Part shown: in pieces, positions 1-64,000 of the stretch
Numbering within the stretch: position 1 is the stretch's first letter
Layout of the letters: the number at the start of each line of letters is the position of its first letter
Source: Armatimonadota bacterium
GTDB taxonomy: Bacteria > Armatimonadota > SYMT01
Assembly: GCA_046292385.1 (NCBI GenBank)
Contig: JBKBRF010000037.1
Span: forward strand, 1 to 64,000
Length of the DNA: 64,000 bases
Direction: 5' to 3'
Program-made: the position numbers and the translations under genes
Notes under the pieces: generated by a model
Told to the model about the DNA's origin: nothing
Databases searched by the model: none
The model's input: only the letters and a program-made list of their open reading frames with translations

Positions 1-10
1 CCTGATTCCG

Positions 11-346
11 GCTGTAAAGCGAGTACCCGCCCTGCAGCCGGCAAAACATACTCTGCGCCCCGGGGCGCACCAACTTTACAGCGTGTGACACAAGCCACCG
101 CACTCCACAGACTGCACCGAGTCCGTCTCCCTTCCGCCGAAAGGGAGTCCCTCTCGGGCCGGCTTGTGGAGTGCGAATGCTTGCTTTCGCGCCCCGCGAC
201 AGCGGGGCACCGGAGCATTCGCCAACAGTATCCTTGCGCGGCCCTTCACTCGGAGTGCAGTCGTTCTTAATAGCTCCGCGGCGAGGACGACTTCTGCCTG
301 TCGACAGGTTCTGCGAGCCGTTAGGGAGGCCGCGCAAGCGTGTCAC
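11..346 (+). ncRNA. Candidate large structured RNA, family not recognised
   Basis: Non-coding region with many helices: 11-19/74-82, 85-91/340-346, 99-109/165-175, 110-122/248-262, 173-181/214-222, 233-243/328-338, 260-267/284-291; G-U wobbles favour + strand. Confidence 0.35.
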
Positions 347-495
347 TCCGCAAGAGCCCGCCCGGGGTGAACCGCTTCACCACCGGACGGTGCACTCTCC
401 CGGGCTGCTCCGCACCTCGGGAAGCAATCTATCGAACTCCACCTCCGAAACCGGGCACTCTAAAGCAGGAGCATCCGGCTCCGAAGGAGATACCG

Positions 496-1383
496 ATGAA
501 ACGGCTGGCGGTGTGGGGAGCGGCGGCGGTTCTGGCCCTGCTCGGGGTGGCGGGAGGACGCGGCCAGGCCGCCGCGCCGCGGGAGCTGCCGGTGGTGGTG
601 GTCGACGCCCCGCTGGCCGGAACCTGGCTCCGCCAGAACGGCACCCCGCACGTCTCGATCTCCGCGGAAGCGCTCCCCTCCCGCACCTTCTCCGGCCCCG
701 GAGTGATGGTGCTGCCGCTCGAATCGATCCGCTCGCACGAGGCGGTCGGCGCCGTGGAGCGGTACGTCCGGCAGGGTGGGCGAGTGGTAGCGACCTACTG
801 GGGTACGCTGGCCGGTCCTGAATCGGACCTCCACCCGGTCTACGACCTCTGCGAGCTCCTCGGCGTGCGGCCGGCCGGCTGGCGCTACGATGAGGAGGCG
901 GAGCTGGAGATCCGCTCGCGCGGCGTCGGAGCGCTGCCCCGGCCGGGCGCGAAGCTTCGGCTCTCCGACTGCATGCAGGTCGTCGCGGAGCCGATCGGCT
1001 CCACGCTGGTCGCCGCGCGCTGGACGAAGGCGGACGGCGCCTCCGCCGCTCCATCCGCACCGGCGGCCGCGTTCGTGAACGGCCGCGTCTTCTATTTCAC
1101 TTCCAACCTGTTCCGTCCGGACGGTGACACCTCTGCCGAGCGGGAGGCCTTCTTCTGGGCGCTGCAGCGGATCGCGCCGGACCTCGGCGTGCGAGTGCAG
1201 GCCCGCGACCGCCTCTACACCGCCTCCGCCGCCGTGCGGCGCCTGGAGGCCGGCGGCGCCACCCCGGAAGCCCGCGCCGCCCGCGCCGTCGTCGACGACG
1301 CTCGCCAGGCGTTCGCGGCGAAGGACCACGCACAGGCAATCCGCCTCGCCGACCGCGCCGCCGAAATGGCCGATCTCAAGTAG
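496..1383 (+). CDS. Secreted protein, possible class I glutamine amidotransferase-like domain
   Basis: AAGGAG RBS before ATG 496; signal peptide MKRLAVWGAAAVLALLG; VERYVRQGGRVVAT motif. Confidence 0.6.
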   Translation: MKRLAVWGAAAVLALLGVAGGRGQAAAPRELPVVVVDAPLAGTWLRQNGTPHVSISAEALPSRTFSGPGVMVLPLESIRSHEAVGAVERYVRQGGRVVATYWGTLAGPESDLHPVYDLCELLGVRPAGWRYDEEAELEIRSRGVGALPRPGAKLRLSDCMQVVAEPIGSTLVAARWTKADGASAAPSAPAAAFVNGRVFYFTSNLFRPDGDTSAEREAFFWALQRIAPDLGVRVQARDRLYTASAAVRRLEAGGATPEARAARAVVDDARQAFAAKDHAQAIRLADRAAEMADLK

Positions 1384-1387
1384 TTAC

Positions 1388-1502
1388 CAGGTTTGCAGGT
1401 TCCAGGTTGCAGGTTGGCCGTTGACGGCTGTGAGGCTCATCTGACGGTGGGGCACCAGCCCGGTTCCTAACCTGCAACCTGCCAACCTGCGACTTGCCAA
1501 CT
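1388..1502. repeat. Inverted arrays of GCAGGTT-like short repeats between convergent genes
   Basis: caggtttgcaggttccaggttgcaggtt followed by aacctgcaacctgccaacctgc. Confidence 0.75.
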
Positions 1503-2277
1503 ACTCTGCACGCGTTAGAAACGGTAACATCGCCGCCGCCAGCTCCGGTGCGTGGCTGAAGTGGGAGCCGTGCGGGCCGGGGTACTCGCCGTACTCGCCG
1601 CAGGGCAGCAGGTCGGCAACCTCCCGCGCGCGCCGCTCCGCAACGACCGGATCCTCCGTGCCGCGCAGCACCAGGGTCGGCTGGGTGGTGCGGCGCAGGA
1701 CAGTGTGGAAGTCGTACCGCTTCTGCTCCAGCAGCATGTGCAGGAGGCGTAGGGGACCGCAGCGCCAATAGGCGGGAATGATCGCCCGGTAGAGGGCCAG
1801 GCTCTCCCGGGGCGCGTCCAGCGCCGCCCGCGCGAGCTGGATCGTTAGCGACCGCAGGTGCGGCAATGCCGCGGGACCCACCAGCACCAGCTTCCGCACT
1901 TGCTCCGGCCGCGCCGCGGCGCAGAGCAGCGCGACCTCGCAGCCGAGCGACTGCCCCACCAGCACGCACCGCTCCGGCACCACCTGCTCCAGCCACTCGC
2001 CCAGGTGATGCGCCAGGGTGGGGAGACGCAGAGCCCACGGGGGATCGTCGCTGCGGCCGAAGCCGGGGAGGTCGAGCGCGTGGACGCGGAACGGTCCCGC
2101 CTCCGCCAGCTCCCGCTGCGCCGGGCGCCAGTACTCCGTGGAGACGCCGGCGCCGTGGACCAGCACCACTTCGGGACCGCTGCCCTCCACGCGGGAGAAG
2201 GTCCGCACCCCGTCGATGCAGTCGAACCGCTCCCGCGCCCGTTCGGTCCGCACCGCCCTCTCTCGCACACCCTGCAC
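1501..2277 (-). CDS. Alpha/beta fold hydrolase
   Basis: VVLVHG, DLPGFGRS, GQSLG nucleophile elbow, C-terminal His. Confidence 0.9.
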   Translation of the reverse strand: MQGVRERAVRTERARERFDCIDGVRTFSRVEGSGPEVVLVHGAGVSTEYWRPAQRELAEAGPFRVHALDLPGFGRSDDPPWALRLPTLAHHLGEWLEQVVPERCVLVGQSLGCEVALLCAAARPEQVRKLVLVGPAALPHLRSLTIQLARAALDAPRESLALYRAIIPAYWRCGPLRLLHMLLEQKRYDFHTVLRRTTQPTLVLRGTEDPVVAERRAREVADLLPCGEYGEYPGPHGSHFSHAPELAAAMLPFLTRAE

Positions 2278-2396
2278 CCGGTTTCCTCCGGCCGGTTCTC
2301 CCCCCGGCGCTCCGGTCGCAAACAGAGGAACCGGAGCCCGCGCGAGGAACTCGACGGTGACAGCCGTCCGCTTTCGCCCACGAGGAGATTTCCCCG

Positions 2397-3101
2397 ATGT
2401 CCGCGCCCACGTCGACCGTCCCGCCGCTCCCGATCAGACCGCCGATCGTGCAGGTTGCGATCGACGTGCTGGAGATCCCCCGCGCGCTCCGGATCGCCGA
2501 GGCAGCGGTCCGCGCCGGGGTCGACTGGCTGGAGGCCGGCACGCCGCTCATCACCTTCCAGGGGGTTTCGGCGATCGGCGCGCTGGCGCGGGAGTTTCCC
2601 GAGCACCCGGTGCTGGCCGACTTCAAGATGATGGACGGCGTGCGGAAGTACGTGCTGGCAACCGCGGAGCAGGGCGGCCGGATCGCCACCATCTGCGGGG
2701 TGTCGTCCGACGCGAGCATCCGGACGGCGGTCCAGGCCGGCCGCGACTCCGGCGTCCGCGTGCTCTGCGACCTCTACGCCGCGACCGACGGTCCGCGCCG
2801 CGCGGCGGAGGTGGAGGCGCTGGGGGTCGACTCCGTCTACATCCACTACGGAGCGGACCAGCGCGGCGAAGACCCGGACCGCGACCCGGCGCTCTTCCTG
2901 GACCAGATCGCGGGCCGGACCCGCACGCCAGTGGGAGTGGGGACCTTTTCCGTGGCGAATGGAGTCGACGCCGTGCGCCGGGGCGCGGACATCGTGGTGA
3001 TCGGGGTCCCATTCATCCTGGAAGACGACCCGACGGAGAGCCTGCGCGAGTACGTGCTGCGGGTGAAGGAGGCGTGGCACGCGCGGCGGGAGAGCCGATA
3101 G
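2397..3101 (+). CDS. 3-hexulose-6-phosphate synthase / KGPDC family (OMP decarboxylase superfamily)
   Basis: QVAID, WLEAGTPLI, VLADFKMMD motifs. Confidence 0.85.
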   Translation: MSAPTSTVPPLPIRPPIVQVAIDVLEIPRALRIAEAAVRAGVDWLEAGTPLITFQGVSAIGALAREFPEHPVLADFKMMDGVRKYVLATAEQGGRIATICGVSSDASIRTAVQAGRDSGVRVLCDLYAATDGPRRAAEVEALGVDSVYIHYGADQRGEDPDRDPALFLDQIAGRTRTPVGVGTFSVANGVDAVRRGADIVVIGVPFILEDDPTESLREYVLRVKEAWHARRESR

Positions 3102-3141
3102 ACAGGCTGCCGGAGCTCTGGTAACATCGCCGGGATATCAA

Positions 3142-4113
3142 ATGCAAGTTCACTACCAGGACGGCATCTTTCTTCCCGGCCCCGGGCTCTGGCTCGACCC
3201 GCGCAGGGCGCGCCAGACCGCCATCGTCTCGCATGCCCACGCGGACCACGTGCAGCGTCACCAGCAGGTGATCACCTCGGTCCCCACGGCGGCGATGATG
3301 CGGCTGCGCGGCCTTACTCGCTGCCAGTTCCGCACGCTGCCGTACGGCGCCGCGGAGATGATGGGGGAGGCGCGGGTCACCCTGTACCCGGCGGGGCACA
3401 TCCTGGGGTCGGCGCAGACGCTGGTCGAGTGGGACTCCGCCCGCCTGCTCTACTCCGGCGACTTCAAGCTGCGGCCCGGGTTGAGCGCGGAGCCGGTGGA
3501 GGTGCCGCAGGCCGACGTGGTGGTGATGGAGACCACCTTCGGCCGGCCTCGCTACCGCTTTCCGGAGACCTCCACCGTCATCGAGCAGATCCTGGCGTTC
3601 TGCCGGCGCGCGCTGGCGGACGGCTGCACGCCGGTGCTGTTCTGCTACAGCCTGGGAAAGGGGCAGGAGCTGCTCGCCTGCCTGGACGGGCTGGAGCACC
3701 CGATCTACCTGCACGAGAAGCACTGGGAGATGGCGTCGCTCTACGTGGAGCACGGGGTAAAGCTGCCGCCGTTCCGCAAGTACGAGCCGGGGCAGCCGCT
3801 CGACGGCGTGCTGCTCTGCGCCTCCGGCTGTCGAAAAGCGGCCTGGTTCAGCCAGCTCGCGCGACTCCGGACCGCGTACGTCTCCGGCTGGGCGATCGAT
3901 TCCGGCGCCCGGTGGCGCTTCCGCACCGACGCCGCCTTCGCGCTCTCCGATCACGCCGACTACGACGACCTGTGGGAGTACGTCCGCCGCACCGGAGCCG
4001 AGCGGATCTACACGATGCACGGCTTCGCGGACCAGTTCGCCGGGGACCTGCGCCGCAAAGGCTACTGGGCCGAGCCGCTGCGAGAGCCGCCGCTCCAGCT
4101 CAGCCTGTTCTAA
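3142..4113 (+). CDS. MBL-fold (beta-CASP-like) nuclease, ligase-associated DNA damage exonuclease type
   Basis: SHAHADH, PAGHILGSA, YSGDFK, METTFG, YSLGKGQE, LSDHAD. Confidence 0.9.
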   Translation: MQVHYQDGIFLPGPGLWLDPRRARQTAIVSHAHADHVQRHQQVITSVPTAAMMRLRGLTRCQFRTLPYGAAEMMGEARVTLYPAGHILGSAQTLVEWDSARLLYSGDFKLRPGLSAEPVEVPQADVVVMETTFGRPRYRFPETSTVIEQILAFCRRALADGCTPVLFCYSLGKGQELLACLDGLEHPIYLHEKHWEMASLYVEHGVKLPPFRKYEPGQPLDGVLLCASGCRKAAWFSQLARLRTAYVSGWAIDSGARWRFRTDAAFALSDHADYDDLWEYVRRTGAERIYTMHGFADQFAGDLRRKGYWAEPLREPPLQLSLF

Positions 4114-4131
4114 CAACCAGCTCAAAGGGGC

Positions 4132-5310
4132 GTGATACCGGTGCCGGATCCGGGCCAGGAATGCAGGGTCACCGTGGGGAGAAACGAGGAGCGGAAGGCG
4201 GTCTGCGCCCGCTTTGAAGCGCTGTACTACGCCATCCTCGCCACCGAAGCTTCCCTCGGGCGGAGCGAGCCCCGGATCGACGAGGGGCTGGATCCGGAGC
4301 GGCTCCGCGCGCTCTATGAACGCCGCTTCGCCCTCGAGCTGCCGCCGCTGCCGTTCCGCGCGCCGACCGTCGACGCGCTGCTTCGCCGCGCCCGCGCGCT
4401 GCTGACGCCCGACCGGCTCCTTGTGCTCGCCGCGGGAGAGGCGGTGCGGCACGAGGACGGCCGGCTGGAGGCGCGGCTCACGACCGGTGAGGGGGAGAGC
4501 GCGCACCACTGGTCACTCCACGCGATCTGCGACGCTCGCTTCTGGGGGATCGATATCCGGCCGATCGATCCCGCCTCCCGGGAGGTGGTGGAGGAGAGCG
4601 TCTGGGGCCGCGTGCTGCAGTCGCTCGAGTCGGACCTCGCTTCGCTCGCCAAGATCGAGCGCCGCTTCGCCCACCGCGAGGGGCCCCCGGAGATGGAGAT
4701 CGTCTCCACCGGAGAGGGCGAGGCGTTCGAGCGGCTGATGACGGAGATCCTCGATTGCCCGCCCTGGAAGGCGCGGCAGGCCTCGCTGGCGGAGGACTTC
4801 CTGGAGAAGACCGACCTCCGCGTCTCGCACCCGGAGCTCGGCCGGCCCCGCGGCGCGCGCGTGCAGGTGGCGCTCACCGGCAGCCGAGCGCGCAGCGAGA
4901 GCAAGCGGGAGCAGATCCGCGCCGCGGAGGAGTTCGTGCACCTCTCTCCCCGCACGCTCGCGGAGGCGCTCGTCTCCGGGGTGCTCTCCGGCGCGGAAAC
5001 CGCGGCCGTGCACCGCGCCCTGGGAACCGCGAAGAAGTCGACCGGGGAGATCGCGTGGGAGCTGCGGCGCCACTTCCTGCAGGCGATCCGAGAGCCCAGG
5101 GAGGACCCCCGCGGTCCGATCATGCGGATCCCGGAATCAGTGCGGGGGCTCGTCCGCGCGTACGTGACGCAGGAAGCGACCGCCGCCACCCGCGCCCTGC
5201 GCGAGAACGAGGCACGCCGCAGCCGGAACCGCACGCCACCCTGCGATCCAACGGGCGACGCCCAGCCGGCCGATGTCGCGGCACCGGAAGGTTTGGATGA
5301 GGTACTATGA
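4132..5310 (+). CDS. Hypothetical protein, possible restriction-endonuclease-like C-terminal domain
   Basis: 392-aa ORF filling the gap between genes; GEAFERLM..EDFLEKTDLRV..RVQV acidic pattern. Confidence 0.55.
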   Translation: MIPVPDPGQECRVTVGRNEERKAVCARFEALYYAILATEASLGRSEPRIDEGLDPERLRALYERRFALELPPLPFRAPTVDALLRRARALLTPDRLLVLAAGEAVRHEDGRLEARLTTGEGESAHHWSLHAICDARFWGIDIRPIDPASREVVEESVWGRVLQSLESDLASLAKIERRFAHREGPPEMEIVSTGEGEAFERLMTEILDCPPWKARQASLAEDFLEKTDLRVSHPELGRPRGARVQVALTGSRARSESKREQIRAAEEFVHLSPRTLAEALVSGVLSGAETAAVHRALGTAKKSTGEIAWELRRHFLQAIREPREDPRGPIMRIPESVRGLVRAYVTQEATAATRALRENEARRSRNRTPPCDPTGDAQPADVAAPEGLDEVL

Positions 5311-5346
5311 AGCGAGCTTCTGCCCACGAAGCCGGTCCGGTCCTTG

Positions 5347-5598
5347 GGAGCCCTCCGGTGCTGCCTAGGCAGCACCGGAGGGGTTCGCTTGTGAGGCCCC
5401 CTGGCGAGGGAGTCTCGCTTGAGCCGGACGGAGTGGCCCGTAAATCGCAGCTGCGGAGGCGTCGCAGCCAACCAACGCGGAGCGCAGCCTACCGGTGCGC
5501 ACGCCCGGAGCAGTCCGCTAGCCCGAAGGGCGTGAAAGGACTGCGGGAGGGCCATTCACGCGGGAGGGCCGCTCCGAGAGGTGAGGGCGCGGGGTGGA
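5347..5598 (+). repeat. ~250-bp structured repeat element, copy A
   Basis: Aligns to 6917-7169; core 5499-5572 is 73/74 identical to 7070-7143; perfect 32-nt palindrome 5351-5382. Confidence 0.85.
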
Positions 5599-5693
5599 AC
5601 CTCGAAGAGATGACGACTTCGTCCGGAGCATCTCTTTCACGAGTCTTGCTCTGCCACTGCCGCACCGAGTAAGAGATACCCGACCGCAGACCG

Positions 5694-6770
5694 ATGCAGC
5701 CACCACCGACAGAAATCGATTGGGACGAAGCGCTGGAGCGGATCTCCACGCTTACCGGCGTGGTGATGCTGGTCGGCGCCACCGACGTGGGGAAGTCGAC
5801 GCTCACGCTCGAGTGCGCCAACCGGGCGGTGCGCGCCGGCCGCCGCGCGGCGGTGCTCGATACCGACCTGGGGCAGGGGGAGGTCGGCCCACCCGGCACC
5901 CTCGGCGTCGTGCGGCTCGACGCGCCGGTCGCCACGCTCTCCGAGGTAAAGCCGCGCGCGCTGGCGTTCGTCGGCGATACCACCCCCATCGGGCACCTCC
6001 TCGGCGTGGTGCAGGGCACGCGGCGGATGGTCTCTCACGCGCTGGCGCGGGACGACGAGCTGGTGCTGGTCGATACCTCCGGCGTGGTCCACGGCCGCGT
6101 GGCGGAGAAGCTGAAGCTGGCGAAGCTGGCGGTGGTGGAGCCGGACCTGGTGGTGGTGGTGCAGCGCGGCGCGGAGATCGCGCGGCTGACGACGCTGATC
6201 GACGGCTCCAGCGCCGCGCCGGTACTGCACGTGCGCAGCCCGGAGGCGGTGCGGCGGAAGTCGCCGATGTATCGCCGCGCGCAGCGGGCGAACCGGATGC
6301 GCCGGCACTTCGAGCTGGCGCGGGCGATCGATCTCGACGCCGGGCAGGTGCGGGTGGTCGACGCCTGGCTCTACACCGGGGAGGCACTCCAGCGCCGCCG
6401 GCTGGAGCTGCTGAGCGCCGCCCTGAAGACCCCGATCCCGCACGGCGAGATCACGCCGGACGGCGTCTGGCTCTGCGTGGAGCGGCGTCCGGACCGGGAC
6501 GGCCAGGCGGTGCTGCAGGAGGAGTTCGGCCGGCGGCGCGTCCACTTCACGCCCGTCACCGCGTTCCGGAACCTGCTGGTCGGCCTCGTCGGTCCGGAGG
6601 GTCACCTGCTCGAGATCGGGCTCTTGCAGGGCGTGAACTTCGAGCGCGCCGTCTTCTCCGTCCTCACGCCGGTCCGCAGCGTGGGTGAGGTGGGACAGCT
6701 TCACTTCGGCCGCCTCCGCCTGCGCCCGGACGGGTCCGAGATCGCCCGGCTGCGGCCGGGAGACATGTGA
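5694..6770 (+). CDS. Clp1/Grc3/Nol9-family polynucleotide 5'-OH kinase
   Basis: GATDVGKST Walker A, DTDLGQGEVGPPGT, VDTSG, RRAQR lid, LLVGL..LEIG C-domain. Confidence 0.88.
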   Translation: MQPPPTEIDWDEALERISTLTGVVMLVGATDVGKSTLTLECANRAVRAGRRAAVLDTDLGQGEVGPPGTLGVVRLDAPVATLSEVKPRALAFVGDTTPIGHLLGVVQGTRRMVSHALARDDELVLVDTSGVVHGRVAEKLKLAKLAVVEPDLVVVVQRGAEIARLTTLIDGSSAAPVLHVRSPEAVRRKSPMYRRAQRANRMRRHFELARAIDLDAGQVRVVDAWLYTGEALQRRRLELLSAALKTPIPHGEITPDGVWLCVERRPDRDGQAVLQEEFGRRRVHFTPVTAFRNLLVGLVGPEGHLLEIGLLQGVNFERAVFSVLTPVRSVGEVGQLHFGRLRLRPDGSEIARLRPGDM

Positions 6771-6773
6771 GGA

Positions 6774-6858
6774 GTTGCAGGTTGGCAGGTTCGCAGGTTG
6801 CAGGTCGCGCGCCGGCATCAGCGGGCGCCGCGCGCGTTAACATGCAACCTGCCAGCCT
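6774..6858. repeat. Inverted GCAGGTT-like repeat arrays
   Basis: gttgcaggttggcaggttcgcaggttgcagg ... tgcaacctgccagcct. Confidence 0.7.
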
Positions 6859-6916
6859 ATACCGCTCAACACGAGAGCGCTGTCGAGCCGCGCAGACTCT
6901 TCGGGAATGTTCATAA

Positions 6917-7169
6917 GGAGCCCGGAAGCGATGCCGGAGGCAGGGCTGGAGGGATCCACTTGTGGCCACCCCTTGCCAGGGGTGGCTGCTTGAGCCGGGT
7001 GGGACGGCCCGTGAATCGCCGCAATGATGAAGCCGCAGTTCCCGAACGCGGAGCGCTGGCTGCCGGAGTGCACGCCCGGAGCAGTCCGCTAGCCCGAAGG
7101 GCGTGAAAGGACTGCCGGAGGGCCATTCACGCGGGAGGGCCGCCCCGCTCGGTGAGGGCACGGGGTGGA
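6917..7169 (+). repeat. ~250-bp structured repeat element, copy B
   Basis: Direct-orientation homolog of 5347-5598. Confidence 0.85.
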
Positions 7170-7276
7170 CTCCCGGAGCGGCGACGGTCTCGCCGAGAGA
7201 ATCTCCCTCACGCCGGATTGAGTTTGGTTGCTGTATGAGCCGCGCTGTGAACCTACAAACCTGATAAGTAGACGCA

Positions 7277-7960
7277 ATGAATGAACTGAACGCCGCACCC
7301 GGAACGCAGTTCCTCCTGATCCGCCACGGGGAGACGCAGTGGAACCTCGATGGGCGGGTGCAGGGACACAAGGACGTCGCGCTCACCCCGCGCGGCGAGG
7401 AGCAGGCCCGGCGGCTGGCCGACTGGCTGGCGCACGAGCAGCTCGACGCCCTCTACTCCAGCGACCTGCTTCGCGCCCGGCGCACGGCGGAGATCATCGC
7501 GGCGGCGCGGCCGGAGACGCCGGCGGAGATCCGCATCGACCCCCGGGTTCGCGAGGCCGGAATGGGGGTATTCGAGGGCATGACGGCGCAGGAGATGGCC
7601 GCCTCGGAGCACGCCGCAGCCTACCGCGCCTGGCGAGAAGACGCGCTGCGCAACCGGCCGCCGGGCGGCGAGACGCTGGAAGACTTGCTGCGTCGCTGCA
7701 TGGCGGCGGTGCGGGAGATGGTGGAGGGGCACCCGGGGCAGTCGATCGCGATCGTGGCGCACGGCGGGCCGGTGCGGGCGATGACGTGCGGGAGCCTGGG
7801 ACTGCCGATGGAGATCTATCCGAAGCTGCGGGTGGAGAACGCCTCGGTGGCGCGAATCCTCTTCAGCGAGAAGGGACCGATCCTCGCCGGGTTCAACGAC
7901 GTCGGCCACCTGAAGACCGCTTCGCTGGCGCCGAGGCACGTCGGCTGGGAGGAGAAGTAG
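7277..7960 (+). CDS. Histidine phosphatase family protein (GpmB/CobC-like)
   Basis: LIRHGETQWN, YSSDLLRA, PPGGET, VAHGG. Confidence 0.92.
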   Translation: MNELNAAPGTQFLLIRHGETQWNLDGRVQGHKDVALTPRGEEQARRLADWLAHEQLDALYSSDLLRARRTAEIIAAARPETPAEIRIDPRVREAGMGVFEGMTAQEMAASEHAAAYRAWREDALRNRPPGGETLEDLLRRCMAAVREMVEGHPGQSIAIVAHGGPVRAMTCGSLGLPMEIYPKLRVENASVARILFSEKGPILAGFNDVGHLKTASLAPRHVGWEEK

Positions 7961-7979
7961 CGAGATGCCGGCGGGCACC

Positions 7980-8744
7980 ATGCCGCGGGTCTACCGGACC
8001 GAAGCCGTAGTCATCCGCCGCGTGAACACGGGCGAGACCGACCGGGTCCTCACCCTCTTCACGCGCGACCTCGGCAAGATCAGCGCCATCGCCAAGGGCG
8101 CCCGCGGCCCCCGCAGCCGTCTCTCCGCCGTCACGGAGCCGTTCACCTACTTTCGCGGGCTGATGGCGAAGGGCCAGACGCTCGACGTCCTGACCCAGGC
8201 GGAGGTCCAGAGCTCGTTTCCCGGCATCCGGAAGGACCTGACCCGCATCGGCTACGCCTCCTACTTCGTCGAGCTGGTCGACGCCGGCACGGAGGAGCGG
8301 CAGGAGTCGCCGGAGCTGTGGGACGTGCTCCTCGCCTCGCTCGCCGCGCTGGAGACGGCCGCGACGCCCGACGTGCTGGCGCGCGCCTTCGAGCTGCACG
8401 CCATGCGCCTGCTGGGCTACGAGCCGAGCCTCTTCCGGTGCGCGCTGTGCCAGGGGGAAGTGGGGGTGCCCGGCACCGGTTTCCACCCCACCCGCGGCGG
8501 CATCGTCTGCCCGCGCTGCGCCCGCACGCCCGGCACCGTGGCGCTGAGCCCACCGGCGGTCACCGCGCTCTCGGAGCTCACCGCCGTCCCGCTCGCCGCC
8601 GCGGCCTCTTCCGGACTGCCGGAGCGCACCCGCGGCGAGCTGGCGCGGAGCCTGGTGCCGTTCGTGCGGCATCACGTGGAGAAGGGGCTCCGCTCCCTGG
8701 AGTTCCTCGACGACCTCGCCATGCCGACCCTCCCCGAAGAGTAG
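7980..8744 (+). CDS. recO: DNA repair protein RecO
   Basis: EAVVIRR..GETDRVLTLFT..GKISAIAKGAR; CALC..CPRC zinc motif. Confidence 0.95.
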   Translation: MPRVYRTEAVVIRRVNTGETDRVLTLFTRDLGKISAIAKGARGPRSRLSAVTEPFTYFRGLMAKGQTLDVLTQAEVQSSFPGIRKDLTRIGYASYFVELVDAGTEERQESPELWDVLLASLAALETAATPDVLARAFELHAMRLLGYEPSLFRCALCQGEVGVPGTGFHPTRGGIVCPRCARTPGTVALSPPAVTALSELTAVPLAAAASSGLPERTRGELARSLVPFVRHHVEKGLRSLEFLDDLAMPTLPEE

Positions 8745-8788
8745 CGCCGCCTCGCGCCATTCCGCGCTGCTCCCGACCTGCCACCGAG

Positions 8789-10471
8789 ATGAACAACTAC
8801 GCCGTCGCCCGTGTCTTCTCCCGCATCGCCGATCTGATGGAGATCAAGGGAGAGAACGCCTTCAAGATCCGCGCCTACCGGAACGCCGCGCAGACGATGC
8901 AGGAGCTGACTGAGAGCCTGGAAGTGCTGGCGGAGCGCGGTGAGCTCCGGAGCATTCCCGGGGTAGGGGACGCGATTGCCGACAAGACCCGCGACATCCT
9001 GACCACCGGCACGACGAAGCTGTACGAGCGGCTGAAGGAGGAGGTTCCGGAGAGCCTGATCGAGCTGCTTGGGCTGCCCGGCTTCGGACCGAAGAAGATC
9101 CAGTCGGTCTGGCGAGAGCTGGGTGTGCGGAACCTGGACGAGCTGGAGCAGGCCGGGCGGCAGGAGCGGCTGCGGGGCGTAGGGGGGATCGGAGCGAAGT
9201 CGGAGCAGAAGCTGCTGGAGGCGATCGAGGCTTTCCGCCGCCGGAGTCGCCGGTGCGCGCTCTGGACCGTGCTCCCATACGCGGACGGCCTCTGCCGCCT
9301 GCTGCGGGAGACCGGCCTCTTTCAGCGGATGGAGATCGCCGGCAGCGCGCGGCGGATGCAAGACACGGTCGGCGACCTCGATCTCGTGGTGAGCGCGGCG
9401 GACCCGGAAGCTGCCCTCGAAGCCGCCTCCCGCCACGCGGAGGTCCGGGAGGTGCTGGCCCGGGAGGCGGGACTCCTGCGCTTCACCTCGCAGCAGAAGG
9501 TGGTGGTGGAGCTGCGCGCCACCACGCCGGAACGCTTCGGCTGGCTCTACTGGCGCGCCACCGGCTCCGAGGCTCACGTGGCCCAGGTCGAAGCGCTCCG
9601 GGAGAGCCGGGGCGTCTCGCAGGAGCTCGCCGAGGAAGAAGAGCTGTTCCAGGCGCTGGGGCTGCCGTTCATCGTCCCGGAGCTGCGCGAGGGCCGCGGG
9701 GAGGTGGAGGCGGCGGCAGCCGGCAAGCTCCCCCGGCTGCTGGAGCAGGCCGACATCCGCGGCGTCCTGCACGCGCACAGCGTCTGGAGCGACGGCCTCA
9801 CCAGCATCGAGAAGATGGCGCACGCGGCCCGCGAGCTGGGCTACGCCTACCACGGCAACACCGACCACTCCCGCGCCCTCGCCATGGCCCGCGGCCTCGA
9901 CGAAGAGCGGCTCCGGGCGCAGATGGCGGAGATCGACGCCCTGAACGCGGAGCTGGCCGGCGAGTTCCGAGTGCTGAAGGGGATCGAGTGCGACATCCTC
10001 GCCGACGGCACGCTCGACCTCCCGCTGGAGGCGCTGGAGCAGCTCGACCTCGTCGTGGCGAGCGTCCACCTGCACCAGAAGCAGGACGAGGAGACGATGA
10101 CCGCGCGGATCGTCCGCGCACTCGAGTCGGGGGTCGTCGACATCCTCGCCCACCCGACCGGCCGGCTGCTCGGCCACCGGGACCCCTATCCGGTCGACAT
10201 GGACCGGGTGCTCGACGCCGCGGTCGCCAACCGGGTGGCGGTGGAGATCAACGCCTCCTACGACCGCCTCGACCTGAACGACGTCTACGCCCGCCAGGCG
10301 AAAGAGCGCGGGCTCCCGATCAGCGTCAACACCGACGCCCACCGGCCGGAGAATCTCTCCCAGTACCGCTACGGCATCGCCCAGGCCCGCCGCGCCTGGC
10401 TGGAGCCGGAGGACGTGATCAACACCTGGGAGCTGGAGCGGCTGCTGGCGTGGCTCCAGCGGCGGGAGTAG
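8789..10471 (+). CDS. polX: DNA polymerase X with PHP 3'-5' exonuclease domain
   Basis: GENAFKIRAYRNAA, GSARR..GDLDLV, HAHSVWSDG, TDHS, AHPTGR, NTDAH; ATG 8789 preferred over upstream ORF start. Confidence 0.93.
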   Translation: MNNYAVARVFSRIADLMEIKGENAFKIRAYRNAAQTMQELTESLEVLAERGELRSIPGVGDAIADKTRDILTTGTTKLYERLKEEVPESLIELLGLPGFGPKKIQSVWRELGVRNLDELEQAGRQERLRGVGGIGAKSEQKLLEAIEAFRRRSRRCALWTVLPYADGLCRLLRETGLFQRMEIAGSARRMQDTVGDLDLVVSAADPEAALEAASRHAEVREVLAREAGLLRFTSQQKVVVELRATTPERFGWLYWRATGSEAHVAQVEALRESRGVSQELAEEEELFQALGLPFIVPELREGRGEVEAAAAGKLPRLLEQADIRGVLHAHSVWSDGLTSIEKMAHAARELGYAYHGNTDHSRALAMARGLDEERLRAQMAEIDALNAELAGEFRVLKGIECDILADGTLDLPLEALEQLDLVVASVHLHQKQDEETMTARIVRALESGVVDILAHPTGRLLGHRDPYPVDMDRVLDAAVANRVAVEINASYDRLDLNDVYARQAKERGLPISVNTDAHRPENLSQYRYGIAQARRAWLEPEDVINTWELERLLAWLQRRE

Positions 10472-10521
10472 GGGCGAGCACACGCACCGTTGACCTGGAC
10501 GCTCGGCCGCCGCCGTGTGCA

Positions 10522-10689
10522 ACCCCAGTCATCCTGAACGCAGTGAAGGATCCCGGCAGCCGTGCTGATCCGGAGTACGCAGGCGGGTGACGCGGACTCT
10601 ACCGTCGGTGCCCTTCCGCGCGCGAGGCCTCCCGCTCCGACGCAGAATGGGCAACGTAGATCCTTCAGTTCCTTCAGGATGACTGGGGT
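10522..10689. repeat. REP-like inverted pair GTCATCCTGA...GAAGGATC
   Basis: accccagtcatcctgaacgcagtgaaggatc (10522-10552) and gatccttcagttccttcaggatgactggggt (10659-10689). Confidence 0.75.
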
Positions 10690-10762
10690 GGGGGACCGGG
10701 TGCTGCCGAGGACGTTGCGACCCGGTGTGCAGGATGCCAGACCACAGCCACGGACACCTCCG

Positions 10763-11902
10763 CTACTCCACCACCTGAATGCAGGAAGGGCTCTTCACCT
10801 CCATGGGTGCGCCCACGGGGGTGAGGCGGCCGGTCTTGGGATCGATGCGGAAGACCGCCACGTTGTTGCCCGGCATGTTGGCGCAGAGGAGCAGCTTACC
10901 GCCGACGAGGGCGAGGTTCTGTGGTCCCGCGCCGAGGCCGGGGCGGATCTCCACCAGCGTGAGGTCGCCGTTCTCGGCGATCCGGTAGACCGCGATGCTG
11001 TCGTCGCCGCGATTGGTGCCGTAGAGGAAGCGGCCGTCCGGCGTGATCTTCAGGTCGGCGCAGTGGCTCGTCCGGTCGAAGTCAGCGGGCAGGGTGGAGA
11101 TCGTCTGGCGCTCGATCAGGAAGCCGGTCTTCGGATCGTAGTCGAACCGGGTGACCGAGTTCGCCAGCTCGTTGATCACGTAGACGAAGCGGCCGTTCGG
11201 GTGGAAGGTGAGGTGCCGCGGACCGGCGCCCGCCGGAGTGCGCGCGAACGGCTGGCGGCCCGGCGTAAGCTTCGCCCTGCCGGCGTCGAGGCGGTAGCTC
11301 ACCACCTGGTCGAGGCCGAGGTCGGCCGCGAAGGCGAACCGGTTGTCCGGGCTGCGGACGATGCAGTGCGCGTGCGGACCCTCCTGCCGCTGCGGGTTCA
11401 CGCCGGCGCCCGCGTGCTGCACGAACGAAGCCGCTTCCCCGAGGGAGCCATCGCCCCGCACCGGCAGGGCGGCGACGCTGCCGGTGGAGTAGTTGGCGAC
11501 GAGAACCGTCTTGCCGGTGGCATCGACTTCCAGGTAACAGGAGGAGGTGCCGCGGGACGACTGCCGGTTCAACAGCGTCAGCTCGCCGGTGGCGCGGTCG
11601 ACCGCGTAGGCGGCGACCTCTTCCGGATCGCTGCCCCCGAACTGGCGGGCATGGATGGAGTAGAGGAAGCGCCGGTCCGGCGAGAGCGCCAGGAAGAACG
11701 GATGCTCGACCCCGCCGTTCCGACGCGCCGGCGTGAGCGTGCCGGCGGACGGATCGAGCCGGAAGGCGTGGATCGCGCCGTCGCCGCCGGCGGCGAACGA
11801 GGTGATGAAGACGAGCGGACGGTCGGAGCTCTTCGTGGGAGCGGTGTTTCCGGACATGGTTCCTACCAGTAGCAGCAGCAGGGCCAGCAGCGCGCGTCTC
11901 AT
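10763..11902 (-). CDS. Lactonase family (6-phosphogluconolactonase-like beta-propeller), secreted
   Basis: LVANYSTGSV, RQEGPHAH, ADLGLDQV, GAGPRHLTFHP, TNRGDDSI. Confidence 0.92.
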   Translation of the reverse strand: MRRALLALLLLLVGTMSGNTAPTKSSDRPLVFITSFAAGGDGAIHAFRLDPSAGTLTPARRNGGVEHPFFLALSPDRRFLYSIHARQFGGSDPEEVAAYAVDRATGELTLLNRQSSRGTSSCYLEVDATGKTVLVANYSTGSVAALPVRGDGSLGEAASFVQHAGAGVNPQRQEGPHAHCIVRSPDNRFAFAADLGLDQVVSYRLDAGRAKLTPGRQPFARTPAGAGPRHLTFHPNGRFVYVINELANSVTRFDYDPKTGFLIERQTISTLPADFDRTSHCADLKITPDGRFLYGTNRGDDSIAVYRIAENGDLTLVEIRPGLGAGPQNLALVGGKLLLCANMPGNNVAVFRIDPKTGRLTPVGAPMEVKSPSCIQVVE

Positions 11903-12939
11903 CCGGAGGCCGCGCCTTTCAGGTGGCGGGCGAAATGCGCCTTCGTGCGGCGGAGCATCTCGTCGCTCAGGATGTGGCCCGAGCCGGGTTCGATGTAGTA
12001 GGTGAACCGGTCCTCCACCTTCTTCGCCTGGTAGGCGCGGCGGATCACCTCGACCCCCGTCTTCACCTCTTCGATCGGGCTGCCGCTGTCGGTCTCACCG
12101 AAGTTCAGGTGCAGCGCGCGCGGCGCGATCATGCCGGCGATATCCGGGATGTCGCCGTGCCGGCGCCAGCCAGGGATGTAGTTCGGGAAGCAGTGGATCA
12201 GGTCCGTCCGCTCCATCGCGGCGTAGGTGGGCATGCAGCAGTTGCCGACCAGCGCCTTGAGCCTCGGCTCCCAGGGGCCGACCAGCCACGTGTGCGTGGA
12301 GCCCATCGAGTGGCCGTAGCAGCCGAGGCGGCGGGCGTCGACCTCCGGCCGGGAGGAGATCAGGTCGACCGCCCGGCGCATGTCGAGGATGTTCTTCCAG
12401 GCGAGGCACTTGCCGTCCGCCACGTACATCGCGAACAGGTAGTGCTCCAGGTTCCGGCCGTTGAGGCCGCCGCGCCGGTTCCGCTCGCCGAACCCGGCCG
12501 CGTCCGGGCAGAGCACCACGTATCCCTCGCGGGCCAGCGCCAGGCCGGTGTGGTGCATCGGACCGAGCTTCAGCCCCGCCGGCTCCGCCATGCCGATGTC
12601 GTAAGCCCCGTTGTGCTGGTGCCACACGCAGATGCCGGGAGCGGGACGGCTCTCCGTTGCGCCGTCCGGAACCAGCAGGTAGGCCGCGATCCGCTCCCCC
12701 GGCTCCACCAGGTAGGTGAGGCGCTCGAGGCGGTAGCCGTCCTTCTGCTCCCGCTTCTCCACCACCGGCTCCAGCGGCCCGCCCTTCGGCCACTCGCCGC
12801 CAAGGCATTGGAGCAGCTTCTTCCGGTACGCGTCGCCCCGCACCGGCCGCGCCTCGGGCCCCTCCGCGGTCGCGCCCGCCTTCGCCGCCACTGCCGCCGC
12901 GCCCAGCCCGCCCAGCAATCCTCGTCGAGACATCGCCAT
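11899..12939 (-). CDS. Tat-exported dienelactone hydrolase-like alpha/beta hydrolase
   Basis: MSRRGLL Tat motif; GCYGHSMG; GETD; GSGH. Confidence 0.85.
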   Translation of the reverse strand: MAMSRRGLLGGLGAAAVAAKAGATAEGPEARPVRGDAYRKKLLQCLGGEWPKGGPLEPVVEKREQKDGYRLERLTYLVEPGERIAAYLLVPDGATESRPAPGICVWHQHNGAYDIGMAEPAGLKLGPMHHTGLALAREGYVVLCPDAAGFGERNRRGGLNGRNLEHYLFAMYVADGKCLAWKNILDMRRAVDLISSRPEVDARRLGCYGHSMGSTHTWLVGPWEPRLKALVGNCCMPTYAAMERTDLIHCFPNYIPGWRRHGDIPDIAGMIAPRALHLNFGETDSGSPIEEVKTGVEVIRRAYQAKKVEDRFTYYIEPGSGHILSDEMLRRTKAHFARHLKGAASG

Positions 12940-13228
12940 CGCCGCGCTCCCTTCACCGAACAGCCGTGTGGCTGTATTCGAGGCGGGCACTCCTGACTCC
13001 TCGGGGCCGTCTGCTTCGCCGGAGTGCTTACCCGCCGTGCTACATCTCGACGGCTGTTCTCAGAGCAACAGGAGTCTTAGTCCGGTTGGCTGCCCATCCC
13101 CACATCCCCGTTCCCACATCCCCCTATCTCCTTTAAAACGTTCGTCCACAGACGCGCGAAGGGCAGGCTACCGCGGGGGTGCGGGCCTGCCCTTGCTGCT
13201 GGATGGGGGGGTGGGGAGAGGAAACTCT

Positions 13229-13528
13229 TTAAGCGACCTTGCTCATCGCGCTGCGGACTTCCACCTCGGTGGCGGCGCGCTCGATCATGTGCCACTCGAG
13301 GCAGCGACCGTCGTCGAAGTGGACGCGCCAGACGGCGAACGGCTGGTCCGGGGAGGTGATGCTGCAGGTGAGCGACTTCACCCGGCGCACCTTACCGCTG
13401 AGGTCCGAGCCCATCTCCCGTCCGTCGAAGGCCTTAATCTTAACCCACATTCCCGGCCGGTAGGGGGGAATCCGAGTCACCTGCTGGGGTTTGTCGTGGG
13501 TGACGCGCCGGCGCTTCATGTGATCCAT
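13229..13528 (-). CDS. Small hypothetical protein
   Basis: AGGAGGT RBS upstream; protein-like composition. Confidence 0.6.
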   Translation of the reverse strand: MDHMKRRRVTHDKPQQVTRIPPYRPGMWVKIKAFDGREMGSDLSGKVRRVKSLTCSITSPDQPFAVWRVHFDDGRCLEWHMIERAATEVEVRSAMSKVA

Positions 13529-13699
13529 CGAAAGTACCTCCTGCGGTTATGTGACGAGTGTCGATCGAGTTTGGAAGAACGAGGGGAGGAAGCGACCTGG
13601 CGGCGGCCCGCCAGCCCGTCGACCTCAACACCCACAGCTTACCCCTCCGCCCCGCCTCGGGCCAGCTAAGTGACACTTCATGGCACCCCTGCCGAATCG

Positions 13700-13734
13700 A
13701 AAAGGGGCGAATCGGGATTCACCCGATTCGCCCC
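13700..13734 (-). terminator. Intrinsic terminator after typA
   Basis: 13-bp stem ggggcgaatcggg/cccgattcgcccc followed by TTTT on the minus strand. Confidence 0.7.
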
Positions 13735-13761
13735 CGTGATCTCGGCGTTCTCGTGCCTGCG

Positions 13762-15600
13762 TTAGCGGACGCCGGCCAGCTCCGCGTTCTTCTCGTCACG
13801 CCGCCGCGCCGTCTTCTCCAGGATCCGCTTGCGGATGCGGATGCTCTTTGGTGTCACTTCCACCAGTTCGTCCGGCCCGATGTATTCCAGGGCGCGATCG
13901 AGCGACATGTTCACCGGCGGGGTCAGGCGGATGCCTTCATCGGCGGTGCTGCTCCGCATGTTCGTCAGGTGCTTCCGCTTGCAGACGTTGACGTCGAGGT
14001 CACCCTCGCGGGAGTGCTGGCCGACCACCATTCCCTCGTAGACGTCTACGCCCGGGCCGAAGAAGAGCTTGCCGCGCTGCTCCGCGTTGCTGAGACCGAA
14101 TGGGGTGGTAGAGCCCAGCTCCGTGGCGACGAGCGAGCCCGGCTTGAGCCGCTGCATCGTGCCGGCGATGGGCCGGTAGCCGACGAACTCCGAGTTCATG
14201 ATCCCGGTGCCCTTCGTCTCGGTCATCAGGTCGGTCCGGAAGCCGATCAGGCCGCGGGTAGGGAGGACGTAGACCACGTGCACCTCGCCATTGGCCAGGT
14301 AGGTCATGTCTTCCAGCTCACCGCGCCGGGCGCCGAGCATCTCCACCACGCTGCCGAGGAACTCCTCTGAGACGTCGATGCTCAGCCGCTCGTACGGCTC
14401 GCAGAGCTGGCCCTCGATCTCCTTGAAGATCACTTCCGGCTGGGAGACCTGCAGCTCGTAGCCCTCCCGGCGCATCGTCTCGATCAGGATCGCCAGGTGC
14501 AGCTCGCCGCGGCCGGAGACGATCCACGCGTCCGGGCTCTCGGCCTGCTCCACGCGCAGCGCCACGTTGCTCTCCAGCTCCCGCTCCAGCCGGGCGCGGA
14601 CGTGCGGAGAGGTGCAGAACTGGCCCTCGCGGCCGGCGAACGGGCTGGTGTTGACGCTGAACGTCATCCGCAGCGTCGGCTCTTCCACCTGGGTGACCGG
14701 CAGCGGGCGCGGGTCCTTCGCGTCGGCGATTGTCTCTCCCACGTTCACCGCGGCGACCCCGGTGATGGCGATGATGTCGCCGGCGGAGCCTTCCGGCACC
14801 TCCTGGCGGCGCAGGCCGTTGTAGGTGAAGACGGAAACGACCCTCGCGTTGTGCTGCTTGCCGTCGCGGTCGAAGTGGACCACCGTCTGGTTCGGGCGGA
14901 CCTTCCCGCCGAAGACGCGGCCCACGCCGAGCCGGCCGCGGTGCGGGTCGGCGTCGATCGAGGTGATCAGCATCTGGAACGGCGCGTCCAGGTCCGCCAC
15001 GGGACCGGGGAGGTGCTCCACGATGGTGGCGAAGAGCGGGCGCAGGTCCTCGCCCAGGCTGCTCGCGTCGAGCGAGGCGACGCCGTTCAGCGCGCTCGCG
15101 TAGACGATCGGGAAGTCGAGCTGCTCGTTGCTCGCGTTGAGCGCGGCGAAGAGATCGAAGGTCTGGTCGACCACCCAGTCAGGGCGGGCGTTGGGCCGGT
15201 CGACCTTGTTGATCACCACCACCGCCTTGAGGCCGAGCGCGAGCGCCTTGCTGAGCACGAAGCGGGTCTGCGGCATGGGGCCGTCGACCGCGTCGACGAG
15301 GAGCAGGACGCCGTCGACCATGGTGAGGACGCGCTCTACCTCGCCGCCGAAGTCGGCGTGGCCGGGCGTATCGACGATGTTGATCTTCACCCCCTCGTAC
15401 TGGATGGAGGTGTTCTTCGCCATGATGGTGATGCCGCGCTCGCGCTCCAGGTCCATGCGGTCCATCACGCGCTCCGCGACTTCTTCATTTTCGCGGAACA
15501 CGTTGCCCTGGCGCAGCATGCCGTCGACCAGCGTGGTCTTTCCGTGGTCAACGTGCGCGACGATGGCGACGTTGCGAATAGTATCAAGACGATTGGACAT
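13762..15600 (-). CDS. typA: Translational GTPase TypA/BipA
   Basis: [50 protein letters not shown]. Confidence 0.98.
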
Positions 15601-15637
15601 TGGGTTCCTAACAGAATGCCGGCCGAGCGAGACCGGT

Positions 15638-15732
15638 CACAGGTTTCAAGTGCCAGGTTCCAGGTGCCGGGCTCGAACCCCGACTGGCGGGGAGCTCTGG
15701 TGAAACCTGCAACGTGCCAACCCGCAGCTAAC
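15638..15732. repeat. Inverted GCAGGTT-like repeat arrays
   Basis: caggtttcaagtgccaggttccaggtg ... aaacctgcaacgtgccaacccgc. Confidence 0.6.
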
Positions 15733-15975
15733 TTTCCCCACACAGGAGGCACCACTCAGACTGAGTGAAGGGCCGCTGCGGTTCCGGTGGGGATCCACGC
15801 CGACTCGCTCTCGGCGGGCGTGTGCCGGCTGGCGGCGCACTCTCGCCGCGGGCTCCCGCAAACCGGCCTGCGCCGCGGCGGGACCCATTCTACCAGGGTG
15901 GGGAGGGGCGTGGCAATCGAGATGAAGATCTCGATTCGAGGGATCCCGTGCCGGCGGGGGCGCGGGGAGCCGGCG

Positions 15976-16332
15976 TCACGAGTGGACGATAGGAACCACG
16001 AGGCTCAGGCCGGTCAGGTGGAAGATGCGGGCGACTTCCGGGTGCACCCGCTCCAGGGCCAGCGATCCGCCGGTAGCCTGAGCGATTTGCTGGCCGCTGA
16101 CGATTGCTCCCAGGCCGTGCGCGTCGATGCTGCGCACGGTGGAGAGATCGAGCGTGAGCTCGCAGCCAGGTTGGATGCACGCCCGGCGCACCGTTTCCAG
16201 CAGGGCGGCGCCGGCCTCCGCAGTCAGGTCGCCCGATACTTCCAGCGCCAGCCGTCGCGGTACTTCCATCCCCACTACCCCTACCCCCAGGCGCCTGCGG
16301 GAGAGCCGCAACCCACTGGCGCGTCGATGCAA
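15976..16332 (-). CDS. STAS domain protein (anti-sigma factor antagonist-like); start uncertain
   Basis: LEVSGDL..LTLDLSTVRSIDAHGLGAIV..VARIFHLTGL. Confidence 0.75.
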   Translation of the reverse strand: MHRRASGLRLSRRRLGVGVVGMEVPRRLALEVSGDLTAEAGAALLETVRRACIQPGCELTLDLSTVRSIDAHGLGAIVSGQQIAQATGGSLALERVHPEVARIFHLTGLSLVVPIVHS

Positions 16333-16439
16333 TGCCTCACTTTACCCCGCAGTGGCGGGGACAAAACGAATGGACAGAAACGAGCGAAGAGCCTGCCCGG
16401 AGGCAGGCTCTTCGAAGTCCGAGCGCCGGTGAGGCAGGA

Positions 16440-16841
16440 CTACTTCTGGGTCATCAGGTAGGCGGTGATGTTGTCGATCGTCGCCTGCGGGGCCTTGGAA
16501 GCGGGCATGATGCTGCCAGCCTTCGACGGCTTCTTGATGTACGCGGCGATCTCCGCGGCCTTGTGCTCCTTCGCGATTTCGCTCAGGTCCGGGCCGATCT
16601 CGCCGGCATCCTGGTAGTCCTTGGTCTTGTGGCAGCCGGTGCAGCCTTCCGTCTTGTACTGCTCCTTGCCCTTCTTGGCATCGGCCTTCGCCGGCTTGGC
16701 CGGCGCCTTCTTGGACGGCGCCTTCTTCTTCGGCGCGGCGATGGCGGTGCTCAGAAGCGGCATGCTAAACAGCGCCCCGGCCGCAACCAGGCCCAGAAGC
16801 GCTCGATGGCTGATCGAGATCACAGGTGAAGTCCTCCTCAT
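16440..16841 (-). CDS. Secreted c-type cytochrome
   Basis: Signal peptide, CTGCH haem motif, GPDL, IMP distal Met. Confidence 0.9.
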   Translation of the reverse strand: MRRTSPVISISHRALLGLVAAGALFSMPLLSTAIAAPKKKAPSKKAPAKPAKADAKKGKEQYKTEGCTGCHKTKDYQDAGEIGPDLSEIAKEHKAAEIAAYIKKPSKAGSIMPASKAPQATIDNITAYLMTQK

Positions 16842-17085
16842 AAGCTTCAGCGTGCCGTCATGCTCCTGGTGACGGCCGCCGGGGTTATCCGGTGGGGCCG
16901 ATCCGCGTGCCGTTACCGCTGGGACGCGGTCGGAACTGCGGCGACATGAGGCACTACTCGTGCGCCTAGCAGTTCGGTATTACGACACCCCTTTCCTCTG
17001 CCGGGTGCCGCCTGATTGTCTCACCGACACGTTGAGAGTACGTGGAGATGGGCGTGGACGTGACGCTCGGCGTAGGCCCGCCGGC

Positions 17086-18039
17086 TCATCCGCAGTAGGT
17101 GACGTAGTCGAACTCGAACGAGCCGTCGTCGAACAGGTCGATCAGGGCGTAGCCGGGCGGGGTCTCCTGGTAGCTGCCCTTCCACCAGCCGCCGGACACG
17201 GCGCCGTTGCAGAGGTAGGTCACCCCGTTGTAGTCGAGCCGGTCGCGCAGGTGGATGTGTCCGCTCAGGCAGAGCTTCACCTGCGGGTGCTTCACGAAGA
17301 GGTCTTTCAAGACACGGGCGTCGGTGTGCATCCAGGCCCCGGGGACCACCCAGTTGCCGCTCTTCTCGTTCTCGCCGTCCAGGAACGCGCAGCCGCAGAG
17401 GATCGGGATGTGGGAGAGGATCAGCACGGGCGTGGAGCGGGGGGTCGCGGCCAGCTCTCCGGCCAGCCACTCCCGCTGCGGGTCGTCCAGCCGGGCGGTG
17501 TAGACGCCGCCCTCCACCGGATGGGTGCTGTCCAGCACGATGATCCGCCACCCGCCGTGGTCCAGCCGGCGGTAGCGCTCCGCCAGTCCGAGCTGCTCCA
17601 GGGCCGCCTGCTTCCCGTAGTGCGGCTCCGTGCCAGTGGCGCCGCTCCGGTCGCGGTGCCAGCCCCAGACGTCGTGGTTGCCGAGGCAGTGGACCACCGG
17701 CAGCGTGCAGTGCTCGTCCAGCACCCGCTTCCAGACGCGCCACTGCTCGCGAGTCCGCTCCCAGCTCGCGCCGAGCGCGTCCATGATCATGTCGCCGCCG
17801 TTCAGGATCAGCTCCGGCCGATCCTGCTGCGCGTGGACGTGCCGCAGGCAGGCCGCCATCCCCTCCGCGGCGGCGCCCTCCGGCTGGACGTGGATATCGG
17901 TCAGGTGGGCCAGGCGCGCCGTCCGGCGGCGGGTCGCTCGCTCTCCGGCCGCGGGTGCGGCGACCGAGGCGGCCGCCGCGGCGCCGACCGCGCTGCACAG
18001 CAGCTCCCGGCGCGTGCTGGCTGGGTTTTTCCCGCTCAT
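17086..18039 (-). CDS. Tat-exported metallophosphoesterase (calcineurin-like)
   Basis: TRRELL; TDIH, GGD, GNHD, SHIP, SGHIH. Confidence 0.92.
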
Positions 18040-18051
18040 CGGCTCCTCCGT

Positions 18052-19620
18052 TCAGCGCCCCCACGCCGCGGGCGCTGGCTCCGCGCTCGCGGGGGAGGCG
18101 CCGCCCATCATCAATCCCAGCTCCGTGCGCGGAGTGGTGGGGGAGACGGTGCGCGAGAGCTGTCCCTCGTAGAGCACCGCCACCCGGTCGGCGAGGGCGA
18201 GCACCTCGTCGAGCTCCGTGGAGATCAGCAGCACGGCGGCGCCGGCCTCCCGGTGCTCTCGCAGGCGCTGGTGGACGAACGCCATCGCGTTGACGTCGAC
18301 GCCCCGAGTCGGGTTCAGCGCCACCACCAGCCGCGGTCGCTGGTGAAGCGCCCGGGCGATCACGATCTTCTGCTGGTTGCCCCCGGAGAGCGAGCCGGCG
18401 GCCTGCTGCAGGGTCCCGGCGCGGACGTCGTAGTCGCTCGCCATCCGCGCCGCGGTCTCGTCCAGGGCCGACCAGCGGAGCCAGCCGCCGCGGGCACTCT
18501 CCGGCGCCTGGTGCAGCTCCAGCACCAGGTTGTCCCGGATCGAGGCGGAGAGGACGAGGCCCTGCCGGCGCCGGTCCTGCGGGATGTAGCCGAGCTGTGA
18601 CCGGCGCGCCGCGCCTCCCGAGAGCTCCACCGTCCCGGCGGACGGCCTGCGGATCCCGACGATCGCCTCGGCCAGCTCCGCCTGCCCGTTCCCGTCCACC
18701 CCGGCAATCCCCAGGATCTCCCCGCCGCGCAGCTCGAGCGAGAGTCCTCGGACCGCCTCCACGCCATGGTCGCCGCGGACCCGCAGAGCGTCGACCCGCA
18801 GCACCGCTCCACCCGGCTCTGCCGTCACCGGCACGGGCATCGCCCGGGTCGGCGCGGCGGGGGCCGGCGCGTCGCCCATCATTCGCCGCGCGAGGTCTTC
18901 CGGGTTCGTCTCGCTCGCCGCGACGGTGCCGACGTTCCGCCCCCGGCGGAGCACCGTCACCCGGTCGCAGAGCCGGAGCACCTCGTTCAGCTTGTGGCTG
19001 ATGAAGACGAGGCTCTTCCCCTCGTCCCGAAGGCGCTGCAAGACGCTGAACAGCTCTTCCAGCTCGACCGGCGCGAGGACCGCGGTCGGCTCGTCGAAGA
19101 TCAGCACGTCCGGCTGCTGCGCCAGCACCTTCACGATCTCCAGCCGCTGCTGCGTCCCGACCGGAAGCTGCCAGACCGGAGTGTGGGGCTCCAGCGGCCA
19201 CCCGAGCCGCGCCGCCAGCTCCAGCGCCTCCGCGGCGAGCCCGCGGCGGGGGAGGAGCAGGGGGGTGCGGCGGGGCAGCGCGAGTGCCAGGTTCTCCGCG
19301 ACGGAAAAGCTCTCCACCAGCGTGAAGTGCTGGTGCACCATCCCGATGCCGTGCCGCGCCGCCTCGCGCGGGGAGCGCAGCGTCACCGGCCGGCCGCCGA
19401 CCTCGATCGTCCCGGCATCCGGAGCGTGCATCCCGGCGAGGAGGTGCATCCCGGCGAGGAGGTGCATCAGGGTCGACTTTCCGGCGCCGTTCTCCCCCAG
19501 CAGGGCGTGGATCTCGCCGGGGAGCAGCTCGAAGTCGACGCCGTCCAGCGCCGTCACGCCGCCGAAGCGCTTGACGATCCCGCGCATCCGCACGGCAGGG
19601 GAGACCACGGTGGGCGGCAT
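18052..19620 (-). CDS. Sugar/nucleoside ABC transporter ATP-binding protein (two NBDs)
   Basis: [30 protein letters not shown]. Confidence 0.95.
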
Positions 19621-19813
19621 GTGGGGCTTCTGGGAACGGAGCGCCGAGGGCGGAGTGGGCGTCCGACCGCGTGTCGGGAAGCCGCTCCGGCTCGGCTGGT
19701 TGTCGAGAACGAGAAAGAGAACGAGAAGGAGTAGGAGCTGAGCCCGGATGGCTGTTCATCCCCCTCATCCCCAATTCATCCCTACCATCTCCTTTCTTAC
19801 ACCTCCGTGCGGG

Positions 19814-20299
19814 TCAGAAGTCTCTGCGAATGGCGTTGACCGCAGCGTGGAACGAGTGGAAGGAGCGGAGCTCCTCTCCCAGCAGGGAGCTCGCCAGGTA
19901 GTCCGGCACCTGGCCGGTCCGCGCCACGGCGATTCCGGCCCAGAGGTCCGCCACCGAATGGCCGACCACTGCGGCGGTCACCAGGGCGAAGACCAGTCCG
20001 AAGACCGGATCGAACTGGTCCATGGTCCACCGGGTCTGCCGGTGGAGCACGCGGGACGCGAGCAGCAGGCCCGCCAGGAGCAGCGCGAAGCAGAGCGCCT
20101 GCAGCACCGGCGAGCTGTCCCAGCCGGGGAGCGCCTTCCAGCCGAGCCAGACGGTGACGGTGGGGGCGATGACGCGTGAGAAGTGGGCGGCGGCCACCGC
20201 GGCTACCGTGTCCAGCATGGTACGCCCCGCTTCCTGCCGCATCTGATACGCCACGGTCGCCGCTACGCCGAGCAGCAGCAAACCATCGAACCAGGTCAT
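19814..20299 (-). CDS. Membrane protein, CvpA-like
   Basis: MTWFDGLLLL start, four hydrophobic segments, FDPVFGLVFAL. Confidence 0.6.
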   Translation of the reverse strand: MTWFDGLLLLGVAATVAYQMRQEAGRTMLDTVAAVAAAHFSRVIAPTVTVWLGWKALPGWDSSPVLQALCFALLLAGLLLASRVLHRQTRWTMDQFDPVFGLVFALVTAAVVGHSVADLWAGIAVARTGQVPDYLASSLLGEELRSFHSFHAAVNAIRRDF

Positions 20300-20413
20300 G
20301 CCGAAGCCTCCGAGGGGATCCGTGTCGCATGATCGGCGGCGGCCCGCCGCGGGTACGTCCCACATGACGCGGAGCCTGGCGGCGGCGAACCCCATCGGAG
20401 GTAGGACCGGCGC

Positions 20414-21076
20414 CTAATCCCCGGCGAGGAGCGCCTCCAGCTTCCACTCCCCGTTCACCTTGCGAAAGCCCGCGCGGTAGTCGATCGGGCCGCGGAGATA
20501 CCGGCGGGCGACCCATCCCTCGCGCCCGCCCGGCAGCCGCACGCGGGACCAGTTGTTCCCTTCATGCAGGACCCGGACCAGGTCGTAGCTCAGGTGCGCC
20601 TTCACCCGTCCCTCGATCCCGGGCGAAGCGCGGAGCCGGACCCGGCGGCCGACTACCGCCTGCCACCCCTCAAAGGCGTCTAGGTCGTCCGGGAACTCGC
20701 TGAAGACGCACGGCATCCAGAAGGAACGCTGGCCCTCCTCCTCGAAGAAGCTGCCGCCGTGAGCCAGGATCCAGGCGAGCGTCGGCCAGATCTCGCTCTC
20801 CCGGCGCTCCGGGTGCCACATGCTGCGAAAGTCGGCGGTTCCCTGGTGACCGCCGAAGGAGAGCTCGACCTTCGGGTGCAGCACTCGCATCAACCCGGCG
20901 CGGTCCCGCCGGCGCACCGTCTCTCGCAGCCCGGCCAGGAAACGCCGCAGCGAGGGATCGCGGCCGCTCTCGTCGACCGGGCGGAGCTTCCGCGCTCCGG
21001 CGTCGACGGGGAGTGTCAGGAGCACCAGCGCCGCCGCGGCAGCGCTGAAAGCGAGGACGGAGGTGCGGGGCGCCAT
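20414..21076 (-). CDS. Secreted protein with bacterial SH3 domain
   Basis: Signal peptide; VRLRASPG..NWSRVRLPGGREGWVARRYL. Confidence 0.8.
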   Translation of the reverse strand: MAPRTSVLAFSAAAAALVLLTLPVDAGARKLRPVDESGRDPSLRRFLAGLRETVRRRDRAGLMRVLHPKVELSFGGHQGTADFRSMWHPERRESEIWPTLAWILAHGGSFFEEEGQRSFWMPCVFSEFPDDLDAFEGWQAVVGRRVRLRASPGIEGRVKAHLSYDLVRVLHEGNNWSRVRLPGGREGWVARRYLRGPIDYRAGFRKVNGEWKLEALLAGD

Positions 21077-21252
21077 CAGGGCCTCCCGGGCGGTGAGAGC
21101 GAGCGAGCGACACTCGTAAAGTGGCTCCCCCGCGCTGCAGAGTTCGGACCGCCACTACAGCTGCGATTCCCCGCCAAAACCGAGGAACCGCCCCTGCGGT
21201 GCCGGGTCTTGCAGTCAAGTTGAGCGGGCCTAGACGAGGGTGGGGGAAGAGA

Positions 21253-21732
21253 ATGCTGACTAGAAGCGTGACGCACGCGTTGAAGATAATCGGGCTGACG
21301 GCCCTCGCGGGCGCGGCGGTTCTGCTGCCGGCGCAGGCTGCCGGCGCGGACCCGGATGATGGCCGTCGCGGGGAGTACCGCGGTCGCTACGACCGCGACG
21401 ACGATGACGACTGGAAGGAGCGCCAGAAGCGCCGGCACGAGCTGGAGCGCGAGCACTACAAGCGGGAGGCCGAGCGCGAGAAGGAGTGGGCGAAGCGCGA
21501 GAAAGAGCGCCGCAAAGAGTTGGAAAAGCTGCGGCGCGAGCGAGAGAAGTATGAGCGGAAGCATGGCCGCTCTTATCGTTCGGACCGCTACTCCCACCCC
21601 CGCGTGACCGTTCGCGGCCGGCGCACCGACCTGGACCGGGACGGGATTCCGAACAGCCGCGACCGTGACATCGACGGCGACCGAGTCCCGAACACCCGGG
21701 ACCGCCACCCCTACGACCGCCGCCGGCGGTAA
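21253..21732 (+). CDS. Secreted low-complexity charged protein with DxDxDG motifs
   Basis: Signal peptide; DLDRDGIPNSRDRDIDGDRVPN. Confidence 0.7.
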   Translation: MLTRSVTHALKIIGLTALAGAAVLLPAQAAGADPDDGRRGEYRGRYDRDDDDDWKERQKRRHELEREHYKREAEREKEWAKREKERRKELEKLRREREKYERKHGRSYRSDRYSHPRVTVRGRRTDLDRDGIPNSRDRDIDGDRVPNTRDRHPYDRRRR

Positions 21733-21798
21733 CCCCGATCAGGTCTTATTGACCCCAGTGCCGTGGGAGGAGGCAGTCCTCCCGCGGCGGCCTCTCGG

Positions 21799-22680
21799 TC
21801 AGCGCAGCTCTGCCAGGAACTGCCGGTGCAGTGCGGTGAGGTGCAGACTCGACCGACGCACCAGGTAGAAGCCTCGCCGGAGCTGCAGCCCGGTGAGCGG
21901 TCGGGTCACCAGTACGCCCGCCTGCACCTCGAGGTCTACCGCGTGCTCCGAGACGAGCGCTACGCCGAGACCGGCTGCCACGCTCCGCTTGACCGCCTCC
22001 GTGCTGCCGAGCTCCATCGCAACCCTCGGCTCCAGCCCGCATTCTCGGAGCGCCCGCTCCAGTACCTCTCGGGTGCTCGACCCCCGTTCCCGAAGCACCA
22101 GCGGCTCCCCTGCGAGCTCCGGCGGCCGAAATGGGGCAGCCGACTTCACGCGGCGATGACCGGGCTGTGCGATCAGCACCAGGGTTTCTTCCCACAGCCG
22201 CTCCGCGATCACTGCCTCCGGAAAGGCAGTCTCGCCCACTACCGCGAGATCGAGCCGCCCGCCTACCACCCGGGCCAGGATCTCCCGGGTGTCGCTAATC
22301 TCCAACGAGACCTCCACCCCCGGATGCTCCTGGTGAAAGCGACCGAGTCGTTCCGGAAGCAGGTAGGTGCCGGGCGTGCTACTGGCGCCGACTACCAGGC
22401 GCCCGGCCTCTCCGCCGCGCAGCGCGGCAAGCGCCGCATCCGCATCCGCCAGCTCCGTCAGCACCCGCTCCACGTAGCCGAGGAGCATCCGACCTGCATC
22501 CGTAAGTGTGGTGCGCCGGGCGATCTGCTCGAAGAGCGGCAGGCCGACCTGGCGCTCCAGGTCCTTCACGCTCTTGCTGACAGCGGGAGCGGAGACAAAC
22601 AGCGCTTCGGCCGCGCGCCCGAAGTGTCCGTGCCGCGCCACCTCTCGGAAGACTTTCAGCTGGTTCAGGGTAGCGTCCAT
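21799..22680 (-). CDS. LysR family regulator (CysL-like)
   Basis: TLNQLKVF..FGRAAEALFVSAPAVSKSVKDLE HTH; GASSTPGTYLLP; RERGSSTR. Confidence 0.93.
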   Translation of the reverse strand: MDATLNQLKVFREVARHGHFGRAAEALFVSAPAVSKSVKDLERQVGLPLFEQIARRTTLTDAGRMLLGYVERVLTELADADAALAALRGGEAGRLVVGASSTPGTYLLPERLGRFHQEHPGVEVSLEISDTREILARVVGGRLDLAVVGETAFPEAVIAERLWEETLVLIAQPGHRRVKSAAPFRPPELAGEPLVLRERGSSTREVLERALRECGLEPRVAMELGSTEAVKRSVAAGLGVALVSEHAVDLEVQAGVLVTRPLTGLQLRRGFYLVRRSSLHLTALHRQFLAELR

Positions 22681-22766
22681 AGATAACCTCTTAGTTAATA
22701 AGACGGTTACATCATTCTATCCAAAGTTAATGCGCAGCGGGATACGCTGGTGCTGGAGGAGCACCG

Positions 22767-23132
22767 ATGGTCACGAGCTGGATACACCGCCTTCTGCCGC
22801 GGCACCGCGTCAGCACCGCGTTGCGAGAAGCGCCGCCGGAGGAGATCGAAACACTCCTGAACGGTGGATCGCCGCCCCTGCTGCTGGACATCCGCGGCGC
22901 AGAGACCTATGCGGCGGGGCACCTGCCGGGAGCGCTCAACACCCCGGTGGAGCGTCTCCAGGACTCGGTGGCGGACTTCGACCGCGGCGCGCCGGTGGTC
23001 GTCTACTGAGGCTTCGGGATCAAGAGCGCCCAGGCTGGGCGCCTTCTACTCGACCTCGGTTTCCAGCAGGTGTGTCACCTGAAGGGTGGGCTGCGGAGCT
23101 GGCGCGGCGGATTGGAGCGCGGGGATGCCTGA
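22767..23132 (+). CDS. Rhodanese-domain probable selenoprotein (UGA at 23007-23009 read as Sec)
   Basis: LLDIR..GHLPGA..VVVY-TGA-GFGIKS..LGFQQVCHLKGGLRSW; frame stays open to TGA 23130-23132, overlapping the next ATG. Confidence 0.8.
23026..23042 (+). promoter_or_regulatory. Candidate bacterial SECIS hairpin
   Basis: gcgccca-ggc-tgggcgc, 7-bp stem with G-led loop 23 nt after the UGA. Confidence 0.65.
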
Positions 23133-23967
23133 CGTCTCGCGCCTGCTCCAGATCCAGACCGTCGTGAGCGTGCTCGCGCTGGTGCTCCTCTGGCTCCTCG
23201 AGACCGGACTGCCGCTCTTCGTCGACCGAGCCCACCGTCTCCGCCACGCAGCGCGCAACCTCGGGGTCGCGGGCCTGAACATGGCGGTTCTTGGCCTCGG
23301 CTTTGCGGCGGCGACCGCGGCGGCGGCGGGGTGGGCGGAGGCGCATCGCTTCGGGCTGCTGCATCGCCTCTCCGCGCCGCTCTGGGTAGAGCTGGGCCTG
23401 GCGTTCCTGTTGTTCGACGCGTGGATGTATCTCTGGCACCGGGCGAACCACGCCGTCCCGTTCCTCTGGCGGTTACACCGGATGCACCACAGCGACGCGG
23501 AGATGGACGTCACCACGGCGCTGCGCTTCCACTGCGGAGAGATCGTCCTCTCCTCCGCGCTGCGGCTGGCGGTGATTCCGCTGCTGGGACTGCAGGTGTG
23601 GCAGGTGATCGCCTACGAGATGGTGCTGCTGCCGGTGATCGCCTTCCACCACAGCAACGTGGCGCTGCCGGAGAAGTGGGACCGGCTGCTGCGGGTCGTC
23701 CTCGTCTCGCCAAACCTGCACCGCGTCCATCACTCCGACTGGCGGCCGGAGACCGACAGCAACTTCGCCAGCGTCTTCTCCTGGTGGGACCGCCTGGGGC
23801 GGACGCTGCGCTTGCGTGATGAGGTGACGACGCTTCGCTACGGACTGCGGGATCTCGACGGAGACGAGCACCAATGCCTCCTCGGGCTGCTGCGGACGCC
23901 GCTCGCCGGGAGCTGCCATCCCGAGCCAGAGGCCGAACCCGCCGCGCCAGGCCGCGTGAACGCTTAA
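23125..23967 (+). CDS. Sterol desaturase / fatty acid hydroxylase family
   Basis: His boxes HRANH, HRMHH, HHSN, HRVHH; transmembrane segments. Confidence 0.92.
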   Translation: MPDVSRLLQIQTVVSVLALVLLWLLETGLPLFVDRAHRLRHAARNLGVAGLNMAVLGLGFAAATAAAAGWAEAHRFGLLHRLSAPLWVELGLAFLLFDAWMYLWHRANHAVPFLWRLHRMHHSDAEMDVTTALRFHCGEIVLSSALRLAVIPLLGLQVWQVIAYEMVLLPVIAFHHSNVALPEKWDRLLRVVLVSPNLHRVHHSDWRPETDSNFASVFSWWDRLGRTLRLRDEVTTLRYGLRDLDGDEHQCLLGLLRTPLAGSCHPEPEAEPAAPGRVNA

Positions 23968-24059
23968 AACATCGCTGCCCGGCGGTCCACGACCCGCGGG
24001 ACGTGCCGCTCATCGTAGTTCTGCCTCCGCTGACGTAGAATAACCGGAGGGAGGGCGTG

Positions 24060-25541
24060 ATGAGCGAGCGGTATCGGGGGAAGGTGCGGGCGCCGGAGTT
24101 TCCGGCGGGCTTGGAGTGGCTGAACGTCGACCGGCCGCTCAGTCTGCGGGACCTGCGCGGCAAGGTCGTAATCCTCGACTTCTGGACCTTCTGCTGCATC
24201 AACTGCCAGCACGTGCTGCCGCAGCTCCAGCGGCTGGAGGAGCGCTTCCCCACGGAGCTGGTGGTGGTGGGCGTCCACTCCGCCAAGTTCGACGCGGAGC
24301 GCGAGACCTACAACATCCGCCAGGCGGTGCTGCGGCACGACGTGCGCCATCCGGTGGTGAACGACCGCGGCTTCGTGCTCTGGCGCGCCTACGCGGTGAA
24401 GGCGTGGCCGACGCTGGTGATCATCGATCCGGACGGGATGGTGATCGGCGCCCACTCCGGCGAGTTCGACGCGGACGACATGGCGGCGGTGCTGGAGGAG
24501 ATGATCGCCGCCTGGAAGCGGGAGGGGCGCCTCGACCCGCAGCCGCTCGCCACCTCTCCGGAGCGGCTGCGCCAGCCGGAGAGCGTGCTTTCTTTCCCGG
24601 GCAAGGTGCTGGCAGACGCGGGGTCGGACCGGCTTTACGTGGCCGACTCGGACCACCACCGGGTGGTCGAGACCGACCTCCACGGGCGGGTGCAGCGGAT
24701 CTTCGGAAGCGGAGAGCCGGGCTGGGCCGATGGCTCTCCCGCGCGGGCGCGCTTCCGCTTTCCGCAGGGAATGGCGCTCCACGGCGACGGGCTCTACGTC
24801 GCCGATACCGAAAACCACCTGATCCGGAAGATCGCGCTCCACAGCGGGGTCGTCTCTACCGTAGCCGGCACCGGGCGGCAGGCGCGTCCCTGGCCCACCC
24901 CCGGCTCGTGCCGGGAGACGGCGCTCAACTCCCCGTGGGACCTGCATACCGTCGGCAACTGGCTCTACGTCGCGATGGCGGGCAGTCACCAGATCTGGCG
25001 GCTCGACGTTCCCTCCGGCCGGCTGGAGCTGTTCGCCGGCGACGGCCGCGAGGCACTGCTCGACGGCCCGCGGCTCGAGGCGCGGCTCGCGCAGCCGAGC
25101 GGGCTCTCTTCGGACGGGCTCCGCCTCTGGTTCGCGGACAGTGAGACGAGCAGCATCCGCTGGGTGCCGCTGCAGGGGGAGGGGGCGGTGCGCACCGCCA
25201 TCGGCGAGGGGCTCTTCGAGTTCGGAGACGTCGACGGCGCCCAGAAGACCGCGCGCCTGCAGCACCCGCTCGACGTGGAGTGCGCCGGCGGCCTCGTCTA
25301 CGTTGCCGACTCCTACAACAACCGGATCAAGGTCTACGACCCGGTAGCCGGCGAGATCTCGCGCTTCACCGGCTCCGGCGAGCCGGGCCTCTTCGACGCC
25401 GGCCGCGAAGAGGCGTGCCTCTGGGAGCCGGGCGGCCTCTCCGCCGCGGGAGACGTGCTCTACACGGCGGATACGAACAACGGGGCAGTCCGGGCCGTCT
25501 CCCTGCGGACGGGAGAGGTGCGGACGATCGAGCTGGCGTGA
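24060..25541 (+). CDS. Thioredoxin-like + NHL repeat protein (NHLRC2-like)
   Basis: DFWTFCCINCQH, GVHSAKF, repeated YVADxxNHxI propeller blades. Confidence 0.92.
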   Translation: MSERYRGKVRAPEFPAGLEWLNVDRPLSLRDLRGKVVILDFWTFCCINCQHVLPQLQRLEERFPTELVVVGVHSAKFDAERETYNIRQAVLRHDVRHPVVNDRGFVLWRAYAVKAWPTLVIIDPDGMVIGAHSGEFDADDMAAVLEEMIAAWKREGRLDPQPLATSPERLRQPESVLSFPGKVLADAGSDRLYVADSDHHRVVETDLHGRVQRIFGSGEPGWADGSPARARFRFPQGMALHGDGLYVADTENHLIRKIALHSGVVSTVAGTGRQARPWPTPGSCRETALNSPWDLHTVGNWLYVAMAGSHQIWRLDVPSGRLELFAGDGREALLDGPRLEARLAQPSGLSSDGLRLWFADSETSSIRWVPLQGEGAVRTAIGEGLFEFGDVDGAQKTARLQHPLDVECAGGLVYVADSYNNRIKVYDPVAGEISRFTGSGEPGLFDAGREEACLWEPGGLSAAGDVLYTADTNNGAVRAVSLRTGEVRTIELA

Positions 25542-25554
25542 CGGACGGAGTGGG

Positions 25555-25591
25555 GAGTTAGCAGGTTAGCAAGTTTCAGGTTGCAGGTTAG
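25555..25591. repeat. GCAGGTT-like tandem array
   Basis: gttagcaggttagcaagtttcaggttgcaggttag. Confidence 0.65.
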
Positions 25592-25762
25592 AACCCCGCT
25601 CCCGAGGGCGCAATCCGCAAACGAGTGAGTTTCACTTGCCGCACTATGACGGCGCAGAGACCGGCCTCACGTTCGCTCCTCTCTGCCCGCCGCCCGTGCG
25701 GAGGGAAATCGCGGCAGAATCCTCGTCACCCCCTGCCTACTCCGGTTTTGGGACGGCTGCCG

Positions 25763-25789
25763 AGATCCTTCACATTCGTTCAGGATGAC
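25763..25789. repeat. Single arm of the GTCATCCTGA REP-like family
   Basis: agatccttcacattcgttcaggatgac resembles 10659-10683. Confidence 0.65.
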
Positions 25790-25889
25790 CGTTTCGGCGG
25801 ATGGGGCTGGCTGACCGGCAGGCTCTCAGCACATCCGGATCCCTTCTGACATCCCCTTTATCCCCAGCTCATCCCCCTATTCCCTTTTC

Positions 25890-26333
25890 TTACACGTCCG
25901 AACGGCCTTCCCGTGCGAGGTAATCCCGCAGGCGGTAGTAGGCTTCGTTGACTTCCCGTAGGCGGGCGGCGGCGCGCTGCTGCTCGGCGGGGTCGTGGGC
26001 GAAGCGGTCCGGGTGCGTCTCCCGCACCCGCTTGCGCCAGGCGCTCTTCACCGCCGCCAGGTCGGCGCCTTCCTCCGCGCCGAGCAGCTCGTACTCGCGG
26101 CGATAGGGGTGAGGCCGGCGGGGTCGGGCGCGCGGCGGGGCGTCGACTCCGGGCGGAGGCGGCGGAGGGGTGCCGCCTCCGCGGAGGAACTCTTCCAGTT
26201 CCCGACGGGCCTGCTCCCGCAGCCGGTTCACCCGCGCGTGGGTCTCCGGATGGGTCGCCACGCCGTAGAGCGTCCCGATGCCCTGCGCCAGGCCGCGCCG
26301 CGCCACTCTCCAGAGCCGCTCCGCCAGCGTCAT
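25890..26333 (-). CDS. Protein with C-terminal J domain
   Basis: YELLG..VKSAWRKRVRETHPD..EVNEAY. Confidence 0.85.
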   Translation of the reverse strand: MTLAERLWRVARRGLAQGIGTLYGVATHPETHARVNRLREQARRELEEFLRGGGTPPPPPPGVDAPPRARPRRPHPYRREYELLGAEEGADLAAVKSAWRKRVRETHPDRFAHDPAEQQRAAARLREVNEAYYRLRDYLAREGRSDV

Positions 26334-27202
26334 CCGGCGCCTCGTACGGCCAACGTCTCGTTCAGGCTCGCCTCCAGCGCCTCCACGCCGCGGGTGAGGC
26401 GGTGGAGCTCATCCTGGACCGGATCCTCTTCCACGTCGGCGACGATGTCGGCGGCCTGGAGGCGGATCACCTTCATGATCATGTTGTCGAAGGTGCAGCG
26501 CACCGCCGCGAGCTGGCCGTCGATCCGGGTGATCGCCTCCTGCAGGCGGACGAAGTTCTCCAGCTCCTCCCGCTTCTGCCGGAGCGCCTGCTCGAACAGC
26601 TCCCGCGTCACCGCGTCGTAGCAGCCGTCGACCTTCCGCTCCAGCTCCGCCGCCTCCCGCTGCACTTCCAGCACGCGGAAGTTGGCGACGAACGTCTGCA
26701 GCGCCGCGCGCTTCTCCGCCAGGGAGAGGCAGTGCTGCAGCAGCGAAGTCAGCTCCACGCGGGTGTGCGGCACCCGCGCGCTGCCGGCGGAGTAGAGCGC
26801 CAGCAGCCGCTCCTGCGCCTGGACGATCGCGGAGAGGCAGGCGGCGGTGGCCGGATCGAGCGTGGCGGCGAGGTTCTCCAGCCGGTGAATCAGCTCCTGC
26901 CACCGCTGCCGCTGCCGCGTCTCGCTGCTCTCGTGCGCAAAGCGCGGGTCGCGGACCCGCACCCAGACCCAGCCGGCGTCGGCCAGCAGCGCGGCGATCC
27001 CCGCAGGCCAGGCGGGCCCCGGCAGCAGCAGCACACCGAGCGTGCCGAGGAAGAGGGAGGGCGGCGCGGTCACCGCCCGCACTACCACCTGTTTGAGCAG
27101 CGTGTCCCGTTCCGTTTGCAGCGGCATCGAGCTTCCGTGGACGCCTCCGCCGGCCCCGGCCGGCGGCGTAAAGCGAGAAGAGGGAGGGCGAATCGTCGCC
27201 AC
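26330..27202 (-). CDS. PspA-linked membrane-anchored coiled-coil protein
   Basis: Two N-terminal hydrophobic segments then a long helical region; stop overlaps the J-domain start. Confidence 0.75.
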   Translation of the reverse strand: MATIRPPSSRFTPPAGAGGGVHGSSMPLQTERDTLLKQVVVRAVTAPPSLFLGTLGVLLLPGPAWPAGIAALLADAGWVWVRVRDPRFAHESSETRQRQRWQELIHRLENLAATLDPATAACLSAIVQAQERLLALYSAGSARVPHTRVELTSLLQHCLSLAEKRAALQTFVANFRVLEVQREAAELERKVDGCYDAVTRELFEQALRQKREELENFVRLQEAITRIDGQLAAVRCTFDNMIMKVIRLQAADIVADVEEDPVQDELHRLTRGVEALEASLNETLAVRGAG

Positions 27203-27275
27203 TCCCTCTTACTATTAACGGCTCCTGGCCCGTTCGGGTTCTCCGTCCGGCCGGGTATCGGATCCAGTCCGGACC

Positions 27276-28082
27276 CTACACTTCGAGATTGCGCATCCGG
27301 TCGCCGCCGTCGCCGTTCTCTCCGCCGCCGACCTTCTGCTCCGCCGGCTGCTGCTCCGCGGCGATCTCCGCCTTCAGGCGTGCCAGCGGATCGTCCGCGG
27401 CCTTCGGCGCGGCGAGGCCCATGTCGGCCTTCAGCGCGGCGAGCTGCGAGTCTGCCTTCTGGCCGGCCACCACGTTCTCCAGGTGGGCCAGCTTCTGGTT
27501 CAGCCCGCCGCCGCCGAGCTCCGTCCGGGCCTCGGCGCGGGCCCGCACCTCGCGGATGCGCTCCTCGGCGCGGTTGAACGCCTGGTCCTGGCTGTCGAGC
27601 GAGATTCCGGAGAGCGCTTTGTTGAGCTGCTCCTGGATCTTGGCCTGCTTCCAGCCCGCGGTGAGCGCCAGCCGCTGGGCGGCGCGCTGCCGGACGTGGG
27701 CCTCCATCTTCTGGATGTGGTCCTTCACCGCCTCGGCGGACCGCTCCGCGTCCACGAGCTGCGCCCGCAGCGTCTCGATGTTGGTGTCGAACGTCGCCTT
27801 TTCCACCAGGAGCTGCCGGGCGAGGTCCTCGTCCCCGATCTGCAGGGCGGCGCGCGCCTTCTGCTCCAGGCCGGCGGCCCGGTTCTCCTGGTCCTGCAGC
27901 ACGTTGCGGAGCTGATTTCGGGCAGCGATGGCCTGGACGGCGCTCTCTTTCGCCTTCTCCAGCTCGCGGCGCATCGACTCCTGCGCTTCTGTGAGGATGA
28001 CTTCCGGGTCTTCCGCGCGCTCCACGCCGATCAGGAGCCACCCCTTGATCACCCGCCACATCCTGCCGAAAATGCCCATCAT
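27276..28082 (-). CDS. pspA: PspA/IM30 family protein
   Basis: MGIFGRM..AEDPEVIL..KARAALQIGDEDLARQLL. Confidence 0.9.
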   Translation of the reverse strand: MMGIFGRMWRVIKGWLLIGVERAEDPEVILTEAQESMRRELEKAKESAVQAIAARNQLRNVLQDQENRAAGLEQKARAALQIGDEDLARQLLVEKATFDTNIETLRAQLVDAERSAEAVKDHIQKMEAHVRQRAAQRLALTAGWKQAKIQEQLNKALSGISLDSQDQAFNRAEERIREVRARAEARTELGGGGLNQKLAHLENVVAGQKADSQLAALKADMGLAAPKAADDPLARLKAEIAAEQQPAEQKVGGGENGDGGDRMRNLEV

Positions 28083-28382
28083 TTTCCCTCCGCCCGCGTG
28101 GCGGGACGTGCTGCGCTTCGGCCGGCGCGCGTAACCGCAAACGAATCGGGCCGTTTGTGGAGACAGGCGCGCACCGAGGGCGACTGTTGAGAATTATAGC
28201 ACGCAGGCTTGACCGCCGCAAACCGCGCCGCATCCCAGAACAGGCAAGCAGGCCGCCTGGTTGCGCGGAAAGCCCCCGACGTGTTGAGGAGCCCTGGTGT
28301 GGGTAAGGTGGATAGTGGATAACTGTTTTTAGGGGCCAATTCACCTCGAGTCACCTGGGAGCACAGCGCGGAGGTACTGTCG

Positions 28383-28790
28383 ATGGAGATCTCATCTGTA
28401 TCAATCTGGGTGCTGGTCGCCATCGTCGCGATCAACACCCTCTTCATCGGCGCGATTGCGGTAGCGCTCTTCCTGGTGAACGCCAAGGTAAACGAAGCGC
28501 TGGACAAGGCGGAGCCGCTGCTGGCGAAGGCGACCGAGACGATGGGGCGGGTGGAGGACACCACCATCAAGATCCAGCAGAAGGTCGACGTGGTGCTGGA
28601 CAAGACCTCGCACCTGGTCGACCACGTGAGCGAGCGGGTCGATACCACGACCGCGATCGCGGAAGAGGCGGTAACGGAGCCACTGATCGGGGCCGCGAGC
28701 CTGATGGCGGGAATCAACCGCGGGCTAAGGGTCTACGCGGAGCGTGCTGGTGAGAAAGGAGACACGGGGAATGGCAGACACGAACACTAG
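28383..28790 (+). CDS. DUF948-like membrane-anchored helical protein
   Basis: N-terminal TM then amphipathic helix; precedes YtxH-like gene. Confidence 0.65.
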   Translation: MEISSVSIWVLVAIVAINTLFIGAIAVALFLVNAKVNEALDKAEPLLAKATETMGRVEDTTIKIQQKVDVVLDKTSHLVDHVSERVDTTTAIAEEAVTEPLIGAASLMAGINRGLRVYAERAGEKGDTGNGRHEH

Positions 28791-29241
28791 GGACTTCATG
28801 ATCGGCGTGCTGGTCGGCGGAGCCATCGGCGCGGCGGTCGCGCTGCTCTACGCGCCGCAGTCCGGGGTAGAAACCCGGCAGCTCGTCCGGGACAAGGCGT
28901 CCGAGGCGGGCGGCAAGGCCTCCGAGCTGGCAGGGCAGGCCCGCACGAAGGTCTCGGACCTGACGCACCAGGCGCAGGCCAGGGTGGGGGAGATGGGCAG
29001 CCAGGCTCGCGGTAAGGTCGGCGAGATCGGGGGCCAGGTGCAGAGCGCTATCGACCGTGCCAAGGAGACGGTGCAGCACCAGAAGGAAGCGCTCCGCACG
29101 GCGGTAGACGCCGGCCGCTCCGCCTACCAGGAGAAGCAGAGCGAGCTGCACACCGAGGTAAGCCAGGACGTGCTGCCCGCGGACACCACCCCGATGGCTC
29201 CGCCTCCGACTACCCGGATGGATGAGAACCCGGCGGTCTGA
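28771..29241 (+). CDS. YtxH domain protein
   Basis: FMIGVLVGGAIGAAVALLYAPQSGVETR. Confidence 0.88.
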   Translation: MADTNTRDFMIGVLVGGAIGAAVALLYAPQSGVETRQLVRDKASEAGGKASELAGQARTKVSDLTHQAQARVGEMGSQARGKVGEIGGQVQSAIDRAKETVQHQKEALRTAVDAGRSAYQEKQSELHTEVSQDVLPADTTPMAPPPTTRMDENPAV

Positions 29242-29511
29242 TCCGGCGGAGGCGTCGGTGCCGCTGAGCCCGGCCGGAGTGGGTGAGAGAGGGTGGGAGA
29301 AGTTGCTCGGGAGATGAGGAGCCTCCCACTCTCTGGCTCCCGCCTGCGCTCTTTCCAACCCGACAGCAGTAGTTGGAGGCTCTACGGGACCGGCTAATCG
29401 AAAGACAGCGACGGGCGGGCGCCTGCGGGTGCCCGCCCGCTTTGCGTACGGGAAGCCTATAATTGAGCGTCCGACTGCCCGGCAACGCGCCCGGCTCCCG
29501 AGGTGATCATC

Positions 29512-30156
29512 ATGGCTTCCCCGCCCCCCTTTCCCGGCTTCGAGCCGGCTGACTTCGAGCTGTTCCAGATTCCCGACTTCGCGGGACGGATGGCCGCCAT
29601 CCGCGCGCAGTTGCGACCGAAGCTGGTGCTCCTGGGAGAGGCGCTGGCAGAGCGGGTCGCGGCGGAAGTAGAGGGGCCGGTCTTTCCCCACGTGGCCCAG
29701 CACATGCGCCGGCGCGTGAACCCGCCCGCGGAGACGTGGGTCGCCTTCGGGCGCGACCGGAAGGGATACAAGCGGTGGACCCACTACCGCGTGGCGGTGA
29801 GCGAGGCGGGAGTGCGGGTGACCGTGTTCGTGGAAGATGACGCCGACGACAAGCCGGCCTTCGGCGCGCGGCTGGCGGAAAGTGCCGCGGAGCTTCACCG
29901 ATCCCTCTCCGCCGCACCCGGCCTGACCTGGTTCACCTTTGGCGAGGCGCCGGTTCCGTACGCCGAGCTAACGCCGGAGCGCCTTCAGCAGGAGGGGGAG
30001 CGCCTGGCGACCCGCAAGACCGCCAAGTTCCAGGCCGGCATACCGCTGCCCGCCTCGGAGGCTCTCGCGCTCTCTCCCGACCAATTCGAGGCGTGGGCGC
30101 TGGAGCAGGTCCGCCTGCTGAAGCCGCTCTACCTCGCCGGGGTCTCCCGCGCCTGA
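29512..30156 (+). CDS. DUF1054 (YktB-like) protein
   Basis: RPKL..FPHVAQHMRRRVNPPAETWVAF..GYKRWTHY. Confidence 0.8.
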   Translation: MASPPPFPGFEPADFELFQIPDFAGRMAAIRAQLRPKLVLLGEALAERVAAEVEGPVFPHVAQHMRRRVNPPAETWVAFGRDRKGYKRWTHYRVAVSEAGVRVTVFVEDDADDKPAFGARLAESAAELHRSLSAAPGLTWFTFGEAPVPYAELTPERLQQEGERLATRKTAKFQAGIPLPASEALALSPDQFEAWALEQVRLLKPLYLAGVSRA

Positions 30157-30180
30157 TCCGGCGCGCCTCAGCTAGACCAC

Positions 30181-30216
30181 GAAGAGAGGGGCTCCCGTCC
30201 GGGAGCCCCTCTCTTC
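30181..30216. terminator. Hairpin between convergent genes, probable bidirectional terminator
   Basis: gaagagaggggctccc-gtcc-gggagcccctctcttc. Confidence 0.75.
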
Positions 30217-30243
30217 GTGTCAGACCAACTTTGCGGGACCGCG

Positions 30244-31002
30244 TTAGCCGGTGCGGCGGGCGGCCCAGTGGCAGGAGTTGGCGATGATCTGCTGGACCGA
30301 CGGGTGGTACCAGGTGGGGAACGTCTCATGGCCCGGCCGGAAGTAGAAAAGCCGGCCCTTGCCCACCTCGAAGCAGGCGCCCGAGCGGAAGCGCGGCAGG
30401 ATGCCGTTCTTACCGCCCTTGGAGAAGACGGAGAAGAAGACCAGCGCGTCCGGCTCCGGAATGCCGAACGGCTCGTCGTAGAACTCCTCTTCCGGCAGGG
30501 CGAAGTCGGTGATGCCCTTCGCAATAGGGTGGGCCGGGTTCACCACGTAGACCGTCTCCTGGCCGCCGTCGCCCACGCCGCCGAGGTCGCCGGAGGAGTT
30601 GAGCGCCTTCTTCAGCACCTTGGAGTAGTGGGAGGAGTGCAGGGCGAGGAAGCCGAGGCCGTGGTTCTTCATCCGGTCGACGATCGCGTTGACGCGCTCG
30701 TCCCGCACCTCGCCGTGCTTCTGGTGACCGAACCAGGCGAGGACGTCGGTCTGGGCGAGCACGGAGTCGCTCACGCCCTGGTCCGCGTCCTGCAGCGCCG
30801 CCACCTTCGCCTGGATGCCCGGCTGCTTGTTCAGGTAGTCTGCCAGGGCGCCGTTGATGCCCTTGGGGTAGACGCCCTTCGGCTCGGTCATCTCGGACCA
30901 GCAGAGGACCCGGATGGGCCCCTGCGCCGACGCCTGCTGCGCGCCCACGAGGCCGGCGCCCGCCGCCGCGGTGACCGCCCCGAGTAGATCTCTACGATTC
31001 AT
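30244..31002 (-). CDS. Tat-exported ThuA (trehalose utilisation) domain protein
   Basis: MNRRDLL; YPKGI, DVLAWFGH, LHSSHYSK, EEFYDEPF, FYFRPGHETFP. Confidence 0.88.
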   Translation of the reverse strand: MNRRDLLGAVTAAAGAGLVGAQQASAQGPIRVLCWSEMTEPKGVYPKGINGALADYLNKQPGIQAKVAALQDADQGVSDSVLAQTDVLAWFGHQKHGEVRDERVNAIVDRMKNHGLGFLALHSSHYSKVLKKALNSSGDLGGVGDGGQETVYVVNPAHPIAKGITDFALPEEEFYDEPFGIPEPDALVFFSVFSKGGKNGILPRFRSGACFEVGKGRLFYFRPGHETFPTWYHPSVQQIIANSCHWAARRTG

Positions 31003-31195
31003 CACTGGAAGTGTGCTCCAAAGTCGAGTCGCGGCGCGAGGGCCGAAGAGGCGTCCGTTGCCGCTGCCTGCTCCTGGTAGCTTGGACACCGGAGCGCTCT
31101 GCCCCTTCACCAGCGAGCAACAGAATGTAGCATGCGCTCCATGGGTATAGCCGTCCCGTCCGGCACCCTGCCGGGCCGCAGGCGGAGGGGTCGGC

Positions 31196-33058
31196 ATGGG
31201 AGTCGCACGCGGGGAGCTGCTCCGGCAGCTGCGGGAGCAGTTCGGGTTCGAGGAGTTCCGGCCGGGTCAGGAAGAGATCATCCGTGCGCTCCTGGATGGC
31301 GAAGACGTGCTGGCGGTGCTGCCGACCGGCGCCGGAAAGTCGCTCGTCTTCCAGCTCGCCTCGCAGCTCCTGCCGGGGGTGACGGTGGTCGTCTCCCCGC
31401 TCATCGCGCTGATGAAGGACCAGACCGATGCCGCCGAGGAGCGGGGGCTGGAGGCCGGGCTGATGAACAGCACCCGCACGGAAGCGCAGGCGGAGGAGGA
31501 GCTGCGTCTGGCGGAAACGAGCCGCTCCCGCCTGCTCTACGTGACCCCGGAGCGGCTGGAGGACCCGGAGCTGCTTTCCCGCCTGCGCGAGGCGGGAGTC
31601 GCGCTCCTGGCGGTCGACGAAGCCCACTGCCTCTCCGAATGGGGACACGACTTTCGCCCCGCCTACCTGGTGCTGGGGGAGGCGGTCCGCCGCCTCGGCC
31701 GTCCGCAGGTCCTGGCCCTCACCGCCACCGCGACCCCGTGGATCCGCCGGGAGCTGATCGAGAAGCTCGGGATGCGCGAGCCGCTGGTGGTGGTCCACGG
31801 CATCGACCGCCCGAACCTCTACCTGGAGGTACGCCGGGTGGAGCGGGAGGACGAGGACCGGCGCGTGCTCCGCAGCCTGCTGGTCGAGCGAGAGGGAGAC
31901 GAGCCCGCGCGTCCCCCCGAGCTGGCCCACGTTATGGAAGGCCCCGGCATCGTCTACACCGCCACCACCCGGGGCGCGGCGGAGACGGCGGAGTGGCTGC
32001 GGGAGTGGGGGATCGAGGCGGACTTCTACCACGGCCAACGGAAGAAGAGCGACCGGGAGCGCGTGCAGGAGGGTTTCATGAGCGGCGAGCTGCGAGCGAT
32101 TGCCGCCACCAGCGCCTTCGGGCTGGGGATCGACAAGCCGGACGTGCGCTGGGTGATCCACCGGGACGTGCCCGCCAGCCTGGAGGAGTACTACCAGGAG
32201 GCCGGACGGGCGGGCCGCGACGGCGAGCCGGCCTGCTGCGTGCTGATCTTCCGCGCCGGCGACCTCGGCCGCGCCACCTTCCTCTCCGCCGGCAGCCGGA
32301 TCTCAATCGACGACCTCCGCCGCGTCCGCAAGGCGTTCAAACGGCGCGAGGAGTGGACCGCGGAGGAGCTGCAGGGGGAGACGGAGCTCGGCAAGGGCAA
32401 GCTGCGCCGGCTGCTGAGCCGCCTGCGAGAAGAGCGGATCGTCGCCAGCGCCGCCGGCCGGATCCGCGTGCTGCGGGCCGACTTCGATCCGGAGCGGGTC
32501 CGCCTCGACACCGAGGAGAGCCGCCGGGCCTTCGAGCGCAGCCGCCTGCAGATGATGCGCGGCTACGCCGAGCGGTGGGACTGCCGCCGCGCCTACCTGC
32601 TGCGCTACTTTGGGGAGGAGCCCGCCTCCGAGCGCTGCGGCTTCTGCGACAACGACCGGGCCGCCGAGGCTACCGCCGAAGAGCCAGCCAGGGAGGCGAC
32701 GTTCGCGCCCGGCACCCGCGTGCGCCACCCCGAGTGGGGCGAGGGACGGGTGGTCGCGGAAGACGGCACCACCCTGCACGTAGAGTTCGCCACCGCCGGC
32801 GAGAAGCGCCTGGAGGCGAGCGTGGTCGCCGAGCGCGGCCTGCTCCAGTCCCTGGGCGGCGCGCTTCCGCCGCTGGAGTCGGAGACGAGCGACGCCGGGC
32901 TGCGAGCTGGAGACGCCGTCACCCACCCCGACTACGGAGACGGAGAGGTGCAGAGCGTGACGGACGCCGCCGTGACGGTGCTCTTCGAGACCGCCGGGTA
33001 TCACGTCCTGGACCGGAAGGTGGTCGAGGAGCGGGATCTATTGCGCCCCGCGGCCTGA
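31196..33058 (+). CDS. recQ: RecQ family helicase with tandem C-terminal beta domains
   Basis: LPTGAGKS, VDEAHCLSEWGHDFRP, QEAGRAGRDG, CRR..CGFCDND. Confidence 0.93.
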   Translation: MGVARGELLRQLREQFGFEEFRPGQEEIIRALLDGEDVLAVLPTGAGKSLVFQLASQLLPGVTVVVSPLIALMKDQTDAAEERGLEAGLMNSTRTEAQAEEELRLAETSRSRLLYVTPERLEDPELLSRLREAGVALLAVDEAHCLSEWGHDFRPAYLVLGEAVRRLGRPQVLALTATATPWIRRELIEKLGMREPLVVVHGIDRPNLYLEVRRVEREDEDRRVLRSLLVEREGDEPARPPELAHVMEGPGIVYTATTRGAAETAEWLREWGIEADFYHGQRKKSDRERVQEGFMSGELRAIAATSAFGLGIDKPDVRWVIHRDVPASLEEYYQEAGRAGRDGEPACCVLIFRAGDLGRATFLSAGSRISIDDLRRVRKAFKRREEWTAEELQGETELGKGKLRRLLSRLREERIVASAAGRIRVLRADFDPERVRLDTEESRRAFERSRLQMMRGYAERWDCRRAYLLRYFGEEPASERCGFCDNDRAAEATAEEPAREATFAPGTRVRHPEWGEGRVVAEDGTTLHVEFATAGEKRLEASVVAERGLLQSLGGALPPLESETSDAGLRAGDAVTHPDYGDGEVQSVTDAAVTVLFETAGYHVLDRKVVEERDLLRPAA

Positions 33059-33174
33059 CGACTTGGCCGAGATCCAGCCCGCGCGAGCTCACCGGAGGAG
33101 GGTCATGTCCGCCGGGCGAGCCAACCCCGCCTCTTCGCGATACGATCGTGCAGGAAAGTGAGTGGAGAGTTCGC

Positions 33175-33597
33175 GTGATCCGTCCGTACGAGCCCCGAGA
33201 CACCGAAGCGATTCTGGAGATCTGGTACCGCGCCTCCGTCATCGCGCACGACTTCATCCCGGCCGAGTACTGGCGGGCGGAGTTGGAGAACGTTCGGAAC
33301 ACCTACCTCCCCCTGGCGGATACCTGGGTCTACGAGGAAGAGGGCGAGGTCCGCGGCTTCATTTCGCTCCTGGAGAGCCACGTCGCCGCGCTCTTCGTGC
33401 GGCCGGAGAGCCAGGGACAGGGAATCGGAAGGCAGCTCCTTCAACACGCTCGGAGCCTGCGAGGCCGCCTCTCGCTCGACGTCTTCACAGAAAACGTGAG
33501 ATCTCGAGCGTTCTACGCGCGGTGCGGTTTTAGGGAGACCAAAGAAAGCCTCCACGTGCCGACCGGGCGCCTCCAGGTACGAATGGAGCTCGAGTAA
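33175..33597 (+). CDS. GNAT acetyltransferase
   Basis: VRGFISLL..ALFVRPESQGQGIGRQLL..SRAFYARCGF; only the 3' end of the 821-aa ORF. Confidence 0.9.
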   Translation: MIRPYEPRDTEAILEIWYRASVIAHDFIPAEYWRAELENVRNTYLPLADTWVYEEEGEVRGFISLLESHVAALFVRPESQGQGIGRQLLQHARSLRGRLSLDVFTENVRSRAFYARCGFRETKESLHVPTGRLQVRMELE

Positions 33598-33634
33598 GGG
33601 GGTGGGCCCCGGGCGTCCTCGCCGGAGGTCTCGT

Positions 33635-33964
33635 TCAGCGCCCCGCCCCAGCCCGGCGCCACCCGCGGCAGAACCAGTAGACACAGGCGAGCAGACAGAA
33701 GAGGTAAAACGCGGGGAACATCAGCGCGGCGAAGAGCGGCACCCTCCGGACCCCAAAGCGCGTGTCGATAGGCGCTCGGGTCTCCCAGCGAAAGCCGTGC
33801 CGCACCCCTGCCTGGACCGGCTCCCGTCCGGTGTGGACCACGATCCACGACAGGCCGGCTGCAGTCAACAACAGCACGAGGCCCTCCCGAAGCAGCCAGC
33901 GCCGCTGCCTCTCCTTCCGCGGCGCCGCGGTGCGGAACGAGTCCGCGTCATCCCATCCGAGCAT
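33635..33964 (-). CDS. Small membrane protein
   Basis: GGAGG RBS, ATG 33964, two hydrophobic segments. Confidence 0.55.
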   Translation of the reverse strand: MLGWDDADSFRTAAPRKERQRRWLLREGLVLLLTAAGLSWIVVHTGREPVQAGVRHGFRWETRAPIDTRFGVRRVPLFAALMFPAFYLFCLLACVYWFCRGWRRAGAGR

Positions 33965-34114
33965 TCGCCCTCCTACACCGCAGGCTCCCACGCCGAGCCC
34001 GCTCCTAGGAACGGGGGAGCCCCGCCGTGGTTGCGCGCCGGGTCGTCGCAGACGCGGAGCCTGGAGAGGAGCCCCGCCGCTGTGGATCGGGGACGGGTCT
34101 CCGACCGCGAGGTC

Positions 34115-34355
34115 CTTGAGCGCCACGAAGACCTGGGATCCGCCCTCGACCGGTGACGGTGCTATCACCGCGGCCGCCGTTATGGTCCCCGGCGCCGCGC
34201 TGGGCGATCTCGCCATCGCCGGCTCACCGCCCGCACGGCCGACCTGGCGATCCTCTCTGCGCACCTGACCGCCGCCGACACGGTGACTGGCGCGCTGCTC
34301 AACAAGACCGGCGGCGCACTGGATGTGACCAGGGCCACCTTGCGCCTCGGGGGTG
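34115..34355 (+). pseudogene. Frameshifted relic of a phage structural (tail fibre-type) gene
   Basis: LSATKTWDPPSTGDGA..VPGAALGD in one frame, then ILSAHLTAADTVTGALLNKTGGALDVTRATLRL in another. Confidence 0.55.
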
Positions 34356-34743
34356 GAAGCACTCGCTTCTTAACCGAGCCCGAAGCCTTGCTACGCCTTG
34401 CTCTGCTGCCGCTTCCCAAAGTAGTCGGCGCACCACCTCCGGCTCTCGGCTGTCCCAGCGGAGAGTAAGCTCCGCCAGGGCATCCCAGTCCTCCATCGCC
34501 AGCGGAACGACTTCTCGTGCGGCACCCCTGCCGATCCGCCTCGCTCTGGGGGTCTTCTGCGGCGTGTCCATAGCTGCGTATACCGGCGAAGCGAGCTTTC
34601 TCTGACGGATTCAGCAAGAGCTATCTTGTCGGAGTGCGTCCGCTGCGCGTCTGGGAGAGACATTAGCCGAGCAACGGGAACGGCGCGGAGCGCGACTACA
34701 CTCTCCACCTACTGATCCACCCTAACTAAGGGGGCTTCCACCC

Positions 34744-35181
34744 TTAGATATCAGCTCCCCGGAGGGAGTCGATGAAGCGTTTTCGGTTAACCGCGTTGCG
34801 GATCCGAAGCTGCAGCTCTCGCACTTTGAGGGGTTTGAAAATGACGTCGTCGGCTCCCGCATCGAGTGCCACTTCCACCGCCACATCCTCTGCAAGTCCG
34901 GTGATGAGAAAGATTGGAACATGGAACGTTGATGGGTCACTTTTCAGCGCGCGGCAGACCGCAAAGCCATCCAGGTTCGGCATCATCAGGTCCGTCAAGA
35001 CGAGATCGGCACCAGCGTTGAGGACCTCGCTAATTGCTCCCTGCCCACTAGAAACCTCGACCACCTGTCCCCCGATCGCCCTGACCACGTCGCGCAGGAG
35101 CGAGCGAGTGCCAGTTTCATCGTCGGCGACGACTACTTTGAATGTGCCGTTTATATAGTTGACTGCTGACCCTGGTTCCAC
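34744..35181 (-). CDS. Stand-alone response regulator receiver domain
   Basis: VVVADD, LVLTDLMMPNLDG, ITG, GADDVIFKP; visibly lower GC. Confidence 0.88.
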   Translation of the reverse strand: MEPGSAVNYINGTFKVVVADDETGTRSLLRDVVRAIGGQVVEVSSGQGAISEVLNAGADLVLTDLMMPNLDGFAVCRALKSDPSTFHVPIFLITGLAEDVAVEVALDAGADDVIFKPLKVRELQLRIRNAVNRKRFIDSLRGADI

Positions 35182-35318
35182 GCAGAACTTCCTCCTAATC
35201 GCATTTAATTCGCCGACACGATGGTCGTGGCGCGTGCATATGGATTATGTGAGTCATGGTCTCAGTCTCCAGCCCGAACTGTGTAATTACCGCGGCGAAA
35301 GACGCTAATTGCCTGCAT

Positions 35319-35608
35319 TTACCGCAACTGGCGGCACCAAGCCAAGACCTCTGAAGCGTCGACGATCACCGCGGACCCACTGACCAGCCCTGCCCCGTAC
35401 TCTCGAGTGAACCGGTCCGTGAGTTCGATGTTGCGCCGCACCAACTCCGGCGCCCAGGTCTCCCGTCCTCCATCGCTACCCACCCCCGCTCCTCGCCGTA
35501 GTGCAGCTCCGGGAAGCCGGTGCCGACATGGCCGGCGCGTGCCAGATCCGGCGCGCGGAAGCCGGTGTTGACCAGCAGGTCCAACTCGTGTTCGGGGATG
35601 ATGAGCAT
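35319..35608 (-). pseudogene. Probable frameshifted small gene downstream of the integrase relic
   Basis: MLIIPEHELDLL.. in one frame continues as ETWAPELVRRNIELTDRF.. in another. Confidence 0.4.
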
Positions 35609-35614
35609 GGCTAC

Positions 35615-35910
35615 TCACTTCAGCTTCAGCCGATCCGCCGGGCTGTGCTTGCGGTGCTACCCCTTGATGTCAGCCGGGGCCAGCACCACGTAGCGGTTCA
35701 TCATCGCGCGGGAGGTGTCGCCGAGCAACGCCTTCTGCGTAAAGATGGCCCGTCGCCCCGGATGACGCTGTTGGCGAAGGTATGCGGCGAGCAGCGCGCG
35801 GATTCCACGCCGGCGGTCCGGCCCAGGCGGTTGATGAGCGGCCGCAGCCCGCGGCGGGTGAGGGCGTCGCCGGCGTCCACGACGCGAGCGGAGGGGAAGA
35901 GGGGGCGCGG
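35615..35910 (-). pseudogene. Tyrosine recombinase/integrase C-terminal fragment, frameshifted
   Basis: PLFPS..LTRRGLRPLINRLGRTAGV..CSPHTF / IFTQKALLGDTSRAMMNRY / HRKHSPADRLKLK* across frameshifts. Confidence 0.8.
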
Positions 35911-36034
35911 TAGCCGGACACGGACGCCCGAGAAGAGCCTCCGCGGGGATCGGATTATAAACGGATGAGAAGACGGGGGACCGACCACCCGAAGAGGTGG
36001 TACGATCCCCTGCAATCTAGCTACGAAGATGGGA

Positions 36035-36076
36035 TGGGCAGTGAGGGACTTGAACCCCCGACCACCTGTGTGTAAG
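36035..36076 (-). other. 3' half of tRNA-Val(TAC), probable prophage att core
   Basis: cttacac-acagg-tggtc-ggggg-ttcaagt-ccctc-actgccca: anticodon loop, T-arm and acceptor 3' strand, no 5' half upstream. Confidence 0.85.
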
Positions 36077-36088
36077 GAAGGTCGGTAT

Positions 36089-36119
36089 TTTTGTGCCTAA
36101 ATTCGCCCGTTTTGTGCCT
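36089..36119. promoter_or_regulatory. Direct repeats TTTTGTGCCT x2, candidate integrase arm-type sites
   Basis: 36089-36098 and 36110-36119, 21-bp period, just inside the att core. Confidence 0.5.
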
Positions 36120-36166
36120 GGAAGGGTCTCCCGCTGACCTCGGTTTTTGACGAACAAAGGTGGCTA

Positions 36167-38038
36167 TTATAATCCGCGTCTCTGGCCGCGGTTTCGGGGC
36201 TTGGGGCTGTTGCTCGGAGAGTCCAAGCTGTCGAGTTCCTGGGATAGCCGCCGCAGTAGAGCGTCTGCGGATTCCCGGTCCAGCTCATCAAAGAGGCCAG
36301 CCATCGGGACTGTAGGAGGCACGGACTTGCCGTTTCGGATGCGTTCTGCGAGCATCATTCCGAACTTTCGCCAGTAGTAGGCATCATCCGGCTCCCGATC
36401 GAAGTAGCCTTGCTCCCGCTGCATCTCGGCGATGGCTGGCATGGCCCCCGCTACCGCAGAGCGCACCGCTTGGTTCGCAGCTTCGTAGAATTCCTCCACG
36501 TCGTCGCGGGGATCAAGTTCGACGCCGCTAAACCAAGACGGTTCGGGCTCCGAATAATCCATCAGATGCTGCTCTAGCTCGGTGATGATCCGCTCCACAT
36601 CCGCGGGGGTAGACGCATCGGTGAGTGGATCGGAAAAGGTTGTGACGTACCATGGGGCGTTCACGAAGCCCAGCCGACGAAGAAGCTCATCCGCCCTGCG
36701 CCTAAACGCGAGGTGCGGATCCCAGCTCCTATGCCCCAGCAGGACCATGATCTGATTGCGGGAGACTCGATCCGCGCGCAATGCATCTAGAACTGCGCAC
36801 AAGGCTTTGAAGCCAGGCGGCTCGCCAGCGAGCGTTTGGCGTACCGTCTGGATGGGGATGTTACCCGCCTCGGCTATGTCCTCGGCGGACAAGTCTCCCG
36901 CGAGATCCGCCATGTAGTCCCGAACCCGCTCCTTGGCATCTCGCAGTCGGAAGCGATCCCAGGCGCGCGGCATATGGAGCCTGGGAGCTGACGGACTGAC
37001 GAAGGTCGCGTACCTCCGCTCGACCTCCATCAGTGCGTTCGCGAGTTCGTCCTCGCTCATGGCTCGAAGCGCCGCTAGGCTCGGAACCCGAAGGAAGCGG
37101 ATTACATCGAAGCTGGTTCGATGCTGCTCTAGGCGCGCTTTCCCCAGGATTTCGACCACATCCCTTAGGAATAGGGTTTCAGGCGCGTCCTCATCCCAGG
37201 CGCCTGGCCGAGACAGATCCTCTAGCCGTTCTTCGAGGTCATCAATGAACTGGCGCACGTGCGCCGGGTTCATCAAGGCCATCTCTTCGGGGTCTGGCAC
37301 TTGGAGAGCCGCGAGCAGCTTCGTCCTTCCGTATCGCCGCGCCAGATCCACAGTCAACGCAGCTATCGCGCTGGATGGATCCCAAGCACCCGCGCCGGCG
37401 TGATGAAGGAGATCGGCTGCCGCCACCCCGGAAAGCTCCGCCCTCACGATCCAGGTGAGCAACGTCGGCCGCGACGGGACAATCCCGGCGAAAGCGTTCT
37501 CCACCTCATCGCGAGTAGCCCCGACCGCTTCGGCGAATGTGGCAGCGTCTCGGGCTCCGGCGGCACGAACCAGTGCATCTCCAAACTCCGCCGACACCGA
37601 GACGTTGGATGTGTGCTCGACAAAGTTCAGGGCTACGCGGCGAGCGATCTCATAGGCCTGCTCGTTGCTGATCACCCCCGCCGGGGCAGGGATGGCGGTT
37701 TGGCCGCGGGGGGTGCGATACGCTCCCGCACCGGCGATGTAACACAGCCAGTCCTCGGCGAGCTGCTCCCACTCTTCATCAGTCGCGGCGGCGTCGGCTC
37801 CGTAGGCCTCTTGGATCTCGTGCCGGTACCGGAGCAGGATGTCTTCAGCGTAGGCCCGCGCCAGAGTGCGCACACTCTCGGGCCGACCGAACACCCCCTT
37901 CTTCATGTCAAGGATCGTGGTGTTCGATAGCTCGCCTCCACTGCGAGCTACCCGGAGGGCGGCCTTGTTCCCAGACACTCCCGCGAGAATCCCGTCCGGC
38001 TCCCCCAGGACTTCCTTTAGTCGCTCGCTGTAGGCCAC
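36167..38038 (-). CDS. Large multi-HTH repressor-like protein (~623 aa)
   Basis: GTG start after GGGAGAG; three XRE-like HTH segments and internal repeats; CI position. Confidence 0.7.
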   Translation of the reverse strand: MAYSERLKEVLGEPDGILAGVSGNKAALRVARSGGELSNTTILDMKKGVFGRPESVRTLARAYAEDILLRYRHEIQEAYGADAAATDEEWEQLAEDWLCYIAGAGAYRTPRGQTAIPAPAGVISNEQAYEIARRVALNFVEHTSNVSVSAEFGDALVRAAGARDAATFAEAVGATRDEVENAFAGIVPSRPTLLTWIVRAELSGVAAADLLHHAGAGAWDPSSAIAALTVDLARRYGRTKLLAALQVPDPEEMALMNPAHVRQFIDDLEERLEDLSRPGAWDEDAPETLFLRDVVEILGKARLEQHRTSFDVIRFLRVPSLAALRAMSEDELANALMEVERRYATFVSPSAPRLHMPRAWDRFRLRDAKERVRDYMADLAGDLSAEDIAEAGNIPIQTVRQTLAGEPPGFKALCAVLDALRADRVSRNQIMVLLGHRSWDPHLAFRRRADELLRRLGFVNAPWYVTTFSDPLTDASTPADVERIITELEQHLMDYSEPEPSWFSGVELDPRDDVEEFYEAANQAVRSAVAGAMPAIAEMQREQGYFDREPDDAYYWRKFGMMLAERIRNGKSVPPTVPMAGLFDELDRESADALLRRLSQELDSLDSPSNSPKPRNRGQRRGL

Positions 38039-38127
38039 TTTTTCTCTCCCTTGCCTGGCTCTCGGGGTCAGTTTACCGCCGCATCCAGCAATTCCGGCAA
38101 CAACCGGGCTTACTAACGCCAAATATC

Positions 38128-38177
38128 GTTGCCAAGTTTCCCTGTTAGCGATATAGATGTCAGGGAAGTTCGGCAAC
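38128..38177. promoter_or_regulatory. Imperfect inverted repeat in the divergent control region, candidate operators
   Basis: gttgccaagtttccctg (38128-38144) / cagggaagttcggcaac (38161-38177). Confidence 0.45.
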
Positions 38178-38204
38178 AGCGGAACTCCCGGTTGAGGAGC
38201 TGGG

Positions 38205-38474
38205 ATGAAACTACTCAGAAGTCGGAAGCTGCGAGCCCTGCAGCTCGCCTATGGCAAGCCCTGGTGGCAAGTCGCGATCGATGCGGCGGCGAGCGCGGAG
38301 CTTCAAGCCGACGTGGCCGACCGGTGGACGATGGCCGCGCAGACGATCGCACCTGGAGTCCAGTACTCAAAACACGACGTGTGCAAGTTCATTCGTCGCG
38401 CGGTGGAGATGCAGCAGCAGCGTGACCCGGAGAGCGTCCGTCATTTGCTGGATGACACGAGGGTCGCCGCGTGA
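38205..38474 (+). CDS. Small phage protein in Cro position
   Basis: GAGGAG RBS; first gene of the rightward operon. Confidence 0.65.
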   Translation: MKLLRSRKLRALQLAYGKPWWQVAIDAAASAELQADVADRWTMAAQTIAPGVQYSKHDVCKFIRRAVEMQQQRDPESVRHLLDDTRVAA

Positions 38475-38752
38475 CTGCCAGCCCCGCACGCCAAGCCAGA
38501 GAGGCTGCCGGCTTCACCTTGGAAGCCGCGGCTAGGTGCGCCAACCTGAAACCCGAGACGCTTGCGGCATACGAGCGCACGGGCAGATTCGGTTGGGCAA
38601 CCGCACAGAGGCTGGCGCGGGTGTATGGGGCAAGGATCGAGAGCTTCTTGCCGCCACCCGGAAGACAGCGGAAGCCCGGGTCTCGCGTGGGGGGAGGGGA
38701 TTGCCGCCCTTCCCCCCGGGGCCAGGCGCAGCAGCGAGGGGTGCGGCTGTAA
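38471..38752 (+). CDS. XRE-family HTH protein
   Basis: RQAREAAGFTLEAAARCANLKPETLAAYERTG. Confidence 0.8.
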   Translation: MTASPARQAREAAGFTLEAAARCANLKPETLAAYERTGRFGWATAQRLARVYGARIESFLPPPGRQRKPGSRVGGGDCRPSPRGQAQQRGVRL

Positions 38753-38844
38753 ACGAGTTCGACCCCCTTCGGTGGCACGAAAGGGGCCGACATCACACCA
38801 GCGGGAGCGCCAACTCCCGCCCCGATCTCCAGAAGGAGACTCGT

Positions 38845-39357
38845 ATGCTGGTTAATTGTACCACTGAACGGCGACCGAGTGAATTGGTTGCGGTCGCCCG
38901 CCAAGAAGATGCCGCACCTGCGGCAAGTGTGCAAGGGGTCGCTTCTTCGGTTACCACCTTCACCTTGCCCGTGGAGTTCCTCGGCTCTCGCGGCCAGGTG
39001 CTCCACGAATTGCGGGAGACCGAGGACGGCGGTGGTCTCTTCAATGTTTACGACCAAGCCGGCATGTGCCGCGTGACGGTCCGGGCGGATGAACGTGGCG
39101 CCGTTGTGACACTCCTGGGTGAGTCCGGCCACGAGCTGATCATTCTTGAACAGTGTGGGAAGGACACCCAGATCGGCATCTACGCACCGGGCGCCGCGAA
39201 CGACGAGTTCGACACGGTGCCCCGAGTCAGCCTCTACGGCTGCAACGAGCTTCCGGGCTCTATGGAGATCGCGGCCACCGAGACTCGGTTCACCCGGGTC
39301 AGCCTTACGGAAGACGGCGATCTCGTCCACCACGCGAGTCGAGGAGGTGCGAAGTGA
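38845..39357 (+). CDS. Hypothetical phage protein
   Basis: AAGGAG RBS, ATG 38845; coupled to next gene. Confidence 0.65.
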   Translation: MLVNCTTERRPSELVAVARQEDAAPAASVQGVASSVTTFTLPVEFLGSRGQVLHELRETEDGGGLFNVYDQAGMCRVTVRADERGAVVTLLGESGHELIILEQCGKDTQIGIYAPGAANDEFDTVPRVSLYGCNELPGSMEIAATETRFTRVSLTEDGDLVHHASRGGAK

Positions 39358-40085
39358 GCACCATCCTCTGCCGCCACTCGCCGAGTGCGCCCGTCGCTCC
39401 CGGCGCCGGCCGTCGTTCCGTCCAGCCCACCCCGACAGCGACGGAACGACCCGTCCGCTGCGGCCGGCTCCGGCTCTCTGATGTGAAGCCGGAGAAAGGC
39501 CCGCAGGGCGAATGGGCCCACCGGTCCCTCTCGCTCGTTCTCGCGGAGATCCTCTGGCATTGGGGGAAGGCGGGGTTGCCGGACCGCGATGCCGATGAGT
39601 GGTGCCCGGAACCTCTACAGCGGGAGCTTGTCCAGGGCATCAACCTGCTACTGTTCTCCGCGCAACAGCGCTGCCTGGACTACCGGACGGACATCACCAA
39701 AGATACGGGGCTGTCCGCGTCAGGTCCGGCGGGCATCGAGCACGCACGCTACCTGGCGGAGTGGATGCAGGAAGAGCATCCGCGCGCAGAAGGCCCTCAC
39801 AGCTGGAACCTCTTCGGGCTCGAAGACGGAGAGAGGGATTACGGCGACCGCACGGCGGCCCTCGCCGGGCCTCGGCGGTGCGCGACCGAAGCCGATGAGG
39901 TGCGCGCGATTGTCGAGCTGTTCGCCTGCTGGGTGATGGCGGTTCCCGGACTGCTGGGGCCACCACTTCGCATCTTGCCAGGCCGGAACGCTGAGCAACT
40001 TCGCGTCGAGTACCAGCGGATGGAAGATGACGTGCTGCGCCTGGTGCTGCCCGCCTGGGTGGATGGGTTCATCCAGGGAGTCTAA
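39354..40085 (+). CDS. Hypothetical phage protein
   Basis: GAGGAGG RBS, GTGA overlap. Confidence 0.6.
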   Translation: MSTILCRHSPSAPVAPGAGRRSVQPTPTATERPVRCGRLRLSDVKPEKGPQGEWAHRSLSLVLAEILWHWGKAGLPDRDADEWCPEPLQRELVQGINLLLFSAQQRCLDYRTDITKDTGLSASGPAGIEHARYLAEWMQEEHPRAEGPHSWNLFGLEDGERDYGDRTAALAGPRRCATEADEVRAIVELFACWVMAVPGLLGPPLRILPGRNAEQLRVEYQRMEDDVLRLVLPAWVDGFIQGV

Positions 40086-40152
40086 CGGAACACACCCGGA
40101 GCCTCTGCCTTCCTGGCGGGGGCTCCGGTTCTTGCTTGTAGGGGAGGTGAAG

Positions 40153-40389
40153 ATGTCAACGAAAGGGGCGGTCCGGCGGGCACGCGCGGCGGCGCTGCTC
40201 GACACGCTCCGGCGCCGGCCGGAGCGGATGCTCCGGCTCGATCATCAGGGGTGGCTGATCGCCCGCGACGCGGGTTTCAGCCGCGCGGACCTGGAGCGGG
40301 CGGCGGATGACCTGGCCGAGGGAGGCCGTGTGGAGATCGTGGGGTACTGCGGCTCCGTGGAGATCCGGCTGAAGGGGGAGGCTGCCTGA
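40153..40389 (+). CDS. Small hypothetical phage protein
   Basis: GGAGGT RBS; ends just before the primase ATG. Confidence 0.65.
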   Translation: MSTKGAVRRARAAALLDTLRRRPERMLRLDHQGWLIARDAGFSRADLERAADDLAEGGRVEIVGYCGSVEIRLKGEAA

Positions 40390-40390
40390 C

Positions 40391-42379
40391 ATGCAGGTGC
40401 TGACGGTGAACCCGGAGCAGATCCCCGCGATCCTGCGTAGCGCCCCGCAGTGGGTGGTGTGGAAAGCAGAGATCACTCCCACCAGCAACGGAAAGGCGAC
40501 CAAGGTCCCGTACGACCCGCGCACCGGAAAGCCTGCGAAGAGCAACGATCCGGCGACGTGGCAGAAGTACGAACACGCACTCTCGGCCTACCGGAAGGGC
40601 GGTTATGCGGGTGTCGGCTTCATGTTCAGCGCCCCCGACCCGTTCGCCGGCATCGACTTCGATAAGTGCATCAACCAGGAGACCGGCGAGATCGCGGAGT
40701 GGGCGCGCGAGTTCCTGGATGAGCTGGACAGCTACAGCGAGATCTCCCCTTCCGGCACCGGCATCAAGGTCATCGTGCGCGGTCGGCTACCGCGGCACGG
40801 GAAGGGCGAGTGCCACCACAAGCAGACCGGTTTCGGCGACGATCGGGCCGGGGCCGTCGAGATGTACGACGAGCTGCGGTTCTTCACGCTCACCGGGCGA
40901 CGCCTGGACGACTACCCTCCCACCCCTGAAGAGCGCGCCGACGCGCTGACGTCAGTCTACCGCCGGGTGTTCCGGGAGAAGCTGGAGAAGGCGCAGCGAC
41001 CCGCAGCCCGGCCGGCTTCATCATCCGACACCACCGGGCTACTCTCCGACGCCGAGATCCTGCGGCTGGCGATGAAGTCAGACAAGATCGGTGATGCTTT
41101 CTCCCGTCTGTGGGCCGGCGACCCCAGCGGCTATAACGGCGACGACAGCTCCGCGGACTGCGCCCTGTGCTCCTACCTCGCCTTCTTCACCGGTCCAGAT
41201 CCGGCCCGCATTGACGAGCTGTTCCGCCGGTCCGGGCTCTACCGCGAGAAGTGGGAGCGCGAGGGCTACCGGGACCGCACCATCCGGAAGGCGCTCCAGG
41301 GCAAGACCGAGTTCTACTCGGCGGGCCGTTGGCTGAACCTCGGCGGGAGTAACGGGAAGGCGCAGCCGAACGGACAGCACGCGCCCGCGGCGCCGCTGGT
41401 GCTCTCCCAGGATGCCGAGCCGCCCCTTCGCCGCTTCGATGCGCTCAAGAAGAACCGGAAGTTCAAACAGACCGTCGAGCGCGCCCGATCCGACTTCAAG
41501 GACCCGTCGCTAGAGACCTATGACCTTTCGGCCGCTTCTCTCGCGGCGCGAGCCGGCTGGGCTGATCAGGAGATCGCGAACCTGCTGATCTACTGCCGCT
41601 CTGAGAACGGCGAAGACCTGAAGAGCGTGCTCGACCCGGAGTACGTCGCGGGGGTGATCCAGAAGGCGCGCCAGGGATCCGAGGAGCAGCAGGCGGCACC
41701 ACACCGCCAAGCGGCGCAGCTCCTCGCCGAAAAGCAGAAGACAGCCGGCGAGGACGGGCCGGACCCGGAAGCGGTCCGGGCGTTGATCCTCGAAGCGCTC
41801 GGCATCCAGGTTGAGAAGGTCGTCAAGTACCTGGGCGAGCCGCCGCAATTCGAGCTCGTCACCCCCGCCGGCAACGTGATGCTGGGAGACGCCGCCGGGA
41901 TCCTCAGCCAGGCGCGCTTCCGGACCGCAGTCGCGAACACCTTCAGTCGCTGCCTACCGTCGTTCAAGGCCGAGGAATGGACGCCGATCGCGCAAGCGCT
42001 GATGGACCTGCGGGAGGAGCAGGACCCCGGGCCGGAAGCGACGGGGAACGGCCAATTGTCGCGCTGGCTGGAGACCTATCTCAACAGTGAGCGGCCAACC
42101 CCGTTCGATGACGTGGCAGTGTCCGAGGAACAGCCGGTGCTGAAGGGCGGCTGCATCTACCTCTACCTCGGGGCTTTCCACGATCACCTGAGTCGCCGGC
42201 ACTCTGAGCGCATCGCGTCGCACATGCTCGCGCAGCGCCTCAAGCGCTTCGGCGCCGAGCGCGAGCAGTTGAATTACCGGAAGGGGCAGGACGGCCCCCG
42301 CAGCACCAAGAGCTACTGGCGGTTGCCCGCAGAGTATGGCGCCGTACTGGAAAACGCCGCTTCAGAAAACAACTCGTGA
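40391..42379 (+). CDS. AEP primase-polymerase (NrS-1-like) with helix-bundle domains, no helicase domain
   Basis: QWVVWK..KVPY..SNDPATW, GIDFDKC, YSEISPSGTG, EMYD..RFFTLTG, SSADCAL..FRRSGLYREKW. Confidence 0.88.
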   Translation: MQVLTVNPEQIPAILRSAPQWVVWKAEITPTSNGKATKVPYDPRTGKPAKSNDPATWQKYEHALSAYRKGGYAGVGFMFSAPDPFAGIDFDKCINQETGEIAEWAREFLDELDSYSEISPSGTGIKVIVRGRLPRHGKGECHHKQTGFGDDRAGAVEMYDELRFFTLTGRRLDDYPPTPEERADALTSVYRRVFREKLEKAQRPAARPASSSDTTGLLSDAEILRLAMKSDKIGDAFSRLWAGDPSGYNGDDSSADCALCSYLAFFTGPDPARIDELFRRSGLYREKWEREGYRDRTIRKALQGKTEFYSAGRWLNLGGSNGKAQPNGQHAPAAPLVLSQDAEPPLRRFDALKKNRKFKQTVERARSDFKDPSLETYDLSAASLAARAGWADQEIANLLIYCRSENGEDLKSVLDPEYVAGVIQKARQGSEEQQAAPHRQAAQLLAEKQKTAGEDGPDPEAVRALILEALGIQVEKVVKYLGEPPQFELVTPAGNVMLGDAAGILSQARFRTAVANTFSRCLPSFKAEEWTPIAQALMDLREEQDPGPEATGNGQLSRWLETYLNSERPTPFDDVAVSEEQPVLKGGCIYLYLGAFHDHLSRRHSERIASHMLAQRLKRFGAEREQLNYRKGQDGPRSTKSYWRLPAEYGAVLENAASENNS

Positions 42380-42382
42380 CGA

Positions 42383-42492
42383 GGCATTTCCGGGCAAATC
42401 GGCAATTCGGCAATTCACTTTCGATCTTCAAGGCGAGATAGCGGGAAACCGTACGACTTCCCCGCAATTCACTCGGCCATTCAGGGCAATTC
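42383..42492 (+). repeat. Seven GGCAATTC-like octamers, candidate origin iterons
   Basis: Copies at 42383, 42393, 42401, 42409, 42463, 42475, 42485. Confidence 0.6.
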
Positions 42493-42503
42493 TTCGAACC
42501 GCT

Positions 42504-44189
42504 ATGGCTCACGAGCTTCGCTTCATCGGCCCGCCAGGGTGCGGCAAGACGACCCGGATGACGCAGTGCGTCCGACAAGCGGCGGACCGCTACGGCCCGG
42601 AGAACGTGCTGATCTGCAGCCTCACGAAGGCGGCGGGATCGCAGGCGGCGCTGGCGCTGCACGAGCAGGGCGTGCCGGTCCCGGACAGGAACGTCGGGAC
42701 GCTGCACAGCTTCGCCTACCGGTCGCTGCAGCTCGGGCAAGACCAGATCGCCGATACTCCGAAGCGCCTGAAGGAGTGGAACGCCTTCGTGGAGGCGGAG
42801 CGGCGCTCCTACTTCCGGATCTCCAGCGCGACCGCGGACCTAGACGAAGGCGCGGCAGAGAACTCCTGGGGCGGTGAGACTCTCGGCGACCGCTGCTTCG
42901 GGCAGTACCAGATCAGCCGCGCTAGGTGCCTGCCAGTGGAGACGCTGGACGAGACGGGCCAGGCGTTCGTCGCGCTGTGGGAGCAGTTCAAATCCGACTG
43001 CGGCCTGTATGACTTCACCGACCTGCTCGGCATCGCGCTCCGGGACACCCTCGCGGCACCGGAGAACCCGCGCGTCCTCTTCGTGGATGAGGCGCAGGAT
43101 ACCTCGATGCTGGGGATGCGGCTCCTGCGGAGTTGGGCCGAGGAAGCAGCCTATCTCCTGATCTTCGGGGACCCGCTCCAGAACCTGTTCGCCTGGGCCG
43201 GGACCGACTCGAAGGCGTTCACCACCCCCGACGTGCCGGACTCGCATAAGCATGTGCTCTCGCAGAGCTACCGGGTGCCGCGGGCGGTTCACGCCCAGGC
43301 GCTCCGGTGGATCGAGCCGCTGAAGCGGGAGCTGGAAGCCGAACTGGGAAAGGCGATCGAGTACTTCCCTCGCCCGGAGGAAGGCGAGCTGCGGCGGCTG
43401 GGGTCGGCGCACTTCAAGTATCCGGAGCCGGCCGTAAACGACGCGGAGCGCTACCTCGCCGCCGGGAAGACGGTGATGTTCCAAGCGGCTTGTGCCCATA
43501 TGCTGGAGCCGCTCCTGATGGTGCTCCGGAAGCGCGGCATCCCGTTTCATAACCCGTGGCGCACCAAGCGCTCCGACTGGAACCCGCTCGGGGCTCGACG
43601 TGGGAAAGGGCCGAAGGCGCGGCTGCTCTCGTTCCTCCGCCTCTGCGCCGAGGTCTACGGCTCGGACGCCGCGGTGTGGACGCCGGCCGATCTCTGGAAC
43701 TGGCTCGAGGTCTGCGAGGCTTCCGGTCTGCTCCTCCGTGGCGCCAAGAAGGCCGTTCAGGAAATCGCCGCCGTGGAAGGGGCGCGCGAGCCGCTTACCG
43801 CTTCCCGGCTCCTGCTGTGGTTCGAGGCGGACGCGCTGACGGAAGCGCTCGAAGCCTCCGAAGCCGCGAACTTGGAGTGGCTGCTCAAGCGAGCCCTGCC
43901 GGCGAAGAAGCGCCCCCTGGAGTTCCCGGCGGCGATCTGTAAGAAGCTCGGCCCCGCCGCCCTGCTGGAGACGCCGCGGGTGATCGTGGGGACGATCCAT
44001 AGCCTCAAGGGGAGCCAGGCGGACGTCACCTACGTGTTCCCCGATCTCTCCCGCGCCGGGATGGACGAGTGGTGTCGAGGCGGCGCGGCTCGAGCCGGCA
44101 TCGTGCGGATGTTCTACGTCGCGATGACCCGCCCGGAGGAGTCGCTCGTGCTGTGTGGACAAGCCAGCCCGTTCGCGGTGGCGCTGTAG
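42504..44189 (+). CDS. UvrD/Rep-type SF1 helicase
   Basis: GPPGCGKTT, FVDEAQD, GDPLQNLFAWAG, QSYR, TIHSLKG, FYVAMTR. Confidence 0.92.
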   Translation: MAHELRFIGPPGCGKTTRMTQCVRQAADRYGPENVLICSLTKAAGSQAALALHEQGVPVPDRNVGTLHSFAYRSLQLGQDQIADTPKRLKEWNAFVEAERRSYFRISSATADLDEGAAENSWGGETLGDRCFGQYQISRARCLPVETLDETGQAFVALWEQFKSDCGLYDFTDLLGIALRDTLAAPENPRVLFVDEAQDTSMLGMRLLRSWAEEAAYLLIFGDPLQNLFAWAGTDSKAFTTPDVPDSHKHVLSQSYRVPRAVHAQALRWIEPLKRELEAELGKAIEYFPRPEEGELRRLGSAHFKYPEPAVNDAERYLAAGKTVMFQAACAHMLEPLLMVLRKRGIPFHNPWRTKRSDWNPLGARRGKGPKARLLSFLRLCAEVYGSDAAVWTPADLWNWLEVCEASGLLLRGAKKAVQEIAAVEGAREPLTASRLLLWFEADALTEALEASEAANLEWLLKRALPAKKRPLEFPAAICKKLGPAALLETPRVIVGTIHSLKGSQADVTYVFPDLSRAGMDEWCRGGAARAGIVRMFYVAMTRPEESLVLCGQASPFAVAL

Positions 44190-44197
44190 GAGACGAG

Positions 44198-44410
44198 ATG
44201 AAGACGACGGAGACGACCGAACGAAGGCAGCACCTTCTCGACGCGGCCCGGCGCCAGGGCTACCCGCAGGTGGCGTTGAGTGATGGGTTCACGATCGAGG
44301 CCAGCGCAGAGCAGTGGCGCACCTTCTGCGAGACCGCCGCGGACGAGGCGATAGCGACGGCCGTGAAGGCATTGCAGCGGGTCATTCTGCGCCGACTGCG
44401 ACCGATCTGA
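44198..44410 (+). CDS. Small hypothetical phage protein
   Basis: AGGAG RBS, ATG 44198. Confidence 0.6.
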   Translation: MKTTETTERRQHLLDAARRQGYPQVALSDGFTIEASAEQWRTFCETAADEAIATAVKALQRVILRRLRPI

Positions 44411-44536
44411 CCAGGCACGGCCTATGCAACACATGGACGCAAAAGCCGAGCCCCCAGGGAGACGATGGGCCGGTAGGTTTTGGTTGGTATCCGGAGCCGT
44501 CTCACGCGCGAGGCGACCGGCTCCGGCAGGGAACCG

Positions 44537-45259
44537 ATGGGACTAGGAGAAGACCCCGTGATCATCATCGAGAACGCGAACGGCCAGAAGGACCGGCTTA
44601 CGTCCTGGCATTGGGGGCGGGTGGTCCAGCTTGCCGAGGAAGGCGGGTGGACGACACCGCGGGCGATAGATGCGCCAGGGATCGGCAAGGATGACGCCGC
44701 GGCCCTGGAGACCGCCCTGCGCGCCGGCCTGGAAGAAGTAGACGCGGACCACGCCAGCCGGCGCTACTTCGAGCAGCTCTGCGCCTTCATCCGCGGGGAG
44801 CGCCTCTTCATCTACGACGAGGAAGACCTGGCCGAAGATGAGGACGCCGAGGGCATGGACGATCCTGCGATCCGAGAGACGCGGCACGTCTGCGAGCACT
44901 GCGGCGAAGCATTCCGCGGCCCGGTCTACGGGCTCTGCGCCTCTGACGTGTCCTGCCTCGTGTGCTGGGAGGAGTCGCTGGAGATAGAGCCGCGGGAGCT
45001 GCGGGAATGGGTGCTCCACGTCGATGACGCCACGCTGGAAGCCCGGCTGATCGGCATCCGCGCGAACCTCTCGCTCCAGGCCCGCCTCGCCGAGGTGCTG
45101 GCCGAGGAGAAGGGCCGGCGTAGGGCGCTCGTGGAGGTGCTGAAGGGCGTCAGCGTGACCGAGCAGCTTGCCCACCTGGAAGCCGAGGCAGCCGGCGAGG
45201 ACCCCTTCCCGGACGAGGAACTGGCAAATGCTAACGACCTCGTGAGGATTGCGGGATGA
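44537..45259 (+). CDS. Phage protein with CxxC..CxxC zinc motif
   Basis: CEHC..CLVC; coupled to next gene. Confidence 0.7.
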   Translation: MGLGEDPVIIIENANGQKDRLTSWHWGRVVQLAEEGGWTTPRAIDAPGIGKDDAAALETALRAGLEEVDADHASRRYFEQLCAFIRGERLFIYDEEDLAEDEDAEGMDDPAIRETRHVCEHCGEAFRGPVYGLCASDVSCLVCWEESLEIEPRELREWVLHVDDATLEARLIGIRANLSLQARLAEVLAEEKGRRRALVEVLKGVSVTEQLAHLEAEAAGEDPFPDEELANANDLVRIAG

Positions 45260-45552
45260 GCCAGACCGGCAAGTGCGTGGACTGCGGCGAGACCTTCCAG
45301 GAGACGGTCCGCTATCCCCGGCACCAGGACCCGGTGTGCCCCGACTGCTACGCCGGTGGCGCGGAGCAGGAGCGAGCCAGGCTGCGGGCGGAAGTCGCCA
45401 CGCTCGATGATGCCGAGATCGCGGCGCGCCTCGCCGGCTTCTGGGCCGAGATGGCTCTGGATGAAGACCTGGCGCTGATGCTGCAGCACGAGCGGGAGCG
45501 ACGGGTTATCGAGCGCGGTGAGTGGCCGCAGCGGAGAGGACGAACGGCATGA
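45256..45552 (+). CDS. Zinc-motif protein, paralog of the upstream gene's C-terminus
   Basis: CVDC..CPDC; ATGA overlap. Confidence 0.75.
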   Translation: MSQTGKCVDCGETFQETVRYPRHQDPVCPDCYAGGAEQERARLRAEVATLDDAEIAARLAGFWAEMALDEDLALMLQHERERRVIERGEWPQRRGRTA

Positions 45553-45764
45553 ACTTCGACGTGGTGGCGGGGTGGCTGGTGAAAGGCGCTGGCCTGGGCG
45601 TGCTCCTGGGCTGCGCGGCCTACGTCTGGACCTGGGCGGTGGAACAGGTGCTGCGCGCCCTCGGGGTCCACGCCGAGGTGATCCGGTGGGCCTGCTCGCG
45701 GCGGGAAGCGACCGGCGGGTGTATCGACGGGGTGGTTCACGAGAACCCTCTCCCGCCGGATTGA
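45549..45764 (+). CDS. Small membrane protein
   Basis: ATGA overlap; one TM segment. Confidence 0.6.
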   Translation: MNFDVVAGWLVKGAGLGVLLGCAAYVWTWAVEQVLRALGVHAEVIRWACSRREATGGCIDGVVHENPLPPD

Positions 45765-46005
45765 GCCTGACGCCGTGGTAGTGCGGAGCGACTACCTCCA
45801 GGCACGGACGGTAGCGCGGAGTGGTCGAGGCGAATGCTTGCTGACGGGATGCTTGCGGGGGTCGTCGACCATGCCGTTTCAGGCACGGACTGTATGAGGT
45901 CGCACAGGTATTTCGTGCCTGGAAGTGGTCGAGGGATTTGGGGGTGGTCGACCACTCCGCGCGAGGGATTTATTACCGCACGCGGGACGAAACCGGGAGG
46001 CTGGA

Positions 46006-46308
46006 ATGGGACACGAGGCTTCAGAGACGGGGATGGTGGCGGAGACGGACTTCGAGTGGCTGGCAGGAACGCTGAACCTCACGGGGAGCGTCCGCGACGT
46101 GCTGCGGTGCCGGATGGTCGAGGAGCTGGAGCCGAGCGAGACCGCGGAGCGGCTGGGGCTCACCAGGAACGAGGTAGACCGGCTGCTGGAGCAGGGACAG
46201 GCGGCGATCCTGGGGCACCCGTGGCCGCGGGATGAGGTCGCCGAGGTGTTCGCGGAAGAGGGCGATCGGCGGAAGGGCCGGCACGGAGGGCGAGCATGGC
46301 ACGTGTAG
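46006..46308 (+). CDS. Sigma-70 region 4-like HTH protein
   Basis: RDVLRCRMVEELEPSETAERLGLTRNEVDRLL. Confidence 0.65.
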   Translation: MGHEASETGMVAETDFEWLAGTLNLTGSVRDVLRCRMVEELEPSETAERLGLTRNEVDRLLEQGQAAILGHPWPRDEVAEVFAEEGDRRKGRHGGRAWHV

Positions 46309-46778
46309 ACGGTCCGGCCCTGGAGCTGGCCGGCGAGTGGATGCAGGAGCCGGACCCGGAGAAGGTGCTGCAGCACTTCAAGCGGGCGCTGGTGGAGAAC
46401 GTGCAGCTCCGGGAAGAGCTGGAGTTCCGGAAGCGGCTGGAAAGCGGGGAGTTCCGGCGGCAGCGGCAGGCGGTGCGGGAGCGCAGGGCAGCCGGGCCAC
46501 CACCCCGCGACGTGCCGCGGATCCTGGATGACCCCCGCGACCCGGAAGTGATCGAACGCCAACTGCGGGACCACGCGATCCGCCTCCACGACGCGGCGTG
46601 GAAGGTCTGGGAGTCACTGGGCCGGCCAGAGGTCGAGCGGATGCCGGACGCGGTAAAGGGGCTGATCGCGGAGAACCGCCGGCTGAACAACGCGCTCGAC
46701 GCGCTCCGCGGGACCCGGGCCGCACACACCCTCGGGACGGGGGAGGACTATGCCGTCCGGCATAGCGGCGGGCGGTGA
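46296..46778 (+). CDS. Hypothetical helical phage protein
   Basis: GGAGG RBS; overlaps neighbours. Confidence 0.6.
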   Translation: MARVDGPALELAGEWMQEPDPEKVLQHFKRALVENVQLREELEFRKRLESGEFRRQRQAVRERRAAGPPPRDVPRILDDPRDPEVIERQLRDHAIRLHDAAWKVWESLGRPEVERMPDAVKGLIAENRRLNNALDALRGTRAAHTLGTGEDYAVRHSGGR

Positions 46779-47077
46779 GGGCGCCACAGATGACAGGCTA
46801 CGACCTGCGGAACTGCCGGGAAGCGATGCGGGTACCGCTGACGCAGTTGGCGAACGAGACCCGGATCTCCCGCAATCGCCTGGGCAAGATCGAGAGCCTG
46901 CCCGAGGTGCCGGCAGGAGAGGCCGCCCGGATCCTGGATGCGCTCACCCGCATCCACGAGTTCCGGGCCGGGTGGCTGGAGCTGACGACGGAAGCAGTGC
47001 AGAAATTGCACCGCAGTAGGAAGAACCCCCACAGTTCGCCTATGATGATACAGGGAGACCGAGCAGGCGATGCTTGA
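46775..47077 (+). CDS. XRE-family HTH protein
   Basis: LRNCREAMRVPLTQLANETRISRNRLGKIE. Confidence 0.75.
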   Translation: MRAPQMTGYDLRNCREAMRVPLTQLANETRISRNRLGKIESLPEVPAGEAARILDALTRIHEFRAGWLELTTEAVQKLHRSRKNPHSSPMMIQGDRAGDA

Positions 47078-47600
47078 CCTAGCGAGTGAACAAGAGCGAG
47101 TGGAGCGGCAGCGGGAAGCGTGGGCGCGTGAGTTCGCCTACGTCTGCACCGCGGCGGGCCTCTCGGAGCTGCAGGTGATCTGCCTGCGCGGACTCGTGCA
47201 GGGGAAGAATGCCGAGCAGGTCGCGACGGAGCAGGGCTCCGGCCCGGCCCCGACCTACCCCGCGAAGCCCACTCGGAAGGCGCTGAAGGCTTACTGGCGG
47301 CAGGTCCATCGCCGGCTGCATCGGATCGTCCAGGGCACGGAGCAGGCGGTCGAGCGGGTCTTCCAGCGTTTCCCCGAGCAGTGCCAGGAGGCGAAGCACG
47401 CCCACCGCAGCGAGATCCTGCAGTGTGTCCGCAACCGCTTCCATGACTGGTCGCAGGAGCGGGTCTGCCGCGAGGAGATGGCGAGCGAGCGGGACCGCCT
47501 GCCGAAGGCGACGCTCGTAGGACCCGCGGAACTCCGCGGCCTGAACCGGACCGAGCAGGTCCGGGCTTTCGCGCGAGGGCTCACCCCCCTCTCCGTGTAG
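47070..47600 (+). CDS. Putative late regulator with HTH
   Basis: GLSELQVICLRGLVQGKNAEQVA; last early gene before lysis. Confidence 0.55.
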   Translation: MLDLASEQERVERQREAWAREFAYVCTAAGLSELQVICLRGLVQGKNAEQVATEQGSGPAPTYPAKPTRKALKAYWRQVHRRLHRIVQGTEQAVERVFQRFPEQCQEAKHAHRSEILQCVRNRFHDWSQERVCREEMASERDRLPKATLVGPAELRGLNRTEQVRAFARGLTPLSV

Positions 47601-47782
47601 TCTTTCCGAACGTAGCCGGGCGTTGCGAGCGCCAGCAGCGGGCAGACCGCTGTCTATTCCGGTGACCCTTCAGGGTGGTTTCTGCGTCTCCCTTACCCTT
47701 CTCGACGCTTTCAGGCTCCCGGCTCCGGCCGCGGAGCCTTCGTTGTTTTCTGGCCGGCGGCACGGCCTCAATCATGGGGCGG

Positions 47783-48064
47783 TCAGCACCACCGATCCAT
47801 TACAGACGGTGCGGGGTCGCGCACTGGAACTGGCCGGAGCCGAAAGCGTGCATCGCGCCGCGGACGGATCGGATAGTTCGGCTGTTCAGCCAGGACGGCT
47901 TCCCACGGCAAGGCGTTGGCAGCGTCCGCATGGCAGGAAGGGCAGTGCCACCAATCGGCGTCCCAATCGCGACTGGCGTTAACCCGTTGACAGCAGCCAC
48001 ACCAGGTGAAGAGACCGTGGACGCGGCTGCTGATGGGGTTCAAATACGAGGGTGTCAGGGCCAC
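47783..48064 (-). CDS. Small Cys-rich protein, paralog 1
   Basis: TWCGCC..WHCPSC..LPWEAV..PNYP; aligns with 49666-50076. Confidence 0.65.
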   Translation of the reverse strand: MALTPSYLNPISSRVHGLFTWCGCCQRVNASRDWDADWWHCPSCHADAANALPWEAVLAEQPNYPIRPRRDARFRLRPVPVRDPAPSVMDRWC

Positions 48065-48193
48065 TTTCGTGCGCGGATAACGATTACCGACATTGCTCCC
48101 GATTCTGCATCATCCGTTGCAGGATGAACATCCATCGTCCGAGCGAGCAAGCATTCAATCCTTTGGCCGATCGAGGCCGACGAAAGAGACGGC

Positions 48194-48550
48194 ATGACCC
48201 CCTTCCACTGGAAGCTCGTGGAGTTCTTCATCTACGGCGCCATCGGTGGCCTCATCGGCGCGATGACGAAGAGCCGTAGCCTGGAGCTACCCCGGATCGT
48301 GGTGAAGCGCCAGAAGGACGGCGAGGTCCGGAAGTTCATCGACATGGGCTTTCTGGCCGCGCCCTTCCTGGGCGGCGCGCTCGCTGCGTACTTCGACGGA
48401 CGCCCGGAGACCGCCATCGTTTACGGCGTCACCAGCGGCTACGCCGGCCCGAGCCTCTTGAACGCGCTCGGCGACACCCTTTTGAAGCGTGTGGGCTACC
48501 TCCTGGGCCCAGACGCGCTCCCCCACCCACAGGACGGAGTCAAGCGGTGA
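48194..48550 (+). CDS. Putative holin (DUF4257-like)
   Basis: Small multi-TM protein upstream of the amidase; GAIGGLIGA..LELPR..FIDMGFL. Confidence 0.65.
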   Translation: MTPFHWKLVEFFIYGAIGGLIGAMTKSRSLELPRIVVKRQKDGEVRKFIDMGFLAAPFLGGALAAYFDGRPETAIVYGVTSGYAGPSLLNALGDTLLKRVGYLLGPDALPHPQDGVKR

Positions 48551-48771
48551 AAGACTTCCTGATTGGCCTGCTCGGCGGGCGGTTCGGCCAGGCGCTGCTG
48601 AAGGCGCGCGATTACGTGGACGACGTGACCGAGACGGACGAGTCGCTGCAGGCGCTCCAGCCGGGCGAGACCGCCACGGTAGACCTGCCGGACGAGCTCG
48701 ACGTGAAGTTCAAAAGCCGCTCCGGCAAGCGCTTCAGCGTCGATGTGGTCGGGGTGAAGCGGCTGAAGTAA
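48547..48771 (+). CDS. Small lysis-cassette protein
   Basis: GTGA overlap with the holin. Confidence 0.6.
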   Translation: MKDFLIGLLGGRFGQALLKARDYVDDVTETDESLQALQPGETATVDLPDELDVKFKSRSGKRFSVDVVGVKRLK

Positions 48772-48781
48772 GGAGACGCTC

Positions 48782-49630
48782 GTGTCCACCCGCCTCGTCC
48801 CCCTCACCTGGATGCCGCCGGCCGCGATGTCGCGCGTCATCATCCACTGGACCGGCGGCGACTACCATGCCAACGGCCTGGACCGCGAGCACTATCACCT
48901 CCTCATCGAGGGCGACGGCAAGCTGGTGCGGGGCGACGAGCCGATCACGGCCAACGTCTCCACCCGGGACCGGGATGGCTACGCCGCCCACACCCGCGGC
49001 TGCAACACCGGCAGTATCGGCGTCACGGTCTGCTGTATGCGGGGCGCGCTGGAGTCGCCGCGGCGCTTCGGAAGCTACCCGATGACCCGCGAGCAGTGGG
49101 AGGCGATGGCGGTAGCGGTGGCCGACCTCTGCGACCGTTACGAGATCCCGGTGGGCCCGCGGACCGTGCTCGGTCACGGGGAGGTGGAGCGGATCCTCAA
49201 GATCGACCAGAACGGGAAGTGGGACCCACTCTCTTTGCCGTGGGCGCCCGACGTTCCCTCCGCGAAGGTCGGCGACGTCTTCCGGTCCGCCGTCTCCGCG
49301 GCGCTGAAGAAGCCCCAGGCCGCCGCCGGCGAGGCAGCTCCCTGTGTGGTGCGGCTCGACGGCCGGGTGATCACCGATGACGCGGTGATCCTGGACGGCG
49401 CAAGCTGGCTGCCGATCCGGCCGCTCTGCGTCGCGCAGGGCTGGCGGATCAACGACTTCCACGGCCCGCGGGTCTGGGTCAGCACTCCCGGCGGCGTCCG
49501 CACCCTGACGTTCCAGCTCCGCGGAGACCGCGGCTACTGCCCGGTCCGCGGCGTGTGCGAGGCGATGGGCTGGCCGGCACCGGTGTGGCTGAAGGAGACG
49601 CGGACGGTGGAGATCCGGAGCGCGTGGTAG
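48782..49630 (+). CDS. Endolysin: N-acetylmuramoyl-L-alanine amidase with C-terminal stalk-like domain
   Basis: VIIHWTGG, HYHLLI, AAHTRGCNTGSIGV, VLGHGEV; WLPIRPLC / YCPVRGVCEAMG repeats. Confidence 0.88.
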   Translation: MSTRLVPLTWMPPAAMSRVIIHWTGGDYHANGLDREHYHLLIEGDGKLVRGDEPITANVSTRDRDGYAAHTRGCNTGSIGVTVCCMRGALESPRRFGSYPMTREQWEAMAVAVADLCDRYEIPVGPRTVLGHGEVERILKIDQNGKWDPLSLPWAPDVPSAKVGDVFRSAVSAALKKPQAAAGEAAPCVVRLDGRVITDDAVILDGASWLPIRPLCVAQGWRINDFHGPRVWVSTPGGVRTLTFQLRGDRGYCPVRGVCEAMGWPAPVWLKETRTVEIRSAW

Positions 49631-49665
49631 GGCCGGGCTATGCCAGGTGGCGTAGCCCGGACTGG

Positions 49666-50076
49666 TTAGCGGCGGAAGTAGTCACCTGGATAGGGAATCG
49701 CCGGATACTCCGGATGCCCCGCTCGAATGTCCTCCCACGGGACAGCGCTGCCCCTTCGGCAACAGGATGGGCAATGCCACAGGTAGATTTCCCACTGATG
49801 GGTCAGATCCGCATTGCCGCAATGGCTGCACCAGGTCACCGTGCGATGGACTCGGCACGTGAGCGGATGGATGTATGTGCCGATAATCGACGGTTTGGCT
49901 GATGACCCGTTAGCCGGTCCATATACTCGATGCGCCCACGGCCGTCCGTTGAGCCAGTGGTTACGGATCGAGTGGTCCGGCGGATAAGGATCTGCAGAGG
50001 CCGACAAGCCGGATCTCGGGGCCAGTCTTTCTTTGATTACTACCGGATGGGTAGCTCGAAGATCGTTCGTTTGCAT
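49666..50076 (-). CDS. Small Cys-rich protein, paralog 2 (start uncertain)
   Basis: TWCSHC..WHCPSC..VPWEDI..HPEYP. Confidence 0.6.
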   Translation of the reverse strand: MQTNDLRATHPVVIKERLAPRSGLSASADPYPPDHSIRNHWLNGRPWAHRVYGPANGSSAKPSIIGTYIHPLTCRVHRTVTWCSHCGNADLTHQWEIYLWHCPSCCRRGSAVPWEDIRAGHPEYPAIPYPGDYFRR

Positions 50077-50226
50077 GTCGCACTTGGCATTGAGGGGCCG
50101 GTTGCCACTCTAGCGCCCAATCGGACGAATCACAATCCGACTTTTGGCCACTTCCCGATGGCCAGACGGACACTCCTGAAGTCGCCATGGCCCATATGCC
50201 ACGTGGCATAACGAGGAGCCCCTGAC

Positions 50227-51018
50227 GTGGCCGAGCCGAGACTGACCCCCCAGCAGGAGCTGTTCCTGTCCTACTACCTCGGGGAGTGCCGCTACAACGC
50301 CACGCAGGCGGCGGCCAAGGCCGGCTACGCCCACGCAAACAAGCAGGGCTCTCGACTGCTCCAAAAGCCCGCGGTGAAGGCAGCGCTGGACGAGTGGAAG
50401 GCGGCGGTCCGGCAGGAAGGCATCGCGTGCCAGGAGGCTCGGATCGCTGCCCTCAATGAGCAGTGGCGCCGGCTGCAGCGAGTGGTCGATGCCCGTGCTG
50501 TGGAGCACCAGGACATCCCTGGCGGCGATAGCGGCTTCCTCGTGCGGACCACCAAGCTCGTGAAGATCTATTCCACGCGGGTGGACCTTTCGAACGACTA
50601 CGGTTGCGAGGAAGGTGACGCCTGCCCCCGGTGTTCGACCGATGGCGAGGTGCCAAAGCTTCGGCGGATGGAGGTCACCGACCTTTCCGAGAAGGAGCCG
50701 ACGCCGCGCCAGGCGCTCTGCTGTCCGGTCTGCCTGGAGCGCTGGCGCCCCGAGGAATCGGAGGAGCTGACCCCGACGCGCGCGGTGGAGCTGGTCTATG
50801 AGTACGCCGTGGACACCGGGCTCCTGCGCGAGCTGCGCGAGCACAAGATGCAGGTCGCCAAAGAGCTGGGGCAAATCACCGAGCGGAAGGAAGTGACCGG
50901 TGCCGGCGGTGGACCCATCGAGTACAAGGACCTCAACGACCTCCGAAGCCTGCCCCCAGACGAGCTTGCACGCCTCTATTTTGAGACGCTGGGAGTTCCG
51001 GCAGCGGATCGGGGATGA
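50227..51018 (+). CDS. terS: Terminase small subunit with zinc-ribbon insertion
   Basis: LTPQQELF..NATQAAAKAGY..GSRLL; EVTGAGGGPI tail; CPRC..CPVC. Confidence 0.88.
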   Translation: MAEPRLTPQQELFLSYYLGECRYNATQAAAKAGYAHANKQGSRLLQKPAVKAALDEWKAAVRQEGIACQEARIAALNEQWRRLQRVVDARAVEHQDIPGGDSGFLVRTTKLVKIYSTRVDLSNDYGCEEGDACPRCSTDGEVPKLRRMEVTDLSEKEPTPRQALCCPVCLERWRPEESEELTPTRAVELVYEYAVDTGLLRELREHKMQVAKELGQITERKEVTGAGGGPIEYKDLNDLRSLPPDELARLYFETLGVPAADRG

Positions 51019-52612
51019 TCCCAAGCTCCAGGCGCTGGAGCTGGCGATGTGCGCCCGGGACCCGGTCCACTGGATCAACACCTGGGCGTGGACCTATGAC
51101 CCGCGGGAGACGTGCCCGAACCTGCCCTTCGACCTCTTCCCGCTCCAGGTGGAATTCATCCGGTGGCTGCAGGCGCGGGAAGCGGCCGCGGAAGACGGAC
51201 TGGCGGAGAAGTCCCGCGACATGGGTTTCACCTGGCTCTGCGCGTCCTACGCGCTGTGGGCGTGGCTCTTCCGGCCCGGCTTCGCCGCGGGCTTCGGCAG
51301 CCGCAAGCAGGACCTGGTCGATAAGATCGGCGACCCCGACTGCATCTTCGAGAAGATCCGGATGCTGTTCCGCCGGCTGCCGCGGTGGATGCTCCCGGCC
51401 GGCTTCACGGAGACCGAGCACGACAACTTCTGCAAGCTGCTCAATCCGGCGAACGGCGCCACCATCACCGGCGAGGCCGGCGACGAGATCGGCCGCGGTG
51501 GCCGGAAGACCATCTACTTCATTGACGAGGCGGCCTACCTGGAGCGCCCGCAGAAGGTAGAAGCGGCGCTCTCGCAGACGACGCGGTGCCGGATCTGGGT
51601 CTCCACCCCGAACGGTCCCGGCAACCCGTTCGCGAAGAAGCGCCACGGCGGGAAGATCAAGGTCTTCACCTTCCACTGGAAGAGCGACCCGCGCAAGAAC
51701 CGGTATGAGGTGCGGGACGCGACCGGCGCGGTAGTCGCCACCGGGCGCGGCGAAGCCCCGCCCACGGTGCCCGCCGGCTGCCGGGTGGTCTATCCGTGGT
51801 ACGAGGCGGAATGCGAGCGGCTCGGCGATCCGGTGGTGATCGCCCAGGAGCTGGACATCGACTACACCGCCTCGATCGAGGGGATCTGCATCCCCGCGAA
51901 GTGGGTGCGGGCGGCGGTCGGCTACCCCTTACCGCGCTCCGGTCCGCGGGTGGCCGGCTTCGACGTGGCGGAGGAAGGCAAGAACCGCTCCGTGATGATC
52001 CCCCGGCAGGGGCCCGTCGCGGAGATGCCGGTGGACTGGGGGCAGAGCAATACCACGCAGACCGCCTACCGGGCGCGCGACGAGGGCGAGAAGCTCAACG
52101 TCGAGGTGGTGTTCTACGATGCCGATGGTCCCGGCATGGGCGTGAAGGGCACCTGGCAGAGCGCGGAGCGGCCCCTGCCCTTCCGGGCGGTACCGGTCTT
52201 CGGCGGGGACCACCCTACCGAGACGGTCTGGCCGGACGGCCGCACCTCGAAGGAGCGCTTCCGGAACCTGCGCGCGGAGCTGTGGTGGCTGCTGCGGATG
52301 CGCTTCGAGCGCACCTACGAGCGAGTGCTCTGGGAGCAGGGCGACCCCGCCGGCAAGCACCATCCGGACGAAGAGTGCATCAGCCTGCCGGACTGCCCGC
52401 AGCTCATCGCGCAGCTTTCCCAGCCGCTGGTCTTCACGACGGACACCGGGAAGACCCAGCTCGAAGGCAAGCCGCAGATGGCGAAGCGCGGCGTGGCCTC
52501 ACCCGACTTCGCCGACGCGCTGGCCTATTCGTTTATGCCCGATGACTACGTGCCGCTCGATGACGTGGACGACTACACGGGACCGACGACCTTCGTCCCG
52601 GGAGGCTGGTAA
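50966..52612 (+). CDS. terL: Terminase large subunit (start uncertain, TTG)
   Basis: EKSRDMGFTW, YFIDEAA, STPNG, AGFDVA, YDADGPG, SPDFADAL. Confidence 0.92.
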   Translation: MHASILRRWEFRQRIGDDPKLQALELAMCARDPVHWINTWAWTYDPRETCPNLPFDLFPLQVEFIRWLQAREAAAEDGLAEKSRDMGFTWLCASYALWAWLFRPGFAAGFGSRKQDLVDKIGDPDCIFEKIRMLFRRLPRWMLPAGFTETEHDNFCKLLNPANGATITGEAGDEIGRGGRKTIYFIDEAAYLERPQKVEAALSQTTRCRIWVSTPNGPGNPFAKKRHGGKIKVFTFHWKSDPRKNRYEVRDATGAVVATGRGEAPPTVPAGCRVVYPWYEAECERLGDPVVIAQELDIDYTASIEGICIPAKWVRAAVGYPLPRSGPRVAGFDVAEEGKNRSVMIPRQGPVAEMPVDWGQSNTTQTAYRARDEGEKLNVEVVFYDADGPGMGVKGTWQSAERPLPFRAVPVFGGDHPTETVWPDGRTSKERFRNLRAELWWLLRMRFERTYERVLWEQGDPAGKHHPDEECISLPDCPQLIAQLSQPLVFTTDTGKTQLEGKPQMAKRGVASPDFADALAYSFMPDDYVPLDDVDDYTGPTTFVPGGW

Positions 52613-54634
52613 GTGGCCGCACAGGTAGACCGGGCAACCAAGACGCTGCGGATCCCCGCGGACCGGGCGCGTGGCGTCCGCGAAGCATCGCCGAGCGAGC
52701 CGTTCGACACCCGGCCCGAGATGGGCTTCGGCGGCAGCAAGTTCGTCGGAGGGATCGTCAGCGAGGAGCACCTAGCCGAGCTGCGCGGGCAGCGCGCCGC
52801 CCAGATGGCAACCCGGATGCGCCGGACCGACGCGCAGGTGCGCGCCGTCGAGAAGGTGATCAGCCTGCCGATCCGCTCCACGATCTGGCTGCTGGAAGAG
52901 CCCGACCAGGCCGGCAGCGCCGAGAAAGAAGCGACGGAACTGCTCCGTGAGAACCTCTTCGGCGGCATGGAGCACTCCTGGGACGACCTGATCCGGGAGG
53001 GCTGCCTGGCGATCTACTACGGCTGGCGGGTGCCGGAGATCGTCTGGGAAGAGCGGGACTCGCTGTTCCGGATCCGGAAGGTCGCCTCGCGCAACCCGGA
53101 GCTGGTCGAGCAGTGGCTGTTCGACGCGCAGAGCAACCTCACCGGCTACCTCTACGCGGGCCACCGGCCGATCGGCGGCGGCCTCACGGTCGGCAGCACC
53201 GCCCCCAGCAAGTACGAGCGGATCCCGATCCCGATCGAGAAGACACTCCACTTCGTGTATGACACGGAGAACGAGAACCCGCAGGGCTTCGGGCTCTGGC
53301 GCTCGATGTATCCGCACTACGTCCTGAAGCAGGCGCTCTACAAGATGATGGCGGTCGGCATCGAGCGGAACCTCGTGGGCACCCCCTACGGGCGCCTGAC
53401 GAAGAGCGCCACCCAGGGCGGCAACCTGGACGCAGATAAGAAGGCGCTCCTCTCGATCCTGCAGCGGCTCCGGGTGGCGCACGACGGCGCCTTCGTCCTC
53501 ACCGAGGGGCAGGAGGTGGACTGGTTCGAGAGCAGCCGCTCCGTGATGGACGCGATGCCGTTCCTCCATCACCAGAACGCGATGATCGCCCTGGTGGGGC
53601 TCGCCCAGTTCCTCACCCTGGGGATGCAGAGCACCGGCACGCAGGCCCTCGCCAGCGAGCACACCAAGATCTTCGAGCTGGCGGAAGAGGCGAACGCGAA
53701 CTGGCTGCAGGAGACGCTGCAGAGCCAACTGATCAAGCGCTGGTGCCTCCTCAACTACGGGGCCAAGCTGAAGCCGCCGCGGCTGATGCACAAGCCGATC
53801 CGGGCGAAGGATCTCACCGCCTGGACCGCCGGCCTGAAGTCGCTCGTGGACGGCAAGCTCATTCACCAGACCGTGGATGACGAGGAGCTGATCCGGGACT
53901 ACTTCGAGCTGCCGAAGATCGAGCGCGCGCAGCTGGAAGCGCTGGAGGCCGAGCGGAAGACCGCCGAGGCGCAGCGCCAGGAAGCGGAGCGCCTCCGTCT
54001 CCAGGGACCGGCCTCACCGCCCGCCAAGCCCGAGCCGGCGCCGCGGAAGGCGACCGAGCCCGGCTGCGGGCACACCTTCGCGGAAGGCGACGGCGAGACC
54101 GCCCGGCAGGAGCGGACCGCGGCGGAGCAGAGCTTCGAGGAGCGCGCGGCGGAGCTGCTCGGCAGCATCCAGGAGCAGTATTTCACGGCGCTCCGCCCGC
54201 TGGTGGACGAGGCGCAGGACGCCGGCAAGCTCGCGAAGGGCAAGCCGATCGACCGGCTCCCCGACGTCGCGGTCCCGGGCGCCAAGCGCTACACGCAGTT
54301 CGTGCGGGCCTTCCTCTGGGAAGCGCTCGACGCGGGCCGGAAAGCGCTGGAGACGGAGACCGGGCAGCGGGCCTCCGAGCGGCCCGTCAGTAACCGCCTC
54401 CGGCAGTGGGTGACCGCCCGCGCGGAAGTGATCGCCGCGGACCACCTGGCGCAGCTGAAGACCGCCGTGCTCTCCCGCGTGCTCTCCGGACTGCGGGCGG
54501 AGCTGACGACGGCGCAGATCTTCAGCGAGGCCGGCGCCGCGGCGATCGAGGAGTTCAACCGGAACACCGCCCGAGGCTGGAGCCAGGCCGCGGCGGAAGT
54601 GCTCGCGGAGCTGGCGGGAGAGAGCACGGAATGA
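52613..54634 (+). CDS. Portal protein (DUF935/Mu gp29-like) with C-terminal MuF-like helical extension
   Basis: MRRTDAQV, ENPQGFGLWRSMY, GIERNLVGTPYG, LAQFLTLG; low-complexity linker then ~180-aa helical tail. Confidence 0.85.
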   Translation: MAAQVDRATKTLRIPADRARGVREASPSEPFDTRPEMGFGGSKFVGGIVSEEHLAELRGQRAAQMATRMRRTDAQVRAVEKVISLPIRSTIWLLEEPDQAGSAEKEATELLRENLFGGMEHSWDDLIREGCLAIYYGWRVPEIVWEERDSLFRIRKVASRNPELVEQWLFDAQSNLTGYLYAGHRPIGGGLTVGSTAPSKYERIPIPIEKTLHFVYDTENENPQGFGLWRSMYPHYVLKQALYKMMAVGIERNLVGTPYGRLTKSATQGGNLDADKKALLSILQRLRVAHDGAFVLTEGQEVDWFESSRSVMDAMPFLHHQNAMIALVGLAQFLTLGMQSTGTQALASEHTKIFELAEEANANWLQETLQSQLIKRWCLLNYGAKLKPPRLMHKPIRAKDLTAWTAGLKSLVDGKLIHQTVDDEELIRDYFELPKIERAQLEALEAERKTAEAQRQEAERLRLQGPASPPAKPEPAPRKATEPGCGHTFAEGDGETARQERTAAEQSFEERAAELLGSIQEQYFTALRPLVDEAQDAGKLAKGKPIDRLPDVAVPGAKRYTQFVRAFLWEALDAGRKALETETGQRASERPVSNRLRQWVTARAEVIAADHLAQLKTAVLSRVLSGLRAELTTAQIFSEAGAAAIEEFNRNTARGWSQAAAEVLAELAGESTE

Positions 54635-55050
54635 TCCCGGTAGAGCAAACGATTCTCACCCCGCCACTCGGCAACTGCTTCGCGGCGTGTCTCGCCAGCA
54701 TCCTGGAGTGTCCGCTGGAGATCGTCCCGCACCTTACCCGTGAGGAAGGCGAGACGGACGAGGGCGGTGCGCGCTACTGGAACCGGATACGCGAGTGGCT
54801 GCGGCCCTACAACCTCGACCTCGGTGGCTGGATGGTACGTGAAGGCGGGATGATCCCGAGCGGCTACACCGTCCTCACCGTGGATTACGGCCCCTGGTGG
54901 CACTGCGTGGTAGCGAAGGACGGCGAGCCGGTCTGGAATCCCGACCCGCGGCGTGACACGGCCCCACTCCCTACGAAGTGGGTGGACTGGGCAGTGCTCT
55001 ACGTGCGAGATCCGGCCCGACCGGTGCTGCGGCCTGGCGGCGGTAAGTAA
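54631..55050 (+). CDS. Papain-like cysteine peptidase-fold phage protein
   Basis: Q..GNCFAACLASIL and WHCVV..VWNPDP; ATGA overlap with the portal stop. Confidence 0.6.
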   Translation: MIPVEQTILTPPLGNCFAACLASILECPLEIVPHLTREEGETDEGGARYWNRIREWLRPYNLDLGGWMVREGGMIPSGYTVLTVDYGPWWHCVVAKDGEPVWNPDPRRDTAPLPTKWVDWAVLYVRDPARPVLRPGGGK

Positions 55051-55054
55051 CCCG

Positions 55055-56518
55055 ATGGCAAGTCTTCCCCCGACGCTGGAGCGGTCCCTGTCCGCGACGG
55101 CGACCCTCGCCTACGCCGAACTGTTCAACGAGGGGAAGAGCGCCGCGAACGACCCGGAAGCCTACCCCCTGGCGCAGATCAGTGAGCTGCTCGACGGCCG
55201 CACCTGTGCCCTCTGCGCCGCGGTGGACGGCAAGATCCTCGACGTCTCGACCCCGGAGTATCGGGAGTGGCGGCAGCCGAGTCACATCAACTGCCGGCGC
55301 ACCCTGGCCTACATCCCGAAAGGTGAGGCCGGCACCGAGCCCGACTTCGTGCGGCCCGATGCGAAGCTGATCAAGAAGCACGGGCACTACCACCTCGACC
55401 CGGAGAAGCACGCGGAGTTCCGGATCCCGGCGGAGCCGGCCGGGCGACACCTGATCGTCCGGCGGGTGAAGCACCCGGAGACCGGCGAGCTGGGGACGCG
55501 GATCGACTACGCGCCCTGGTGGGAGCAGGTGCCGCAGTGGAAGCGGGATCTCGTGCTGAAGGCGCGGGCGACGCCGGACGGGGACGACTTCCAGGCGATC
55601 CTCTCGCAGCTGGGGCTGCAGGACCTGAAGCAGGCCGAGACGCTCCACCAGGCGACGCTCCTGGGACTGCGGGACCGGGTAGAAGGCTTCCTCACGGAAG
55701 TGATCGAGCCGCCATCCGGCGGGGATGACGGGCAGCCATCGCCGTCCGCGGAGTATCCCCTGCTCGACCCGCGCCTGCAGGGGCTCTCGGAGGAGGGGCG
55801 CCGGTTCTGGGGCGACAGCCGTGAGCGGCGGAAGCTGCTGCGGGCGCTGCGGGACGCCTACGATACGGGCACCCTGGAGGAGCGGAAGGCCGCGGTGGCG
55901 GCGATCGACACCCACGTCGCCGCCGGAGTGCGGGCGCTCGGCCTCGAACGCGGGACGGTGCGGAGCGTGGACGTGGAGCCGCTGCAGCGGGCCAAGGGCG
56001 TCAAGCGGGCGAGCTGTGACCTCCGGATCGATCCCAACTACCTGCGGCGCTCCCTGGAGCGTCGTCCGGACGGCGTGATCCGGACCTGGGTTCACGAGTC
56101 GATGCACGCGCGGGCTCCCTTCCAGCCCTCACTCAGCTTCGAATATACCGCCTACAAGGGCTATGAGGAAGGCGTGGTCGAGGGGCTGGCGCGAATCATC
56201 ACGCGTGAGAAGGCGGGGATGCTTCCGAGCTACGGCGCATACGGTCACTACGTCCGCTCCTACGAACTCCTGGCGGAGCAGATTGGCACGGGGCTGGAGA
56301 CTCTCCTGCGGGAGCTTTGGAAGGCACGGCCGGGCGAAGTGCGGATGCAGCTTCTCGGCGCCGTGGACCGACTGCGCCAGGAGAAGGGCGCGCAACCATT
56401 GACCCCGGAGCAACGTCAGAATATCCAGGCGGTCGCCGATGAGTTGTTCGCGCGACCATCCTTTGAGCCGGTCCGCGGTCGGGAGATTCGCAAGCAATGG
56501 CGGCAGGCGTTCCGCTGA
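55055..56518 (+). CDS. MuF (SPP1 gp7-like) C-half fused to an HExxH metallopeptidase domain
   Basis: LDGRTCALCAAVDG..PSHINCRRTL; WVHESMHA..YEEGVVE. Confidence 0.82.
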   Translation: MASLPPTLERSLSATATLAYAELFNEGKSAANDPEAYPLAQISELLDGRTCALCAAVDGKILDVSTPEYREWRQPSHINCRRTLAYIPKGEAGTEPDFVRPDAKLIKKHGHYHLDPEKHAEFRIPAEPAGRHLIVRRVKHPETGELGTRIDYAPWWEQVPQWKRDLVLKARATPDGDDFQAILSQLGLQDLKQAETLHQATLLGLRDRVEGFLTEVIEPPSGGDDGQPSPSAEYPLLDPRLQGLSEEGRRFWGDSRERRKLLRALRDAYDTGTLEERKAAVAAIDTHVAAGVRALGLERGTVRSVDVEPLQRAKGVKRASCDLRIDPNYLRRSLERRPDGVIRTWVHESMHARAPFQPSLSFEYTAYKGYEEGVVEGLARIITREKAGMLPSYGAYGHYVRSYELLAEQIGTGLETLLRELWKARPGEVRMQLLGAVDRLRQEKGAQPLTPEQRQNIQAVADELFARPSFEPVRGREIRKQWRQAFR

Positions 56519-56742
56519 CGAAAGAGGCGTTCATCCAGGAGGTGCATCGGCTCGAAGTGGCCGGGGACCCGGAAGCGCTCCTCGCCTACGCCGAGGCGAA
56601 CATGCCGGCGGTGGAAGACCAGCTCACGGACGAGGAGTACGAGGCGATCTGCGGCGGTCCGCTGGAAGCCGCGGCGATGCTGCAGGGGATCCAGGCTCAC
56701 TTCGGGAAGGTACCGCGAGAAGCGCAGCAGCAAGCCGCTTAA
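56497..56742 (+). CDS. Small acidic protein, candidate immunity protein
   Basis: 81 aa, overlaps the MuF-peptidase stop. Confidence 0.55.
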   Translation: MAAGVPLTKEAFIQEVHRLEVAGDPEALLAYAEANMPAVEDQLTDEEYEAICGGPLEAAAMLQGIQAHFGKVPREAQQQAA

Positions 56743-56816
56743 CCGCCAGCACCACCCGCTTTCACTATTCACAGGCTCGCCCTTCGGGGTGGGCCTGTGC
56801 TGCTTAGAGGACCAAG

Positions 56817-58037
56817 ATGAGCACCATTCAGGGAGCCGAGATCGAAGGCCGGCCGAGTCACGAAGATATCCGAACGCTGCTGCGGAAGGCGCTCAACCCC
56901 GCGGAGATCTACGGGCCGGAGACGCCGTGGGTGGTTGAGTGCGGCGACACCAGTTGCGTCGTCTCGAAGGGCGACCGGCACTTCCGCTACCCCTACACCA
57001 TCGAGGGTGGCGAAGCCAAGCTCGGTGAGCCGGTGGAAGTCACGCTCTCCTGGAAGGACCGGGGCCAGACCGTGGCCGCCGGTGAGGGCGAGCGCGGCAC
57101 CCTGGCTTTCGCCACCGACCTCCGCGGGCTCCAGTTCAGCGAGAACGCTAGTGACCCCGTGACGATCGAGGTCTGCCGGGACGGTCGCTGGAAGCACCCG
57201 GAGTTCGGTGAGGTCGTGGTCGATCTCGGGCTGCGTGAGAAACTCGTGCAGAACTTCCAGGACAACGTCCGCGAGGTCGGCGACCTGCCCCTCGACTACA
57301 ACCATGAGCCCGGCGCCGCCCCCGGCTGGATCAAGAAGCTGTGGAATGAGGGCAACTCCCTCTTCGCGGACGTCGAGCTGACCCCGTCCGGACGGAAGTC
57401 GATCCAGGACGGAGAATACCGGTTCTTCAGTCCGGAGTGGCATCCCAACTGGGAGAACCCGAAGGACGGCAAAAAGTACGGACCTACGCTCTTCGGAGGC
57501 GGCCTCACCAACCGGCCGTTCTTCCGGGGCATGGCTGCCATCCAGTGCAGCGAGACCGGGGCACAGCCCCAGAAGGAGATCAGGATGCCTGACACTCAGC
57601 CGGGCGCCCAGACGGGCCAGGAGACCCCGGAGAACACGATCCAGATGGCGGAACTGCAGCGCCGCCTCCAGGCGGTAGAAGTGGAGAACGCCACGCTGCG
57701 GGCCGCGGAAGCGCGCCGGCAGCTCACCGACCAGGTCGGAGCCCTCACCTTCGGGGAGCGGAGGAGCCGCCTCGCGCCGGCCGCGCAGAGCGGCCTGGTC
57801 GATGCGCTGATGGAAGTCGAGCCGGAGAAGCGGGAGAAGGTGCTCGCCGCGGTGCAGGGCTTCCAGTTCGCGGAGCTGGGTGAGCGGGGCTTCACCCCGG
57901 CCGAGAGCAACAGCGGTGCGGAGCTGACGGCAGAGGAAGAGGCCGAGCTGAAGGCGACGGCCGAGCGGAACAACCTGAAGTTCGAGGAGGTCAAGGCGAC
58001 CTACCTCCAGGTGAAGCGGGAGCGGCAGCCGGCCTAA
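56817..58037 (+). CDS. Mu-like prohead protease with C-terminal scaffold region
   Basis: LPLDYNH, APGWIKKL, GEYRFFSPEW, GGLTNRPF. Confidence 0.88.
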   Translation: MSTIQGAEIEGRPSHEDIRTLLRKALNPAEIYGPETPWVVECGDTSCVVSKGDRHFRYPYTIEGGEAKLGEPVEVTLSWKDRGQTVAAGEGERGTLAFATDLRGLQFSENASDPVTIEVCRDGRWKHPEFGEVVVDLGLREKLVQNFQDNVREVGDLPLDYNHEPGAAPGWIKKLWNEGNSLFADVELTPSGRKSIQDGEYRFFSPEWHPNWENPKDGKKYGPTLFGGGLTNRPFFRGMAAIQCSETGAQPQKEIRMPDTQPGAQTGQETPENTIQMAELQRRLQAVEVENATLRAAEARRQLTDQVGALTFGERRSRLAPAAQSGLVDALMEVEPEKREKVLAAVQGFQFAELGERGFTPAESNSGAELTAEEEAELKATAERNNLKFEEVKATYLQVKRERQPA

Positions 58038-58129
58038 CGGGCGGCGCAGGCAGAGAGCGGGAGACGGATTAGCGGGTCGGTCCTTCGGGGCCGGCCCTTC
58101 GCTTTGCCCGGAGGGGCGGAGGCAACACG

Positions 58130-64000: not shown

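Follow-up and report, generated by a model that had tools for sequence, protein, structure and literature searches.

Does the 80-aa open reading frame at 22767–23009 of this DNA really end at its TGA codon (23007–23009), or is that codon read as selenocysteine (Sec, U)? An earlier note, made from the letters of the window (the whole 64,000-nt stretch of DNA that was analysed), had proposed a hidden selenoprotein, namely a rhodanese whose frame stops exactly at the catalytic Cys position, runs on to 121 aa with its final stop overlapping the ATG of a sterol desaturase gene, and is under a CysL-like LysR regulator. Here we compare the locus with homologous loci from genomes and metagenomes. The features discussed are collected in Table 1.

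Table 1. Features of the locus and selenocysteine genes elsewhere in the window genome
Feature	Position	Strand	Details
LysR-type regulator gene, divergent from the rhodanese gene	21799-22680	-	293 aa; Pfam HTH_1 and LysR_substrate
Divergent intergenic region	22681-22766		86 bp, AT-rich; read from the sequence
Predicted selenocysteine-containing single-domain rhodanese gene	22767-23132	+	121 codons plus stop; U is codon 81
In-frame UGA at the catalytic Cys position, almost certainly read as Sec	23007-23009	+	column alignment
Window-specific hairpin (SECIS candidate of the earlier note)	23026-23042	+	7 bp, loop GGC; forms the top of an interrupted stem (23008-23057)
Conserved-register helix (SECIS candidate common to all four sequences)	23033-23051	+	alignment columns 27-33 with 39-45; loop 23040-23044 begins C-G
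Membrane di-iron oxygenase gene, fatty acid hydroxylase/sterol desaturase superfamily	23125-23967	+	280 aa; PF04116, 95.7 bits (cut-off 31)
selA	C11:88809-89894		window genome (G000)
selB	contig C16		window genome
selD with one in-frame TGA (Sec-containing)	C11:87691-88614		window genome
tRNA-Sec	C11 c87434-87532		window genome, beside selA and selD

An in-frame UGA in a rhodanese gene

Downstream of a Shine-Dalgarno sequence (GGAGGAG) that precedes the ATG at 22767, the frame read through the TGA encodes a 121-aa protein (...APVVVY-U-GFGIKSAQAGRLLLDLGFQQVCHLKGGLRSWRGGLERGDA), and its TGA stop (23130–23132) overlaps the oxygenase ATG (23125–23127) by 8 nt (ATGCCTGA); both the length and the overlap agree with what had been proposed. 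The Pfam Rhodanese domain (PF00581) spans the internal TGA, matching residues 24–113 at 68.6 bits (cut-off 22.2). AlphaFold models the read-through protein with a mean pLDDT of 91.7 (94–98 at residues 81–115), and Foldseek matched the model to rhodanese domains (3tp9, 3mzz and GlpE, 1gmx) with TM scores of 0.74–0.78 and a probability of 1.00. In this model U81 sits after the strand 77–80 and before the helix 85–96, and the active-site Cys of rhodaneses in the PDB, for example 3tp9 and 6mxv, aligns with it. The residue opens a U-x-x-G motif that reads UGFG in the window and UNVG or UNRG in the orthologues.

The same TGA column and the same three-gene layout were found in a genome of the same family as the window genome (G005), in a genome from another family of the phylum (G328) and in a metagenome contig (L050), at protein identities of 44–49%. 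In every homologue examined besides these four sequences, the codon-81 column holds Cys, giving the Cys/UGA pairs of homologues that the earlier note had suggested looking for. Specifically, query position 81 is Cys at 79 of 80 metagenome loci and TGA at one (L050), and the nucleophile column of a 44-row alignment (A4) is an invariant C/U, with 40 Cys and four U. A profile search returned mainly Cys rhodaneses together with three truncated gene calls; a word-index search with the single read-through protein gave five matches only, and the best 150 matches of a HMMER search with the same protein were mostly multi-domain rhodanese proteins, with no close orthologue among them. The databases hold the U-rhodaneses solely as truncated calls of 80, 74 and 72 aa, and to this extent the predicted selenoprotein, with Sec in place of the catalytic Cys, was indeed hidden. 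Across the four U sequences, invariant columns number 19 of 80 before the TGA and 19 of 40 after it. Downstream of the TGA, dN/dS lies between 0.19 and 0.53; in the closest pair, G005 and L050, it is about 0.19, and 29 of 37 residues after the TGA are identical. These values point to purifying selection on the frame beyond the codon.

The simplest alternative is that the TGA is a true stop, either in a pseudogene, through a sequencing or assembly error, or at the end of a genuine 80-aa product, with the downstream frame serving as a non-coding leader of the oxygenase gene. The gene callers arrived at such products at all three truncated loci, and the SECIS statistics described below are weak in the orthologues, but the TGA persists in four sequences with differences at over half of their residues, and the frame behind it is under purifying selection. 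Ending at 80 aa would also cost the predicted fold its catalytic loop, two helices and one strand. As for error, contigs from the independent DNA runs X2 and X4 cover codon 81 with no differences, and a contig from an RNA library (X3, 22764–23431), an origin that does not by itself prove transcription, crosses both the TGA and the gene junction with no difference listed at the codon. Where an error or nonsense mutation would predict TGC or TGT in reads or close orthologues, orthologues and independent assemblies alike keep TGA.

The genome moreover appears equipped to decode Sec. All of the genes whose presence the earlier note had made a point to check (selA, selB, selC and selD) were found in the window genome, on contigs other than that of the rhodanese operon, and its selD carries an in-frame TGA of its own. 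In G005 and G328, which were searched for selA, selB and selD, all three are present, again with a TGA-containing selD; the tRNA-Sec search covered the window genome only. We consider a true stop extremely improbable; judged by sequence comparison and the predicted fold, the TGA is almost certainly read as selenocysteine. Genome-wide reassignment of TGA was ruled out separately, because the rhodanese and LysR genes themselves end with TGA.

Candidate SECIS elements downstream of the UGA

A 7-bp hairpin with a G-led loop 23 nt downstream of the UGA had been put forward as the SECIS element. This hairpin is present in the window (arms 23026–23032 and 23036–23042, GCGCCCA/UGGGCGC, with the loop GGC at 23033–23035 starting 23 nt past the UGA), but it is not conserved, as only 60.7% of cells pair in its register across the four sequences. 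The 52-nt window fold has an energy of −26.2 kcal/mol (z −3.14), and none of 200 dinucleotide shuffles was as stable; among 2000 sequences recoded synonymously for this peptide, 3.4% are as stable (z −1.9). By these shuffle and recoding statistics, the hairpin exceeds chance modestly.

The four sequences share instead a helix shifted by 7 nt, which overlaps the hairpin, so that the two are mutually exclusive. In this shared register, which was chosen after seeing the data and comes from four related sequences, 96.4% of 28 cells pair, with changes on both sides at two pairs; 27 of 500 shuffles do as well, and no slid register exceeds 50%. Synonymous recoding yields at least as many pairs as observed with probabilities of 0.088, 0.049, 0.078 and 0.045 in the four sequences. 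In the window itself the helix is weak, with six of seven pairs formed, three of them G-U, and one mismatch. Its loop is small and has an invariant G at the second position, and an apical loop that is small and includes a G is among the features of bacterial SECIS elements named in the available text of PMC1088965. The energies of the orthologues' post-UGA folds are not unusual, since 22 of 200 and 31 of 200 dinucleotide shuffles are as stable, as are 24%, 21% and 63% of synonymous recodings. An Rfam scan of 22700–23300 at E ≤ 10 found no SECIS family and gave four chance matches, to miRNA, snoRNA and intron models. All four sequences have, 3′ of the UGA, a stem-loop whose apical loop is small and has a G, and support for a putative SECIS is moderate.

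The prototype of bacterial in-ORF SECIS elements is that of E. coli fdhF. Our candidates resemble this class in forming, immediately 3′ of the UGA, a stem-loop with a G in its small apical loop and, in the window, in placing the UGA within the base of a long stem. They are unlike one fixed SECIS in that sequence and register vary between the window and the orthologues and that no curated RNA model matches, and we refer to the structure as a candidate element.

A conserved module with a membrane oxygenase and a divergent LysR

The LysR, U-rhodanese and oxygenase genes form a conserved three-gene module. The coupling of the rhodanese to a sterol desaturase (PF04116) next to a divergent LysR, first noticed in the window, is repeated in G005, L050 and G328, where the gene immediately after the U-rhodanese is an oxygenase orthologue (70%, 68% and 61% identity, respectively) and the divergent LysR is kept (56%, 60% and 35%). 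The junction between rhodanese stop and oxygenase start is an overlap of 8 nt in the window and of 4 nt (ATGA) in G328, and a gap of 1 nt in L050 and 2 nt in G005. Conservation in G005 and L050 does not extend to the other neighbours, namely a Trx-NHL gene (24057–25541) and the genes lying upstream of the LysR.

The His-box histidines of the oxygenase (H105, H109, H118, H121, H122, H175, H176, H199, H202 and H203) are invariant in 63 homologues, and no solved structure matched it by sequence at E ≤ 0.01. Its subfamily is common in soil metagenomes, with 1492 proteins at E ≤ 1e-20 among 8000 candidates scored, about 45 metagenomic orthologues have at least 63% identity to it, and no fusion to a rhodanese occurs among 120 listed homologues of 154–490 aa. 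Across 22 genome loci, a U-rhodanese lies near the oxygenase at one (L025, the same sequence as G005), and at another (L039) a Cys rhodanese lies 1.1 kb upstream in the same operon.

The regulator had been called CysL-like. A divergent LysR is indeed present, but it appears nearest to the LysR_Se family rather than of the CysB/Cbl type: its top NCBIfam match is LysR_Sec_metab (NF040786), at 225.2 bits and so under the family cut-off of 250, whereas its scores against the models for the CysB family, CysB and Cbl (107, 89 and 86 bits) are far below those models' own cut-offs, and no CysL-named model is among the best 25 of its 54 model matches. NF040786 is also the top model for the LysRs of G005 and G328 (223 and 202 bits, against the same cut-off). 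The window LysR ranks second of six LysR_Se-like matches in its genome, the best of which is on C11 at 260 bits. The intergenic region contains inverted repeats (TAACC...GGTTA) that form a candidate LysR site, the sequence of which is not conserved in G005 or L050; a search for a common LysR operator in the intergenic regions of the window, G005 and L050 found no shared motif, the inverted repeat being different in each.

The explanation we propose, and regard as very likely, is that a single cytoplasmic Sec-rhodanese gene, its UGA recoded with the aid of a stem-loop, heads a two-gene operon with the oxygenase and is divergent from a LysR related to the LysR_Se/HrsM subfamily. Specifically, 22767–23132 would encode a GlpE/PspE-type rhodanese, cytoplasmic and with a single domain, in which Sec replaces the catalytic Cys, and the UGA would be recoded by SelA, SelB, SelD and tRNA-Sec, with help from a stem-loop within the ~50 nt that follow. 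The rhodanese gene would be the first of the operon, its stop overlapping or abutting the start of the FA_hydroxylase-family gene, and the LysR would be transcribed divergently from this pair. U81 may carry a perselenide or selenopersulfide, making the enzyme a sulfur or selenium carrier, or the enzyme may be a redox partner. Ribosomes would have to decode UGA81 to reach the overlapping stop and start 115 nt downstream, and oxygenase translation would therefore follow selenium supply, while the LysR may set transcription on a selenium- or sulfur-derived signal. The operon may thereby be selenium- or sulfur-responsive, as the earlier note had suggested, and Se might be passed to a lipid enzyme.

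The coupling could also be read more narrowly, with the UGA rarely decoded and acting mainly as a selenium-sensing gate that leaves the oxygenase uncoupled when translation ends at codon 81 and switches it on by read-through, rhodanese catalysis being secondary. Such a gate would suit the overlap or near-abutment of stop and start in all four operons and the LysR_Se-like regulator, but it sits poorly with the strong conservation of the catalytic loop and C-terminal half, which argues for a working enzyme and not a mere leader peptide. In addition, the oxygenase has its own GGAG 8 nt before its ATG, so that independent initiation is also possible, and we find a pure gate quite unlikely.

A further alternative concerns what the pair is for. 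Rather than general sulfur transfer, it might serve the metabolism of metalloid (As/Se) organo-compounds or of stress lipids, with the oxygenase acting on an As- or Se-linked lipid or sugar, or remodelling membrane lipids under metalloid or phosphate stress, and the Sec-rhodanese serving the oxygenase. This idea stems from the neighbourhoods of oxygenase homologues (38–60% identity) at 21 genome loci from other phyla. ArsS radical-SAM genes lie nearby at L034 and L044 (TIGR04167, 442 and 441 bits; cut-off 300), L042 has the arsenosugar glycosyltransferases TIGR04282 and TIGR04283 above cut-off, and L027 and L034 have TIGR04283-like glycosyltransferases slightly below it. ArsM-like methyltransferase, ArsR and/or PstS-like genes occur at L037, L038 and L039, the last of these being the locus with a Cys rhodanese in the oxygenase operon, and a LysR_Se-like regulator lies near the homologue at L036. 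At the metagenome loci L108 and L119 the homologue is divergent from an ArsR-rhodanese fusion, and the window genome itself has ArsS and TIGR04283 genes elsewhere. Against this, no arsenic gene lies near the operons of the window, G005 or L050, the neighbours at the remaining loci are unrelated, several of the matches fall under curated cut-offs, and the best curated match of the oxygenase, the ornithine-lipid hydroxylase OlsE (NF052566), scores no more than 48 bits, the cut-off being 475. The association was, moreover, noticed post hoc and without a background rate, and we consider this role unlikely.

Going further, we speculate that the subfamily may be a metalloid-linked membrane oxygenase that acts on organo-arsenic or organo-selenium compounds, or remodels lipids in response to them, its synthesis being selenium-gated by UGA81 and the LysR_Se-like regulator and the Sec-rhodanese being both sensor and working partner. 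Though rather unlikely, this would explain why arsenosugar genes, ArsR-rhodanese fusions and LysR_Se-like regulators adjoin the oxygenase in different phyla.

Significance and relation to known systems

The most direct consequence is a correction of annotation, as three public gene calls of 72–80 aa would really be selenoproteins of 113–121 aa, and a phylum that has been little studied would gain a Sec-rhodanese lineage. The context is more useful still: a small, conserved and easily cloned three-gene unit appears to join a selenoprotein gene translationally to a membrane oxygenase, with a regulator akin to the one LysR family known to respond to selenium. This offers a concrete system for asking whether a gene can be gated by Sec decoding upstream of it and what the oxygenase subfamily, which recurs next to arsenosugar genes, does.

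LysR_Se, or HrsM, is the selenium-metabolism-associated LysR subfamily of NF040786 (Lin et al. 2015, PMC5322559, in the text available). It is the top-scoring family for the LysRs of the window, G005 and G328, which all adjoin a selenoprotein gene in organisms predicted to decode Sec; they differ from it in that all three scores are below cut-off and that the window LysR is not beside selA, selB or selD. The oxygenase is likewise similar to PF04116 proteins such as OlsE in that it is a membrane protein and has all of the conserved His boxes, but unlike OlsE it belongs to a subfamily linked to U- or C-rhodaneses, LysR_Se-like or ArsR regulators, and arsenosugar genes.

Sec-rhodaneses as such are already known, as the earlier note rightly said, and have been catalogued since 2005. 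Within the accessible parts of the sources, rhodanese-related sulfurtransferase selenoproteins make up predicted families, of which the first listing, with three genes, was for the Sargasso Sea metagenome (PMC1088965); eight such genes are listed for Olavius symbionts (PMC1976440), and rhodanese-like forms 1–5 have been catalogued, with a UxxG motif in forms 2 and 4 (PMC13188914; PMC9312934). The window protein resembles the catalogued Sec-rhodaneses in having PF00581, a predicted Sec in the active-site loop and U-x-x-G, and by its motif it would fit forms 2 and 4. For the window rhodanese, every curated NCBIfam selenoprotein model stays below its cut-off. The CxU-type model rhodanese_LYCAU (NF041203) gives 31.5 bits against 115, and the window U occupies the Cys position itself, whereas in the CxU type Sec lies two residues past the Cys. 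A true CxU rhodanese form is encoded elsewhere in the window genome, at C76. In the literature searched, as far as its available text goes, no combination of Sec-rhodanese, FA_hydroxylase gene and LysR_Se-like regulator was found; the new element is the conserved pairing of Sec-rhodanese and membrane oxygenase.

A further comparison is with E. coli GlpE and PspE (1gmx and 2jtq), which share the domain size and fold of the window protein (TM 0.75 to 1gmx) and carry the catalytic residue after the central strand in a short loop of the C-x-x-G-x-[R/K]-S type. The window protein differs in its predicted Sec for Cys and in K86, where at least 90% of homologues have Arg, and none of its NCBIfam scores comes near the equivalog cut-off (for GlpE, 46 against 102). 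By these comparisons, the window rhodanese appears to be a relative, and not an orthologue, of GlpE or PspE.

A rhodanese frame that continues through an in-frame TGA

The G+C-rich window carries a rhodanese gene, preceded by a GGAGGAG ribosome-binding site, that can be read either to an early TGA or through it, with the TGA taken as a residue (U81, where U is selenocysteine, Sec). The Pfam Rhodanese domain spans this TGA (residues 24-113, 68.6 bits, cut-off 22.2), and the last 8 nt of the read-through frame already belong to the next gene (ATGCCTGA), which begins with ATG and encodes a protein of fatty-acid-hydroxylase/sterol-desaturase type (hereafter the oxygenase). The earlier note had placed the open reading frames correctly to the base. 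A gene encoding a thioredoxin-like domain fused to NHL repeats lies directly 3′ of the operon and is absent beside the operon in G005, a genome of the same family. Elsewhere in the window, a highly charged ORF with a middle part rich in E, K and R ends in a run of D-x-D-x-D-G-type repeats (DRDGIPNSRDRDIDGDRVPNTRD) and matched no NCBIfam family at E<=1e-8.

Coordinates of features in the window and in its own genome, G000 (C-numbers are contigs of G000)
Feature	Location	Strand	Remarks
Charged ORF	window 21121-21732	+	203 aa
LysR-type regulator	window 21799-22680	opposite	293 aa; start 86 bp upstream of rhodanese
Rhodanese ORF, short reading	window ATG 22767 to TGA 23007-23009	+	80 codons
Rhodanese, read-through	window 22767 to TGA 23130-23132	+	121 codons
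First hairpin (arms)	window 23026-23032 / 23036-23042	+	GGC loop, which starts 23 nt after UGA
Shared helix (arms)	window 23033-23039 / 23045-23051	+	6/7 pairs, three G-U
Oxygenase	window, from 23125	+	280 aa; PF04116 95.7 bits, cut-off 31
Thioredoxin-like/NHL gene	window 24057-25541	+	motif C-C-I-N-C
tRNA-Sec, selD and selA, side by side	C11:87434-89894	-
selA	C11:88809-89894	-	487 bits
Oxygenase paralogue locus (L148)	C50:962-1921 and 3750-4622	+ and -	paralogue 42% identical
CxU-form rhodanese	C76:18180-18470	-	...AYC-T-U-P...
Second tRNA-SeC call (ARAGORN)	C77:16947-17029		83 nt, anticodon tca

Position 81 is occupied by the active-site Cys in solved rhodaneses, and tblastn alignments place Cys opposite it in 79 of 80 metagenome loci of relatives and TGA in the remaining one; the column is likewise invariant in a 44-row protein alignment, where 40 rows show Cys and the other four show U. 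The best non-self match among 61 related genomes, in G005 (45% identity), contains one TGA, which falls in the same column (...PVVVY-U-NVGLKSAQAS...), as do the TGAs of L050, a metagenome contig (47% identity), and of G328, a genome of the same phylum but a different family (49% identity across 95 residues). Among eight genomes of the class, the U-rhodanese orthologue is confined to G000 and G005. Beyond the TGA the frame still codes for protein: of the 40 columns there, 19 are invariant in three orthologues, vs 19 of 80 before it, and in this part 29 of 37 residues are identical between G005 and L050, at a dN/dS of ~0.19, with values of ~0.33 for the window against G005 and ~0.53 against L050. 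When modelled with AlphaFold, the read-through product forms a full rhodanese fold (mean pLDDT 91.7, with residues 81-115 at 94-98), has U81 between the central strand (77-80) and a helix (85-96), and superposes on single-domain rhodaneses including GlpE at TM 0.74-0.78.

A sequencing error as the source of the TGA is excluded by matching contigs from independent DNA runs, X2 (22714-23096) and X4 (22845-23239), which show no differences from the window. X3, a contig from a metatranscriptome library, extends over 22764-23431 and so covers both the TGA and the gene junction, differing only at the listed positions 22905, 23105 and 23252, although such a contig is no proof of transcription. Where the earlier note had envisaged TGC or TGT in reads or close orthologues, TGA is kept in the independent contigs and in G005, L050 and G328.

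Selenocysteine decoding and stem-loops after the UGA

The organism decodes Sec. The selA, selB, selD and tRNA-Sec genes that the earlier note proposed to look for were found in G000: a 99-nt tRNA-Sec lies beside selD and selA, the adjoining selD has a single in-frame TGA of its own (...KCGG-U-ASK...), and the C-terminal winged helix of selB is on C16. In G005 and G328, too, selA, selB and selD are present, the last again with a TGA. The additional short tRNA-SeC call on C77 could represent either a spurious prediction or another copy of the gene. Sec/Cys pairing, the conserved TGA, the coding frame beyond it and the Sec machinery all agree with the hidden Sec-rhodanese first proposed from the sequence, and we regard a selenoprotein operon as very probable.

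The 7-bp hairpin of the earlier note is present, with its loop 23 nt after the UGA, but is not kept in the orthologues (60.7% of cells pair in a four-sequence alignment). In the window it caps an interrupted stem, 23008-23057, which takes in the last two bases of the UGA, and the post-UGA fold (-26.2 kcal/mol) has a z of -3.14 with none of 200 shuffles equally stable; the comparison with 2000 synonymous recodings, which preserve the peptide, makes it look less exceptional (z -1.9, 3.4% equally stable). Counting from the U of the selD UGA, a hairpin of similar build, 7 bp with a GUG loop, occupies nucleotides 30-46. What G005, L050 and G328 share is another helix of 7 bp, displaced by 7 nt in the 3′ direction (alignment columns 27-33 / 39-45), with a C-G-N-N-N loop whose C34 and G35 are invariant; in the window it and the first hairpin are mutually exclusive. 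Across all four sequences 96.4% of its 28 cells pair, two pairs are changed on both sides, and registers slid by 1-3 columns reach at most 50%. The observed values were reached by 27 of 500 shuffles, and under synonymous recoding of each peptide the probability that this register pairs as fully as observed, or more so, is 0.088, 0.049, 0.078 and 0.045. Because the sequences are related and the register was chosen post hoc, support for this helix as a SECIS candidate is moderate. The post-UGA regions of the orthologues are unremarkable by whole-fold energy, and Rfam gave no match for the post-UGA stem-loop.

The conserved unit, its regulator and the oxygenase family

These Sec-decoding bacteria carry a recoded Sec-rhodanese gene coupled to the gene of a membrane His-box oxygenase, and a LysR_Se-like regulator gene lies next to the pair. 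The unit of divergent LysR, U-rhodanese and oxygenase is kept in G005, L050 and G328, where the LysR is 56%, 60% (the contig ends inside the gene) and 35% identical to that of the window and the oxygenase 70%, 68% and 61%; we found no conservation of genes beyond these three. In a sample of 401 phylum genomes, the oxygenase occurs at >=61% identity only in G000, G005 and G328, with the U-rhodanese directly upstream in all three. The rhodanese stop overlaps the oxygenase start in the window (8 nt) and in G328 (4 nt); in L050 and G005 a gap of 1 and 2 nt, respectively, separates them.

The regulator had been called CysL-like. Its highest score is against NF040786, ‘selenium metabolism-associated LysR’ (225 bits), far above those on the CysB, Cbl and CysB-family models (86-107 bits), and the counterparts in G005 and G328 likewise match NF040786 best (223 and 202 bits). 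Since this best score lies below the cut-off of 250, ‘LysR_Se-like’, short of membership, fits better; the top NF040786 match in G000 is a gene on C11 (260 bits), and the window LysR is second of six. For LysR_Se (HrsM in Methanococcus), a role in regulating Sec-related genes in response to selenium has been proposed (PMC5322559).

The oxygenase has the full set of its family's conserved histidines, matches no characterised member (OlsE 48 bits, vs a cut-off of 475) and gave no solved relative by sequence. Its metagenome relatives number 1492 proteins at E<=1e-20 among 8000 candidates, ~45 of them at >=63% identity, and PF04116 stands alone in 120 of 120 relatives among the matches listed. The genome's only oxygenase paralogue, on C50, lies 1.8 kb from a match to NF041199, ‘Trx7/PDZ domain-containing (seleno)protein’ (344 bits, cut-off 300), which begins at model position 63, so that sequence 5′ of the called ORF may encode an N-terminus with Sec.

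A survey of oxygenase homologues at 21 genome loci in other phyla revealed recurring arsenic-related neighbours: ArsS (L034 and L044, above cut-off); TIGR04282 and TIGR04283 arsenosugar glycosyltransferases (L042); a TIGR04283-like glycosyltransferase with a methylthioribose-kinase-like gene (L027 and L034, a Pfam pattern that recurs in L032 and L043); and ArsM-like, ArsR and PstS-like genes (L037-L039). In two metagenome loci (L108, L119) an ArsR-rhodanese fusion is paired with the homologue, and L036 has a LysR_Se-like regulator beside it. Of the recurring clusters (L027, L031, L032, L034, L035, L043 and L044, titled Verrucomicrobiae/Terrimicrobiaceae MAGs; L042; L037-L039), those with the arsenosugar genes also include AhpC/redoxin-like and VTT/DedA-like genes. 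This association, a lead noticed post hoc, makes the homologue a candidate component, so far overlooked, of gene clusters for organo-arsenic compounds. The window neighbourhood has no arsenic gene, the ArsS and TIGR04283 genes of G000 are on other contigs, and no paper in the literature searched joins arsenosugar with sterol desaturase.

Proposed mechanism and comparison with known Sec-rhodaneses

In rhodaneses the nucleophile of the active-site loop carries a persulfide, so U81 would, by family analogy, carry a selenopersulfide or perselenide, and could hand on sulfur or selenium or cycle as a redox centre. Judging from the layout, a ribosome terminating at UGA81 would leave the mRNA 115 nt short of the oxygenase start, whereas one inserting Sec would finish on top of it, so oxygenase translation could follow selenium supply; the oxygenase has its own GGAG, so this coupling need not be absolute.

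We rejected a CxU form for the window rhodanese, which NF041203 does not recover. That catalogued form, in which the second codon after the catalytic Cys is an in-frame TGA, occurs on C76, where the frame runs on upstream into a hydrophobic, transporter-like part, and at G005:C5:442499-442786 and G007:C127:5343-5660. In further rhodaneses the fifth codon after the Cys is a stop (C-x-G-G-S-*-P and C-G-G-P-[TS]-*, with * the stop; L166, L167, L169 and the metagenome loci L075 and L101). This stop is TGA in L166, L167 and L169 (genomes G014, G029 and G054) and may mark a C-x4-U Sec form.

No paper in the literature searched combines rhodanese, sterol desaturase and selenocysteine, and the element that is new relative to that literature is the conserved pairing of a Sec-rhodanese with an oxygenase and a LysR_Se-like regulator. 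By the usual computational criteria for selenoproteins, the window gene encodes a Sec-rhodanese of a kind already known: Sec-containing rhodanese-related sulfurtransferases have been listed as predicted selenoproteins since 2005 (PMC1088965, PMC1976440, PMC9312934, PMC13188914), and the window gene carries the UxxG motif, like two of the five rhodanese forms catalogued in PMC13188914.
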